Below the pieces are notes generated by a model. That model was given only the letters and a program-made list of their open reading frames with translations. It was not told the origin of the DNA and ran no database searches. From IMG/VR virus record IMGVR_UViG_3300037501_000255: a stretch of DNA of 64,000 nt. The stretch is one strand, 5' to 3'. The position numbers and the translations under genes are program-made. The stretch comes from a virus. Lineage: Duplodnaviria; Caudoviricetes. This document shows positions 1 to 64,000 of the stretch, piece by piece; positions within the stretch are counted from its first letter, which is position 1; the number at the start of each line of letters is the position of its first letter.

Positions 1-648
1 TTTATGAAATGAGTGTGCGCGGCCGTATTTTTTATTTATCAATCCAAGATTATATTTAGAATTAAGCAGCCCGGCGCCTAGAACTTCATAATCATTATTA
101 CCTATCTTGCTTAGGGCATCTCTATATATATCTCTATATAGAACATTGTCTTTTGAAGACATTAAAAATCCTACTGCATGTCCCAATATCTCATCAGCGG
201 CGGAATCTTGTCCGTAATAAAAAAATGTATCTATACAATTGTCATATTCTATTTTATTACACAGCATCTCTTCTATTGGTCTAATATATAAAATATCCAT
301 ATCTGACCACACACCTCCATAAGTATGCAGAAGATAATATCTTATTATATCAGACTTATGCACTTCGTTTATTGAATTTGATATGCCTATCGATTCACAA
401 TTGAATATTCTTATATCAACTCCGCAACTATGCAACTGCGGAGTGTAGTCTATTATATCGTTATTATTCTCATATTGTTTGTTGCCCCAGGTTGTCTGAG
501 AATTCAGACTGTGCGGAGTGTATACAACAATATTCCACTCTGGGTTTAACTTTTTAAATGATAATATCGATAGGAGTCTTAAAAATGACAGCCTGCGTGC
601 ACCCCAATAGAAATATATTGTTTTAGGTATTTGCGACAGCATCCACAT
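1..648 (-). CDS. DXD-motif glycosyltransferase (GT32/Gly_transf_sug-like), runs off the window edge
   Basis: Manual translation MWMLSQIPKTIYFYWG...EVHKSDIIRYYLLHTYGGVWSDMDILY. No stop before base 1. Paralog of 650-1483. Confidence 0.8.
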   Translation of the reverse strand, partial: MWMLSQIPKTIYFYWGARRLSFLRLLSILSFKKLNPEWNIVVYTPHSLNSQTTWGNKQYENNNDIIDYTPQLHSCGVDIRIFNCESIGISNSINEVHKSDIIRYYLLHTYGGVWSDMDILYIRPIEEMLCNKIEYDNCIDTFFYYGQDSAADEILGHAVGFLMSSKDNVLYRDIYRDALSKIGNNDYEVLGAGLLNSKYNLGLINKKYGRAHSFHK

Positions 649-649
649 A

Positions 650-1483
650 TTACACGCAACATAAATCTATAATAGTAGATAGCGCTGCATTTTTCGGAAT
701 GTTCCCGGGGCAACACCTCTCCTCATACGCAAGAGACAATTCGCTTCCACCATACCAGTGACATCCTATAGAACGGCTCATATCTATGGGTTTTGATAAA
801 AATAAATCTTTAATATTGGTAGGTAGTACCGGGTAAACCGAATATCTACTTATATTGCAAAGCTTTACTTGTGGAAATTTATCAATGATATCCGATAATT
901 TACGAAAGTATGTGTTTAACACTGTAGAGCCATGCGCCTGATATGCGCCCGCAGGAGCCTGCCTTGCCAATTGAAAGCAATTATTGAAAAACTCATTATT
1001 ACCAGATGAAAATAAAAATCCTATCGCATGCGCGCTTAATTCGGGATATATATGTATGCCAGTATTAGATGTGTGAGCCAATGGGTTTTCAATTACAATA
1101 TTATCAATGCTATTGGTATATACAATGTCCATATCAGACCACACTCCGCCATCCTCGGCGAGGAGCTTCCATCTAAGTAGGTCGGATTTGTGCACCTCAT
1201 GCATTTCATTGTCTATTCCATAATCTTCAAAATCATGTTCTATCACATTTGATACCGCACTGAGCGCTCGATCATAAAAGTTCTCGCGTATGAGTGGGGG
1301 GCGACTCTGTTCACCGGTTTTCCATGAAATATTGTTTCTGCTGGGGAATCTTGGAACATGTAAGTTTATTTCCCAGTTAGAATTAAACTTTTTCAAAGAA
1401 TGTATTGTCAAATATCTAAGGTAAGACATTTGTCTTGATGCAGATCCCCAATATAAATGAATTTTTTTAGGTATAATATTCAA
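650..1483 (-). CDS. DXD-motif glycosyltransferase (GT32-like)
   Basis: IPKKIHLYW, SDLLRWKLL..GGVWSDMDI, and a late HWYGG motif. Confidence 0.8.
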   Translation of the reverse strand: MNIIPKKIHLYWGSASRQMSYLRYLTIHSLKKFNSNWEINLHVPRFPSRNNISWKTGEQSRPPLIRENFYDRALSAVSNVIEHDFEDYGIDNEMHEVHKSDLLRWKLLAEDGGVWSDMDIVYTNSIDNIVIENPLAHTSNTGIHIYPELSAHAIGFLFSSGNNEFFNNCFQLARQAPAGAYQAHGSTVLNTYFRKLSDIIDKFPQVKLCNISRYSVYPVLPTNIKDLFLSKPIDMSRSIGCHWYGGSELSLAYEERCCPGNIPKNAALSTIIDLCCV

Positions 1484-2070
1484 GGAGCACCGTCGCTTCT
1501 AGAAGAAAACGATATGTTGAAATCATAATAATATAATATACGTTCAATTCTATGTTGACTTTTACAAGCATTGCTGGCCATTACCGCCCACTCAATATCT
1601 TCGCCATAATTTTTAGATGGAAACTTTATATCTTTAACGACATCTCGTTTAAAAATCATATTGTGGGATGGTTTGCCAGTCCAAAAACCGCGGCCCGTAT
1701 CATTTTCATTATACTCTAACTCGATACCGTATTTACAGTGTATTCTCTTACCAGAATGTACATGTGTGCAAATAATATCATACACTATCACATCCGCGCC
1801 ATTAGCATCGTCTATCGCTAGAAGCGCCTGCTCTATAAAATCTCCAACAACCCAATCATCATCATCCAGAAATACGATATATGATCCGGTAGCGGCGGCC
1901 AAGAGCGCATTTCTTTTATCGCCTATAGATAGAGACTTGTTGTCGTATAGGCATATGAGTTCAACACTATCTCTTCCATCAGCCTGTAACTCAAGGTAGT
2001 CCAACATCCTAGACATGAACGTTCTACGGCGAGCTGGTATAGATGGTATTAAAATTGACAATTTCTTCAT
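1480..2070 (-). CDS. GT2-family glycosyltransferase
   Basis: LSILIPS...KRNALL..ATGSYIVFLDDDD...YGEDIEW. Confidence 0.85.
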   Translation of the reverse strand: MKKLSILIPSIPARRRTFMSRMLDYLELQADGRDSVELICLYDNKSLSIGDKRNALLAAATGSYIVFLDDDDWVVGDFIEQALLAIDDANGADVIVYDIICTHVHSGKRIHCKYGIELEYNENDTGRGFWTGKPSHNMIFKRDVVKDIKFPSKNYGEDIEWAVMASNACKSQHRIERILYYYDFNISFSSRSDGAP

Positions 2071-3137
2071 ATATTCTCAGATATAGCTTCAATTATATGA
2101 TCTGACGTGCGGCCGTCACCAAGCCATTTCACCTTGCCTTTAAATCCTCTGCCATGAGAGTCGAGCCAAGTTACAGCCCTATTCGCCTGCTTTAAATAAT
2201 CATCTCTTTCTATATAAATCATCATGCTGCAATTATTGTCTACAGACTCTGGTCTTTCGGTGAAATCACGCGGAACCAGTACCGGTATTCCTAGCAGAGC
2301 AGATTCTTCTTGCGCACTGCCAGAATCTGAATATACAAATAGACTTTCTTGTTGAGCACGAATAAAATCTTTATATCCCATCAAATCTATAAATTCAATC
2401 CCATGCATATTAATTGCATTTAGATCTATGACAGACTTAGTTCTGGAAAAACTAAGCATCTTAACAGGCAAACTGTAATGTTTGCCTAACACTGCTGCTG
2501 TCTCCAATATTCTTGTAAGCCTAACTGCATGCTTGAAATTCTCCGGGCGATGAATGTCTAAGATTATATGTTTTGGGCTTGGTTTATATGACAGATCGGC
2601 TATATTAAGAAGGGGTTCTACTATGGTATTGCCAACCACATATATCGAGTCTTTTGCTATACCCTCCTTCATTGCCTTTTTCTTATAATTATTGTGATAA
2701 ACGAACAGCATATCTGAAACATGGTCGCAAGCCACGCGATTAGTTTCTTCAAGCATGACTTTGTGGTAAGAGCGCATTCCGGCTTCAATATGGGCTATTT
2801 TAAACCCCTCTTTATGAATTGGAATGGATGCCAGCACTGAATTGGAGTCTCCGAGGAATACTACCAGATCTGGCCTCAATTCAAGACACAGCTTAGTTGC
2901 TTTAACTGACAAATCAGCCACCTGCTCGTAATGGGGGCGGCCTGGGCTACCGGCTGACAGATTGAAGTCGGGCTCTCTGATATTCAAATCTTTAAAAAAG
3001 ACATCTGAAAGTTTTGGATCATAGTGCTGACCGGTGTGTACAAGTATGTGATTAAATCCGGCATCCAACTTGCGGAAAACTTCGGACATGCGGATAAAAT
3101 CTGGCCGTATCCCAGTTATTGTCATCACGGTTTTCAC
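2067..3137 (-). CDS. wecB: UDP-N-acetylglucosamine 2-epimerase
   Basis: TGIRPDFI, HTGQHYD, GDSNS, HIEAGMRS, EETNR, DSGSAQEE. Probable GTG start overlaps the upstream TAG. Confidence 0.9.
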   Translation of the reverse strand: MKTVMTITGIRPDFIRMSEVFRKLDAGFNHILVHTGQHYDPKLSDVFFKDLNIREPDFNLSAGSPGRPHYEQVADLSVKATKLCLELRPDLVVFLGDSNSVLASIPIHKEGFKIAHIEAGMRSYHKVMLEETNRVACDHVSDMLFVYHNNYKKKAMKEGIAKDSIYVVGNTIVEPLLNIADLSYKPSPKHIILDIHRPENFKHAVRLTRILETAAVLGKHYSLPVKMLSFSRTKSVIDLNAINMHGIEFIDLMGYKDFIRAQQESLFVYSDSGSAQEESALLGIPVLVPRDFTERPESVDNNCSMMIYIERDDYLKQANRAVTWLDSHGRGFKGKVKWLGDGRTSDHIIEAISENI

Positions 3138-3970
3138 TAGAACTCCTCTTTGATTGCAGATGCGCTGCCCCAGTCCCAACCAATATTTGCAACCGTAGCC
3201 CTTTCCTTAAGAGATAACCAAAGCGTCTGATTTGCATTGACTAGGTTTTCCTGGTAGCCCCGAGAGTGGCTGAGGTGGATGCCTGCTACCTGATCATTGA
3301 AAATAATTTGTATGCCATTACTGACGCAACAATGTGCAAAGAAATTGTCTTCATATGCAATCGAGCGCATAAATCCCTCTTCTACCCCGCCTATTTCAAA
3401 ATAATCAGATTTTCTAATAAATCCAAGGAAATAATTCTCATACTTCCATGGTCTTGATGGCACATCATCACGACACATGGCTCCATTACCAGGAACTCGG
3501 CATAGATCTTTTATTTTCTCGGTAGAAATCCCCCCAACCAATGTGCCAATCGCTGATACCGGCTTTTCATCAATCCAGCCCAAAACAAAGTGTTTTTCTT
3601 TGTTTTTGAATAAACGATTTACTACCTCCACATTCGTGCGTGAATTTATTACCTCAGGACTTGTAAGACATAGAATATCTCCAGATGCCATGCGGGCGCC
3701 TATATTCTGCGCCAATGCTGGGTTATAGGCGCCCCCATATTGCGATGGTGGGTGAGCCAGCGGGTGCGCTGCGGGGTCAATAAACAACAACCGCACCCTC
3801 ATTCCGCGCGCACGGCAGGCCCGTACAAGCTGCCGCAGAGGCTCGGTGTCGCCAAATGAATTATCTACTATAATAACCTCGAAATCTTTAGAGGATTGGG
3901 CTTCGAGCGTTTGCATGTTGGCCCTTAGCAACTCAACGCGATTTCTATGAGGAATTATATAACTAATCAT
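3137..3970 (-). CDS. GT2-family glycosyltransferase
   Basis: ISYIIPHRNR, FEVIIVDNS, NIGARMASGDIL, GGVEEGF..AYEDNFF. Confidence 0.8.
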   Translation of the reverse strand: MISYIIPHRNRVELLRANMQTLEAQSSKDFEVIIVDNSFGDTEPLRQLVRACRARGMRVRLLFIDPAAHPLAHPPSQYGGAYNPALAQNIGARMASGDILCLTSPEVINSRTNVEVVNRLFKNKEKHFVLGWIDEKPVSAIGTLVGGISTEKIKDLCRVPGNGAMCRDDVPSRPWKYENYFLGFIRKSDYFEIGGVEEGFMRSIAYEDNFFAHCCVSNGIQIIFNDQVAGIHLSHSRGYQENLVNANQTLWLSLKERATVANIGWDWGSASAIKEEF

Positions 3971-4647
3971 AATTTATATGCGAATGCTTCACAGATACCA
4001 GACTGATTCCATTTGTTGTGGATATACATGCTGTCGTGCATTGCAGGTCTATAATGCGTTCCGCCTTCGCGGCCTATATGATAACTACGAGATAGTGTTG
4101 GTGTTAAATTTGGGAGATTCTGTGCGGTCTGAAATGCCGTCATGCTCCAATCCCAGCCTCTCTTATCAACGTGATAATTTGGTGCAAAGTAATTGTCCCA
4201 CTGTGACTTGGTGGCTACAAAACTTAGGGCGTTAAAGCCCATTTTGGATATCACCACGCCGTCCTCGCCAGTACTATCTGGATTATACAAGTTTAAACAT
4301 AAATATTTATTTTTATCTTCAAGTGATAGATATGAGTCTATGAGCTTAGTGGCATCTGGAGACACCACCACATCATCTTCAAGCTGCCAAACCACATCTG
4401 CGCCCCAGTCAAACGCACGCTTTATGGTAGCAAATGGGTTTTCTTTGACCCCAAGTATTTTTGGATTCACAACCATATTCGTAGGAACAAAGTCTATATC
4501 CCTACATATTTTAATCACTTCTGCGGAGACGGGCTCTACTCCAATAAACAGAGTATAATCACTTATATCGTTCTTCTTTACAGATTCAAGGACCTGACAT
4601 AGGTATGCTGGGCGCTTGAAGGCAGTTATTGCCATAGCTTTCTTCAT
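3967..4647 (-). CDS. GT-A fold glycosyltransferase
   Basis: AFKRPAYL..VLESV, LEDD motif, GWD; lies inside the GT cluster. Confidence 0.7.
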   Translation of the reverse strand: MKKAMAITAFKRPAYLCQVLESVKKNDISDYTLFIGVEPVSAEVIKICRDIDFVPTNMVVNPKILGVKENPFATIKRAFDWGADVVWQLEDDVVVSPDATKLIDSYLSLEDKNKYLCLNLYNPDSTGEDGVVISKMGFNALSFVATKSQWDNYFAPNYHVDKRGWDWSMTAFQTAQNLPNLTPTLSRSYHIGREGGTHYRPAMHDSMYIHNKWNQSGICEAFAYKL

Positions 4648-5757
4648 ACGACCTCTTTTATGGCTTTTAGCATTTTAGCGCCAATATTAGACCATGAGTA
4701 TTTATCCAACCAATCCTGACTGGGCTGCGCGCGCTCACGGGCAACATTCTTGTCTTGGAAAACAGATCTCATTAGAATACGGAGATGATCTATGCTGGGC
4801 TCTGCCCATTGACCCCTATCCGTATATAGCGGCGAGTCCATACCACGAACCCGAGTTAGGGTGTAATCTATCAGATTTGAATTATCATAAGACATAAATT
4901 ATAAATTTCCAGAGTAACCGGTAGCAATTACTGGGGTGCCAACCGCCATCGCCTCTTGTATAGAATATCCCCATCCCTCAGCACGGTGCGGGGAAACCAA
5001 ACAATCCCCGCGTCGATGAAGCTCCCAAACCTCATCTCTAGACATCATTTTATGAAGAAGTACAATCTGCGGATGCGGTCCAACAGAGACTGAATTTTTA
5101 ATAGATAATATTTGCTGGCGTACCCAATCGCGATCATTAGAAGTTCCATCTAGCTTATATGTTTTAAGTACTAGAGCAACATCGTCCCGACCAGCAAATT
5201 AAGTTAAAAATGCCATTATAAGAGTCTGTGGATTTTTTCTTTCATTCCATTGAAATATGGAATAAAATATAAATTTATTTTCTGGTAAACATAGACTCTT
5301 ATCCAGACGCCCGCCATGAATTTCTGATGGATCAAGAGTGTGCTCTATCTTCTTAACCGGTACTTGAACGCCGCACTGTTTAAATATATCAACATTCCAC
5401 TCAGATGGAACCCATATCGCATCCATCTTATTGCATTTTTCAACCCAGCCATCAGGCAAGTGTGTAGTTTCCCATACAGTATAACCTATATTAGGAATGC
5501 CTTTAACAATAAAGCGGTCCCATAAATTTGGAACCATATGAACTATATTTAATTGTGGCGCTATTTTTTTTATCAAAATGATTTTTAAGACTATTGTAGA
5601 ATTTTGACTGATCTGTATTTATGGGCTCAAAATTTACCGACTTAATAGAGAAATCTATGTCGGCCCGCTGTGTCGCGAGAGCGGACAAATAACCTCTAGA
5701 TGCCTGAGAATACCCGGGAACTCCCAACGCGGCACATGAAAATTGCAGTCGTATCAT
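4644..5757 (-). pseudogene. GT4-family glycosyltransferase broken by a frameshift in an A8 run (5564-5571) and two in-frame TAA codons (5199-5201, 4899-4901)
   Basis: The pieces join collinearly with the intact paralog 6731-7855: GYTVWET, FYSIFQWNERKNP, AFLT*FAG..LKTY, RAEGWG, TGYSGNL*FM. Confidence 0.85.
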
Positions 5758-6746
5758 CCAGACCTCGGTAGAGAAAGATCGTATTCAAACATCTCTTTCA
5801 GGAGAGACTGCCATGTGTACTCAGGACTCCAGCCAATGTCACGAATCTTTGAAGAATCACCTTTCAAAAATGGAACATCGCTAGGTCGCATAAATCGCTC
5901 ATCAGCTTGATATACCTCTGCTGGATTAAGGTGGGCCAGGGAGCATACGTATTCCAGCATCTGTCTAATAGTCGCCCCATCTCCTGTAGCAACAACATAA
6001 TCATCGGGCATGGTTTGCTGTAACATCAGATGCATAGCTCTCACAAAATCTTTGCTGTGTCCCTCATCCCTGAAGGCTTCTAGATTTCCCATTAATATTT
6101 TCTTTGAGCGGCCAGTTACAATATCTGCCACACCTCTTGTTATTTTACGCGTAGCAAAATCAATTCCTCTACGTGTAGAGGAATGATTAAATAGGATTCC
6201 GCTACTGGCGTGCAATCCATATGCTTCACGATAATTTTTTGTGGCATGAAATGCAGCGAGCTTGGCTATAGCATATGGGCTACGCGGATTCAGTGGTGAA
6301 GATTCGTCAAAGCCAGCAGGTGGGCAGTTGAGGCCGCCAAACATCTCTGATGTTGACGCATTGTAAAATCTGGTATTTGGAGAAAAATGTCGTATCGCCT
6401 CTAATTGAATTATGACGGCTTCTGCATTTACTCTGAATGTTTCTATTGGTATTTTAAAAGAATATCCAACATGGCTTTGTGCTGCCAGTCCGTAGACTTC
6501 GTCCGGCTGCACATCTTTAAAGAGGGAGTTGATGAATCCTGCGTCGCAAATATCTCCCTCTAAGAGGCGGAGATTGGGGTGTCCATAGGCATCACCGAGG
6601 TTGCTGAAATCGTTGCCCGAACTAACTCTTTTATATAGTCCGGTTACCTGATAGTCTAGTGATAGCAGATACTCAGCTAGAAAGCTCCCGTCCTGGCCGA
6701 GCACTCCTGTGATTATAGCTTTTTTCACTTTCACTTCTCCTTCCAT
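5754..6746 (-). CDS. gmd: GDP-mannose 4,6-dehydratase
   Basis: KAIITGVLGQDGSFLAEYLL, LAAQSHVGYSF, YNASTSEMFG, SPYAIAK, GILFNH. Confidence 0.95.
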   Translation of the reverse strand: MEGEVKVKKAIITGVLGQDGSFLAEYLLSLDYQVTGLYKRVSSGNDFSNLGDAYGHPNLRLLEGDICDAGFINSLFKDVQPDEVYGLAAQSHVGYSFKIPIETFRVNAEAVIIQLEAIRHFSPNTRFYNASTSEMFGGLNCPPAGFDESSPLNPRSPYAIAKLAAFHATKNYREAYGLHASSGILFNHSSTRRGIDFATRKITRGVADIVTGRSKKILMGNLEAFRDEGHSKDFVRAMHLMLQQTMPDDYVVATGDGATIRQMLEYVCSLAHLNPAEVYQADERFMRPSDVPFLKGDSSKIRDIGWSPEYTWQSLLKEMFEYDLSLPRSG

Positions 6747-7855
6747 GACTTATACAGCGCTTCCAGGGTATTTTTCAGAGCAGCAAGCTGCTTGTCCCAA
6801 TTCAGTCGCCGCAGTAGATCTCCTCTGGCCGCGGCTGCCACTGCGCGAGCATCATCCTGATTTTTGTAAACATACAGCATTCTGTCTGCTAGCTGATCTA
6901 TATTGGGCTGTGCCCACCGCATATCGCCCGTATACCATCCGCCCAGATGCCTCATGTTAAATACAGGCTCGAGTTGATAGTCAATAAGATAGGAATTTTG
7001 ATCTGTCATGAACTCTAGGTTTCCGGAATACCTGGTACCGATAGTTGGGTTGCCTATCATCATTGATTCAATATATGGTAGACCGAGCCCCTCTGCTCTA
7101 GTAGGTAATACAAAGCAGTCGTGAGAGACATGCAGGTCTGTAATCAGCTGATCTGTGAGTTTTCCGTATTTCATAGTTATGAGCGGAGGGGAGCCTCCTT
7201 CAACAGAATCGCGGATAGCTAAAATTTCCTTGCGAAGAAAGTCCTCCTCCTCTTTTGAGTAGTTTTTTAGATATGTCTTTAGCGTCAGCGATACATTGCT
7301 ATTGCCCGCAAAAGCTGCTGTAAATGCTCTAATCAGTGCTGCTGGATTTTTACGTTCTGACCATTGAAAAATAGAGTAAAACTTGAAGTCTGGCTTCATG
7401 CCAATCCTTTGACGCTTGGCTGGATATAATTCCGGATCGATTCCCGGCACAGCAACCTCAACTGGTACGTTGACACCTGATGAAATAAATACTTCTTTGT
7501 TCCACTGACAAGGAACCAGGATGGCATCCATCTGGTTGCATTGCTGCACCCAGATTGGAGGTATCTTAGATGTCTCAAACATCGTAAAACCTATATTTAG
7601 AGCTCCTGGCTTTTTAAAGTTCTGATATACTTTTGGTATCATATTGATGATATTTATCTCAGGAGCTCTCACTCCTTTAGACAACATTGTGTTACATATA
7701 TCCCCATATGTGCCATGAGAAGCGTGTACCTGCTCAAAGCTAATTGGCTCCAGAGTTACATCCCATCCGGCACGGTACATCGCCACCGCCCAATTTCTAG
7801 CAAATTGCGCATAACCCGAGGAGTCCCTAAATGCTCCTACAAAATTTATCTTCAT
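6731..7855 (-). CDS. GT4-family glycosyltransferase
   Basis: SGYAQFAR, GFTMFET, RKNPAALIRAF, PTRAEGLGLPYIESM..G.PTIGT.YSG. Confidence 0.85.
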   Translation of the reverse strand: MKINFVGAFRDSSGYAQFARNWAVAMYRAGWDVTLEPISFEQVHASHGTYGDICNTMLSKGVRAPEINIINMIPKVYQNFKKPGALNIGFTMFETSKIPPIWVQQCNQMDAILVPCQWNKEVFISSGVNVPVEVAVPGIDPELYPAKRQRIGMKPDFKFYSIFQWSERKNPAALIRAFTAAFAGNSNVSLTLKTYLKNYSKEEEDFLRKEILAIRDSVEGGSPPLITMKYGKLTDQLITDLHVSHDCFVLPTRAEGLGLPYIESMMIGNPTIGTRYSGNLEFMTDQNSYLIDYQLEPVFNMRHLGGWYTGDMRWAQPNIDQLADRMLYVYKNQDDARAVAAAARGDLLRRLNWDKQLAALKNTLEALYKSWKEK

Positions 7856-8841
7856 TTCGCCGCCTCAATAATCTTGTGTGATGGCGCCGTTTTCTTAATA
7901 GCCTTCTTGGGCAAAATCAGCGCCGTAGCGGCCATCGCCAGAAGCCCAAAAAGTACGCCTCCGCTGCCGCTCGATTGCAGTTCGGTTTGTTCTTGAGGTA
8001 ATTCCTCTATCTCGGAAGCTGGCTCGGCTGCAGTCGCATCAGATAGGGCAGAGTGTAGCCATGCCTCAATTGCACTGGACAGCATTGCTGCAGACTTCTC
8101 ATAGGTAGCCATGGTAGTCTTGGATATCTCCTCTAGCCCGGCAATGTAGACATCGATTGATGGCAAATCGCGCACTTTGAATATCCGAAGGATGTTCCGT
8201 GCCGACAGTCCCCCAAGCATCATTAGAGTCTGCACGCGACCCGAGCATACTGATTGCGGTTCTATACGTATCAATTCAGCATACACGTCATACTCCATTG
8301 TTCCAATGGCACCTATGCAATCCCCCGCCTTATTGAAGCAGTATATTTCACCATTTTTAGTGAATGAAATAAGTGGTCCCATCTGTTTCCATGCATCATA
8401 TTCGCTCTCTGACAGCTTGATTCCGGAAAGATAATAAAGCCCCGTGTGCTGTGGCGATGTGTGCGAGACGGCTGGCCCATCAGTCCTATGTAGAACCCCA
8501 TGTCTGTACCACAATTCCTGTCCATCCTCCCTTATTACTGCAGGCATGCCTTCCGCGTGTCTGACGTTATCTTTGAAGAGCGAGAGTACCGAAATCCCTC
8601 CATCATCGGATCTTGTAGGATAAAGACCTTGACTGGTGCACAGTAACCACTGCTGCTTGGTTAGATTTATACCGTTGATATAGTATGCTAGGCTGGTGGC
8701 ATCGACCGACGCTGGGCCACTCAAGTTGTGGAGCTGATGCGTGGCTCGACTTCTTACTTCCCAGGCGGTTATCCCGCTTTGATCTTGTGAAGATGGGGTG
8801 GCATCAGCATCAATACTTACTAGTGGGCATGGTATAGCCAT
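7852..8841 (-). CDS. Hypothetical protein with HRxDGPA repeat and hydrophobic C-terminal tail
   Basis: WYRHGVLHRTDGPAV...YYLSG; C-terminal GGVLFGLLAMAATALILPKK. Confidence 0.6.
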   Translation of the reverse strand: MAIPCPLVSIDADATPSSQDQSGITAWEVRSRATHQLHNLSGPASVDATSLAYYINGINLTKQQWLLCTSQGLYPTRSDDGGISVLSLFKDNVRHAEGMPAVIREDGQELWYRHGVLHRTDGPAVSHTSPQHTGLYYLSGIKLSESEYDAWKQMGPLISFTKNGEIYCFNKAGDCIGAIGTMEYDVYAELIRIEPQSVCSGRVQTLMMLGGLSARNILRIFKVRDLPSIDVYIAGLEEISKTTMATYEKSAAMLSSAIEAWLHSALSDATAAEPASEIEELPQEQTELQSSGSGGVLFGLLAMAATALILPKKAIKKTAPSHKIIEAAK

Positions 8842-8954
8842 AATTCCTCCTGCGCGGGTGCGTGTGTGATCAATGCTGTATCGACCGCCGTGGCGCTATA
8901 GACGCAACGCATAATTCACCTGCCAGTTAAAAATTAATTAACTTTTTGAGTAAA

Positions 8955-8982
8955 AGAAAAGGCCGCTATGGGCGGCTTTTCT
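8955..8982. terminator. Intrinsic terminator-like hairpin, possibly bidirectional
   Basis: AGAAAAG-GCCGC-TATGG-GCGGC-TTTTCT in an intergenic gap. Confidence 0.7.
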
Positions 8983-9093
8983 ACTTGAGAATCTTTCTGA
9001 GCTTTTCAGCGAGCCAAATGACTGCCTCCAGTATCTTGAGCAAGATAAGGCGCATTCTTACTAATTTATTCCAGTCATCTCTCCAACCCATGA

Positions 9094-9650
9094 TTATCTC
9101 CATTTTTTGTAAACTAGCGCATCGCGCAGCTTCTTTAGACCCTTTTTATTTATACTTGCTGTAGGTGTGCGACGTGAATTTTCTTTTCTCTGACAGAAGG
9201 TCCAGTCGTCTTTCGAGAGGAATGCTGCGTAAACGGCATCAATACTTACGCACGCCGCTGTGTTACGTATACTATATTTAATCGCTAGTATCCACCCTTC
9301 TTCAACATTGTGCCCCTGCCAGGTTGAGTTTTTTGAGGCTTTAATCTCTATACCGCAAGATCCTTTGAGGATATAGTTGTCCGCATACACATCTCGCGGC
9401 AGAAGATCTGGATATCCTCCAACGCGAGTATTTTTAACTAAGTCAGGAGATGCGCACTCCAGACTTGACACCATTAATTCGGAGACGATGCCTGAGAGGG
9501 CGTTTGGTGCGAGTACTTTGCAAAGTGATGGCAACCCATCAATCGCTGCAGCCTCATTAATCCTAAAAAATAGCGCTACACCTGCGCTACCGCAGCACTA
9601 ACATGTGATATTGTGAGTCCGTGCGGTAAAACTGGCGTGCTATTGTATGA
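9094..9650 (-). CDS. PD-(D/E)XK restriction-endonuclease-like protein; N-terminus probably frameshifted near 9575
   Basis: GYPDLLP...GIEIKAS..WQGHN...SRRTPTASI. An upstream frame reads VLPHGLTISHVSAAVAQV. Confidence 0.55.
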
Positions 9651-10114
9651 GGCGGGCTAGAGCTCGATAGGGGGAAATGTCCTCTGAGTAATCGGGGGTC
9701 GTCGGGTATGAGAAATTCCCCTCTCACCACAGACCTGGGCGCATTGAAAGTATAATATAGTATGCGGTGAAAATCACGGAGGGCATAGTAGTCTGACTGA
9801 GGTGCGTACCTCCTGCACACTCCCAAAGTTAGTCGTCGAACTGATGGCAGAAGGGTTGGCAGTTGATCTTTTATCAGCGCCAGCCACTGAGCGAATGTTG
9901 CCGCCTGCTTGTCGTACACGGATAGCCTAGACTCGTACCTTGCCCTCTTTTGCTCGAATTTTGCCAGTATCATCTTTGTGCATGAGCTAATAACCCTAGT
10001 GCGGCGGGCTAGGCATATCCCTGCATTTAAGGGATTCTTCATGACTATATAATCTTCTAGAGAATGTCCTGATGGAATGCTAGCAATTAGCTCTGCGAGA
10101 GATGGGGGGTCCAT
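9587..10114 (-). CDS. Hypothetical protein; 3' end uncertain
   Basis: ORF in the operon orientation. Confidence 0.5.
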   Translation of the reverse strand: MDPPSLAELIASIPSGHSLEDYIVMKNPLNAGICLARRTRVISSCTKMILAKFEQKRARYESRLSVYDKQAATFAQWLALIKDQLPTLLPSVRRLTLGVCRRYAPQSDYYALRDFHRILYYTFNAPRSVVRGEFLIPDDPRLLRGHFPLSSSSPPHTIARQFYRTDSQYHMLVLR

Positions 10115-10272
10115 TTCCCTCTTCTTTGAAGAAAGAATTCTACCTTGTCTTCGTACAACTCATTTGTTCGGGGCGGGGATGGCGGTAGTGGGGCTATTGG
10201 CAGATCTTTGGGTTTTGCGGCGACCAACTCCGCTAGCTGTCTAAGTGGTGATTTCAATCTTTTTTTCAGCAT
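10087..10272 (-). CDS. Small hypothetical protein
   Basis: Fills the gap in the operon and overlaps its neighbours. Confidence 0.4.
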   Translation of the reverse strand: MLKKRLKSPLRQLAELVAAKPKDLPIAPLPPSPPRTNELYEDKVEFFLQRRGKWTPHLSQS

Positions 10273-10672
10273 TGCCTATCCTCGATATTACCCAATCTAC
10301 TACAGGATATAGTCTATCCTTTACTTTTAGGCGGGCCTCTTCTGGAGACAGCCATACAAATCCGTGATGCTCCGTCATGCCAGTCTGCGGATTTGGAAGC
10401 AGGCGCACATCTCCCTCGGGGCATGATGCTAGAAAGTAGCACGCAACTTTTTTGCCCTTTTTATATGGCAACGATTCTTGAAAATCGAGGCCCCACTGAA
10501 ATTGAGGATCTGAGAGATTAGTCTCCTCAAATAATTCCCTAATTGCTGTTTGCAGCGGCGATTCATCTGGATCTGGCTTGCCCTTAGGGAAATCAAATGT
10601 GTCGTACACTCTCAATAGCAATATCTTATCTTCTCTGACGGGAACAATTCCGTAGGATATCTCTTTAATCAT
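10241..10672 (-). CDS. Nudix hydrolase (Ap4A hydrolase-like)
   Basis: SYGIVP, DFPKG.PDPDESPLQTAIRELFEET Nudix box. Confidence 0.9.
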   Translation of the reverse strand: MIKEISYGIVPVREDKILLLRVYDTFDFPKGKPDPDESPLQTAIRELFEETNLSDPQFQWGLDFQESLPYKKGKKVACYFLASCPEGDVRLLPNPQTGMTEHHGFVWLSPEEARLKVKDRLYPVVDWVISRIGNAEKKIEITT

Positions 10673-10673
10673 G

Positions 10674-11495
10674 CTAGTAATTCTGTATCAGAACCTCAGG
10701 CACAGGACCGCGCCTGGCACCATTTGTATTTATGCTTCTTTTTGCAAAAACTATTGAAATATTGTATTCTCTGTACAGCTGTATGATTTCTTGTGAGTGC
10801 GAGTTTGAAACCAAAACCTTAGTGCGGCGTTCCGTAAGCACATCACAGAACTCTTTCAGGGCACGATGATCTGATATATCAAATCCCCCAGCGTTATATT
10901 GCGTGAAGTTTGCAGTCTCGCTTATCGGCAAATAGGGGGGATCGATGTATACCCAATCGTCCGCTTCGATTCTTGAGAGCAGCTCTGCGTAGCCAACATT
11001 CAGAATTTCACAGTTCTGGAGCGCTGCAGAGGCAGCGCGGATATTGTCAGCGTCAAAATCTACCCCGTCCCGCTTTCCAAAGGGAACATTGAAAAAGCCA
11101 GATGAATTAACTCTATAGAGTCCATTGAAACCCAGCTTGTTTAGATATATTGTTCTAGCTGCCTTCTGGCGCGCTGACCATTCAGCAAATTCCTCAGATT
11201 TCTCAATCTCTCTTATACGGTAGTATGATTCCGCATCCTGTCTTAGGTCTTGAAGTGCGGAGATTACTCCCTCCGGATCTTCCTTTACCTGGTGGTATGC
11301 GTTGACGAGCTCGGAATTGATATCGTTAATTATCGCGGGAGGAGGGCTTGCGCCTTCGGATAGGGCAAAGAATAGAGCTCCGCCACCAATCATTGGCTCA
11401 ATATATCTGCTGAAAGAAACTGGGCGCCTAGAGAGGATTTCTTCTAGCAGCTGACTTTTTCCACCCGCCCACTTTAAAAAAGGTCTCGCCATCAC
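10674..11495 (-). CDS. dam: DNA adenine methyltransferase (D12/Dam family)
   Basis: PFLKWAGGKSQLL, EPMIGGGALFF, NGLYRVN..G.FNVPFG, YIDPPY. Confidence 0.93.
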   Translation of the reverse strand: MMARPFLKWAGGKSQLLEEILSRRPVSFSRYIEPMIGGGALFFALSEGASPPPAIINDINSELVNAYHQVKEDPEGVISALQDLRQDAESYYRIREIEKSEEFAEWSARQKAARTIYLNKLGFNGLYRVNSSGFFNVPFGKRDGVDFDADNIRAASAALQNCEILNVGYAELLSRIEADDWVYIDPPYLPISETANFTQYNAGGFDISDHRALKEFCDVLTERRTKVLVSNSHSQEIIQLYREYNISIVFAKRSINTNGARRGPVPEVLIQNY

Positions 11496-12913
11496 AAATC
11501 CTCTATCTGATCCAAATCAGCATCACGGGCATATGTTTCAATTAACTGGCCCCTGAGGCTTCTCCACTCTTCTGGGGTAAGACCCTCTTTAATCTCACGG
11601 AGGAGCGATAGGCTGTCATCATCGCTATCGTCTGATGATAATTCTTCATCTGACAACTCAGAGTCGTCATCATCGATGTCGTCGCTGTTATCGAAAGCCT
11701 TTTTCTCTATGGAAATTCTACTCTTATACTCTTCTATAGTATCGGCCAATTCCTGCTCAAACGTCTCATCTGAGAAGTTTCTGCTTTCTATCGCCAATTC
11801 TTTTAAGTAAGCTGGGCTAAGTCCTATCACTCTAGTTGCAATATTGGCAATTACCTCGCGTGGGACTGATGGATTGTACTGGCCAAAGTACATGCTGAGT
11901 ATAGTTTCGTATTCATACTCCTGGGGATAGCCGAAGTACATCATCTTATCAAATCTTCCGGGCCGCAGCAGTGCTGGATCTAACTTACCCAGGCTATTGA
12001 CTGTAGCAAAGATAATGACCTCGGGGTGAGATTGCTTGATATTTTCAAGCATAAATAGAGCCACATCTACAGAGCTGTAGGCCCTATCGAAATCTTCGAA
12101 AACCAGTATTTGAGGCCGCAATTGGTTGATGAAGAACTCGAGTTCACCAGTCTCAAGCGTTCTAGCTATAGCCGGATCTATCTTGATAATACGGCTAAAG
12201 TGACGATAGGCTATTTGCAGAACTGACGTTGTCTTGCCTACCCCCGGCGGGCCGTGAAATAGGAAGGATCTAGAGATCCCTTCTTCCTGCGATCTTTTTA
12301 GACGCGCACAGAATTTCTCTAGGTCGTACTTGCCAATGTATTCTGGCTTCGAGGCCGGCAACGAGCGCAGCTCCAGTGTATGCGTTTGCCTGTTGCGCTT
12401 CAGATAGATACCGTACGGATACAGGTTCCACAATCTATCAAATAGCAGATCGAAGTTGAAGTTCTTCGTGTAGAAGAAGTCCATTCCTACGTCTTCGCGG
12501 CGGCTCTGTCTATACGCGTCTGTTGAGTTCTTGTATTGTACGATGTACATCGAGCTATCATCTGTTAATTTAAGCTCTATCAGCTCCTCATTTTCTGAGG
12601 AAAATACTATATCCTTCTCTACTGAGGCAAAGAGCTCTGATGTGAATATGAGGATTGGAAGATGGCCGAACCCGTGTTCTACATCTAGAGTGGAGATGTA
12701 CGACTCCATCGGGGACAGTTGGGGGAGGTTGAATGATTCTGCCAGCGCATTTGCGACGCTTAGCCCAGCAGCTGTGATCGTTAGCGGATCACGCTGCTTC
12801 ATCAAATGCATCGTTTCAAGAAGATGATAGGAGAATTTGGACAGATTCCTGACTATGGGCTTGTTTAACTGGTTAACAACCTTGGTCAAGAATCGGCGTA
12901 GTTTCTTCTCCAC
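11492..12913 (-). CDS. AAA+ ATPase with acidic tail
   Basis: GPPGVGKTT, LVFEDFD, LDPALLRPGRFD. Confidence 0.9.
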   Translation of the reverse strand: MEKKLRRFLTKVVNQLNKPIVRNLSKFSYHLLETMHLMKQRDPLTITAAGLSVANALAESFNLPQLSPMESYISTLDVEHGFGHLPILIFTSELFASVEKDIVFSSENEELIELKLTDDSSMYIVQYKNSTDAYRQSRREDVGMDFFYTKNFNFDLLFDRLWNLYPYGIYLKRNRQTHTLELRSLPASKPEYIGKYDLEKFCARLKRSQEEGISRSFLFHGPPGVGKTTSVLQIAYRHFSRIIKIDPAIARTLETGELEFFINQLRPQILVFEDFDRAYSSVDVALFMLENIKQSHPEVIIFATVNSLGKLDPALLRPGRFDKMMYFGYPQEYEYETILSMYFGQYNPSVPREVIANIATRVIGLSPAYLKELAIESRNFSDETFEQELADTIEEYKSRISIEKKAFDNSDDIDDDDSELSDEELSSDDSDDDSLSLLREIKEGLTPEEWRSLRGQLIETYARDADLDQIEDL

Positions 12914-12927
12914 GAATCACCTCTTTT

Positions 12928-13176
12928 TCACTCTTCGTCATATTCCTCATCTTCATCTGTTGCCGAAGAGATTCTGACTTTAACTGCATCACCAGTTTTG
13001 AGTAACTCATCTAATTGTTGGTCGCGCTTCGCCTCTTCTGCCGGCGAAGCCGGCGTTTCATCGCCCCTGCGCAGGGTCATAAACAGTCGAATATACTTCT
13101 GCGCATGAAACCCTAGAACAACTAGGCCGCCAACAGCACCAAGTAGCAGCGCCTTTTTGATAATAGACTTGTTCAT
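12928..13176 (-). CDS. Small N-terminally membrane-anchored protein
   Basis: ALLLGAVGGLVVLGF followed by an acidic tail. Confidence 0.6.
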   Translation of the reverse strand: MNKSIIKKALLLGAVGGLVVLGFHAQKYIRLFMTLRRGDETPASPAEEAKRDQQLDELLKTGDAVKVRISSATDEDEEYDEE

Positions 13177-13178
13177 TT

Positions 13179-14795
13179 TTATCCTCTTTCTACCTTGAAT
13201 TTTTCAAGGTCTTTTGTTGTTATAGACTTATACGCCTCCAGCGTATATCTGGAAAGTAAATCTTTCCTGCCGGCAAACCGCGAGAAGGCTCCATCCAACA
13301 CATAAAACGTGGCATGATCGTCCTCCGAGCGCACAGCGCGTCCGTATGCCTGCATAACGGACGTGGCGACTTCGTTGTCATAATAATTGCTGTAAAGGGC
13401 CATCATGCGCTTCGTATAGTCGTCCAGTGTCGGGAATGGTAATTTAATCATTACCTGGAATCTAGCCAGATCATCTTTCAGATCAACCCCCTCTAGCATA
13501 GCTGGGGACACAAGAACGCTTGCATTTTTGGCTGACGCGTGCTTTACTAGATGCTTACTCTTATCTTGCCCCTGCTCAACCCAAACAAAGCGCTTGTCGT
13601 GTTTGAATAACTTTTGTAGCTGACGAAAGAAGGAGTAATTGGAGCAGTGAATTATTCCCTTATCCCGGGCGTGCTTCTCCAAAATTACTCTAAGAGCTGC
13701 AATCGTAGGGTGTGTAGATGTGAATTCGGTTTTGTAATTGAGTGCTGGCAGGTCCTTTACAAAAAGGAGCGGGCGCTTTTCCTTTGGAAAGGATGACGGG
13801 ATGTCAATGACCTCAATCTCGTCATCTGATATGTTGAATATCTCACAAAAATTCTTTGGGAATGTTGCGGATAATAGAAGGACTTTTTTGAAAGGGTAGA
13901 ATATAATATTCTTAAGATATTTGAAGTTGACTGGCTTAATGTCAACCTCCGAGCCTTTATCGTCTATGAAGAACTTATTCTTGTCTTCTATTTCAAACTG
14001 AGATATGAATGAGGTGTTTATATTAAACTTGTATAGTTCCGGCGCAGCCTTTAAATCCCCTTCTTTTTTGAGAAGTTCTGAGGAGAGGAGAACGTGGCGC
14101 GCTAACCATTGGGCGGGGGATTCGCCCTGTCTGCGGCGAGCATCCTTACCTAAAAGATTCTCTACCGCTGTTTCAGAAATTTTATACCCAAATACCGAGC
14201 GAGCTTTGGACATCAGGTGATGTGCTTCATCGAAGACTACATTCTCACCGAAATTAGTACCCTCGCTAGGGTTTAGCGGAGTTTTCTTTAAGTGGAAGAA
14301 GAGGTCGTAGTTGACCACCGGGCTTGGCTTTACTGGAATGCTGCTGATTAGCTTGTAGTACTCGCATATGCCCGCACTAGTGCATCGCCCCTTGAGAGTC
14401 ATGGCCGGAGCATGTTCCTTCTTGAGTTCCTTTTCCCAATCTGTCATATCGGCATACTCGCGAGTAGCCGCGTCGGAACAGCATATGGCCTGGTCTACAG
14501 TCAGGTGTTTGAATGCCTTTAGCCCACAACGATAGTTGCTTTTTCCAAATATTGTGTACTCTGTGCCAAACTCTTTCGTGTCTGCATATTGGTTCTGCAG
14601 GATTTTTGTAGGTGTAAGTATGGCAGATCTAAAATGCCTTGCAAAAGCCACTGCGACAGCAGATTTTCCGCTGCCCGTTGGAGCATTGATCATAACAAAT
14701 TTCTTGCCTGAGTCAAATGCTGCCTCTGCATCAGCAAGGGCATCTTCGATGTATGGTCTGAACTTTGGAAAAGGATACTTTGATGCGAGTGACAT
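13179..14795 (-). CDS. DinG/XPD-like SF2 helicase with probable Fe-S cysteines
   Basis: APTGSGKS, VFDEAH, LLLSAT, EGVDL..D.ARFQV..K.PFP, QAYGRAVR; Cys residues in YRC..ICC..GRC..ICEY. Confidence 0.9.
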   Translation of the reverse strand: MSLASKYPFPKFRPYIEDALADAEAAFDSGKKFVMINAPTGSGKSAVAVAFARHFRSAILTPTKILQNQYADTKEFGTEYTIFGKSNYRCGLKAFKHLTVDQAICCSDAATREYADMTDWEKELKKEHAPAMTLKGRCTSAGICEYYKLISSIPVKPSPVVNYDLFFHLKKTPLNPSEGTNFGENVVFDEAHHLMSKARSVFGYKISETAVENLLGKDARRRQGESPAQWLARHVLLSSELLKKEGDLKAAPELYKFNINTSFISQFEIEDKNKFFIDDKGSEVDIKPVNFKYLKNIIFYPFKKVLLLSATFPKNFCEIFNISDDEIEVIDIPSSFPKEKRPLLFVKDLPALNYKTEFTSTHPTIAALRVILEKHARDKGIIHCSNYSFFRQLQKLFKHDKRFVWVEQGQDKSKHLVKHASAKNASVLVSPAMLEGVDLKDDLARFQVMIKLPFPTLDDYTKRMMALYSNYYDNEVATSVMQAYGRAVRSEDDHATFYVLDGAFSRFAGRKDLLSRYTLEAYKSITTKDLEKFKVERG

Positions 14796-15254
14796 TTATT
14801 CTCCGCTGGAGCCGAAACCTCCAGTTCCACGCTCAGATATATACAGCGGTGTGGCGTAAAGCTCCTCTTCTGATTCACACTCAAATGCCCTGAAGTGGAC
14901 CACTGGAATCAAAAGTAACTGCGCCACTCTGTCCCCATGTGAGATTTTTTGTACAGAGAGCCCATCATTGTGGAGATTTATCATTATCTCCCCCTTGTAA
15001 CCAGGATCAATTACTTGAGCTCCTACCTTTAACACTTTTTCTGACGCTAGACCAGATCGATTCATGACTAATAGGGCGTAGCCGTGAGGCACGTGGGTTT
15101 TGAGTCCGGTCTTGAGTTTAACACTCTCGCCTGGCTTCAGCTCCAATTCTGGTAACTCTGGAGAGAACCATCGGATATCGGCGCCGGCATCTGAAGCGTT
15201 TTTTCGTGTAGGTAGCGTTACATCCGGATGAAGTTTTAGAAATTGGAGAAGCAT
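14796..15254 (-). CDS. dut: dUTPase (trimeric)
   Basis: DAGADI, RSGLA, IDPGYKGEI, GDRVAQL, RGTGGFGSSG. Confidence 0.95.
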   Translation of the reverse strand: MLLQFLKLHPDVTLPTRKNASDAGADIRWFSPELPELELKPGESVKLKTGLKTHVPHGYALLVMNRSGLASEKVLKVGAQVIDPGYKGEIMINLHNDGLSVQKISHGDRVAQLLLIPVVHFRAFECESEEELYATPLYISERGTGGFGSSGE

Positions 15255-15260
15255 AATACC

Positions 15261-16028
15261 TCAGCTAAAGTCAGGATCTGAATATGCATTTTCTGCAGCA
15301 GGACTAGCGAATATTACCCGACATTTGTCGCACATGTCCGGATCGTCTCGGTAGCATATTCCTATCCATTTGCCAGTAAGGACATTGTACATTTTTTGAT
15401 ACTTCTTAGAGGATCGGACGAGTTGTGGGTGTTCCTTGTGCTCTGCCTGATTTAGCAGGAATTCCTCATTCCTGACGTTATTTCGTGTCTTGACCAGGAC
15501 GTTTAGCGTAACACTCTCGCCACCTTGCGGATTCTGCGTTCGCTGTATAGACGCGATGAGTGGGACGCGATCAAGCGTATCCGAGTCTGTCACGCTCCAG
15601 CGCTCAGGCAAGCACTCTTCGAATGCCGCCATAAGTGCCGCATCTAGCGATGCCTCAGGGCCTGCCCACAGATTAGGAGGGCAGGCCCTGAATACCGCTG
15701 CGTGTGTTTCGTTAAATGCGGCCATTGACAGCACACCGTCCGCCACACTACGTCCCGACACCTGCTCGAAGGACAGGTGCGGATGTAGACCGCGCGGCGT
15801 CGGCAGCAGCCGTACACAGCAAATATTTCTGTGTACGGCTCTATCACTTTCCTCCATTTGATACCAGGCCGTCAGCACCACTGGCACAGCATACTTGGTA
15901 AGAAAGTACTTCCTCGCTAACGCCGCAGATTGCGTTCTGGCAATAAGAAGCATTTCTGCTGGTGAGAAGTCGGAGACGAGAGTGCGCTTTTCGGAAAAAA
16001 TAAGTGGAGTCATTACAGCCCCTGTCAC
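15261..16028 (-). CDS. Hypothetical protein directly downstream of the E1 gene
   Basis: Its start overlaps the ThiF stop. Confidence 0.6.
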   Translation of the reverse strand: MTGAVMTPLIFSEKRTLVSDFSPAEMLLIARTQSAALARKYFLTKYAVPVVLTAWYQMEESDRAVHRNICCVRLLPTPRGLHPHLSFEQVSGRSVADGVLSMAAFNETHAAVFRACPPNLWAGPEASLDAALMAAFEECLPERWSVTDSDTLDRVPLIASIQRTQNPQGGESVTLNVLVKTRNNVRNEEFLLNQAEHKEHPQLVRSSKKYQKMYNVLTGKWIGICYRDDPDMCDKCRVIFASPAAENAYSDPDFS

Positions 16029-16876
16029 TTAGGTAGACGCAGTGCGAGCCCCAGCTTGGACCACGATTCCAACGAGGACTTCGTCAGCGGCCTTTGCGAG
16101 AACTTATTTTTGATTGAAAATTCAACCATGTATGTGGATATGGGATTTCCGCTTAGCAGATCATACACGAAGTTGAGTGCAAAAGTGGCCGCATTAAGGT
16201 TGACGAATCCGAATTGATTTGAGGACTCTGCCATCTCAGCACAACTGAGTTCGCTAGCCAGCTTATCTGTCTTAGCTCGCTCGACTAGCTCGGGGAATAC
16301 TTCGAACAGATGCGGGGTGCGATACACCCCGGTGCTGGGCTCCATTGCTGATGTTATGCAGGTGAGGAGCACCTGGCCGGCCACATCTTCATTGCCACAG
16401 TCAATGATATAACCGCCATTTGGGTAATATAGCTGAAGGGCCTCGACCATAAACTTCCGGGCTTTGATATTGTCAACGCACGAAATGATGAGTGGCGTAG
16501 AATTACCATAGTTTATGTTGTTGACCTGCGCATTGCGGAGGGCTGTTTTGATAGAGTTTGCGGATTCTAGATACTGCGGCAGGAATTGTATCTGCGTACC
16601 AAATGCAGTTGAATATCTCCTGGCCAGAGCCTCAGCCTTGTTTTTACCAACATCAGACTTGATAAAGTTCTGGCGTATAAGATTCTTTGGCTCTACCGTA
16701 TCTGCATCTGCAAGTGTCAAACAGACTGGCTGCCTGCTGTTAAGCAGCAAACGAACTAGATTTGGGATGACGTAACTGCCCGTGCCTCCGCAGCCTATAA
16801 CTAGTACATTTTGTATATTTGTCAGCGGCTTGAGCGGATACAGGGGTTCGATCGTGAGTGTTTTTGTCTGTGCCAT
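16025..16876 (-). CDS. ThiF/E1-like activating enzyme (PRTRC-type)
   Basis: VIGCGGTGS, DADTVEPKNLIRQNF, GKNKAEALA.RY, SCVDNIKAR, IDCGNE...GQV, ELSCAE (candidate catalytic Cys). Confidence 0.9.
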   Translation of the reverse strand: MAQTKTLTIEPLYPLKPLTNIQNVLVIGCGGTGSYVIPNLVRLLLNSRQPVCLTLADADTVEPKNLIRQNFIKSDVGKNKAEALARRYSTAFGTQIQFLPQYLESANSIKTALRNAQVNNINYGNSTPLIISCVDNIKARKFMVEALQLYYPNGGYIIDCGNEDVAGQVLLTCITSAMEPSTGVYRTPHLFEVFPELVERAKTDKLASELSCAEMAESSNQFGFVNLNAATFALNFVYDLLSGNPISTYMVEFSIKNKFSQRPLTKSSLESWSKLGLALRLPK

Positions 16877-16887
16877 GCTACATTGCC

Positions 16888-18048
16888 TCACTCATTCAGG
16901 AATGGGTCTGATGGAAGTTCGTCTGTCTCGGCAGCGTCTGCAACTTCTGGAAGGAGCGCCACTATCGTCTCTTCGTGGCCCGCCTCGAGAAGAGATCCAA
17001 TCAGGTCGGCAACGTCATCATCAGTCATGGCGTCGACCAATTTGTCGAACAGTCTCTGCTTCTGTACTCTTGTCATTTCAACTCCTCCGATAGAAAGGCG
17101 CGCGGTGGTGCTTTTAATCAGATCAATCAGTAGTTCGTCATCATCAGCGTCTACGTCTGACGACGCTGCGCTCCGCTGAAAAAAGGGGTGGTCCGCCGCC
17201 GCACCTCCCATTCTCCTACGAGCATCGCTTATTGCGAATTCAAGCTCGGTTTCAATGTCCAGTTGTGTGGGGCGAGATCTGTGCGTCATCGCCGCACGTT
17301 CATTGCCCAGCGACGTACTTTCAGACGAAGAAGTGGTTCTGACAGGAGCTGTTGGATATTTAGTAATCCTGCTTTTCCAATCGCCAGGAAAGGCGACCTC
17401 CGGCTCCTCCTCAAAGATATCTTCGCGTTTAATAATCACCCGCTTGCCTCCACACACAAAGGAGAAGAGCGTGGCAGGTGAGGACTGATTTAACTTACCG
17501 ATAACACCAAAAAATCTGTCACTCTTCTCATCAGCATTGTCTGTTCCAGAGAAAAAAGCATCCATTGTGTTGTGGGAGTGAGTCTCTAGAACAAGGTGGC
17601 ACCGCGCTTCAAGTTCCGTATCTCTCTCGAAATTGACTGAAGCGCCGCTAACTCGTTGGGCCGGGACATGGTTGAAGTACCGCTTCTCAACGGGGTCCCA
17701 AAATGTTTGGACGTACGCCTCATCCTTGCTCTCGTCGCAGATGGATTTAAAAAAAGCAAGTATTTCTTTGAAGAGGGCTAGCGGTATCTTGCCGAAGTGG
17801 CTCCGGCCATACTCTACATTTTGCTCTTCAGGAAATCCAGGAAGTGGGTTTGCGAATTTCTCCCTCTGGATAACAAAAATGCCTGCCCTGGACTTCCGTA
17901 GTTCCCAGACGCCATCGCGTCTGACAATGTAGTTTACCGGCTTCTCTACATTGGAAATGTCGGGCCAAGCCGCGTCCGTGAGGAATCCGGTATTCTGACG
18001 AGCCAGAAACGTTTTCAGATCTAGTTTAGGCTGAGATGATTCAGTCAT
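16888..18048 (-). CDS. JAB/MPN metalloprotease (PRTRC protein A-like) with acidic C-terminal extension
   Basis: JAMM motif E...ETHSHNTMDAFFSGTDNADE followed by FFGVIGKL. Confidence 0.88.
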   Translation of the reverse strand: MTESSQPKLDLKTFLARQNTGFLTDAAWPDISNVEKPVNYIVRRDGVWELRKSRAGIFVIQREKFANPLPGFPEEQNVEYGRSHFGKIPLALFKEILAFFKSICDESKDEAYVQTFWDPVEKRYFNHVPAQRVSGASVNFERDTELEARCHLVLETHSHNTMDAFFSGTDNADEKSDRFFGVIGKLNQSSPATLFSFVCGGKRVIIKREDIFEEEPEVAFPGDWKSRITKYPTAPVRTTSSSESTSLGNERAAMTHRSRPTQLDIETELEFAISDARRRMGGAAADHPFFQRSAASSDVDADDDELLIDLIKSTTARLSIGGVEMTRVQKQRLFDKLVDAMTDDDVADLIGSLLEAGHEETIVALLPEVADAAETDELPSDPFLNE

Positions 18049-18051
18049 TCG

Positions 18052-18771
18052 TCACTCTCCGTGCTTGAATATGGTTTTGATTGCTGTATCAAAATTCTTA
18101 TATTCTCGACTGTGAGGAAGCAGCCACTCGGTGTCGAATGGGTGCTCAGTCAGATATTTGAGATAGCTCTGAGCTACTGACTCGTTATCTCTACTCACCT
18201 GCGCCCATGGGAACTTTGAGTTTAGGCACGAGGTCTGGAATAGGTCATCATTGAATGGGGCCGTGAAGAATCTCCGCACCGCGCCATTTAGTGCAGCTAA
18301 CGATTTAAAGTTCTTGATCGCCTCTTCGTTTTGCCCCCAGCAAATTCTAGCATCTGGGAATACATTTGGTGTAGGGTAACTGTACAGCCCATCAATACCA
18401 AGCATAATGTTATTCTGCTTCATTGCAAAGATGTATGAATTGCTCACGAAATAGTGATCATTCGCCTTTGTGAGGATGAAGAGGAATAGAGCCGGAGGCA
18501 GGTTGGCTTTGCCCACGGCGTCAGCGGCGCGACCGCGCGAAGAGAATGATACATCATACGTGCTGGCTGGGCGCTCTACCGCTATGTGCGTCTGATCTCC
18601 TTTGACGCCAAGGTATCGCGTGCCGATGGGCAGGAATCCAATGTCAAATGCGACATTGGTGGACAGCACCTTGACTAGATCGGTCAGGTCTATTCCCTTG
18701 ACCTGCTTGTTGCCAGTAGGATCTGTGTACGTGAGGGTCGTTCCCGATTCAACAATATTTACGTCTAACAT
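18052..18771 (-). CDS. Prokaryotic E2-like protein (Prok-E2 family D / PRTRC protein B-like)
   Basis: NLPPALF, LYSYPTPNVFPDARICWG, FFTAPFNDD; sits between the JAB and Ubl genes. Confidence 0.75.
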   Translation of the reverse strand: MLDVNIVESGTTLTYTDPTGNKQVKGIDLTDLVKVLSTNVAFDIGFLPIGTRYLGVKGDQTHIAVERPASTYDVSFSSRGRAADAVGKANLPPALFLFILTKANDHYFVSNSYIFAMKQNNIMLGIDGLYSYPTPNVFPDARICWGQNEEAIKNFKSLAALNGAVRRFFTAPFNDDLFQTSCLNSKFPWAQVSRDNESVAQSYLKYLTEHPFDTEWLLPHSREYKNFDTAIKTIFKHGE

Positions 18772-18774
18772 TTT

Positions 18775-19638
18775 TCACCATCCAAAAAGTGTGTCTGTGG
18801 AGATTGTCATTTGCTGACGCTCGTCAGTTGCTATAACGGGACTAACATCGTATGTCAGCTGATTTGGGGCATCCATTATTTCATTAATGGTCATTGTGCG
18901 GCGGCGGCGAATTTCTTCCAACCTTTCTCTAGCTATCCGCTGGGCTCTAGCGCTATCAGTCTCTTCAAGAGAGACGGCTGTAGGCTGATTCTTTACAACA
19001 GTTACCAGAATATTCGCCCTGCCAGCAATTACCTCGCGGCGCTGCTCTTCGGAAAGAGAAGAGTGTGCGAGAATCAGGGCGCGCATGACGAGAAGCTTGG
19101 CTGCCAGGATCTTGTTGAAATCTTCTTGCTCGCGCTCTAAATTGCAGAATGGCGCAGTCTTAAATGCCGGGATTAGAAATTCCAGAGCTGTGTTACCTGA
19201 GCGTCCATCTTCGTGTGTGAATGGTGATACGCCGCCGGCAAGCTCCATAGCAGTCGCGAGATCGGGTGATTGGCGAGAGAAATTGAGTGCTCCTACAATT
19301 GCCGCTGCAATGTTATAGTCTATGCCGTCCGCCACGAGCCTACCACCCAACCCGCGAACCAAGATCTTAGGAGACCAGCTTACCGATAAGCCTGGCGTTT
19401 TTGCAATTTGCTTGTCAACAGCAAAGCGCAAATTCTCTATGAAGTGCTTTGAGTTGAAAGCTATGAAAGATTTCATGACTTCATTCACAGCCTCCGGCTT
19501 TGAGAAGTCCAGCGTTGAAATCTCGCTATATCTAGTTGACGTGGGGCGCCGAGATCTGCGCCCAAGCACGAGACTTTGCTCTACAACAAAGACGTGATTT
19601 AGAAGGGAGGCTGCAAGTTGCTCTCTGAGCTTTGACAT
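18775..19638 (-). CDS. Hypothetical protein inside the Ubl cassette
   Basis: Tightly packed operon gene, 287 aa. Confidence 0.6.
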   Translation of the reverse strand: MSKLREQLAASLLNHVFVVEQSLVLGRRSRRPTSTRYSEISTLDFSKPEAVNEVMKSFIAFNSKHFIENLRFAVDKQIAKTPGLSVSWSPKILVRGLGGRLVADGIDYNIAAAIVGALNFSRQSPDLATAMELAGGVSPFTHEDGRSGNTALEFLIPAFKTAPFCNLEREQEDFNKILAAKLLVMRALILAHSSLSEEQRREVIAGRANILVTVVKNQPTAVSLEETDSARAQRIARERLEEIRRRRTMTINEIMDAPNQLTYDVSPVIATDERQQMTISTDTLFGW

Positions 19639-19644
19639 GTGACC

Positions 19645-19920
19645 TCAGATGAAGTCTGAGTTGAGACTTACAGTCTTCAACCTCAGGAAAACGCCTTTGC
19701 ACTCTCGCGCGCTAAACCTCGCGCTAAGCATATCTTTGGCGGTACAGTTCTGGAATATCGTATCAATATCTTCCTGGGAGAGGGCTCTGCGAGCCTGAAT
19801 TAGCTTCTCCAGCGAAGAGCATGAGAGTATGGCTGTGATGTTATCTGAATGGCGCTTAAATGTCTCGCCGAAGAACTTGTCGATGATTTGCTTTTGAATT
19901 TCAGGAATATTCATCTTCAT
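19645..19920 (-). CDS. Hypothetical protein inside the Ubl cassette
   Basis: ORF with probable start MKMNIPE. Confidence 0.5.
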   Translation of the reverse strand: MKMNIPEIQKQIIDKFFGETFKRHSDNITAILSCSSLEKLIQARRALSQEDIDTIFQNCTAKDMLSARFSARECKGVFLRLKTVSLNSDFI

Positions 19921-19983
19921 CCCAAAAATAACGGTGGGGACATCAGCGAGTGACATCCCCACCGTTATGGTGCGGCTTATAGC

Positions 19984-20169
19984 TCAACCCTTGGTTCCGG
20001 CCTTCTCGGAGAACTCCCAAGTGGTGGAGCCATCGGCATTTTGCACGCGATTCACCTGCGCGTGCATGATGGCGGGCGCCTGCTCTGAAAGAGCAGCGCG
20101 GATTTCCCCTTCGGTGTGACCCGGAGGGAGGTGGTAAGTGACGCCCTGGAAAATAACGGTGTCCTGCAT
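19984..20169 (-). CDS. Ubiquitin-like protein, copy 1 (PRTRC protein C-like)
   Basis: 61 aa ending FSEKAGTKG; upstream SD GGAG. Confidence 0.8.
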   Translation of the reverse strand: MQDTVIFQGVTYHLPPGHTEGEIRAALSEQAPAIMHAQVNRVQNADGSTTWEFSEKAGTKG

Positions 20170-20302
20170 TGTATACTCCTACAGTGGTGTATATGTGTTT
20201 TACCCGCCTCAGCACCACAACAGAGTCGGATATTTGTGAAAATCAACCCTTGGTTCCGGCCTTCTCGGAGAACTCCCAAGTGGTGGAGCCATCGGCATTT
20301 TG
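19984..20302. repeat. Exact 60-bp direct repeat (19984-20043 and 20243-20302)
   Basis: TCAACCCTTGGTTCCGGCC...CGGCATTTTG is identical in both Ubl genes. Confidence 0.95.
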
Positions 20303-20434
20303 AAACTTATTTAGAGTTGCATGCAGAATAGCGGGGGCTTGTTCTGAGAGGGCTGCGCGAATCTCGCCTTCCGTGTGACCGGCGGGAAGATTATACGTAA
20401 CCCCTTGAAATAGTACTGTATCCATGTGCTTCAA
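20243..20434 (-). CDS. Ubiquitin-like protein, copy 2
   Basis: 63 aa paralog with the same C-terminus FSEKAGTKG. Confidence 0.8.
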   Translation of the reverse strand: MKHMDTVLFQGVTYNLPAGHTEGEIRAALSEQAPAILHATLNKFQNADGSTTWEFSEKAGTKG

Positions 20435-20652
20435 TCCTTGTCTTTAAGTTGTTTCCTGGAGCGCTTGAGGACAACAATGTCCAGCTCCTCGGGGTCACCA
20501 TCTTCGACGGGAACCTCCACTACCGAGACACGCTTCTTGCTGACGCGCGCCTTCTCGCCCGAGAAAAGGGTGCCGAGCTTTCTTGAAGCTAGAACACCTA
20601 CGGCTGCGCCACCGGCAGCAGCTACACCAAGTAATTTCAATAATCCGGTCAT
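20431..20652 (-). CDS. Small membrane-anchored protein
   Basis: LLKLLGVAAAGGAAVGVL; SD AAGGAG. Confidence 0.65.
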   Translation of the reverse strand: MTGLLKLLGVAAAGGAAVGVLASRKLGTLFSGEKARVSKKRVSVVEVPVEDGDPEELDIVVLKRSRKQLKDKD

Positions 20653-20742
20653 ATGTTCTCCTTATTTACTGTAACCATGCGTGTTGCTGTCACCGTTAGC
20701 GACTACTGCTACGCGGACGGCGGCCACATTGGACGCCTGCCT

Positions 20743-21102
20743 TTAATCCTCTGCTGGCGTCTCTAACTCCTCGACTTCACCGGCATTTAGCACAGTTAGC
20801 TGTACGAAAGCATGTGTAAGTTTTGAAAGTGCCTCATTTAACTTATTAGATGGCGGTATGTCCCTAAACAGAATGCTTAGGACAGCCTTGACTACTGACA
20901 TTTGAACATCTATCTCATCTCTGTGTTGGGATGGATTGAGGCGCAGCTTCCATGTGGCTGGCGCCTCTGCTTCCACACAATCAGAGATTTTAGACAAATC
21001 CGTAATTTCTACTTGAATCTTGTAGTACGGATCTACATGGAGGATGTTTGTGTACTCCTCTATGAGGGCTTCAGCTAGGGAAAGTATATCAGCTTCCTTC
21101 AT
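20743..21102 (-). CDS. Hypothetical protein
   Basis: Operon-packed ORF. Confidence 0.6.
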   Translation of the reverse strand: MKEADILSLAEALIEEYTNILHVDPYYKIQVEITDLSKISDCVEAEAPATWKLRLNPSQHRDEIDVQMSVVKAVLSILFRDIPPSNKLNEALSKLTHAFVQLTVLNAGEVEELETPAED

Positions 21103-21316
21103 GAGTCGGTGCCCTAAGTGCTGCCAGAAGGATATGATACATCCTCAGTGCAAGGTCTTGCCTCTCTGCATCTGACTGGCCGATTGTCCCAGTTTGAACC
21201 ACGGTTTTATTGCCGGCGGCATCAGTCAACGCAGATTCAAATGTAGAGGTATCGAGATCCATAAAGTACTCGATACTCTTTTCTTCTGATTTTAGGGTAA
21301 CAAGCACTTTTCTCAT
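21089..21316 (-). CDS. Hypothetical protein
   Basis: Operon-packed ORF. Confidence 0.55.
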   Translation of the reverse strand: MRKVLVTLKSEEKSIEYFMDLDTSTFESALTDAAGNKTVVQTGTIGQSDAERQDLALRMYHILLAALRAPTHEGS

Positions 21317-21318
21317 AA

Positions 21319-21534
21319 TTACTCTGACTTGTTTTCAATGTTGAGCGCCTGCTCAACCTTCTTCAGTCGAGCATCCAGCGAATTTACTGCATTGACAGTC
21401 TTTCCGACAAATTTAATCAGAAGCTGCACGCCAGCATTTTTAGCCGCAAAGCCCGGCAGGTGGTCCTTAATCATAGCCTTGACTTCTTCCATATCAATCA
21501 ACATATCTACTCCGACTTTAGGGTTCAAGTGCAA
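21319..21534 (-). CDS. Hypothetical protein with C-terminal coiled coil
   Basis: VNAVNSLDARLKKVEQAL. Confidence 0.55.
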   Translation of the reverse strand: MHLNPKVGVDMLIDMEEVKAMIKDHLPGFAAKNAGVQLLIKFVGKTVNAVNSLDARLKKVEQALNIENKSE

Positions 21535-21883
21535 TTTGTGTTTTGCAAGATGGGCACTTGTCTATCTTGCCATTGAGATCGAAGAATTTCTGCGAACACT
21601 TTACGCATGTGTGCTTGTGTCCGTACCTGGTCGGCGGGCCGCAGATCGCAGACTTGGCAGATGTATGATCTGCCGGCGTTGGCAGGCGCACCTTATCGCT
21701 CAGTTCTCCGGCTGTGGCCAGATAGCATAAGATCTGTAGTGCTGCCACTGTGCCGTCCTCGACCTCTAACTGCTCCATCCTGTAAAGGAGGGGGCGGGAG
21801 TAGCGCGAGTCTGAAATCACAGCGACGACTTTTTCGTCGTGGAAAAGGAACCTTCCATCAACCAAAGAAAATTTAGACTGCAT
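21518..21883 (-). CDS. Protein with C-terminal FYDLN-type zinc ribbon
   Basis: KHTCVKCSQKFFDLNGKIDKCPSC. Confidence 0.65.
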   Translation of the reverse strand: MQSKFSLVDGRFLFHDEKVVAVISDSRYSRPLLYRMEQLEVEDGTVAALQILCYLATAGELSDKVRLPTPADHTSAKSAICGPPTRYGHKHTCVKCSQKFFDLNGKIDKCPSCKTQIALEP

Positions 21884-21894
21884 AACTGCTTTCT

Positions 21895-23757
21895 TTATTT
21901 AGAGTTAGAGGTGACCTGTGCTTCGAGGCGCTCGACCTCTTCGGCATCAGCTGTGAGCTCTGCGATCTCCTCTGCGGAGATCCCCTGTAGCTTATCAAGC
22001 AGCATTGGAGCCACAAAGCTAACTATGTCCACTGCATCGCGGCCCAGTGTTTCGCCAGCCACGTACCGGGCTAGCCCACCATAGCCTTCACGGCGCTCTT
22101 CAGTGAACCCGACTTTGGATGCCGCCCCATCAGGCAGTCTCTCTGCCAATTCGGCGGTACCAAGCAGCAGTGCGAGCTGCACAATGCGTTGTACCACAAC
22201 ATTGTCAGTAGGCGAGGCTGCCTCGACTATCTTCTCTGCCACCTTTTGCGAGCCAACTCGCAAAACTGCCTTCTGCAGACCAAGTTTAGCACCAGAAGTT
22301 ACCTGCTTCATACGAGAGTCGGAAGTCGTCGCAGGCGCCTCCCCATGCTTAGTTGTTTTTGTATCCATCGCTGCTCCTCTGAGATTAATTCCTTCTTTCA
22401 CTTCAGCCGAGCGCTTCGCTACGCGCTTCAAAGCCTCTTCGAACTTGTTTTGACGTTGCTCTTGCTTCACTTTCAGGTCTGTGTATGTGGGCATTGCTGT
22501 TCCTGCTAAGTTAATTAATTGTCCGGCATCTATTTCACTAGAAGATGGTCCTATGACCATACTGCCATTCTCAAACCAATATTTGAGAGTCTCTCCGTGT
22601 GGAAGAAAATCTATTATCGCCGGGCCATCATGTCTATGATAGAGCCCCGCAGAGTTAATGAATGTGATGCTTTTAGAATCAGTATCGTACCTAGTATGCT
22701 CAGCTCTATTTACCTGCAGGCCGTGTAAGAAATACGCCTCATACGTTGAGGCATGTGGCGTGGTTGCGGGTAATTTTACTGCTGGTCCCAAAACATTGTG
22801 TAAATTGCCAGTCTCGTCACGATGAATCTCTACTGAGGGGAAGCGTGAAAGTGCTGAAGTGTGATGCTTTGATGTGTCAAAGCCAAAATCTGTTACCGCA
22901 GAGTATGTCTGTCCGCCGGGAACTTTGATTTTAAAGGCTAAGCAGTGTGTGTTTTTTGAGTACGAGAGAATGGCCTTTGACCCGTCCGGGCGCTCATAGA
23001 TTGCCTTTGTTGCTTCAGGATAGGCATTTACCTTCCAGGTTCCGCGATCTAATTGAAGATACGAATACAGTGGGGCTATTGCATGCCCTATATTCTCGTA
23101 AGCAAAGACTTTATACCCTGGCAGACGAGTGCCTACTAGGTCCAGCAGAAGATCGTCTACATTTGTTTCACCCTGCGATGCTGAGAGCAGGGCGATTGTT
23201 CCATCTACCCCTCTGACTACAGCTAAATTATCTAACTTTGCCGTAGTAAAGGAGGAGTCACCACGCACACCCCACGAATGCGAGGATTTGGGGCTGCGCT
23301 CAATGAAGTCGGTAAGGGATACTTCCTGACCTTCAAGAAAGTAGCGTTTGCCCAGCGGCTCAATTATAGCGGGGCCGGCTTCGTTGTGAAGGGCTCCGTT
23401 CTTGTAGAATTCTACAGTTGAGCCGTAGCGCTTGGCTGCTCCAAGAGCACAATGAAGAAGATTTCTGAAAGTGAATTCGAAGTCACCATTGTCATACTTG
23501 TGATAGGCAAATCGTTCTTTGCCGAGATCAATCGAATACGAGATTCGTCGAGAGCCGCCGGCTTTGGTCTTGTTGTAAATGACTTTCCGAGAGGATAGGC
23601 ATTCGAAAGCTAGGGGCAGATGCTCGTATGGTATCTCTTCGCCATCTAACATCAATGTGTTGTGCTGACCTAGCGAAATTCGCTCAGTCCTGCGCGATAT
23701 GTTTGGCGCAGACTCTTTGATGGCTCTAAGCTTAGAAACCCAATCTTCTGTCATCAC
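21895..23757 (-). CDS. 620-aa protein with HxxxGPA repeats and a C-terminal helical domain shared with 26622-27134 and 28753-29247
   Basis: LHNEAGPAII, LHNVLGPAV, YHRHDGPAII; C-terminal LALLLGTAEL...GETLG..AVD. Confidence 0.65.
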   Translation of the reverse strand: MMTEDWVSKLRAIKESAPNISRRTERISLGQHNTLMLDGEEIPYEHLPLAFECLSSRKVIYNKTKAGGSRRISYSIDLGKERFAYHKYDNGDFEFTFRNLLHCALGAAKRYGSTVEFYKNGALHNEAGPAIIEPLGKRYFLEGQEVSLTDFIERSPKSSHSWGVRGDSSFTTAKLDNLAVVRGVDGTIALLSASQGETNVDDLLLDLVGTRLPGYKVFAYENIGHAIAPLYSYLQLDRGTWKVNAYPEATKAIYERPDGSKAILSYSKNTHCLAFKIKVPGGQTYSAVTDFGFDTSKHHTSALSRFPSVEIHRDETGNLHNVLGPAVKLPATTPHASTYEAYFLHGLQVNRAEHTRYDTDSKSITFINSAGLYHRHDGPAIIDFLPHGETLKYWFENGSMVIGPSSSEIDAGQLINLAGTAMPTYTDLKVKQEQRQNKFEEALKRVAKRSAEVKEGINLRGAAMDTKTTKHGEAPATTSDSRMKQVTSGAKLGLQKAVLRVGSQKVAEKIVEAASPTDNVVVQRIVQLALLLGTAELAERLPDGAASKVGFTEERREGYGGLARYVAGETLGRDAVDIVSFVAPMLLDKLQGISAEEIAELTADAEEVERLEAQVTSNSK

Positions 23758-23760
23758 TCA

Positions 23761-23804
23761 CCCACACTCTATACATGTATATGTATACATTGTAAGAATG
23801 TGGG
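23761..23804. promoter_or_regulatory. Long imperfect inverted repeat with a TATACA/TGTATA core
   Basis: CCCACA-CTCT-ATACA-TGTATA-TG-TATACA-TTGTA-AGAA-TGTGGG. Confidence 0.55.
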
Positions 23805-23811
23805 TGTTTGG

Positions 23812-24165
23812 TTAGCCGTACATTGTCTCTATGCCGCTCTCCACTGCCCTACGAGCAGTAGATGGGTTAAATGCCATCTTTGGCCTGCCACCCTTGGGAG
23901 CTCCGTTTGGATGTTGCTCCGTCGCCAGTCCACGATTTAGGACCTTAGCGATTGGCCAAACTGAGGCTTTATCTAGAATTTGAAGAACGGCCTCTCTCGG
24001 AATCTTAAATTCCTCTGCTAGCTGCTCGGCAGTGACATATGCGTCCTCGGGCATGCCGGCATCCAATACGTCAGGAATTGACTTTGTTCTGGTTTTCGCT
24101 GTTATTTGTGTCGCTAGCCTCGCTGTGAATTGCATCTCTCTTTCTCCTAAACTTCTTGTATGCAA
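23812..24165 (-). CDS. Putative HTH DNA-binding protein
   Basis: TAEQLAEEFKIPREAVLQIL, then a GGRPK motif. Confidence 0.5.
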   Translation of the reverse strand: MHTRSLGEREMQFTARLATQITAKTRTKSIPDVLDAGMPEDAYVTAEQLAEEFKIPREAVLQILDKASVWPIAKVLNRGLATEQHPNGAPKGGRPKMAFNPSTARRAVESGIETMYG

Positions 24166-24240
24166 GAAGGCCGGTGATTACAAGAAATCCGCCTGGCAGC
24201 AGAATAGCCGCAGAGCCAAGGAGGATTTTTTTGAATTTGG

Positions 24241-25086
24241 TCATATGTCGAACTCCCCGTCTATATCAGCCTGTCCCAACCTCAGTTTCTTTAGCCTGAG
24301 TGGCATGCCGCCCAAAACATTATTGAAGTATCTAGAAATCTTCCTATTTAGGGTGAAGTAGCCTTTTTCTGGAGAAAGAAGCTTCTTGCTGCACAACTGC
24401 ACTGCCCTAGCTGGCTCCTGAGCGACTAGGTCACGGAGTATTTGTCCAATGGCCTCTGTGCGACCTTCTCGTATATCAAAAATGAAGAAGTCCCTAGCGT
24501 CTTTGGCATGCAAATCTCGCACAATCGGCATATCGCCATAGTCATGCAGCAATTGCTTGTAGAATTTGAGCGTAGCAAGTATGAAGAGGTAGTTTACCTG
24601 ATCTCTCGCCACAGACACATTGCGCCTCTTCCTATTACAGTCTGCTTCAAGGAGGCCGACTAGATCGGATAGTCGGATTATCTCCTCCTCAGAAATGAGC
24701 AGTGAGTGGGGGGTTGGGTAGCTGGCTTTAGATAGTTCCTGATCTGGATCTTCAATCTGAACAAATCTCTTGCGTTTATTGAAGGCTTGAATGAGGTCAT
24801 GCTTGAACGCAGTTTTTAGGTACGACTTGAGTGATTTTTGAAAAGCCTCATTTTGCTCAAGCGTTGGAGATTCGGGTAGTACTTCTACCGTACCATCATC
24901 TCTATGGATTTCGCGTTGTAACTTACCAAGGTTAAATGCTGAAACAATGTCAGCGAACCTGGCGTACCAAGACCTAGCCTCTCCAGCCGGATCTGATACG
25001 CCAAGTTTGGCTGCTATTCCTGTAAGTGACGGCTCTAGTTCTGAGAAGAGCATCTGTGCAGAATCTGTGGAGATCTCAGCCGTCAT
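24241..25086 (-). CDS. Divergent sigma-factor-like protein (tentative)
   Basis: LKSYLKTAFKHDLIQAFNKRKR resembles sigma-70 region 2. Confidence 0.4.
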   Translation of the reverse strand: MTAEISTDSAQMLFSELEPSLTGIAAKLGVSDPAGEARSWYARFADIVSAFNLGKLQREIHRDDGTVEVLPESPTLEQNEAFQKSLKSYLKTAFKHDLIQAFNKRKRFVQIEDPDQELSKASYPTPHSLLISEEEIIRLSDLVGLLEADCNRKRRNVSVARDQVNYLFILATLKFYKQLLHDYGDMPIVRDLHAKDARDFFIFDIREGRTEAIGQILRDLVAQEPARAVQLCSKKLLSPEKGYFTLNRKISRYFNNVLGGMPLRLKKLRLGQADIDGEFDI

Positions 25087-25089
25087 ACC

Positions 25090-26424
25090 TCAACCGAACA
25101 CCCTCTTGCCGGCAACTACTATGGCTACCAAGACAAATAGTGCTGCAGCCCACATTAGCGAGTATCCTGCACCGCCTGATGATGCCTCCTGTACAGCCGC
25201 ACCTACATTGAGGATGCCGGCTCCGTATTTGAATTCATCTCCAGCATCAGTGGCAGTAGAAGTCATAAGCTTCATAACTTCCGCGCGATCCACACCTGGA
25301 CCAAGAATTGAAACCAGTAGTGCTGCTGAGCCTGCAGCCATAGGCGTCGCCATCGAAGTTCCTTGATAAGGAAACATCCCCCACTCAGATGGATTTTCTG
25401 GATTGACCGTAGACTGCCACACTCCGCCCTCTGGGCCAAAATCTCGCATATTACCGCCGGGTGCTGCAAGGAAAACTCCTCGTTCGTCGTCAGGGTCTCT
25501 ACCGTGTGAAGAATACGGCGCTAGTTTGCCATCGGGCCCAACTGAGGATATGGCTAGGCAGCCCTCCATGCCTGCTGGGTATTCGATAACTCCCCTACCT
25601 GCATTACCTGCGGCGCAAAACACCAGAACATTTTTCTCAACGGCATATGTCAATGCATCCTGCATGACTTGACTAAAGCCACCTCCGCCCAGAGACATGT
25701 TGATTACATGCGCTCCATTATCTGCAGCAAATCTAATGCCTTCGGCAATATCTGCAGTATCGCCCCAACCCTGATCAGACAGCACTTTAACTGGCATGAT
25801 GCATGCGTTGAACGCAATCCCTACGCCGCCAAGGGTGTTGTTTGTGCTCTCTGCGATTGTTGAAGCTACGTGGGTGCCGTGACTCTGGATATCATATGGG
25901 TCTGTGGTGTCTGCCGCGAAGTCATAGCCGGCAACGAAACAGGTGTCCTTTAGATCTGGTATCTGGGGGTATTTGCTATCCGGCCCGGATACGCCAGTGT
26001 CCAAGACAGCGACTACTGCGCCTGTGCCAGTAGTCTTTCGCCATGCAAGGGGCAGTCCAATCATATCGAAATGCCACGCTTGCTTTGCGAGAAATGGATC
26101 ATTAGGCACATCAAAATCGGCGCCGTCGGAAAGGGCGCGATAGACTTGTGAAACTTCAACACTCTGAATGTCGGAATCTCCCCTAATTTCCTCTATAATT
26201 TCTGCCACTTTTGAAGAATCAACCACGGCGGTGGTGATCTTCGTTGATGGGAACATAAGCGAGTTAGGGAGTAGATCTGTGTCAATCTCCTCCTCTGTCT
26301 CTGCGATATCGACTCTGGTGGCGTCATCTTTGAAGTCTACAATGAGCTTGACTGGCGCGGCACTTGCTGCGCTTGCCATGGTTAAAAGAGTAGCGCATAC
26401 CAGTGCGTGGATTATTTTATTCAT
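25090..26424 (-). CDS. S8 subtilisin-like serine protease with signal peptide, prodomain and C-terminal TM anchor
   Basis: VAVLDTG, HGTHVAST, AAGN, GTSMATP triad. Confidence 0.93.
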   Translation of the reverse strand: MNKIIHALVCATLLTMASAASAAPVKLIVDFKDDATRVDIAETEEEIDTDLLPNSLMFPSTKITTAVVDSSKVAEIIEEIRGDSDIQSVEVSQVYRALSDGADFDVPNDPFLAKQAWHFDMIGLPLAWRKTTGTGAVVAVLDTGVSGPDSKYPQIPDLKDTCFVAGYDFAADTTDPYDIQSHGTHVASTIAESTNNTLGGVGIAFNACIMPVKVLSDQGWGDTADIAEGIRFAADNGAHVINMSLGGGGFSQVMQDALTYAVEKNVLVFCAAGNAGRGVIEYPAGMEGCLAISSVGPDGKLAPYSSHGRDPDDERGVFLAAPGGNMRDFGPEGGVWQSTVNPENPSEWGMFPYQGTSMATPMAAGSAALLVSILGPGVDRAEVMKLMTSTATDAGDEFKYGAGILNVGAAVQEASSGGAGYSLMWAAALFVLVAIVVAGKRVFG

Positions 26425-26434
26425 TTGCTTCACC

Positions 26435-26617
26435 TCAAACCTCCTGCTCTGGCGCATCAGGCTCAATCTCATCGGTAGTTCTGCGAAGCTTCTTGCGTGC
26501 AGAGGTTTTCGCAACGAAAAGCTCCTTGGCTCGCTTTACAGCTGTTTTACTTATATCACGTGCGATGGTGCTGACGAAGATGTCCACCACCTTTTCTGTT
26601 ATACTTTTCTTTGCCAT
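26435..26617 (-). CDS. Small basic hypothetical protein
   Basis: Fills the operon gap. Confidence 0.5.
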   Translation of the reverse strand: MAKKSITEKVVDIFVSTIARDISKTAVKRAKELFVAKTSARKKLRRTTDEIEPDAPEQEV

Positions 26618-26621
26618 ATTA

Positions 26622-27134
26622 TCAACCCTCCGCTACCAGCTCTTGATCGACAGAGCTCTCTTGTGAAACATCATCTGCCGCACTGAGCAGTTCGCTTAGA
26701 TCTGTCTGCGACAGCATGTCGCGAAATAGCGGAACGAGTTGCACCGCCGCTTCAACCACCTGTTCACCCAGCTTCTCGCCGGAATAATTCCTCATCCAAA
26801 GTGCCAGAGCCTGTGTCTTAGCTACAGCCTCCTCTCTCGAGAGCGACACGCCCGGAGCCTTGGTGATGAGCGGGCCGCCCACCTCGAGGATTTCTGCAAG
26901 GGCATTGAGAAGTGCGAACTCCAGGAGGGATTTCACAGCCGGGTCTGCCAACTGCAATCCTGGGTGCATCTCGTGCAACTTAGGAGTGATCTTATCTGCA
27001 AGGGGGGTAACAATCTGATCTACAACACGGTCAACCGTGCTCTTGATCATACCTTGCTTCACACCTCGGGCGACCTGACTGGTACGCTTTTCCTTGACAA
27101 CTTTCACGATTTTTTCCTTAGGAATATTAGCCAT
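26622..27134 (-). CDS. Helical protein, paralog of 28753-29247
   Basis: PAVKSLLEFALL..LAE...LALWMRNYSGEKLGEQVVEAA. Confidence 0.7.
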   Translation of the reverse strand: MANIPKEKIVKVVKEKRTSQVARGVKQGMIKSTVDRVVDQIVTPLADKITPKLHEMHPGLQLADPAVKSLLEFALLNALAEILEVGGPLITKAPGVSLSREEAVAKTQALALWMRNYSGEKLGEQVVEAAVQLVPLFRDMLSQTDLSELLSAADDVSQESSVDQELVAEG

Positions 27135-27161
27135 TACAGACTCCTGGAGTTAAAGATTGAG

Positions 27162-27386
27162 CTATTTGACCCTGTAAACAATTCTACCACGATTCAAATC
27201 GTATGGCGAGACTTCGATATGGACCCTGTCGCCTGGAACAATTTTAATTGAGTTCAGTCGCATTTTTCCTGATGGAGTACAGGTCACCACATGTGACCCA
27301 TTTTTAGTCTCTACTTCTACTCTAAACATATCCTTGCAGAAGTCTAGAACAATACCTTCGAACTCAATTTTATCTGAATCAGCCAC
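27162..27386 (-). CDS. infA: Translation initiation factor IF-1
   Basis: IEFEGIV...MFRVE...[34 protein letters not shown]. Confidence 0.93.
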
Positions 27387-27396
27387 TTAATTATCC

Positions 27397-27723
27397 TCAG
27401 GGTGTAAACTTAGCATCTACCGGCGGATCGCCGGGGTTTTCTGAATTTGGAGTCTCGGAAGCCTCCGCCTGCTTTGCTTGCTTCGCTTTTTTATAATGCG
27501 AGGCGGTGTCTTTTACAAGGTCATTTAGGCCCTTACGGGTCTCCTTTGCCTTCTGCAGCTCATCAGCCTTGTCAAGCACTGCGTTGAGTTTCTCCTTGAC
27601 CTTCGGCCATACAGCCTTGCCCAATTCGGTAGCAGCACCAGCAACGGCTTGGACGGCAACGATATTACCAACTTGCTTTAAGAATTTCTTCATTGGAGAA
27701 TCCTGATTCGTATTCATAACCAT
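27397..27723 (-). CDS. Hypothetical amphipathic protein
   Basis: ORF with SD GGA. Confidence 0.55.
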   Translation of the reverse strand: MVMNTNQDSPMKKFLKQVGNIVAVQAVAGAATELGKAVWPKVKEKLNAVLDKADELQKAKETRKGLNDLVKDTASHYKKAKQAKQAEASETPNSENPGDPPVDAKFTP

Positions 27724-27727
27724 TCCT

Positions 27728-28063
27728 TCAGTTAATCGAGTTTTTATTTTTATGCTTGAAATCAGCTACCATTTTTCGCAACTGTGCAGGCATTACTTCA
27801 AATGGCCCGGTGTCCGTTGGAGCATGCGCTAAAATCATGCAGGTTCGTGGTACCCAGGCCACATCACTGGGAATAGTCAGGGTGACATCGGCTTCACCTG
27901 GAAGCTTGCCGCGAACACCGGATAAAATCTCAATCTTATCTTCGCCAAAGTAGTAGCTGCCTTCACCTGGCAGTACGTGCCCCAATTCAGGATCTGACTT
28001 CAAGGAAAGGATTCCAGAATCGAGTAGGTTGCGAAGCTTGACGTGTAGACTGAGTGTTTGCAT
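27728..28063 (-). CDS. Hypothetical protein
   Basis: Operon ORF. Confidence 0.55.
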   Translation of the reverse strand: MQTLSLHVKLRNLLDSGILSLKSDPELGHVLPGEGSYYFGEDKIEILSGVRGKLPGEADVTLTIPSDVAWVPRTCMILAHAPTDTGPFEVMPAQLRKMVADFKHKNKNSIN

Positions 28064-28065
28064 AT

Positions 28066-28449
28066 TTATTTGCCTTTTCTAATTATTTCAAGATCAATAT
28101 TTATGTTTATCTTCACGAGATCAAATGAGTCTTCCTCATCATCACTCTCCATAATGTCGCGAACTTTGTCGGAGAGTTCCGACAGCGATTGTGACGCGGC
28201 GACCCATCCTGCATCCTGCGATGAGTAGCCGCAGTCCAGGTCGTCTATTAGTTGGCTAAGCGAAAAATTCTCTATTTGAGAGGAAAGATCCTTGCTATCT
28301 TCGAAAGTTCCACATCGTACTGCAGCAAAGATGGTAGGACTGTCTTTGTTTGACTTGTTCATAAGTAACAACAAACCCGCCTGGACGGCGGGCTTGTTTT
28401 CAGCGACCTGAGCGGCGATAGACTGTGACGCTGTGCCGAATACGTGCAT
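28066..28449 (-). CDS. Hypothetical protein; start uncertain
   Basis: Operon ORF. Confidence 0.45.
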   Translation of the reverse strand: MHVFGTASQSIAAQVAENKPAVQAGLLLLMNKSNKDSPTIFAAVRCGTFEDSKDLSSQIENFSLSQLIDDLDCGYSSQDAGWVAASQSLSELSDKVRDIMESDDEEDSFDLVKININIDLEIIRKGK

Positions 28450-28687
28450 TGTATACGGTTTCGTCCGTCGGTCTAATCACCCCCTCTGATTCAAGCTGGC
28501 GAAACGCTGTGCGAATCACAGCACCGCGCCTAGCCCCTCTAAAAGAGGGGGCTGCAGATACGACATCCACCGAACTAATTGTCGTGTTGTTTCTGAGGCG
28601 GCGCCGCACAGCGGTGCGCACCTGTGAAACCGCACGCTCAAAAGCACTAGTTTTATTTGTCATTACAACTCCAAATGCATCAAGCAT
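28400..28687 (-). CDS. Small Arg-rich, wHTH-like DNA-binding protein
   Basis: AVIRTAFRQLESEGVIRPT. Confidence 0.5.
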   Translation of the reverse strand: MLDAFGVVMTNKTSAFERAVSQVRTAVRRRLRNNTTISSVDVVSAAPSFRGARRGAVIRTAFRQLESEGVIRPTDETVYNARIRHSVTVYRRSGR

Positions 28688-28752
28688 ATGTTTAAGGGAC
28701 GCGCCATTGCGTCGACATAACTAGGAGCGCCGGGGGAGGGTTAGACTATTTC

Positions 28753-29247
28753 TTATTTTTGCTCAACGGCGGCCACCGCGGGCTCGCCCAGCAGTTCAGC
28801 AACATCTGCTGTATTAATATCGCTGAATTGCTCCATAACCATCGGGAATACGGTTAGGGCCGCTTCCACAAGTTGTTCGCCCACACGCTCTCCGGCATAC
28901 TTCCGCATCCAGGTGGCGAGCAATTGACTCTTGCGTGCAAGATCCTCAGGGCTCGATGAGGGTACAATTTTTGATGCTGTAGGGGCTGCAAATACCATGA
29001 GTTCAGCTATCCCCATAATGAAAGCAAACTCCAGAGCGGCCTTGACCGCCGGCTCGAGCAGATGCGTGCCATTTGGAAATGTGGCTTGGAATTTAGGCAT
29101 GATGGCCTGGCATACCGGGTCTGACATTGTATGCACCAGCTTATCCACCACTCCCTTAAGAGCGCCCTCTTTTACACCGCGCATAACCGTCGCCCTGCGC
29201 GTCTCTAGCTCTGACATTTGAATGCTCGTCATGGTTACCTCTCTCAT
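28753..29247 (-). CDS. Helical protein, paralog of 26622-27134
   Basis: PAVKAALEFAFIMGIAEL...LATWMRKYAGERVGEQLVEAA. Confidence 0.7.
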   Translation of the reverse strand: MREVTMTSIQMSELETRRATVMRGVKEGALKGVVDKLVHTMSDPVCQAIMPKFQATFPNGTHLLEPAVKAALEFAFIMGIAELMVFAAPTASKIVPSSSPEDLARKSQLLATWMRKYAGERVGEQLVEAALTVFPMVMEQFSDINTADVAELLGEPAVAAVEQK

Positions 29248-29284
29248 GATACTAATACCTAAATATAGATATCAGGAGTACAAA

Positions 29285-29665
29285 ATGCTCACTACTCAAG
29301 AGATCTACAACTTTTTGATTAATGCTGCCGAGGTGGCCCCGCTACCGGGGCCGCCGCCCGCTGAAAATGCCTCTCCACCGCCATTATCCCCTATGCCTAT
29401 CGGACCGGAGGCTTATGATAGCCGCATTGAAAATCTACGCACAAGACTTCAGGCTTTAATTGGAACCTCTGTTAAGCATGCCGCTACTGAAGAGGATAAG
29501 GTTCAGATAAATCGAGTTTTTGGTAAAACTCCCGGCGAGGCCGACCCTGAAGCGGAACCGCTTGATCCTGAATGGGAGCAGTTGTTGCGCATGGTTGTTG
29601 GTGATGGCCCCTTGCCAGATGCCTTTGAAACTGTATCGCTCCGCCCGAAAAGGTCTATGCCCTAA
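29285..29665 (+). CDS. Pro-rich hypothetical protein on the opposite strand
   Basis: SD GGAG before ATG 29285; upstream ATACCTAAATA motif. Confidence 0.65.
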   Translation: MLTTQEIYNFLINAAEVAPLPGPPPAENASPPPLSPMPIGPEAYDSRIENLRTRLQALIGTSVKHAATEEDKVQINRVFGKTPGEADPEAEPLDPEWEQLLRMVVGDGPLPDAFETVSLRPKRSMP

Positions 29666-29686
29666 GCGTGCGTCCTAAGCAGTTAA

Positions 29687-30793
29687 TTAATTTCTCTTCT
29701 TCGAGACTGCTTGTATAAGCCTGCCAAAAAAAGTAGTATTCTGTTGTAGGGGAACTTTGTTCCTTACTGCCTTAGTGGTGGGTGCATCCTGTGCAACGTA
29801 TGCTCCTCTAAACCGGAATGTATTACCGGATTCGTCAAGAAGAAGGGCGTCGCCTTTACCAAGAAGATTCTCTGCCCCATGTCGATCCAGCACAACTCGT
29901 GAGTGCACCTGGGTCGATACTTTACAAGCGATTTTACTGGGGAAGTTTGCGCGGATCTCACCTGTTAGCACCTTTGATGATGGATGCTGTGTTGCGGCTA
30001 TAATGTGAATTCCCGCTGCACGGCTCTTCTGAGCCAGTTCACAGAGAAGTTTTTCAAAACCCTTGACGCGCATAAGATCTGCTAGCTCATCAATAACGAG
30101 AACTACGTACGGAATCTTCTTGACCTTGGCCCTGTACTCTGAGATGTCACGGCACTTAAACTTTTGAAAAACTCTATATCTATTATTCATCTCCTCCTTC
30201 AGATCCTGCAGCATATCAATGGCTAACTCTGCCTCATTTACTACTGGATAGAGAAGTGCCGGGTGCTTGGAGTATCGATCGAACTCCACTAGTTTCGGAT
30301 CCACTAGTGCAAGTTTAATTCCAACATCAGCATATGTGCGAATAATAGACGTTATCATTGCATGTAGGAGCATGCTTTTGCCGCTACCCGTAGTGCCTGC
30401 GACAATTAGGTGGGGCATCTTAGTTAGATCAATAACTAGCGGAGTTGTGATATCAGTCGTTCCGATGACGAGGGGGAGATTTCCGTTTGTCTGATTTGCA
30501 AATATTGAGTCGAAGTTTATTACAGGGTGATCGGCAAACATCATCTCGACAATGACTAAGCCGCTTGTAAATGCCGGGCGAATGACGGGGGGGGCGATGG
30601 GTTTCATCGCCAAGGCGATATCCTCGGCCATTCCCTCAAGTTTCGAAAGGCGAGTTTGCGGATCGAGTCGGACGAAGTACCGAGATAGGGGGAATTTTTC
30701 GTCGACCGATTCTACAGTAGCTTTAATACCCAATGATCTTAACACGCTTTCGAAGTCAGCTGTGGAAGGTGTGGATTGCGATTGATCTAGCAT
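29687..30793 (-). CDS. FtsK/SpoIIIE-family ATPase (motor domain only)
   Basis: MPHLIVAGTTGSGKS, LVDPK, IDELADLM, RAAGIH..ATQHP, GAENLLGKGD. Confidence 0.92.
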   Translation of the reverse strand: MLDQSQSTPSTADFESVLRSLGIKATVESVDEKFPLSRYFVRLDPQTRLSKLEGMAEDIALAMKPIAPPVIRPAFTSGLVIVEMMFADHPVINFDSIFANQTNGNLPLVIGTTDITTPLVIDLTKMPHLIVAGTTGSGKSMLLHAMITSIIRTYADVGIKLALVDPKLVEFDRYSKHPALLYPVVNEAELAIDMLQDLKEEMNNRYRVFQKFKCRDISEYRAKVKKIPYVVLVIDELADLMRVKGFEKLLCELAQKSRAAGIHIIAATQHPSSKVLTGEIRANFPSKIACKVSTQVHSRVVLDRHGAENLLGKGDALLLDESGNTFRFRGAYVAQDAPTTKAVRNKVPLQQNTTFFGRLIQAVSKKRN

Positions 30794-30802
30794 ATTATTT
30801 AC

Positions 30803-31285
30803 CTACTGTTTAGTTATTTTTTCTAGAATTGAGTCTTTCAAATCTGCCAGTGTGGAACCTTCGGCGTCCTCGATCATTATCTTGGATGAGAGGTATTCGA
30901 CGAATATTTCTGGTGTTAGATTACTAAACTTAAAGTTAAGATATACTATGCGTCGCACTCCCGCATTTGCTAGCATACGAAAGCAGCGCCAGCAAGGAAA
31001 GTGTGTAGTATATGCGGTGGTATCTGCAACGGATATACCAAACCTAGCGGCGGTCACCACTGCGTTTTCTTCTGCATGGGCAGCGCGGACACAGGAGTTG
31101 TCTATGATGATATGGCCCGCCTCATCACAATGAGGGTGGCCGCTTACAGAGGCATTGTAGCCCGTAGATAGCACTCTGTTATCTTTTACTAGAACACAGC
31201 CAACTTGCGCGCGGTCGCATGTAGCTCGCGTGGCTGCCGCCTTGGCTAAATCAAGGAAATATTCGTCCCAATCTGGTCTGCTCAT
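30803..31285 (-). CDS. dCMP deaminase
   Basis: RPDWDEYFL, ATC.RAQVG, HAEENA, PCWRC. Confidence 0.92.
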   Translation of the reverse strand: MSRPDWDEYFLDLAKAAATRATCDRAQVGCVLVKDNRVLSTGYNASVSGHPHCDEAGHIIIDNSCVRAAHAEENAVVTAARFGISVADTTAYTTHFPCWRCFRMLANAGVRRIVYLNFKFSNLTPEIFVEYLSSKIMIEDAEGSTLADLKDSILEKITKQ

Positions 31286-31526
31286 ATATGCCTGTTAATC
31301 TTAGTATGAAGTCATGTTTTTTTAGAAGGGCAAGAATTGCTGCTTCGAAAGCACGCTCATATCTCCACCCCCAAGGGAGGGTGGGTTTTAATCCTGTTGG
31401 AACTACGCGTGCCTTACCGTCTATGGACAGTTTACACATGGGATCGCTGAGAGTGGAGCCCGGATACACCTGTAGGTCCACAATCATATATCCGTCATCA
31501 TCAATAGATATTTCCGCCACCGGCAT
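31251..31526 (-). CDS. Hypothetical protein
   Basis: Operon ORF. Confidence 0.45.
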   Translation of the reverse strand: MPVAEISIDDDGYMIVDLQVYPGSTLSDPMCKLSIDGKARVVPTGLKPTLPWGWRYERAFEAAILALLKKHDFILRLTGIYEQTRLGRIFP

Positions 31527-32082
31527 TATCAGTATGCTTACTTATTACCAGATGCGGATTTAACCGTATTTTATCAACAACTGACTTAACTACCATTTGA
31601 TTTTTCTTGATGTTTATGTCTAGTTCTATGCTTGGTATCTTAACCAGTTTAGATAGCTTTTTGACTCCAATTGAATCAAGTATTGGTATATACTGTGATG
31701 TCGATAACCCCTCGGGCAGACCAAGCTTATTTGCTGTGACAAACCATTCCGGTAATTTATAAGCCTGCGCTAATCCCGCATTGAGAGGGAGATCTTGCGC
31801 TAAGCTAACTATGAAACGGTTGTGTTCTGGAAAAGAACGGTTTGATAGGTGCCCTAGCGCCATGTGCCCAAACTCATGGGCAAGTACAGCTATCTTCTCT
31901 TCAGAGAAGAGTGTATCGAACTTCCTCTTGTTCAAGATAAGAGTTACTCTATCCTCGGCGATTGATATAGCTGCGCAGGCGAAATCCCTATCGTCTATCT
32001 GAGATATGCTTAGTTCGCTTAGTGCGTTTTTTAGATGAGGCTCTCGTTCTGCTAGGGATGAAATCAGTTTCTCTATTGACAT
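31501..32082 (-). CDS. Zincin-like metallopeptidase domain protein
   Basis: AVLAHEFGHMALGHL...N.AQD..LN. Confidence 0.65.
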   Translation of the reverse strand: MSIEKLISSLAEREPHLKNALSELSISQIDDRDFACAAISIAEDRVTLILNKRKFDTLFSEEKIAVLAHEFGHMALGHLSNRSFPEHNRFIVSLAQDLPLNAGLAQAYKLPEWFVTANKLGLPEGLSTSQYIPILDSIGVKKLSKLVKIPSIELDINIKKNQMVVKSVVDKIRLNPHLVISKHTDNAGGGNIY

Positions 32083-32278
32083 CGTATGTGTGGTATGACC
32101 TATGAATCTGCGAGCAGAAATGCTCGTAGATTTCCGGTCCAAGTGCCGCATATTGTGCATGCAGCAGCGCTCTCTCTGCCGGAGAGAGGTACGGGATGGA
32201 GTGTGCTGCTTTGATTGCCAGAATGGCGTTGGTCAGAAATGTCATCACCCTCCCTGTCCAACTATTTAGCTGTGTCAA
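31988..32278 (-). CDS. Hypothetical protein; boundaries uncertain
   Basis: Overlaps the next gene. Confidence 0.35.
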   Translation of the reverse strand: MTQLNSWTGRVMTFLTNAILAIKAAHSIPYLSPAERALLHAQYAALGPEIYEHFCSQIHRSYHTYDVNRETDFIPSRTRASSKKRTKRTKHISDRR

Positions 32279-32289
32279 TGTGGAGTTAG

Positions 32290-32967
32290 TTAATTTAATA
32301 TCCAGTCTATTGGGGAAATCCCTCGCTCTTCTAAAAGAGCGTTTGTCTTAGAGAAAGGGCGAGACCCAAAGAAGCCTCGGTATGCAGATAGGGGTGATGG
32401 GTGGGGCGCGGTCAGCACGCAGTGCTTAGTTGCATCTATAAGTGGGATGGCCGACGCCGCATGTTTCCCCCACAGTATAAATACTATGTCCCTCAAATCG
32501 GAGCTAACTTTGGCTATGGTGGCTGCTGTGAGTTTTTCCCAGCCCTGCCCAGCATGCGACATCGGAGAGTGTTCTCTGACGGTCAGAGTAGCATTTAGGA
32601 GTAGTACTCCTTCTCGCGCCCATTTTGTCAAATCTCCGCTGGGAGGCTTAGGTACATTGAGGTCGCTACAGTATTCTTTGTATATGTTTTCTAGGGAGGG
32701 GGGGATTTGTTGTCCTGCCGGCACGGAGAATGCTAACCCCATTGCTTGACCTGGTCCGTGGTATGGGTCTTGGCCATATATTACGGCTTTAATTCCAGAT
32801 AAGGGCGTGAGCTTGAATGCTGCCAGGGTTTGCTCTGGTGGAGGGTAGACAATGTATTGCGAGCGCTCCTGTTTAACAAATGCCTTGAGAGCTCTCCCGT
32901 ATTCAGAGCTCATCTGGTCCTCTAAAAAGGATTTCCATCCATCATCCAGCATCAGGGCTCCATTCAA
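32290..32967 (-). CDS. ung: Uracil-DNA glycosylase, family 1
   Basis: GQDPYHGPGQAMGLAFSV, PPSLENI, GVLLLNATLTV, HPSPLSAYRGFFG. Confidence 0.95.
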   Translation of the reverse strand: MNGALMLDDGWKSFLEDQMSSEYGRALKAFVKQERSQYIVYPPPEQTLAAFKLTPLSGIKAVIYGQDPYHGPGQAMGLAFSVPAGQQIPPSLENIYKEYCSDLNVPKPPSGDLTKWAREGVLLLNATLTVREHSPMSHAGQGWEKLTAATIAKVSSDLRDIVFILWGKHAASAIPLIDATKHCVLTAPHPSPLSAYRGFFGSRPFSKTNALLEERGISPIDWILN

Positions 32968-33337
32968 CTTTAGAATCTACAGGATTACTAAGATTCCAAA
33001 TTGCAAGGATTGAGCTCCACGGAATGGTTACATGCGACGGTACTTGCTGAAATGACAGGGTTCCACTAATGCCCGAATCATTTATAACCAAGTCTGGAAT
33101 TGCAAACTTCCAGCTCCAGTTAAGGCTTACTTGGGGACTTGCTACTTCGGCCGGGAGTATAACACCGGCTGCATTTCCATCTATAACAGTCCTTACCATG
33201 CCCGCCTCCATAAGCTCTAGAAATGCGGCCTTGCGGTCGCTGTATTGAGTTTGCGTGGTGGGTTCGGGTACTTGCGCCTGCGGGGAATTTAGGCGTTTCT
33301 TATTTTTGAAGTCAATGTAAATTACGTTATTCATCAT
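32942..33337 (-). CDS. SspB-like ClpXP adaptor protein
   Basis: GVILP...LNWSWKFAIPDLVIND.GISGTLSF......IPWSSI. Confidence 0.65.
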   Translation of the reverse strand: MMNNVIYIDFKNKKRLNSPQAQVPEPTTQTQYSDRKAAFLELMEAGMVRTVIDGNAAGVILPAEVASPQVSLNWSWKFAIPDLVINDSGISGTLSFQQVPSHVTIPWSSILAIWNLSNPVDSKVEWSPDAG

Positions 33338-33474
33338 CCTGGTGATCGTCTACATGACTGCTTTTGGGAGCAAACTTTATTGCATATTTGAAAAGCAGGT
33401 GAGAGAGTGCTTTTTCTGCGGAAATTAGGGCTAACGGAGTGGCAATAGCTCCTGCAAGCACGTACAGTCCTCCC

Positions 33475-33990
33475 TTAAGACTTCTTATCATGTTTAGACC
33501 TCACTATGACGAAAATTTCTCTGCGCTCGGATGTTAGACTTGTTTCTGTTACTGACATTTCTTTAATTTCTGCCAGTATAGAATCCAAGAGTTTTATTCC
33601 AAGATCTTGGTGAGCATTTTCGCGTCCGTGAAATTTAATAACTATTTTAACCTTGCATCCGTCTGTAAGAAATTCTTTAATCTTGCCCAACTTAACGTCG
33701 AGGTCGTGTTTCTCGATGTTAACGCCTAGCTTAACTTCTTTAAGAACCACCACATGCTGCTTCTTCCTAGCTTCCTTCTCTGCCTGCTTTTGACGATACT
33801 TGAAGCGGCCGTGGTCCATAATTTTTGCCACGGGCGGTTTCGCCTGCGGTGAGATATTGACTAGGTCAAGTCCTTTCTCGTTTGCAATTCTGATGGCATC
33901 CTGAAGTTTGTAAATTCCGAGCTGCGGTCCGTCTTCAATAGTAAGACGAACCTCGTAATTATGCCTGGGGTTGAAACCAATTAGTGCCAC
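33475..33990 (-). CDS. infC: Translation initiation factor IF-3
   Basis: EVRL...QLGI...A...GLDLV.ISPQAKPPVAKIMD.G.FKY, KEVKL, HDLDVK, GRE.AH. Confidence 0.95.
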   Translation of the reverse strand: MALIGFNPRHNYEVRLTIEDGPQLGIYKLQDAIRIANEKGLDLVNISPQAKPPVAKIMDHGRFKYRQKQAEKEARKKQHVVVLKEVKLGVNIEKHDLDVKLGKIKEFLTDGCKVKIVIKFHGRENAHQDLGIKLLDSILAEIKEMSVTETSLTSERREIFVIVRSKHDKKS

Positions 33991-34308
33991 TTATCCCGTC
34001 TCCTTAGAAAGTGCATCATGTACTTGAGAAAGGGACTGCTCTAGAGAAGGGAGGGCGCTCTCTCCGCCAATAAACACCAACATGTCTTTTAGTGATTCAT
34101 GCAAAACATCCATGCTGGGCGCACCGTTGGCCAAACTTGAACTCATTTTCTCAATTATTTTTTGAGCTTGCATATTTGCAGCAGCAAGCTCGTCGTAAGA
34201 ACATAGTCCTTTTTTAACTAAAATATGCTGTAGTGCCATACAAGTTGCGGCAATTCCGGCATTATTTGAAACGCTTCCTAAATCTTCCACGCATTCTTCT
34301 CCATTCAT
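33991..34308 (-). CDS. Hypothetical protein
   Basis: Operon ORF. Confidence 0.55.
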   Translation of the reverse strand: MNGEECVEDLGSVSNNAGIAATCMALQHILVKKGLCSYDELAAANMQAQKIIEKMSSSLANGAPSMDVLHESLKDMLVFIGGESALPSLEQSLSQVHDALSKETG

Positions 34309-34376
34309 CTCTTATGATATATGTCACTAGTAGCACGTGTGGTAATGTGCTGACTACAACGACGAGACAGTAGACT

Positions 34377-34886
34377 TTAAAAGCTAAGTCCAGCGACACG
34401 CTCGTCCGGCCTCCCGCGAAACTCCCAGTGCCACGGTTCATTTCTCATTGGTCGAGAGAAGCCGTATTCGTGGGCGTGGAGTCTCAGCCATCGACACACC
34501 TTGGTCTCAAAGCGCTTTCTCCCAACCCGCTTGGTGCAACCAGCAACATCAATTGCGCGCCCCTCTTGGTGGGGGCTTAATCCTGGGGGACTTGCCAACC
34601 GACGGTTTTTTCTAAAAAGGGAGATCTGCTGTTCCATTGTCCTGTGTGCGTAATTCAATCTGATATCTACTCCGGAGGCGGCCATATCCAAACGCATTTG
34701 AATAAATGCTTCCGCGGCTTCCCTCTCTAAAACTAAGGGCTTGCCATCACCGTCACTCCCGCCAAGGTGAATCACCTCAAGTACTATTGGCGTGCCATGA
34801 GAGCACCCTTCGACATATCGATATTGTAATGTCTCTGTAGGTGCTGGATGCACGTATAACTGTAACAGTAGAAGAGCTACATTCAT
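34377..34886 (-). CDS. M15B/VanY-like peptidoglycan peptidase (possible endolysin)
   Basis: RTMEQQ..LF, PPGLSPHQEGRAID, EPWHWEF. Confidence 0.85.
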   Translation of the reverse strand: MNVALLLLQLYVHPAPTETLQYRYVEGCSHGTPIVLEVIHLGGSDGDGKPLVLEREAAEAFIQMRLDMAASGVDIRLNYAHRTMEQQISLFRKNRRLASPPGLSPHQEGRAIDVAGCTKRVGRKRFETKVCRWLRLHAHEYGFSRPMRNEPWHWEFRGRPDERVAGLSF

Positions 34887-35272
34887 AGAAGACTCAGTCC
34901 GCCAGTTATCTTATCTATTTCTATAGATAGGGCGGGGCCTACCGCACAGCAGGTATAGGTCGGCTCTTTAAATTCAGTTCTGCCCTGATCCAGTATCAGG
35001 GAAGTGTGCAGCTTAGCTGCCTGCGCTGCTTTGTATATTTTGAAGAGCTCTTCTTCGCTACTGCAGCCTACAACAATCTTAGTCGCTCCAGCCTTGAGCC
35101 ATTCAATGTCTGGTGGCTCGAGCGATATACTTACGTACCTATCGGCGCCGTTGACGGAATCTAAGAATGAGTTTAATACCGCATGGGCTACCTGCGCAGC
35201 AAGTTTGCCCTTCCTCATATTCAGATCTTTTCTTACAACAATAACTTGCTTATAAGCATATGGCGCATGCAT
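34883..35272 (-). CDS. pth2: Peptidyl-tRNA hydrolase type 2
   Basis: KQVIVVRKDLNMRKGKLAAQVAHA, DQGRTEF, TCCAVGP, IDKITG.L.LL. Confidence 0.93.
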   Translation of the reverse strand: MHAPYAYKQVIVVRKDLNMRKGKLAAQVAHAVLNSFLDSVNGADRYVSISLEPPDIEWLKAGATKIVVGCSSEEELFKIYKAAQAAKLHTSLILDQGRTEFKEPTYTCCAVGPALSIEIDKITGGLSLL

Positions 35273-35274
35273 AC

Positions 35275-35559
35275 TTATCTCATCCTAGAGAATATCTCTA
35301 TCACAATTGACAAGAGCTCTTCGTGCTGAACTTGAGCTTTCGCATACTCCAAAAGTTCTAAGTACTCTTCTTCTGATAGGCTGCGTACAATTTGTATGTA
35401 CTTTGGTAGCTGGCCCATCAAACGTATAAGCTCTAGATTACTAGATGCAGATTTGTCTAGCGTATCAAAAAAAGCTATTAACTCACTGCTTGGCATTTGT
35501 CGTTGCCGGATGTGCCTTATTGAGGATTTTAACAGCCTCAGCAAGATGGTTGATTGCAT
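35275..35559 (-). CDS. Hypothetical protein
   Basis: Operon ORF. Confidence 0.5.
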   Translation of the reverse strand: MQSTILLRLLKSSIRHIRQRQMPSSELIAFFDTLDKSASSNLELIRLMGQLPKYIQIVRSLSEEEYLELLEYAKAQVQHEELLSIVIEIFSRMR

Positions 35560-35776
35560 TCTGAATATCTCTGGCAGCTATTGGCACGGGAGCGCCGGCA
35601 AGAGTCTCGCTCCAGCCTTGGAAGCTCATTTCAGGATCGCTTTTACGATTAAGATAAAATGATGCTATTATATCATCCCTTATCCTAGCTAGTGGTAGGC
35701 ACAGTTCGTCCACAGAACTTAGAATATCTCCTAGTTCCTTGGTCGTTTCAGTATTTGACATTACTTTTCTTTGCAC
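35483..35776 (-). CDS. Hypothetical protein
   Basis: Operon ORF. Confidence 0.5.
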   Translation of the reverse strand: MQRKVMSNTETTKELGDILSSVDELCLPLARIRDDIIASFYLNRKSDPEMSFQGWSETLAGAPVPIAARDIQNAINHLAEAVKILNKAHPATTNAKQ

Positions 35777-35796
35777 ATATTCTCCTGTATTTGTGC

Positions 35797-35886
35797 TGGC
35801 GGAGAGAGGGGGATTCGAACCTCCACCACCCTTTCGGGAGGCTGGTTTAGCAAACCAGTGTAGCGCTCCAACTCTACCGTCTCTCC
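35797..35886 (-). tRNA. tRNA-Ser(GCU)
   Basis: GGAGAGA/TCTCTCC acceptor, CTGGT-TTGCTAA-ACCAG, long variable arm, GTTCGAATCC, G73-CCA. Confidence 0.9.
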
Positions 35887-35891
35887 ATATC

Positions 35892-35980
35892 TGGCGGAAA
35901 CTGTGAGAATCGAACTCACGAAGGCGGTTGGGCCCCAGCCGCTTTCAAGGCGGTTTCCTCGTCCATGCCGGTCAACTTCC
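35892..35980 (-). tRNA. tRNA-Ser(UGA)
   Basis: CCGC-CTTGAAA-GCGG anticodon arm, long variable arm, GTGAG-TTCGATT-CTCAC, G-CCA. Confidence 0.85.
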
Positions 35981-35983
35981 GTG

Positions 35984-36076
35984 TGGCGGATGAGGGGAGG
36001 CTCGAACTCCCGTGACCCTTTAGAGGTCAACTACCTTTCCAGGGTAGCCCAGCAACCCGACATCTGGCTCCCATCC
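35984..36076 (-). tRNA. tRNA-Ser(GGA)
   Basis: CTACC-CTGGAAA-GGTAG, variable hairpin, GGGAG-TTCGAGC-CTCCC, G-CCA. Confidence 0.88.
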
Positions 36077-36080
36077 ATAC

Positions 36081-36287
36081 CTACGCTACACTAACGAATC
36101 TTGGCACCTGCTTGCCGTCGACTTCAACCAATTGCTCCCACATTTATATCGGCCTAATCCAGATCTGGCGCTCACCATATTCGGCTTGATATACAACCAT
36201 TTCTTGAAGAGTTTCTGAACTCTTTCCCACGGCCAGGAGCGTATATAATCTACCTGATTTACTGTGTCGCCACTGTCCTAACTTCAT
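36081..36287 (-). pseudogene. DUF1653-like small protein with an in-frame TAA at 36144-36146
   Basis: MKLGQWRHSKSGRLYTLLAVGKSSETLQEMVVYQAEYGERQIWIRPI*MWEQLVEVDGKQVPRF. Confidence 0.75.
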
Positions 36288-36300
36288 TGTTTTTTCACCT

Positions 36301-36395
36301 TGGAGGAAGCGCCGAGGCTCGAACTCGGGCCAGCCGTTTGAGCTGGAGTAGTTTTCGAAACTACTGGGGCAAAGCCAACATCCCGCCTCGCTTCC
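36301..36395 (-). tRNA. tRNA-Ser(CGA), discriminator U instead of G
   Basis: GGAAGCG/CGCTTCC, GTAGT-TTCGAAA-ACTAC, long variable arm, T-CCA. Confidence 0.82.
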
Positions 36396-36437
36396 ATATA
36401 CGCATACTTAAATAGTTATACATTCTTGGAGGGTGGC

Positions 36438-36869
36438 ATGAGTGATTTTGGTATTAGTGATAAAGAGATGTCTTTTCTGACCGGCGGCCAATCTATGAAA
36501 GTTCGTTCGGTACCTCTTAAAATCAGAGGAACGGTGTTCGCCGAGTCTGGTGAGTTAATGCATGCTATACGCACATATTTTACTGAAGAGGATTGTCAGG
36601 AAGTGCTGCGGCAGCTGCAGGCTTCTGGTATGCTGAGCGGCGAAGAGGTCGCACAAGCTCAGCAAAGAGCTGCTGCGTTTCCAGCAACTGCGACCGAGCC
36701 TGCCGTGCAGAGAGCTGCGGTAATAGCCGTGGGTATGGTTGCGAAAAAGGGTGCACTGTCTCCACTTAAGGTTGCATCTCTTGCGAGAATTGCCAATGCC
36801 CTAGATAGAGCAGGTCATTTCGAATTAGCCGACAAAATCGACAACCTATTATCAGAATTGCAGGGTTAG
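36438..36869 (+). CDS. Hypothetical protein on the opposite strand
   Basis: SD GGAGG; upstream ATACTTAAATA; C-terminal KVASLARIANALDRAGHFELADKIDNLL helix. Confidence 0.7.
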   Translation: MSDFGISDKEMSFLTGGQSMKVRSVPLKIRGTVFAESGELMHAIRTYFTEEDCQEVLRQLQASGMLSGEEVAQAQQRAAAFPATATEPAVQRAAVIAVGMVAKKGALSPLKVASLARIANALDRAGHFELADKIDNLLSELQG

Positions 36870-37506
36870 TCGTCCAGAATTAAATCATACCCGTAGCCGA
36901 CGGCCGAATGAGCTTCGAGCGCAAGATGAATTGTTGCCTCAACATCTGATAGATGGTACTGATTCTCAATACTATTGTAAGTATATTCTATTTCCAATTT
37001 TTGCAAAAAGTCACGCAGTATGAGTGCCTTATATCGTAAGGTCGAGTAGTTCTTTGTTGTAATTCCAGCATGTGCCTCTCTGTGACAGTTTGGGCAAGGC
37101 AGGCATAAATTATTATGCTCGTCGTTCCCACCCTGTTTTTTTGGAATGATGTGACGAATATCACATGCAGCTCTGTTCCACTTACAATTACTGCATCCGA
37201 CGCACAGTCTTGTTAAAATCTTCGAAACTGTGCGCTTGCTTAGTTCTAAAATGGACCGCGAGGCTCCTTTCTAAACTTTCCTCTTGTGTGCTGTATAGCA
37301 TTTTTTAAGCTTTCCTCGCTGGTTGTCGGACTTCCAACCAATGCAGCTCTTTGCTTGAGCGATGCGCTTATCTTCTCTTTGGTGCTGTCCGATACCGCTC
37401 TTCTTCTGTTGTTAAACACTGTAGAACATTTTATGCTGCAAAACTTAGCTCTATAATCCTTAGCGTTGAATTGTACCTGGCATTGCTGACATATTTTATT
37501 TTCCAC
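36866..37506 (-). pseudogene. HNH endonuclease, frameshifted near 37255
   Basis: N-terminal CQQC...CSIKC; the second frame reads GCSNC.W....CDIRHIIPKKQGG...NNL..PCPNCH (His to Arg at the active site). Confidence 0.75.
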
Positions 37507-37513
37507 AGGTCCC

Positions 37514-37540
37514 CCACAAATAGTGGAGTTCTATTTGTGG
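37514..37540. terminator. Perfect 10-bp hairpin downstream of tRNA-Tyr
   Basis: CCACAAATAG-TGGAGTT-CTATTTGTGG. Confidence 0.55.
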
Positions 37541-37554
37541 ACTGAGTCTGACTG

Positions 37555-37641
37555 TGGTGCGCAGTGAGGGAGTCGAACCCCCGTAGTCCAAAGATTCCGC
37601 TTTACAGGCGGATGCCACCAACCGACAGTGACCTACTGCGC
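37555..37641 (-). tRNA. tRNA-Tyr(GUA) with atypical D-arm
   Basis: GCGCAGT/ACTGCGC, TCCGC-CTGTAAA-GCGGA, TTCGACT T-loop, A-CCA. Confidence 0.85.
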
Positions 37642-37731
37642 ATAGCTGCCGTCTCTCCAGCTGTCTACACCAATTCTCCAGTATAGGTGCTCATACCTGG
37701 CGGCTATGGAAATATGTCCGCCATAATTAGT

Positions 37732-46966: not shown

Positions 46967-47346
46967 TAACAATTTCCACCTTTAACAAGAAAGGGCATGC
47001 GCTTAAGAGCCTCTTCGACCATTTTACGACCTGCATCTTGCTGCAGTGCCGTAATACTATCTCTAGTATGCAAGACTTTCATCAAAACCGGATTTTTCCT
47101 ATGCAGATTGATTATCTGCTCAAGTTCAGATTCTGAAAATGTATCCTCTAGCGAGACTGAGATTTTCTCCATTAAACCGGACATATCGAAACTAGAGCGC
47201 AATCTAGTAAAGTACTCATTGTCTTCAGCACTTAGAGATTGGGAAACAAGTGCAAAAAAGTCATTAAGGACCTTCTCTATTTGCTCATAGTAGCCAAAAA
47301 ACTCTATATATTCTTTTGTAATATTTTTCATTACTTCACATACCAC
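46966..47346 (-). CDS. Hypothetical helical protein (DUF2059-like)
   Basis: FSESELEQII..H...PV..K. Confidence 0.45.
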   Translation of the reverse strand: MVCEVMKNITKEYIEFFGYYEQIEKVLNDFFALVSQSLSAEDNEYFTRLRSSFDMSGLMEKISVSLEDTFSESELEQIINLHRKNPVLMKVLHTRDSITALQQDAGRKMVEEALKRMPFLVKGGNC

Positions 47347-47735
47347 TATCCTTTGTTAGCTGTTCGATTAAAATCATCCTCAAATCTTTCAATATCACTC
47401 TCTTCAAATGAAGAGCCAGTCTGAACCTCGACAATCTCCATGCCGTCGCTGCCTGCAATCAGCCTGTGCTTTTTGCCACATGGCACATCTACACTTGAGC
47501 CTGGTACAATAGCAATCTCTACGAGTACACCCTCTTCCGACTCAACAATTGCCGATCCCGAGCCGCGTACCACAAACCAGTGTTCGGACCTATGCTTGTG
47601 TCGCTGCAGGGAAAGACGTTTAAGGGGCAACACGTCTAGGATCTTAACCTTGCTACCCCTGCTCTCCCATATGACAGTAAAAGAGCCCCATGGCCGTTTA
47701 TCCGACGCGTCAGGTTGCACCAACAGCTCCTGCAT
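47346..47735 (-). CDS. Mannose-6-phosphate isomerase type II cupin domain
   Basis: RPWGSF, LSLQRHKHRSEHWFVVRG, HRL, IVEVQTG..F.ESDIERFEDDFNR. Confidence 0.9.
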   Translation of the reverse strand: MQELLVQPDASDKRPWGSFTVIWESRGSKVKILDVLPLKRLSLQRHKHRSEHWFVVRGSGSAIVESEEGVLVEIAIVPGSSVDVPCGKKHRLIAGSDGMEIVEVQTGSSFEESDIERFEDDFNRTANKG

Positions 47736-49032
47736 GTAGGACGATCAACTTGGCCATACGATCCTCTACCGCATCGCGGTGTGATTGATCTCCGTCAGGA
47801 CCGTATCTATGACACAATTCATGAATTAGGGTAGCTATGAGCTTTACACGCTCTTTTAGAATTCTTCTGGCCAAAAAGACCTGCCCCTTATCCAGCTCAA
47901 ACTTGCCCCATAGTTTGTCACCAACGAAATCCACGACAGATATCTGTGCCAAACTCGCAGGCTCGACCTTTGAGACAAGATCAACGGCCCACTTGAGATT
48001 TGAAATCTCATCATCACTAAGTTCGTGTGCATCCCAAACTTTAGATGTGGATAGGACTTTTGATGCCAGAATTCGATCAAGTGGCGACTTAACCTTGCGC
48101 AAGGCGCGCAAAAGCGGAGCATTGACAATAATGCCCTTCAAAGCAAAATCTCTAGCCCGAACACTCTCCTCTAGAGAGGCTACAGGGGTAGCTTCTGAAC
48201 CGTACTTCGAATCAAATGCATCTGAAATCATTTGATGAAACGCTGACGCCTGACCCCAGTCACTATCAAAAGCAAGAGTCTCCCCTCCCCCAGCCTCAAG
48301 TATTTCTAGGATTTTAGTTGGAGGAATTGCTCCAGACTCAACTACACGCTTGAGGACTGTAGCAATAGTCTGTCGCAGCGTAAAGGTGTCAGGGCTTTGC
48401 CGATCTCGGTCTAACTTAATCTTGGCCAGATCGTAGCCAAAAGCATACTGATCAGGTAGATCAGAAACATAGATGCCCTTTACATACAGCCTTCCGGCAT
48501 ACTCCGGAGCGAGCAACACCCGCCCTTCTGCACAATGAAGCGCTTCCGGATATGGATTTTGCAGAAAAAGCAGGCGCGAGCGAGCGCTTTCCCATTCGGA
48601 TTTCGGCACCCCATTTATAACGAAAGTCAGCGGATATTCTGCCGTATTCGGTCTAATGGTGAAACACAAAACCTCTGTATTGAAAACTTCAGAGTGTTCC
48701 AGTCCGGGAATCCACGCTTCCTTGCCATTAAAGATCGCAATCTTCGCACCCAAACGACACAGGGTTGCAGCGGCTAATTTATAGCCTTCACCGAATTCTC
48801 CGCGCTGAGATGAGATTCCCTTCTTTGAAGTGACGCCCAATACTAATGTTTCCCTAGGAAGGAGCGCGCCGTCATTTTTTATGACCAGCTGCTGATGTGT
48901 TTCATTATATGAGTACGACAGCTTCTGACCGCGCTCATGGGCATCCATCCCATTCTGGAACAATTCTCTAATTGCCTGCCACCATGACCAGTTTACGTAT
49001 GATGGGGAAATGGAGAGTGGTATCTTGGTCAT
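47710..49032 (-). CDS. GHKL-type ATPase with C-terminal HExxH
   Basis: AIRELFQNGMD, N.G, GEFGEGYKLA; TLIHELCH. Confidence 0.75.
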   Translation of the reverse strand: MTKIPLSISPSYVNWSWWQAIRELFQNGMDAHERGQKLSYSYNETHQQLVIKNDGALLPRETLVLGVTSKKGISSQRGEFGEGYKLAAATLCRLGAKIAIFNGKEAWIPGLEHSEVFNTEVLCFTIRPNTAEYPLTFVINGVPKSEWESARSRLLFLQNPYPEALHCAEGRVLLAPEYAGRLYVKGIYVSDLPDQYAFGYDLAKIKLDRDRQSPDTFTLRQTIATVLKRVVESGAIPPTKILEILEAGGGETLAFDSDWGQASAFHQMISDAFDSKYGSEATPVASLEESVRARDFALKGIIVNAPLLRALRKVKSPLDRILASKVLSTSKVWDAHELSDDEISNLKWAVDLVSKVEPASLAQISVVDFVGDKLWGKFELDKGQVFLARRILKERVKLIATLIHELCHRYGPDGDQSHRDAVEDRMAKLIVLHAGAVGAT

Positions 49033-49247
49033 ACTTCATCCTTAAACAAAAAGGTATTCAGACGCTCTCCGGTCACCACATAATAGCTACCGTAGGCTAG
49101 ACCGACGATGCTGCCGGCGAGATAACCCCTAAGACGCGAGATCCTGCTTTCCGTTGGCGGCAAAGTGCGTGCAGCAGAAATCACGCCATAGGTTGTGTAT
49201 GCTGAAATTATCGCCGGAGCAAACATGGCACGAAAAGCAAAATTCAT
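49029..49247 (-). CDS. Small membrane protein
   Basis: Two hydrophobic segments. Confidence 0.5.
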   Translation of the reverse strand: MNFAFRAMFAPAIISAYTTYGVISAARTLPPTESRISRLRGYLAGSIVGLAYGSYYVVTGERLNTFLFKDEV

Positions 49248-49615
49248 TGCACGCTCGCACGGAAGAAATCGAATCGACCACCTTGAGGTAGTCCACTGCC
49301 TTTAAATGAGCGCAAGTCCGGCCCGTGATACTTGGCGATGATAATCACATCACCGGACTTCGCAATCTCAAACTCCGACGAGGGCTGAATATCCATAGAA
49401 AGTGCTTTTGAGAGGGCGCCTGCTGTCTTAGCATCTAAGCTTACGCTAATGGGCTTGGGCCCCAATTCGCGCCTCACCATATTCAAGCCCACCTGATCAA
49501 ATGAAACAAGGCGAGCTCTCTTATTCAGATCCTGCAACATGGAGACGTGGAAATTTGTGCTGATGAAAACATTCATTGTGAATTCCTGCTGAACCTTCCT
49601 CGAATAGTAATCCAC
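49244..49615 (-). CDS. Hypothetical protein
   Basis: Operon ORF. Confidence 0.5.
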   Translation of the reverse strand: MDYYSRKVQQEFTMNVFISTNFHVSMLQDLNKRARLVSFDQVGLNMVRRELGPKPISVSLDAKTAGALSKALSMDIQPSSEFEIAKSGDVIIIAKYHGPDLRSFKGSGLPQGGRFDFFRASVQ

Positions 49616-50358
49616 TCCTGAGGAAAGTCAATATCAGAGAATATAGGGGCTGGCTTGGCCACCCACCTAGAGCGAACCACCTTCTCTGACGGTGGGGGTG
49701 ACCACCATCCTCGCACTCAACATCTAGCAGATAAGTTTCCTTAATTATCACACGACCTTGCAACAATCCAAGAGGATATGAGCCAAGCTCGACCCCTCAC
49801 TCCCTAAGAATAGAGCGCAGCTTTCCGACGCCGACGCCCTCCATTTCTTTGTGTGATAGCAGCGTTCTTGCTATCATATAAATAGCATTACGTATAGCAT
49901 CCGATTGCCTCCACATGAGGCAATTAATCACATCCTCTCGGTCCGAGATCGAAAAAGCTCTTGCGTCAAAAACGCGCCTCGCTCTTCAGATGACCGCTGC
50001 ATTCTCGCACGATTAAAAAGCATAGTCGCCATGGATGATGCCACAGATACTGTCTTCTGTAGATTTCCATCAAACCAGGCTTCGGAATTTGCCAAATCGA
50101 AATCCGATAGCACCAAAGTTATCTCGTCACTCTGCGTACAGGCCATGCGACAGCCTATAATCTCTGCACACAGACCTTGCGCAGTCGCATCGAAATCTGC
50201 GGCAAGCTCGAGATCGAATGGTTTTCGCAGCTTGCGTGTATACTTGGAAAAGTTCTACCATCAATCCTAATTACTGTATAGGAACGGCGGGGAAGATATA
50301 TCCGCGTACGATCCTCGTACATAGACTTGATACGATCTCCAAGCTCTTGCGTATTCAT
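49573..50358 (-). pseudogene. Thg1-like tRNA-His guanylyltransferase with at least 2 frameshifts and an in-frame TGA
   Basis: LGDRIK.MYE...IRIDG.TF / QSDEI.L.....AWFDGNLQK.VSV.SS.AT..FN / FDARAF...WRQ.DA.RN. Confidence 0.85.
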
Positions 50359-50411
50359 AATAAGCTCCAATGCTCAAGGCGGCGCCCCGCGCGTTCGGGG
50401 GACGCCTCAAA

Positions 50412-52622
50412 TCATTGCTTTTCTAGAATGAGAAATTCTACCCGGCGATTCCTCTCGCGCCCGGCCCTCGTCGTATTGGGCGCAACGGGCTTAGATTCGC
50501 CATGACCCAATGAAGACAAGCGCTCTGCAGCTACGCCGGCCTTAGCCAGGAAGGCTACTACCGCCGCAGCTCTTTTTGCACTGAGGCGCTGATTGTAGGA
50601 GGTACTTCCTTCAGATGAGGTATGCCCTTCAACTGAAAGCAATCGAATCTCAGGATGTTCCTTCAAGGCAGTAACCACATCTTCAAGAACATCGAAGCTT
50701 TCTGGTCTGATGCGGTCCGAGTCAAAGAAGAAGTATATCGGCTCCAGTATAACAATACTATCTGGCCCCACGACCACTTTCTCGGTCTCGGGACAGCCAT
50801 CAGCATCCTCAAATCCGTCGAAATCCTCCGGGTCTTCTGGGCAAGCATCACTCCCGTCAAGAATACCATCCCCATCCGAATCAAGGGGCGCCGGTGGAGG
50901 GGGAGCGGGTTCTGCAACAGGAGTGACGGCAGGAGTGACCTTTTTTGGTGCAAAATCAAAGTCAAAACCAACCGTGGCCAAGGCTCTTACGTCCGGCGTG
51001 CCAACATCAGGCATTAAGCCAGAACCAACAGAGGCGGTGCCGAAGATGGGTCCGTTACGCCCCCTAAGACCAACGGTTGCTTCGAGAGGTAAAAATAAGC
51101 GATTTGAAAAGAGGTGATTTACTGAGAAGCTCCCTCCCACATCGGCAATCGCCCACAAATGATCATCAATGAGGCGCACCTGCCCACCCAAGGACGCATT
51201 GACAGTATGACCTATTTGCAGGTCTGCGACAGCCTTGGGCGCACGAAGTGTATAGCTGGTGTCCAGCATTACAGAAGCCGCCTCTCCTCCTGTCGAAAGC
51301 AGAACTCCGGGCGATACGGTTGGCAGGGATTCTCCGAGAAGCGGAAAGCCATTAGATGATACAAGCGATGTCGGTAGAGAACCTCTTAGGCTAAAGGCTG
51401 CGCGCACAGGTGAATCTCTTTCAGTCAACCTAACGCGCACACCTCCCATCATATCCTGAAGGCCTACTGCAGGTACATCACCTAAATCAAATCCCGGACC
51501 AAACGCCAGAGAAGCGGGCAAGCTGAGATCTAACTGGACGAAATCCGCAAGGCCAAATGCTGCATTTATTCTACCTGAGAATTGGTGCTCCACTAAGTTT
51601 ACGCGCTTGGCGAAGTCTGAATCCCGCAATACAACTGGAGCATGCGAGTAGTCTAGACCTGCGCTGGTCTGAAGCGTTAGTTCCGGAAGTGTATCCGCAG
51701 ACGCAGCTTGCGGTGTATCTACAGAAGATACTGGCCCCGTGATGCGATTTAATCCCTCCGCATTAACTGCGGTGGCCGCCATAAGCATAACGGACATTGC
51801 TATTGTCTTGCTACGCTTGCCGAATACAAGAAGAATGGGAAAGAGTAGCGCCAGGAATCCAATGCCAGAGCTGGGGGAGTTTGAACAGGAGAATAGTCCA
51901 GACCCAGAGACAAACAACGCCTCATCGGAGGCGCCTGCCCTATCCGGCTCACCCTCTCCCTCGGAGACCTCACCTTCACCCTCTCCCTCGCCGCCGAAAC
52001 AGGCATCGAATTCCTCATCACAAGACTCATTTTCAGGACATGGAAGGACGCTGGTTACACACAACCCATCATCGCACAGCTCATGCCCGTCACAAAACAA
52101 CCCATTTGAGCAATCATTATCGCACGTGCACTCTGGAGGGGCGGTGCAGACATTCTCTTCCTCAAGACATACCTCGCCTAAGCAAACCTCTTCGGAAGAT
52201 GATGAGCAAGTACCACCAAGGCAGGTCTCGACCCCGTTGCAAAACAGGCCGTCATCGCAGTCCTCATCACTTACACATTCCGGAGGAGAGGAGCACACAT
52301 CCGTATGTTCATCACATAGGGAGGCGTCCGCGCATGGAGGTTGCCCAGCAACACATTCTCCTAGCTCGCATACCTCACTGCCATCGCAGAAAAAACCATT
52401 GTCACAGTCAATGTCGGTCTGACATTCTGGCGGCGCCGCACAGGGACACTCTCCCAGGCAGTCACCATGCGCCAGATGCGCATCCACAGCATGCTGATCG
52501 ACCTCGATTTCATGGTGGTCATTATGACAAATCTCAACTTTTTCATGATGAGGGTTGTCGCGGTCAGGGAGCGCGCTGGCACCCCCCGCTAGTAACATCA
52601 CAGCTAACACATATCTGATCAC
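50412..52622 (-). CDS. OmpA-family outer-membrane protein with Cys-rich repeats, GEGEGE linker, MYXO-CTERM-like segment and TSP3-like repeats
   Basis: Three CxxDxDCxxGxFCxGxExC repeats; DSDGDGILD..DACP; EGHTS...NQRLS.KRA..V...N.T..GR..NRRVEF. Confidence 0.88.
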   Translation of the reverse strand: MIRYVLAVMLLAGGASALPDRDNPHHEKVEICHNDHHEIEVDQHAVDAHLAHGDCLGECPCAAPPECQTDIDCDNGFFCDGSEVCELGECVAGQPPCADASLCDEHTDVCSSPPECVSDEDCDDGLFCNGVETCLGGTCSSSSEEVCLGEVCLEEENVCTAPPECTCDNDCSNGLFCDGHELCDDGLCVTSVLPCPENESCDEEFDACFGGEGEGEGEVSEGEGEPDRAGASDEALFVSGSGLFSCSNSPSSGIGFLALLFPILLVFGKRSKTIAMSVMLMAATAVNAEGLNRITGPVSSVDTPQAASADTLPELTLQTSAGLDYSHAPVVLRDSDFAKRVNLVEHQFSGRINAAFGLADFVQLDLSLPASLAFGPGFDLGDVPAVGLQDMMGGVRVRLTERDSPVRAAFSLRGSLPTSLVSSNGFPLLGESLPTVSPGVLLSTGGEAASVMLDTSYTLRAPKAVADLQIGHTVNASLGGQVRLIDDHLWAIADVGGSFSVNHLFSNRLFLPLEATVGLRGRNGPIFGTASVGSGLMPDVGTPDVRALATVGFDFDFAPKKVTPAVTPVAEPAPPPPAPLDSDGDGILDGSDACPEDPEDFDGFEDADGCPETEKVVVGPDSIVILEPIYFFFDSDRIRPESFDVLEDVVTALKEHPEIRLLSVEGHTSSEGSTSYNQRLSAKRAAAVVAFLAKAGVAAERLSSLGHGESKPVAPNTTRAGRERNRRVEFLILEKQ

Positions 52623-53373
52623 ATTTCCTCCATAGATGTACGAGATTTAGAGTAAGAAGTTCTCGCTTTCACAGTAAAGTACCTAATATCTCCGGCCTCA
52701 TATCTGGCGCATGCCAGATGACCTCCGAAGACACAACCTAGATCCAAACCAGTTGCATGCGGGAATTGGACCGGCTTCTGTTCGCGAACAAATGGCTCGT
52801 GATCAAAAAAGATATGTCCAAATCTGCCGTCGTATACATCTGCCCAAAAACGACAATCTGGACGCTCAGCGCCCAGACGCACCATGTTGCCAGCGGGATC
52901 AACGTGGCGCACATACATTATCTGAGCATCATACTTGGACCATGAACCAGTATCCTTTGGCAATGAGCGCATGTTGGGAGTCACTCCCGCATGCAGTACT
53001 ACAATATCGGTATCGGGCACATGATACAATAGTTTTGCAGAGTCAAGAAATGAAACGTCCAATTCAGACAATTGTTCTGTAATGGTCTGCAGCTCGCTAT
53101 TGTGCTGGATCATATCTCTAGCGACTCTGGGCTGTTTGATCAGGTTACGCCGGTAACGACCGTGCTTGTATTCGTGATTTCCGCATACAAGGATAACTCT
53201 CTGTACGAGCGAAAGCTCGCGAAAAAACCGCACCACAGCCGGACTATCCGGCCCACGATCTACCAAGTCTCCAGCCACGACGATTGCGTCATCGACCTTG
53301 GGGGCAGCAACTGCAAAAGCTCTTGCAATTCCTCTATGCACCCATGTATATCAGTAAAGATATAGTATGCCAC
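52619..53373 (-). CDS. Ser/Thr phosphatase-like metallophosphoesterase, frameshifted near 53305
   Basis: TDIHGC / GDLVDRGPDS, GNHE, HAG, GLDLGCVFGGHL. Confidence 0.8.
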
Positions 53374-53406
53374 ATAAACCCATATATACAAGAGGTTTAC
53401 TGAAGA

Positions 53407-53811
53407 TCAGGGAAACTTCAAGTCCTTGATCTTGTCCAGCGCAACCCCTACTTTTTTCTTCGCGGAATCTATTTTCTTCTTACGTTGGAGAAAGTCTTCA
53501 CTCTCCTTCTCCAGAGCCTGGTATGATTCCAGGATAGATGCTACCGTCTTGGCATCAGCCCCGTACCACCAGACTGTGCTGTAGTTCTTTGGAAAAACCA
53601 GATTTTCCACTATTGATGTAATGAATTCAAGTTCAAATCCATCAACGCAGATGGCGGTCACGTCGACAGCATCGACAGTTTTTGGAAGGGAGAGTTTCCT
53701 GCCAACCTTCCACTCGGCCACACGATTACCCGAATTATCGAACATTAACAACATACTTGCCCCGTTTACTGGAGAACCACCGCGCGAAGTTTTTGCTATA
53801 GGCCGGAGCAA
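53407..53811 (-). CDS. Hypothetical protein
   Basis: Operon ORF. Confidence 0.5.
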   Translation of the reverse strand: MLRPIAKTSRGGSPVNGASMLLMFDNSGNRVAEWKVGRKLSLPKTVDAVDVTAICVDGFELEFITSIVENLVFPKNYSTVWWYGADAKTVASILESYQALEKESEDFLQRKKKIDSAKKKVGVALDKIKDLKFP

Positions 53812-54154
53812 GCCTATTCAGCTCACCCAACCCATCACGATCAAAGATCGATTTTAGAGAATTACATTGGCGACATAGGATGTCGACATTTTCTGGTGTA
53901 TAGCCACAGCTAGCGTCAAACCTATCTACAGACCTCGCTCTGGGGTCATTGATCTCATCTGAGAATTTGGCGAAGCATATAGGGCAGTGCGGTGTATTGT
54001 ACCATAGTGCCCTTAAAAGGTCAGCAGAAATACTACACTCAATACCTTTGGATGAGGCTCTTCTTTTGAGATGCTTTCTAAGCTTGGAGAATCCTGACAT
54101 GATGCACCGCATATTTATGGAATCACCTCTCTTCTGAGAGGTCGAGATCTTCAA
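53735..54154 (-). CDS. His-Me finger (HNH/EndoVII-like) nuclease
   Basis: CPIC...SVDRFD...GY..ENV..LC..CN..K. Confidence 0.7.
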   Translation of the reverse strand: MKISTSQKRGDSINMRCIMSGFSKLRKHLKRRASSKGIECSISADLLRALWYNTPHCPICFAKFSDEINDPRARSVDRFDASCGYTPENVDILCRQCNSLKSIFDRDGLGELNRLAPAYSKNFARWFSSKRGKYVVNVR

Positions 54155-54551
54155 TATACCCAGGTATAGCCACGTATGGATTCAGATGCAGTGCGTTTGA
54201 GAATATGGTGCCGTAGTTACGCTCAAAAATAGCAAAATCAGATGGGTCGAGTTGGCAAACGCACAGGTCCATGATATGTTCGTATGCTGATGTTAGACGT
54301 TCTTCCCAGACGGGAGCAAGCTCGTATCCTATGTCAGCAATCTTCTTTGCCGTGATCGCAATACTGCACCATGCAAAAAAAAGCTGAAGACATGTATCTA
54401 ACTCTGATCTGTCAAGAACCCGCAATACCCGGCGGGCTCGCTCATCAGCAATATCCTCATCGTTGAGCCTGGAAAGCAACAACGCAGCCTGCTCTACGCG
54501 GACAATGAACTCCTCGCGCATTTTGCGCCTAAATTTCAACAATGGCCACAT
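54123..54551 (-). CDS. Hypothetical protein
   Basis: Operon ORF. Confidence 0.5.
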   Translation of the reverse strand: MWPLLKFRRKMREEFIVRVEQAALLLSRLNDEDIADERARRVLRVLDRSELDTCLQLFFAWCSIAITAKKIADIGYELAPVWEERLTSAYEHIMDLCVCQLDPSDFAIFERNYGTIFSNALHLNPYVAIPGYIEDLDLSEER

Positions 54552-54553
54552 GG

Positions 54554-54796
54554 CTACTGCATTGCAGAGATGATTGTGTCAGACTGTTTCTCAACTAGTT
54601 CGCGAGCCAGCACGAGCTTTTTGGTCGTCTCCAGGCGCTTTTCATCAGAACAATCCTCACCGAGCTGCCTAGTAAGCAGATGCGTGCAATTCATATTCCA
54701 CGTGAGATATGTCAGCTGTGTTTTAATTACCGGATTACCATATGGCCAAAAAATACCCGGCGCAAGACATTCATCCATATCAAACTCCCCTCGCAA
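54554..54796 (-). CDS. Hypothetical protein
   Basis: Operon ORF. Confidence 0.45.
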   Translation of the reverse strand: MRGEFDMDECLAPGIFWPYGNPVIKTQLTYLTWNMNCTHLLTRQLGEDCSDEKRLETTKKLVLARELVEKQSDTIISAMQ

Positions 54797-54995
54797 AGCT
54801 TAGCCACCGGCCTGCCGGTGTCAATAGCCCATAACATCCTCGGGCGCTACAACCATTGTCTGCGATAAATCCGTTAGAAGCAAAGCTTCTGGGTCGGCAT
54901 TAAACTTTTCAGTTGCTGAAAATTGTTGAATTGCCATGGCCAAGGTGTCAGCATAAAGGTCAGATTCAGTGCTGAAGTTGTCCATTTTTCGATTC

Positions 54996-55472
54996 CTACA
55001 GGAGAGCGCCCGTAAAGTTAAGGGGACGAGTTTGGTCGGTGCTGAATTTTGGAATATACTGCTGAGTGAACAATACAGGATCTACAGCAAGTACAGGCAA
55101 TTCATGTGGGCGACAGGAGACGACCTCGTCTCCTTCCTTGAAGAACAACCTGCCGGCCCCTGCCTGAGTCAGTAAATTCACGCAAAGAGGACATGGCCGA
55201 CTATCTCGACAATCATCAGAAGCTTGAGCGCGGTTAAATCTGTAGATACAGATTTTGTCGCCGTTCAGATTAAAACCGCTTTTTCTAACAAGGTCCACCT
55301 CGGCATGTAGACTGCAGTTGAAATAACTGAAGTCGCGCCGGTACTTGATGCCATTAACGCCGTAGCTAACAACATGGCCGCCGCGAATTTGCAGCGCGGC
55401 AACCAAGTGCTGCTCTTCGTTACTAAATCTCCGAGCCACGCGCTCGGCAAATGCCATGTGATTGTAGTACAT
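54996..55472 (-). CDS. Zn-dependent deaminase-fold protein
   Basis: LHAEVDL...SRPCPLC. Confidence 0.75.
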   Translation of the reverse strand: MYYNHMAFAERVARRFSNEEQHLVAALQIRGGHVVSYGVNGIKYRRDFSYFNCSLHAEVDLVRKSGFNLNGDKICIYRFNRAQASDDCRDSRPCPLCVNLLTQAGAGRLFFKEGDEVVSCRPHELPVLAVDPVLFTQQYIPKFSTDQTRPLNFTGALL

Positions 55473-55537
55473 ATCACCTACACCATATAGAAAGTGTCCA
55501 CCAAAGCCAATCAAATCTATACTCTACAGCAAAGAAC

Positions 55538-56203
55538 CTATAGACACACAGTGTCTTTGGAAAGAGAAGCGGCTGTCGGCAGCGCGAGAGCATCGTCTCC
55601 ATCATGGGGACCTTCGGCCATAATCTTTTTACGAATGACCTTTTCCAGGCCAGGGTTGATAACCAAAGCCTCTGGCACAATGCAGTGCCGGATTCGATTG
55701 CGAGCATATGCGGTATCCGAATTCGAAGCATCCTCGGCCCATGCTACGCCATGACGCGAACACCATGAAATCAATTCTGACTTAGGGGTCAGTCTGAATG
55801 GGCGAATGACATTCTTGTTGCGGTAAGGAATAATCTTTCCCTCACCATGAAGAGAGGAGAAGATCCATGTCTCAATACAGTCGTTGAGATTGTGGGCGGT
55901 GATTACTGGTAGCTGAAGGGAATGAAGAAATGCATAGCGCTCATTTCGCCAGTATTCCTCCCGCGACTCTCGAGCCATGCGCCCGCGCTGCACACAGCCT
56001 GTAGTCAATTCAAGGCCGTACTTTTCGCAGAAAGCGCGCACAAATTCTTCAGTTTGTGCGGAATGTTGCGTGCCATGATTAAAGTAGGCAACGCGAGGTT
56101 TTGTTGCGCGTCGCATTAGAAAGGAGAGTGCTGCCATGCTGTCTACGCCGCCAGAGCATGCGACATAAAAGTCGTGTGGAATCTTGCCTTCAAGCCGGAT
56201 CAT
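55538..56203 (-). CDS. tilS: tRNA(Ile)-lysidine synthetase, catalytic domain only
   Basis: CSGGVDSM, NHG, RNERY, TAHNLNDCIET, IRPF, EDASN....Y.RNRIRH; no C-terminal domains. Confidence 0.88.
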   Translation of the reverse strand: MIRLEGKIPHDFYVACSGGVDSMAALSFLMRRATKPRVAYFNHGTQHSAQTEEFVRAFCEKYGLELTTGCVQRGRMARESREEYWRNERYAFLHSLQLPVITAHNLNDCIETWIFSSLHGEGKIIPYRNKNVIRPFRLTPKSELISWCSRHGVAWAEDASNSDTAYARNRIRHCIVPEALVINPGLEKVIRKKIMAEGPHDGDDALALPTAASLSKDTVCL

Positions 56204-56221
56204 GGTGCACCTGTGGTAAAA

Positions 56222-56304
56222 TGGTGGGCCAGGTGGGATTTGAACCCACATTTTCAGAACCAATTACCCTTACTCCGTTATGAGCGGAGCGCGACTACTG
56301 GCCC
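56222..56304 (-). tRNA. Non-canonical tRNA(CAU), Ile2-like, with no D-arm and a 23-nt variable region
   Basis: GGGCCAG-TAGTCGCG-CTCCG-CTCATAA-CGGAG-(23 nt)-GTGGG-TTCAAAT-CCCAC-CTGGCCC-A-CCA. Confidence 0.75.
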
Positions 56305-56390
56305 GTATCCATACGGCGCTGCCGCCATCCAACAGACACAATCCTTTATTTCAGAACAGCCCACAGGGGGCTGTTAATTAATTCATGCGC

Positions 56391-64000: not shown

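Follow-up and report, generated by a model that had tools for sequence, protein, structure and literature searches.

The window, by which we mean the whole stretch of 64,000 nucleotides of viral DNA analysed here, contains two genes for ubiquitin-like proteins (Ubls) that lie head to tail, both on the minus strand. The upstream paralogue (20243..20425) encodes 60 aa and the downstream paralogue (19984..20169) encodes 61 aa, and both products end in AGTKG. The upstream gene starts 5 nt past a conserved orphan gene of 73 aa (20431..20652, minus strand), which lies directly upstream of the pair, and the downstream gene has its own Shine-Dalgarno sequence and a structured leader. A preliminary description of this DNA had let the pair extend to 20434; the start of the upstream gene is most likely the ATG at 20425, giving 60 aa, and not the TTG at 20434, the former being preferred because it is called as the start in all relatives. 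Since the upstream Ubl protein is recorded on a contig of 367,953 bp, and the window contains nine tRNA genes and densely packed, co-oriented genes, the carrier is likely a jumbo phage.

On the 3' side of the pair, the minus strand continues with a conserved orphan of 89 aa (19645..19914; the ORF reaches 19962 from a GTG), to which profile search assigned no family, and a conserved orphan of 287 aa (18775..19638). These are followed by an E2-like protein of the Prok-E2_D family (18052..18771, minus strand; PF14460, 34.7 bits against a cut-off of 25, E 1.9e-8) with its Cys in ICWG, a JAB/JAMM peptidase with a JAB-N-like N-terminal region (16888..18048, minus strand; PF14464, 28 bits against a cut-off of 25; TIGR03735, E 2e-14), in whose sequence the HxH-x7-S-x2-D motif is present, and a ThiF-family E1 (16025..16876, minus strand; PF00899, 64.2 bits; TIGR03736, 125 bits) with a P-loop and a conserved Cys, C212, that is invariant in the alignment. 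The Ubls score below the cut-offs of their own families (PF14454, 13.7 bits against 25; TIGR03738, 20.6 and 13.1 bits against 45.95), and 15 of 22 Ubl homologues match TIGR03738 weakly. By these matches, the Ubl pair appears to head a cassette of E2, JAB and E1 that resembles Iyer class 6d and PRTRC, with all PRTRC models (TIGR03735-TIGR03738) scoring below their cut-offs and no PRTRC ParB-related gene or protein E matched in the ten ORFs scanned or among the Pfam domains listed for related loci. Related E1 proteins are found in phages Edson and KLEB27-3 and in several Vibrio, Salmonella, Ralstonia and Acinetobacter phages.

Class 6d operons were predicted by Iyer, Burroughs and Aravind in 2006 (PMC1779556), and the likeness lies in a beta-grasp protein ending in Gly, an unknown protein, a family-D E2 with its Cys, a JAB and a ThiF-type E1, all in the same order. 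The present locus differs in having two separate Ubl genes, an extra 89-aa gene and a probable jumbo phage as carrier. The 287-aa orphan holds the place of the helical protein of class 6d but shows no detectable homology to it, and searches for family, atlas and pairwise matches returned none. Among searchable papers we found no demonstration of class 6d conjugation and none on what class 6d or PRTRC systems tag; likewise, no study of phage-borne cassettes of this kind or of conversion of their tails was found in a literature of which most subscription papers were outside reach.

The bacterial Bil and Bub ubiquitination systems conjugate a Ubl to proteins (10.1101/2023.09.04.556158; 10.1101/2024.11.21.623953). 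They share the parts E1, E2, JAB and Ubl with the window cassette and illustrate that such cassettes can be active, but they are host defence or stress operons whereas the window cassette is phage-borne. By analogy with the Bil and Bub work, the phage cassette may well conjugate its Ubls: one E1 probably activates both, passing them to the E2 Cys and on to target proteins from which the JAB would remove them, as expected from knowledge of these families. Membership in Bub (6E/DUF6527) was considered and rejected. Bub has an E1 and E2 without catalytic Cys and a DUF6527 gene, whereas the window cassette keeps both Cys (C212 of the E1 is invariant and the E2 Cys is present), and the Pfam scan of the cassette ORFs gave no DUF6527 match. 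We also folded the Ubl together with the E1 as a dimer. In the calibration of this score, the mark was reached in 58 of the 80 solved complexes tried and in 2 of the 110 mismatched pairs; a pass at 0.60 or less was seen in only 7 of the 80 and in both of these mismatches. The Ubl-E1 pair scored 0.44 with the best control at 0.00, the runs agreeing on at least 75% of contacts with a partner pLDDT of at least 78, which hints at a pairing of Ubl and E1, although such a pass could stem from resemblance to E1-Ubl complexes of solved structure.

The same type of cassette occurs at gp211-gp216 of a cultured 230-kb Bacillus phage, WH1 (vB_BceM_WH1, LC597490.1), with matches to the window at E 1e-14 for the E2 and 6e-25 for the JAB and with an E1 that is 37.5% identical. 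In WH1, the Ubls form one five-unit gene, gp211 (L033:829-1728; its record calls it only a 'virion structural protein' and leaves the class 6d cassette that it heads unannotated), whereas the window has two separate genes. Our Ubl profile matches the WH1 poly-Ubl unit (hhalign 95.9%), the units end in AGTKG, and gp211 passes PF14454. As WH1 is cultured and has the same cassette, the pathway is open to bench testing. Two further arrangements were noted: an unrelated viral contig (L001:5270-5740) carries a Ubl ending in AGTKG fused to a C-terminal extension, from which the JAB presumably releases it, followed by an unknown gene, E2-like and JAB-like genes and an E1, and the 570-aa protein P0017 has an internal Ubl-like domain (residues 241-297) without a terminal GTKG.

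In the predicted model of the Ubl (pLDDT 84.6), strands span residues 3-7, 10-14, 38-43 and 49-54 and a helix spans 20-28, with a loop at 44-48 and a tail at 55-61. Structure comparison matched this model to MoaD (Z 5.4, rmsd 2.6 over 57) and Fubi (Z 5.1, rmsd 2.5 over 57), and the match list consists mostly of beta-grasp folds, all with middling Z; searches by sequence found no solved structure, and Foldseek gave no match at E 0.001 or better. The model suggests that the Ubl is a small stand-alone minimal beta-grasp protein. At its end, G58, K60 and G61 (GxKG) are invariant in 22 homologues.

The preliminary description had reported that the last 20 codons of the two genes are alike base for base, and this is exact. 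Positions 19984..20043 of the downstream copy equal positions 20243..20302 of the upstream copy, both on the minus strand and 259 bp apart as a direct repeat, over 60 bp that comprise codons 43-61 and the TGA; with the copies aligned from the stop codon, the identity ends at the stop. The tract thus runs from codon 43 to the stop and encodes the loop, the last beta-strand and the C-terminal tail, and it is the sole exact direct repeat of at least 16 bp in the 64-kb window. In the 120 bp 5' of it, 42 positions differ between the copies, and among the 40 codons concerned the difference is silent in 25 and alters the residue in 8, the remaining 7 being the same in both copies, so the earlier statement that the upstream codons diverge mostly at silent sites is borne out, as is the codon example it quoted. 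It had proposed comparing dS on the two sides of the boundary, and by Nei-Gojobori the pair gives pS 1.01 and pN 0.128 on the 5' side, where silent sites are saturated, and pS 0 and pN 0 in the tract, in which none of 12.7 silent sites differs (95% upper bound 0.21). In permutation tests over polymorphic sites and over codons capable of silent change, 0 of 5000 shuffles reached the identical run. The probability that 18 of 18 codons are identical is 7.5e-5 at the per-codon identity of unconverted paralogue tails (0.59) and 1.4e-3 at that of the most constrained orthologue tails (0.69). WH1 offers a comparison, as its repeats are near-identical as protein and yet their silent sites have diverged to leave at most 14 nt identical in a row among repeats 2-5 and at most 17 among all five, so protein identity alone does not yield DNA identity. 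We consider that the tract was almost certainly made by recombination.

A repeat of this kind could also arise in assembly, if the assembler joined two strain variants or merged two similar tails. One of the Hainich groundwater replicate assemblies of a relative does break at the repeat (which holds the end of L024 and the start of L019), but the two tails, there on separate contigs, are still identical and such a break is what a true exact repeat causes, and the other replicate (L025) spans both copies. Contig L004 (JGI 3300043267), a second assembly, reproduces the two copies; along 8079 bp it departs from the window at a single base, 23249, well away from the two genes. These two sequences are possibly not entirely independent of each other. 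The same layout recurs in five further lineages, in four of which the copies share at most 23 nt in a row, so that the tandem there cannot be an assembler join, and tails that differ at 9-20 sites would leave almost no common k-mers to merge. This comparative evidence argues strongly against misassembly of the pair, which the preliminary description had named as its refuter, and we regard an artefact as highly improbable.

Our sample comprises six two-copy lineages, represented by the window and L004, L025, L031, L026 and L030, L005, and L028, whose branching order is poorly resolved (bootstrap 38-65% on inner nodes). The spacer between the copies measures 70-79 bp in four of the five other lineages and 103 bp in one. 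Flanking DNA in these lineages is only about 50-69% identical to that of the window and neighbour genes have pS 0.6-0.9 between lineages, pointing to an old duplication, one that predates the split of phage lineages whose neighbour genes are saturated at silent sites. This comparison leads us to reject a recent duplication with fast 5' divergence, as the pair arose before the lineages did and the copies differ silently in their 5' part. L028 stands apart, as its copies are each other's nearest relatives (93-95% support) and differ at only 4 residues, suggesting a separate duplication or an old whole-gene conversion.

Over the 60 positions of the tail, the paralogues differ at 0 in the window, 1 in L025 (in the stop codon only), 10 in L031, 9 in L026, 20 in L005 and 10 in L028. 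L025, from Hainich groundwater, therefore has an identical tract of its own, of 58 bp, and it begins at the first base of codon 43 as in the window. Between the window and L025 the tracts differ at six silent sites, at each of which the two copies within either phage agree. This agreement within each phage rules out one ancestral event, each lineage having been converted after the split, so that the tail was converted independently twice; as flank trees leave the sister status of the window and L025 undecided, the independence rests on the six silent sites. Trees from the two parts of the gene disagree accordingly: in the 5' tree most downstream copies cluster (82%), whereas in the tail tree the copies of the window and of L025 pair by genome. 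The suggestion of recent gene conversion or recombination in the preliminary description is thus upheld by lineage-private silent changes present in both copies, by the disagreement of the trees and by a second case, and the comparison of breakpoints and copy number that it had proposed yields the shared codon 43 together with single-copy, two-copy and apparently chimeric relatives. Codon bias and protein constraint as the sole cause were rejected, as some of the lineage-specific bases that the two copies have in common lie in A/T-ending codons and no long tract exists among the repeats of WH1. A diversity-generating retroelement was rejected as well: the differences are not adenine-specific, the tract has none at all, both copies are coding, and a crude motif scan of the 64-kb window gave no reverse transcriptase. 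Shorter identity patches in the L026 and L005 pairs (20-23 nt) are not significant on silent codons (p 0.45 and 0.21), and older conversions there are only suggested. Searches that reach close relatives only returned no Ubl relatives from viral and genome contig collections or, by single-sequence tblastn, from cultured phages.

As for direction, the upstream tail of the window is 2 changes from the downstream tail of L031 versus 12 from its upstream tail, and the upstream tail of L025 is 4 and 11 changes from them, respectively. Unconverted upstream copies (L031, L026, L005) have Gln56, whereas both converted ones have Lys56, the downstream type, and the GC3 of the upstream gene in the window rises from 0.38 to 0.68 at the boundary, which is the level of the downstream gene. 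These comparisons indicate a transfer of the tail mainly from the downstream to the upstream copy; two bases of the L025 tract (47.3 and 48.3) are those of upstream-type copies, and transfer in that lineage may therefore have gone both ways.

The 5' edge of the tract lies at codons 38-42, the predicted third beta-strand (20303..20317 in the upstream copy, minus strand), where the two copies disagree at 10 of 15 nt (20044-20058 in the downstream copy). When the five close two-copy lineages were compared in 15-nt blocks, codons 38-42 differed at 10-12 bases, the other 5' blocks at 1-7 and the last block at 0-1, so the tract begins at the block of greatest similarity and extends to that of least similarity. 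We consider it reasonably likely that the tract reflects a near-neutral conversion, limited by homology, in which the downstream copy served as template for the upstream tail. On this reading the two genes are old tandem paralogues of the Ubl tag in a class 6d (PRTRC-like) conjugation cassette of a phage. Protein constraint and codon bias keep their 3' third most alike, with a near-invariant end of 12-20 bp. Phage recombination would start in this 3' island and copy mainly from the downstream to the upstream gene, either as a patch conversion or through a duplication and a subsequent deletion, routes that would end in the same sequence. The tract would end at the stop codon, where homology ceases, and at the mismatch-rich codons 38-42, and 10-12 mismatches in 15 positions could produce the same boundary twice with no special mechanism. 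The outcome would be close to neutral, as the AGTKG end was present in both proteins beforehand and the conversion altered no more than about 1-3 residues. T4 amplifies and deletes sequence through microhomologies of 6-10 bp (tifA, PMC9391042). This process and the intragenic gene conversion or concerted evolution of tandem paralogues resemble the present case in that a short stretch of homology between adjacent genes leads to transfer of sequence and to gain or loss of copies, with tracts that end at mismatch blocks. The present case differs from both in that it is inferred from natural genomes, concerns a tract of only 58-60 bp and recurs at the same boundary. The proposed mechanism is ordinary gene conversion. 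For phage genomes it would be a clean, repeated short-tract case, with the same boundary in two lineages.

The preliminary description had proposed that the conjugation tail was homogenised while the N-terminal surface varies. The tail does lie in the tract, but the tract also takes in the hairpin loop and the last core beta-strand. The real protein divergence of the window pair lies in the five residues 38-42 (pN 0.65), while codons 3-37 differ mostly silently (pN 0.05, pS 1.05). Across all pairs, codons 3-37 have pN 0.04-0.09 against pS 0.5-1.05 and are under purifying selection, and in the model the third beta-strand is the only strongly divergent surface. The two types of copy evolve at different rates, with p-distances of 0.17 among upstream versus 0.05 among downstream copies at residues 3-37 (about 3-fold) and 0.57 versus 0.10 at residues 38-42, the upstream gene being the faster-evolving copy and the downstream gene the conserved one. 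Such rates are what would be expected if the N-terminal surface were diversifying to escape host deconjugases with the tail held fixed, as had also been put forward. However, there is no signal of positive selection, codons 3-37 being constrained in all pairs, tails that were not homogenised are maintained in four of the six lineages with two copies, and the cassette itself encodes a JAB. Deconjugases as a rule recognise the C-terminal tail of a Ubl, and it is this tail that is invariant here; no host enzyme of this kind is known. We therefore give the escape reading very little credence.

Selection could still have shaped the outcome. If the copies are two distinct Ubl tags, with different readers or functions as is possible, their tails would have to track one shared E1, E2 and JAB, and conversions that reached the third beta-strand would be purged. 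Against the near-neutral view, two of six lineages share the boundary and both keep type-specific residues in this strand, and selection would give the same picture. In five lineages Leu39 is found in all upstream copies versus Val39 in the downstream copies, with Phe/His42 versus Val/Leu42 and Asn/Gln13 versus His13; both tracts stop exactly at the end of the strand; the copies have different expression signals; and residues 38, 40 and 42 would face the solvent by the hairpin register of the Ubl model. However, four of the six two-copy lineages persist with unconverted tails, three of them with Gln56, several relatives (L011, the P0005 locus, L034 and probably L029) have one copy, the upstream copies vary among themselves at 38-42, which fits relaxed constraint equally well, and the L028 copies differ hardly at all. 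We consider selected partial conversion rather unlikely. In its fullest form, this clade of jumbo phages would use a two-tag code on one E1, E2 and JAB, in which a pseudoknot-like leader would control translation of the conserved tag, and the other tag, translated directly after the gene upstream of it, would expose a different surface on its third beta-strand, conversion keeping the enzyme-facing end matched and selection protecting five residues that choose partners or targets; this, too, is a speculative proposal that we would not expect to hold. On the near-neutral reading, the copies differ in expression signals and in the third beta-strand, and the upstream copy is probably a dosage copy or a partly specialised one.

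Copy number varies among the relatives. A single Ubl gene, located past an intergenic gap, is present in L011-L018, at the P0005 locus and in the distant L034. The Ubl of L029 (L029:1688-1870), a probable single copy on a sequence that ends 47 bases past it, starts like an upstream copy and lacks a leader, but its end is of the downstream type and its 3' flank is downstream-like, which is the chimera expected from a deletion between the copies. Such flux raises the question of whether the 60-bp repeats, which flank a 259-bp unit of leader and downstream gene, let this unit expand and contract to tune the Ubl dose, the identical tail being the trace; every product would be an intact gene, and assembly may hide copy-number variants. 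The geometry of the repeats fits, as do the existence of one-copy, two-copy and apparently chimeric relatives, the five-unit poly-Ubl of WH1 and homologues with 2-5 units, the downstream gene, whose low pS and high GC3 suggest high expression, and the T4 precedent (PMC9391042). However, none of the loci found has more than two separate copies, and two is also the number in L004 and in the Hainich assembly that spans the pair. Sequence alone fails to separate this route from patch conversion, and nothing shows an adaptive value. We hold dose tuning to be improbable. Whichever reading applies, this clade amounts to a natural experiment, in which a tag of 60 residues occurs singly, in pairs, as a chimera and with a converted tail, and which singles out residues 38-42 and 56.

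The leader of the downstream gene occupies the 73-bp spacer (20170..20242, minus strand) and forms a hairpin at 20201-20232 with the loop GTGGTG at 20213-20218, which is complementary to CACCAC (20184-20189), located 3 nt before the AGGAG ribosome site. It is conserved in six other lineages (L025:485-559, L031:3280-3353, L026:3959-4028, L005:6184-6262, L011:5923-6000, L028:375-440). Across the seven lineages the hairpin has 8-15 bp (z -1.4 to -5.1) and a stem sequence different in each, the GTGGTG loop is invariant, and the complementary hexamer lies 3-5 nt before the ribosome site. The leader could possibly form a pseudoknot and act as a translational control element; the second helix, between loop and hexamer, shows no covariation, and the leader matches no Rfam family. 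Directly 3' of the downstream Ubl, a hairpin with 18-bp arms (19928..19968, minus strand; z -7.67) resembles a terminator or stabiliser, and relatives have a hairpin-like sequence of different letters at this place. The terminator scan does not call it, and no sigma-70 promoter or terminator signal above chance was detected. With this hairpin, Ubl mRNA may exceed enzyme mRNA. The pS of the downstream Ubl between lineages, 0.41-0.56, is below that of the neighbour genes, which suggests codon selection for high expression.

Elsewhere in the window, four tRNA-Ser genes lie in a row (GCT, TGA, GGA, CGA; 35797-36390), and genes that look by eye like IF-1 (27162-27386), IF-3 (33475-33990) and peptidyl-tRNA hydrolase 2 (34883-35272) were noted. 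A 535-aa RNA-binding protein (37732-39339; PHROG 850) is one that we take to be TROVE/Ro60-like. A cluster of glycosyltransferase-like and sugar-nucleotide genes fills positions 1-8841, where the GC content is lower (37-45%).

What the first reader, a model, noticed from the sequence alone, without database searches (positions are those of the whole stretch)
55538..56304. D-arm-less tRNA(CAU) with a D-loop-like sequence in the variable region, 18 nt upstream of a minimal TilS
The acceptor stem, anticodon arm (CUCAUAA), T-arm and CCA are perfect. Only 8 nt (TAGTCGCG) link the acceptor stem to the anticodon stem, so the D-arm is missing. The variable region is 23 nt (TAAGGGTAATTGGTTCTGAAAAT) and contains AATTGGTT, which looks like a normal D-loop, inside a weak hairpin AGGG/TTCT. 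It could supply the GG contact to the T-loop from the other side of the molecule. C4-G69, C5-G68 and C29-G41 match known E. coli TilS/tRNA-Ile2 determinants. The adjacent TilS has only the catalytic domain. Inference: this is a co-evolved enzyme-tRNA pair for AUA decoding, useful because the phage's AT-rich genes use ATA often. The odd shape might also evade host tRNA-targeting nucleases. D-armless tRNAs are known mainly from animal mitochondria; I am not aware of this architecture in phages.
Basis: partly seen in the sequence, partly recalled or inferred. Interest (0 to 1): 0.85.

Follow-up and report, generated by a model that had tools for sequence, protein, structure and literature searches.

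The report
Rewired-core phage tRNA-Ile2 beside mini-TilS
A freshwater jumbo phage carries a real, conserved tRNA gene (anticodon CAU) whose D-arm parts are wired in a different order from the universal cloverleaf, placed just before a stripped-down lysidine synthase gene; it belongs to a large, unannotated phage family that I found in no paper searched.

Summary
An 83-nt tRNA(CAU) gene lies at 56222-56304 (-), 18 nt before a 221-aa TilS that has only the catalytic domain. It has no D hairpin, an 8-nt linker and a 23-nt segment before the T arm.

It is not an assembly artefact or a pseudogene. The same gene occurs in independent metagenomes at 96-100% identity, while its flanks and tilS are only 54-70% identical. 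One variant carries a compensatory anticodon-stem change.

It belongs to a phage family (26 distinct CAU members found here; also Ile-GAU, Ile-UAU, Arg and Tyr versions). In this family a covarying 3-bp helix joins the 5' linker to the bases just before an invariant D-loop-like string (U-A-R-YY-GG-U). The simplest reading is that block 10-21 (D-stem 5' strand plus D-loop) has moved to between the variable region and the T arm. This keeps U8, A14, R15:Y48 and G18G19.

The RNA is probably tRNA-Ile2 for AUA (33% of Ile codons), modified by the adjacent TilS. The genes are not AT-rich (48% GC). The pair is not specially co-evolved: sister TilS genes sit beside canonical tRNAs, and rewired tRNAs occur without a phage TilS.

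This scan found the same rewired family earlier on other DNA (Arg, Ile-GAU). I found no published description. No RNA or biochemical evidence exists.

The parts
56222..56304 (-). Whole tRNA(CAU) gene, 83 nt including the encoded CCA (56222-56224) and discriminator A73 (56225)
   Evidence: Rfam tRNA 43.9 bits. Family model R1 76.6 bits. 96-100% identical in independent contigs whose flanks are 54-58% identical.
56298..56304 (-). Acceptor stem 5' strand GGGCCAG. It pairs with 56226-56232 and includes G3-C70, C4-G69 and C5-G68.
   Evidence: Read from the sequence. All 7 pairs covary across the family. C4-G69 is present in 22 of 26 family members.
56290..56297 (-). 8-nt linker UAGUCGCG, read as invariant U8 A9, one extra G, then U-C-G-C (equivalents of positions 22-25) and G (equivalent of 26)
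   Evidence: U8 and A9 are invariant. Bases 12-14 (CGC) align with the 5' strand of the covarying 3-bp helix.
56273..56289 (-). Anticodon arm CUCCG-CUCAUAA-CGGAG; anticodon CAU at 56280-56282
   Evidence: The L151/L165 variant has the compensatory change CCCCG/CGGGG. Four stem pairs covary, 100% paired.
56270..56272 (-). 3-nt bulge UAA between the anticodon stem and the helix 3' strand (4-5 nt in other subgroups)
   Evidence: Alignment A1; the middle A is invariant.
56266..56269 (-). GGG-U, the 3' strand of the linker helix (equivalents of positions 10-13). Here it gives G-C, GxG, G-C, then U.U.
   Evidence: Columns 38-40 pair with columns 12-14: 94.9% paired in the family, and all three pairs show changes on both sides. 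RNAalifold predicts the same helix on its own. The window subgroup has a central GxG mismatch.
56258..56265 (-). D-loop-like string AAUUGGUU (A14 A15 U16 U17 G18 G19 U20 U); GG at 56260-56261
   Evidence: G44, G45 and U46 are invariant and A40 nearly invariant in 26 sequences. The same string forms the D-loop of canonical tRNA(CAU) in sister phages L005-L007.
56250..56257 (-). Connector CUGAAA, then an invariant A (A21-like, 56251) and U (48-like, 56250) just before the T stem
   Evidence: The penultimate A is invariant. The last base covaries with the R15-like base: A-U 29 (30 after one hand correction), G-C 6, G-G 3.
56233..56249 (-). T arm GUGGG-UUCAAAU-CCCAC
   Evidence: G53, U54, U55, C56, A58 and C61 are invariant.
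55538..56203 (-). tilS: 221-aa tRNA(Ile)-lysidine synthase with the catalytic N-terminal domain only (PP-loop SGGVDS). A Shine-Dalgarno-like AGGTG lies at 56208-56212.
   Evidence: PF01171 E 7e-32. TIGR02432 at 119.4 bits against a 93.6 cut-off. Aligns to residues 28-227 of the 317-aa A. aeolicus TilS and 16-198 of the 433-aa E. coli TilS. 1581 mostly ~200-aa homologues.
54996..55514 (-). Deaminase-fold gene directly after tilS. It is a conserved neighbour, but its role is not established.
   Evidence: PF00383 at 27.2 bits. The tilS-deaminase pair recurs in L005, L006, L010 and L017.

Best explanation
The locus encodes a working tRNA of a phage-specific 'rewired-core' family, followed by a catalytic-domain-only TilS.

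Shown:
- The RNA has four covarying helices: the acceptor stem, the T stem, the anticodon stem, and a 3-bp helix between the 5' linker and the bases that precede an invariant D-loop-like string.

Inferred:
- This is a non-circular permutation of the cloverleaf. The block made of the D-stem 5' strand plus the D-loop (positions 10-21) has moved from between 9 and 22 to between 47 and 48.
- The order becomes acceptor, U8 A9, 22-25, 26, anticodon arm, short bulge, 10-13, A14 R15 YY G18 G19 U20 ... A21, Y48, T arm.
- The D-stem equivalent still stacks on the anticodon stem. U8, A14, R15:Y48 and G18G19 remain available for the usual core and elbow contacts, so an L-like shape is kept.
- In this phage the RNA is the AUA-reading tRNA-Ile2. 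It is probably cut out of a transcript shared with tilS. The adjacent TilS converts C34 to lysidine; having no C-terminal tRNA-binding domains, this enzyme should read mainly the anticodon arm. The tRNA is then charged by the host IleRS.
- Why phages keep the rewired form is unknown.
For: Reality and selection:
- The tRNA is 96.4% identical in L010 and L151, against 54-58% for the 100 nt upstream and 59-66% for tilS DNA.
- It is 100% identical in L014, whose tilS is 70% identical.
- There is a compensatory anticodon-stem change in L151/L165.
- Independent runs show no indels.

Structure:
- On 26 distinct CAU members, 96.8% of cells pair, 18 of 19 pairs change on both sides, and 0 of 500 shuffles reach these values.
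- The linker helix is 94.9% paired, with types CG/AU, GC/CG/AU/UA and GC/CG/AU.
- RNAalifold finds the same helix without guidance.
- A model-fitted alignment (A2, not independent of the model's structure) of family-model hits that adds members with other anticodons gives the same pattern.
- Invariant bases coincide with canonical tertiary partners: U8, A14-like, G18, G19, U20, A21-like, G53, U54, U55, C56, A58, C61.
- R15:Y48-like covariation is seen.
- The L010 change U11 to A turns the U.U at the 13:22-like position into A-U.

Ile identity:
- CUCAUAA loop, A73, G3-C70, C4-G69 and C5-G68 (PMC1635315).
- tilS is adjacent and on the same strand in the window, L014, L010 and L151; in L015 it lies 1.5 kb away.
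- Sister phages have a canonical tRNA(CAU) immediately upstream of tilS (L005, L006; about 1 kb upstream in L007).
- The phage has two further canonical CAU tRNAs with U32 loops.
- In G001 the rewired tRNAs are exactly CAU and GAU, beside a canonical fMet tRNA and one other CAU tRNA.
- ATA is 33% of Ile codons.

TilS competence:
- The PP-loop and the HxxND, RP, ED-SN and RNRIRH blocks are conserved against A. aeolicus TilS.

Plausibility:
- The E. coli ribosome, EF-Tu and an aaRS accept a tRNA lacking its D-arm (PMC11551756).
Against: - There is no RNA evidence of any kind. No RNA run was listed, so transcription, processing, modification and charging are all inferred.
- In the window's own subgroup the linker helix is weak: C-G, GxG, C-G in all three variants. 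RNAfold prefers a different local register.
- Ile versus Met identity rests on sequence marks defined for canonical bacterial tRNAs. Seven of 26 family members have C3-G70, a Met-like mark.
- Rewired CAU tRNAs exist without a phage TilS, so the TilS link is not general.
- C29-G41 is not conserved in the family.
- The block-transposition mapping is a model. The same helices could be described as an extended anticodon arm.
- The R15:Y48 signal on the CAU set alone is modest: 8 of 500 shuffles reach it.
Confidence: 0.7

Rival explanations
1. It is a working rewired tRNA, but an elongator tRNA-Met (or one with dual identity) rather than tRNA-Ile2. Its position next to tilS would then be incidental, part of tRNA-island packing.
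For: CAU without modification reads AUG. Rewired CAU tRNAs occur in phages that lack a TilS. L070 carries two different rewired CAU genes, which could be one Met and one Ile. Seven of 26 members have C3-G70.
Against: The window tRNA has G3-C70, C4-G69 and C5-G68, which are marks of tRNA-Ile(CAT) (PMC1635315). The phage already has two canonical CAU tRNAs. tilS directly follows the tRNA in four divergent phages, and canonical tRNA(CAU) genes hold that slot in sister phages. In G001 the rewired form is used for Ile-GAU too.
Confidence: 0.12
2. It is a conserved tRNA-shaped RNA that does not decode. It could be a decoy for tRNA-targeting defence nucleases, or an RNA that binds or regulates TilS or other tRNA enzymes.
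For: The same genome is rich in tRNA-like and Y-RNA-like elements (earlier notes). The core is non-canonical. The element sits in the tilS leader in the window. Phage tRNAs are known to counter tRNA-targeting defences (PMC10264068, title and abstract only).
Against: Every feature needed for decoding is kept under selection: a 7-bp acceptor stem, A73, encoded CCA, a 5-bp T stem with a TUC-type loop, a 7-nt anticodon loop with U33 and A37, and a compensatory change in the anticodon stem. The family covers a coherent set of anticodons: CAU, GAU, UAU, Arg and Tyr. Distance to tilS varies from 18 nt to 1.5 kb, or tilS is absent.
Confidence: 0.1
3. It is a decaying tRNA pseudogene, produced by an internal rearrangement of the canonical tRNA(CAU) seen in sister phages.
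For: Sister phages carry a canonical gene at the same place whose D-arm string resembles the displaced block. The linker helix has a GxG mismatch in this subgroup.
Against: The gene is 96-100% conserved across phages whose tilS DNA is 59-70% identical and whose upstream 100 nt is only 54-58% identical in L010 and L151. It shows a compensatory substitution. It belongs to a diverse family with covariation in all helices.
Confidence: 0.04
4. The 98-nt ARAGORN fold (56222-56319), with a 3-bp D stem and an 11-nt D loop, is the true gene. A variant of this rival is that an assembly deletion removed a normal D-arm.
For: ARAGORN output.
Against: That acceptor stem has a C.C mismatch, a U.C mismatch and a G.U pair. 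The extra 15 nt upstream are not conserved in L010 or L151, where similarity starts exactly at G1. ARAGORN calls nothing in L010. Five independent contigs and three further runs give the same sequence.
Confidence: 0.01

Closest known systems
Canonical bacterial and phage tRNA-Ile2(CAU), the TilS substrate (E. coli ileX type; canonical copies next to tilS in sister phages L005-L007)
   Same: CAU anticodon in a CUCAUAA loop, A73, G3-C70, C4-G69, C5-G68, 7-bp acceptor stem, 5-bp T stem, encoded CCA. Same genomic slot before a phage tilS. D-loop string AAUUGGUU.
   Different: There is no D hairpin between positions 9 and 26. The D-stem 5' strand and D-loop equivalents lie after the anticodon arm, so the secondary structure is not a cloverleaf.
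D-armless mitochondrial tRNAs of animals (mt tRNA-Ser(AGY); nematode tRNA-Ser(UCU); reviewed in PMC7609411, structure paper PMC9427863)
   Same: A short connector replaces the D hairpin between the acceptor and anticodon stems, and the tRNA is used in translation.
   Different: The mitochondrial ones have lost the D-loop and the D/T-loop contact. They are flexible or Y-shaped and rely on co-evolved organellar enzymes. Here a D-stem-like helix, the GG and the other core bases are retained in a new order, and the RNA must work with ordinary bacterial machinery.
Rewired-core (strand-swapped D stem) phage tRNA family found earlier by this scan on other DNA (Arg-UCU/CCU/ACG, Ile-GAU; notes e1-4040695, e1-3277209, e1-152826, e1-4038054, e1-4038055)
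   Same: Same layout. My family model built from CAU members retrieves Arg and Ile-GAU members, including Pseudomonas phage PA11, Streptomyces phage Yaboi and Kehishuvirus tikkala.
   Different: This member has the CAU anticodon, is tied to a phage TilS, and has a weakened linker helix (GxG). UAU and Tyr-GUA versions and R15:Y48-like covariation are added here.
Non-circular permutations of structured RNAs (Eckert and Weinberg 2023, PMC10085705) and circularly permuted tRNA genes (Soma, PMC3978253, cited there)
   Same: Conserved 3D-relevant elements appear in a changed 5'-to-3' order.
   Different: The published non-circular cases I found are self-cleaving ribozymes. Permuted tRNA genes of algae are circular permutations, and processing restores the normal tRNA. 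Here both ends are normal and an internal block is moved, with no obvious way to restore the canonical order.
Catalytic-domain-only phage TilS (Pseudomonas jumbo phages MIJ3 and PA5oct, PMC6892783) and the short type II TilS of Aquifex aeolicus (PDB 1wy5)
   Same: PP-loop ATP-pyrophosphatase domain with conserved TilS motifs. Phage-encoded.
   Different: At 221 aa it lacks even the single C-terminal domain of the 317-aa A. aeolicus enzyme. It belongs to a large clade of ~200-aa proteins, mostly from metagenomes.

Membership tests
tRNA (Rfam RF00005) | Score above the curated gathering threshold | tested here: met
   43.9 bits against 29, E 1.9e-7
tRNA (Rfam RF00005) | 7-bp acceptor stem, discriminator base, 5-bp T stem with a 7-nt UUCRANY loop, 5-bp anticodon stem with a 7-nt loop, U33 and purine 37 | tested here: met
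   All stems covary in the family.
tRNA (Rfam RF00005) | D hairpin (positions 10-25) between the acceptor and anticodon stems, that is, the cloverleaf order | tested here: not met
   3 nt stand where 13 model positions belong. The linker is only 8 nt.
tRNA-Ile2 (CAU, lysidine) | CAU anticodon with acceptor-stem marks G3/A3 (not C3-G70), C4-G69 and C5-G68 | tested here: met
   Read from the sequence. Criteria from PMC1635315.
tRNA-Ile2 (CAU, lysidine) | C34 converted to lysidine; charged by IleRS and not MetRS | not testable with these tools
   Only context is available: tilS 18 nt downstream, two other CAU tRNAs in the phage.
Rewired-core phage tRNAs | Helix between the 5' linker and the bases that follow the anticodon arm, enclosing that arm | tested here: inconclusive
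   The family shows 94.9% pairing and all 3 pairs covary. The window gene has C-G, GxG, C-G, so 2 of 3 pairs.
Rewired-core phage tRNAs | D-loop-like U-A-R-YY-GG-U directly after the helix 3' strand, then an invariant A and a base that pairs with R15, before the T stem | tested here: met
   UAAUUGGU ... A-U is present. Invariant columns are listed. A-U in the Levitt-like pair.
Rewired-core phage tRNAs | High score with the family covariance model | tested here: met
   76.6 bits. This is circular for the window itself because it was in the seed. Non-seed members score 40-80 bits (L006, L194, L040, PA11, Yaboi, tikkala), and the canonical tRNAs that reach the search's E-value cut-off score about 19-36 bits.
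D-armless mitochondrial tRNAs | Loss of the D-loop/T-loop interaction elements; organellar origin | tested here: not met
   GG and the T-loop consensus are invariant. The gene lies in a phage genome.
Circularly permuted tRNA genes | 3' half encoded before the 5' half, with the termini inside the mature sequence | tested here: not met
   The acceptor 5' and 3' strands are at the gene ends in normal order.
TilS (tRNA(Ile)-lysidine synthase) | N-terminal PP-loop domain with SGGxDS, above the TIGR02432 cut-off | tested here: met
   119.4 bits against 93.6. SGGVDS and further motifs align to PDB 1wy5.
TilS (tRNA(Ile)-lysidine synthase) | C-terminal tRNA-binding domain(s), CTD1 and CTD2, of the full-length enzyme | tested here: not met
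   At 221 aa it scores 55 bits against the 606-bit cut-off of the full-length model NF007942. Alignments stop at residue 227 of 317 and 198 of 433.

The most novel reading that the evidence does not exclude
Phages use a natural, non-cloverleaf tRNA architecture in ordinary bacterial translation. It is a non-circular permutation in which the D-stem 5' strand and D-loop are moved to the 3' side of the anticodon arm while the L-shaped core contacts are kept. This CAU member, with its adjacent minimal TilS, forms a self-contained enzyme-substrate pair that decodes AUA. It would be the first natural exception to the cloverleaf outside organelles, and the first non-circular permutation known for a tRNA.
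Probability: 0.6. Interest if true: 0.9.

Novelty: new variant of a known kind. Interest (0 to 1): 0.8.

Why it matters
Recent literature states that all known bacterial tRNAs are cloverleaves, and that arm length is the only structural variation found in cytosolic tRNAs (PMC11551756). A conserved, covarying phage family with a re-ordered core would change that. It also shows that standard finders miss or misfold such genes: ARAGORN missed or misdrew every rewired gene in the loci it was run on, and GenBank records of cultured phages leave them unannotated. As a result, phage tRNA repertoires and codon-supply analyses are incomplete.

The CAU member next to a 221-aa TilS gives a direct test system made of one small enzyme and one small RNA. 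It can address how little of the tRNA body lysidine synthesis, IleRS, EF-Tu and the ribosome actually need. It is also a possible starting point for orthogonal tRNA design.

Cultured phages that carry relatives make experiments possible now: Pseudomonas phage PA11, Streptomyces phage Yaboi and a crAss-like Kehishuvirus.

Tried and rejected
- blastn of the 2-kb region against 50,697 phage records found no match.
- An exact 23-mer search of IMG/VR found nothing.
- The pattern CTCATAA-N5-TAAGGGTAAT in IMG/VR gave 3 hits, all chance and not tRNA-like.
- No whole genome is held for this window.
- I looked for TilS near the other rewired CAU genes. None was found in the fetched DNA with tblastn or with an HMM built from 120 homologues. 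None was found in five whole viral contigs.
- A pattern scan of 596 Gb of prokaryote genomes gave 4 hits, and none scored with the family model. That pattern covers only part of the family's variants.
- No RNA sequencing runs were listed, so ends and expression could not be examined.
- The promoter and terminator scan showed nothing usable on the minus strand next to the tRNA.
- The TilS tree was too poorly resolved to date the switch between tRNA types. It shows only that the types are interspersed.
It is not conserved, and its 5' strand is taken by the covarying linker helix.
- Rejected: the ARAGORN 98-nt fold.
- Rejected: the RNAfold register U11.G37/C12-G36. It is disfavoured because the L010 substitution would break it, whereas that substitution improves the homology-based register.
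- Rejected: a cis-regulatory leader of tilS, because the spacing ranges from 18 nt to 1.5 kb and tilS is absent elsewhere.
- Paper searches for D-armless or permuted phage tRNAs found no description.
Full report
**What is there**

On the minus strand, 56304 to 56222 reads as follows:
- a perfect 7-bp acceptor 5' strand;
- an 8-nt linker UAGUCGCG;
- a 5-bp anticodon stem with loop CUCAUAA;
- 23 nt that contain AAUUGGUU;
- a 5-bp T stem with loop UUCAAAU;
- the acceptor 3' strand, A73 and CCA.

Rfam's tRNA model scores this at 43.9 bits (gathering score 29). It shows 3 nt in place of the 13 D-arm positions and a 20-nt insertion before the T arm. Eighteen nucleotides downstream, an ORF begins (55538-56203). 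It matches the TilS N-terminal domain above NCBI's cut-off, at 119.4 against 93.6 bits. It aligns only to the catalytic domains of the three solved TilS proteins. The surrounding DNA is about 48% GC, which is not AT-rich. Even so, ATA makes up 33% of Ile codons in 59 long ORFs of the window.

**It is neither an artefact nor the ARAGORN fold**

ARAGORN draws a 98-nt molecule that starts 15 nt further upstream and has a mismatched acceptor stem. Comparison with relatives rules this out.
- The same tRNA is 100% identical in L014. There the upstream 100 nt are also identical, but tilS DNA is only 70% identical.
- It is 96.4% identical in L010 and L151. There the upstream 100 nt are 54-58% identical and tilS is 59-66% identical.
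- In L010 and L151, similarity begins exactly at G1.
- L151/L165 carries a double, compensatory change in the anticodon stem, CUCCG/CGGAG to CCCCG/CGGGG.
- Contigs from three other studies cover the gene with no indels.

The gene is therefore real and under strong purifying selection along its whole length, including the linker and the 23-nt segment.

**A family**

The closest TilS relatives (70-76% identity; L005, L006, L007) carry an ordinary cloverleaf tRNA(CAU) upstream of tilS, immediately before it in L005 and L006 and about 1 kb before it in L007. Its D-arm reads UA-AUUC-AAUUGGUUA-GAAA-U. That is the same string that, in the window gene, lies after the anticodon arm.

Pattern scans of IMG/VR and of metagenome contigs, followed by a script that checks stems, gave 26 distinct CAU genes. 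All have a 7-8-nt linker and a 21-28-nt segment before the T arm. Their acceptor stems all differ, so the family is old and diverse.

**The structure**

I counted base pairs on a MAFFT alignment of the 26 genes (A1).
- 96.8% of cells pair.
- 18 of 19 pairs change on both sides.
- None of 500 shuffles, and no slid register, comes near these values.

Besides the acceptor, anticodon and T stems there is a fourth helix of 3 bp. It joins linker bases 12-14 to the three bases that precede the string U-A-R-YY-GG-U. Examples of the pairing are CGG/CCG, CGC/GCG, CAC/GUG, AGG/CCU, CUC/GAG and CGA/UCG. This helix is 94.9% paired, and all three pairs change on both sides. RNAalifold predicts the same helix with no input from me.

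The invariant single-stranded bases are U8, A9, the U-A after the helix, GGU, an A two bases before the T stem, and the T-loop bases G53, U54, U55, C56, A58 and C61. The base after the U-A (A or G) tracks the last base before the T stem. The counts are A with U 29 times (30 after I corrected one mis-parsed row by hand), G with C 6 times and G with G 3 times. On the CAU set alone the counts are 20, 3 and 3, and 8 of 500 shuffles reach that value. This matches the R15:Y48 Levitt pair of normal tRNAs.

**How I read it (inference)**

The linker strand runs straight into the anticodon stem 5' strand, as positions 22-25 and 26 do in a normal tRNA. The other strand of the helix is followed by a D-loop consensus, as positions 10-13 are.

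The simplest description is therefore that block 10-21 has been moved from between 9 and 22 to between 47 and 48. The stack (5-bp anticodon stem, one layer, 3 bp, and one U.U or C.U layer) has the same ten layers as anticodon stem plus position 26 plus D stem. All the usual core partners remain available: U8-A14, R15-Y48, G18/G19 with the T loop, and A21.

I reached this mapping before reading the scan's earlier notes. Those notes describe the same 'strand-swapped D stem' in phage tRNA-Arg and tRNA-Ile(GAU) genes on other DNA. **This scan has therefore found the family before on other DNA.**

In the window's subgroup the helix is C-G, GxG, C-G plus U.U. That is weaker than elsewhere and is fixed in all three variants. 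The single linker difference in L010 (U to A) converts the U.U into A-U, which fits this register. It does not fit the register that RNAfold prefers.

**Breadth**

A covariance model built from the CAU set (R1) finds the same layout with other anticodons:
- Ile-GAU: L006, G001/L194, L092, L039, L021;
- Ile-UAU: L040, L070, L021;
- Arg-UCU, UCG, ACG and CCU;
- Tyr-GUA, found by my stem-checking script.

L021 has Ile-GAU, Ile-UAU and CAU versions in tandem.

Cultured phages carry such genes without annotation:
- Pseudomonas phage PA11: Arg-UCU, overlapping the end of an annotated HNH endonuclease CDS;
- Streptomyces phage Yaboi: Arg-CCU;
- the crAss-like Kehishuvirus tikkala: Ile-GAU.

ARAGORN missed the rewired genes in L010 and G001. 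A partial pattern scan of 596 Gb of prokaryote genomes returned no family member.

**Which amino acid?**

Several lines point to isoleucine.
- The window tRNA has G3-C70, C4-G69 and C5-G68. Silva et al. report these as marks of tRNA-Ile(CAT) against Met and fMet (PMC1635315). C4-G69 is kept in 22 of 26 family members, while the other acceptor pairs vary freely.
- The same phage (L203, 100% identical over the shared part) has two more CAU tRNAs about 3.7 kb beyond the window end. Both are canonical and have U32 loops. One has an initiator-like GCGGG...CCCGCAACCA frame.
- In the 224-kb, 91%-complete contig G001, the CAU set is one fMet-type, one other canonical tRNA and one rewired tRNA. The only tRNA-Ile(GAU) is also rewired.
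- tilS follows the rewired CAU gene on the same strand in the window, L014, L010 and L151. In L015 it lies 1.5 kb away.

Together these make tRNA-Ile2 the best reading. However, lysidine formation and charging are inferred, not shown.

**Is the pair co-evolved?**

Not in any specific sense.
- In a TilS tree, enzymes next to rewired tRNAs and enzymes next to canonical tRNAs are interspersed. Four label changes are needed, no better than shuffled labels, and the tree is poorly resolved.
- L006 has a canonical CAU gene beside tilS and a rewired Ile-GAU gene 1.1 kb away.
- Rewired CAU genes of the other subgroups have no TilS in the fetched DNA or in five whole contigs.

An enzyme of about 200 aa that lacks both C-terminal tRNA-binding domains should contact mainly the anticodon arm. 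That would explain why it is indifferent to the body. This last point is inference from the domain content and from the known role of CTD2 in acceptor-stem reading (PMC1635315).

**Literature**

I found no description of D-hairpin-less or permuted phage tRNAs.
[quoted passage not shown] It shows that E. coli HisRS, EF-Tu and the ribosome accept an artificial tRNA without a D-arm once PNPase is mutated (PMC11551756).
- The 2020 review of non-canonical tRNAs mentions neither phages nor viruses (PMC7609411).
- Non-circular permutations have been reported for ribozymes, and that paper's introduction says none was known before (PMC10085705).
- Phage TilS itself has been reported (PMC6892783).

**Limits**

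- No RNA data exist for this phage.
- The helix is weak in this subgroup.
- Sequences in the family are related, so shuffle controls overstate independence.
- The Levitt-like signal is modest on the CAU set alone.
- The selective advantage of the rewiring is unknown. Nuclease evasion, stability and neutral drift are all untested.

**Verdict**

- It is a real member (CAU, probably Ile2) of a widespread, unannotated rewired-core phage tRNA family that I found in no paper searched.
- It is tied here to a minimal TilS and can be tested at the bench directly.

Noticed in passing
window 54996-55514 (-): A 172-aa deaminase-fold gene (PF00383, 27 bits) directly follows tilS. The tilS-deaminase pair is conserved in L005, L006, L010 and L017. 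It could be a tRNA-editing deaminase; its substrate is unknown.
   Followed up: partly
window 56219-56222, compared with L014: [quoted passage not shown] L014 is 100% identical to the window through the upstream intergenic region and the tRNA, then drops to 70% in tilS. Several contigs in other runs also break at 56216-56222 and at 56250-56256.
   Followed up: partly
L203:6146-6307 (about 3.7 kb beyond the window end): Two adjacent canonical CAU tRNAs with U32 anticodon loops (UUCAUAC and UUCAUAU). One has an initiator-like acceptor frame but a U1-A72 pair and no GGG/CCC in the anticodon stem.
   Followed up: partly
IMG/VR loci such as L117, L123, L137 (over 40 contigs, many from sample 3300045988); L024:10386-10458: Many phage tRNA(CAU) genes have a normal D-arm plus a 17-23-nt hairpin variable arm. 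This is a class II-like shape not expected for Met or Ile tRNAs. In L024 one of these lies directly before a TilS gene.
   Followed up: no
NC_007808.1 47672-47751; NC_048730.1 91004-91080; OQ198717.1 95577-95653: Rewired tRNA genes lie unannotated in GenBank records of cultured phages: Arg-UCU in Pseudomonas phage PA11, Arg-CCU in Streptomyces phage Yaboi, Ile-GAU in Kehishuvirus tikkala. The PA11 gene overlaps the 3' end of an annotated HNH endonuclease CDS.
   Followed up: partly
L194:8486-8561 (G001, 224-kb viral contig): ARAGORN calls a tRNA with anticodon CUA (amber suppressor type) in the tRNA island of this large phage. This may point to stop-codon reassignment or suppression.
   Followed up: no
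L106, L128, L099: Tyr-GUA versions of the rewired layout, with a longer (5-bp) linker helix and an additional pairing that may be the class II variable arm.
   Followed up: no
L001:1891-1973: A tRNA(CAU) 1 kb upstream of a related tilS has only a 3-bp D stem and an 11-nt variable region, and no CCA is encoded. It looks intermediate in shape.
   Followed up: no
window 56391-57982 (-) and L014: An ABC-transporter ATPase and permease lie directly upstream of the tRNA, inside a phage genome. The same synteny is seen in L014 and L203.
   Followed up: no
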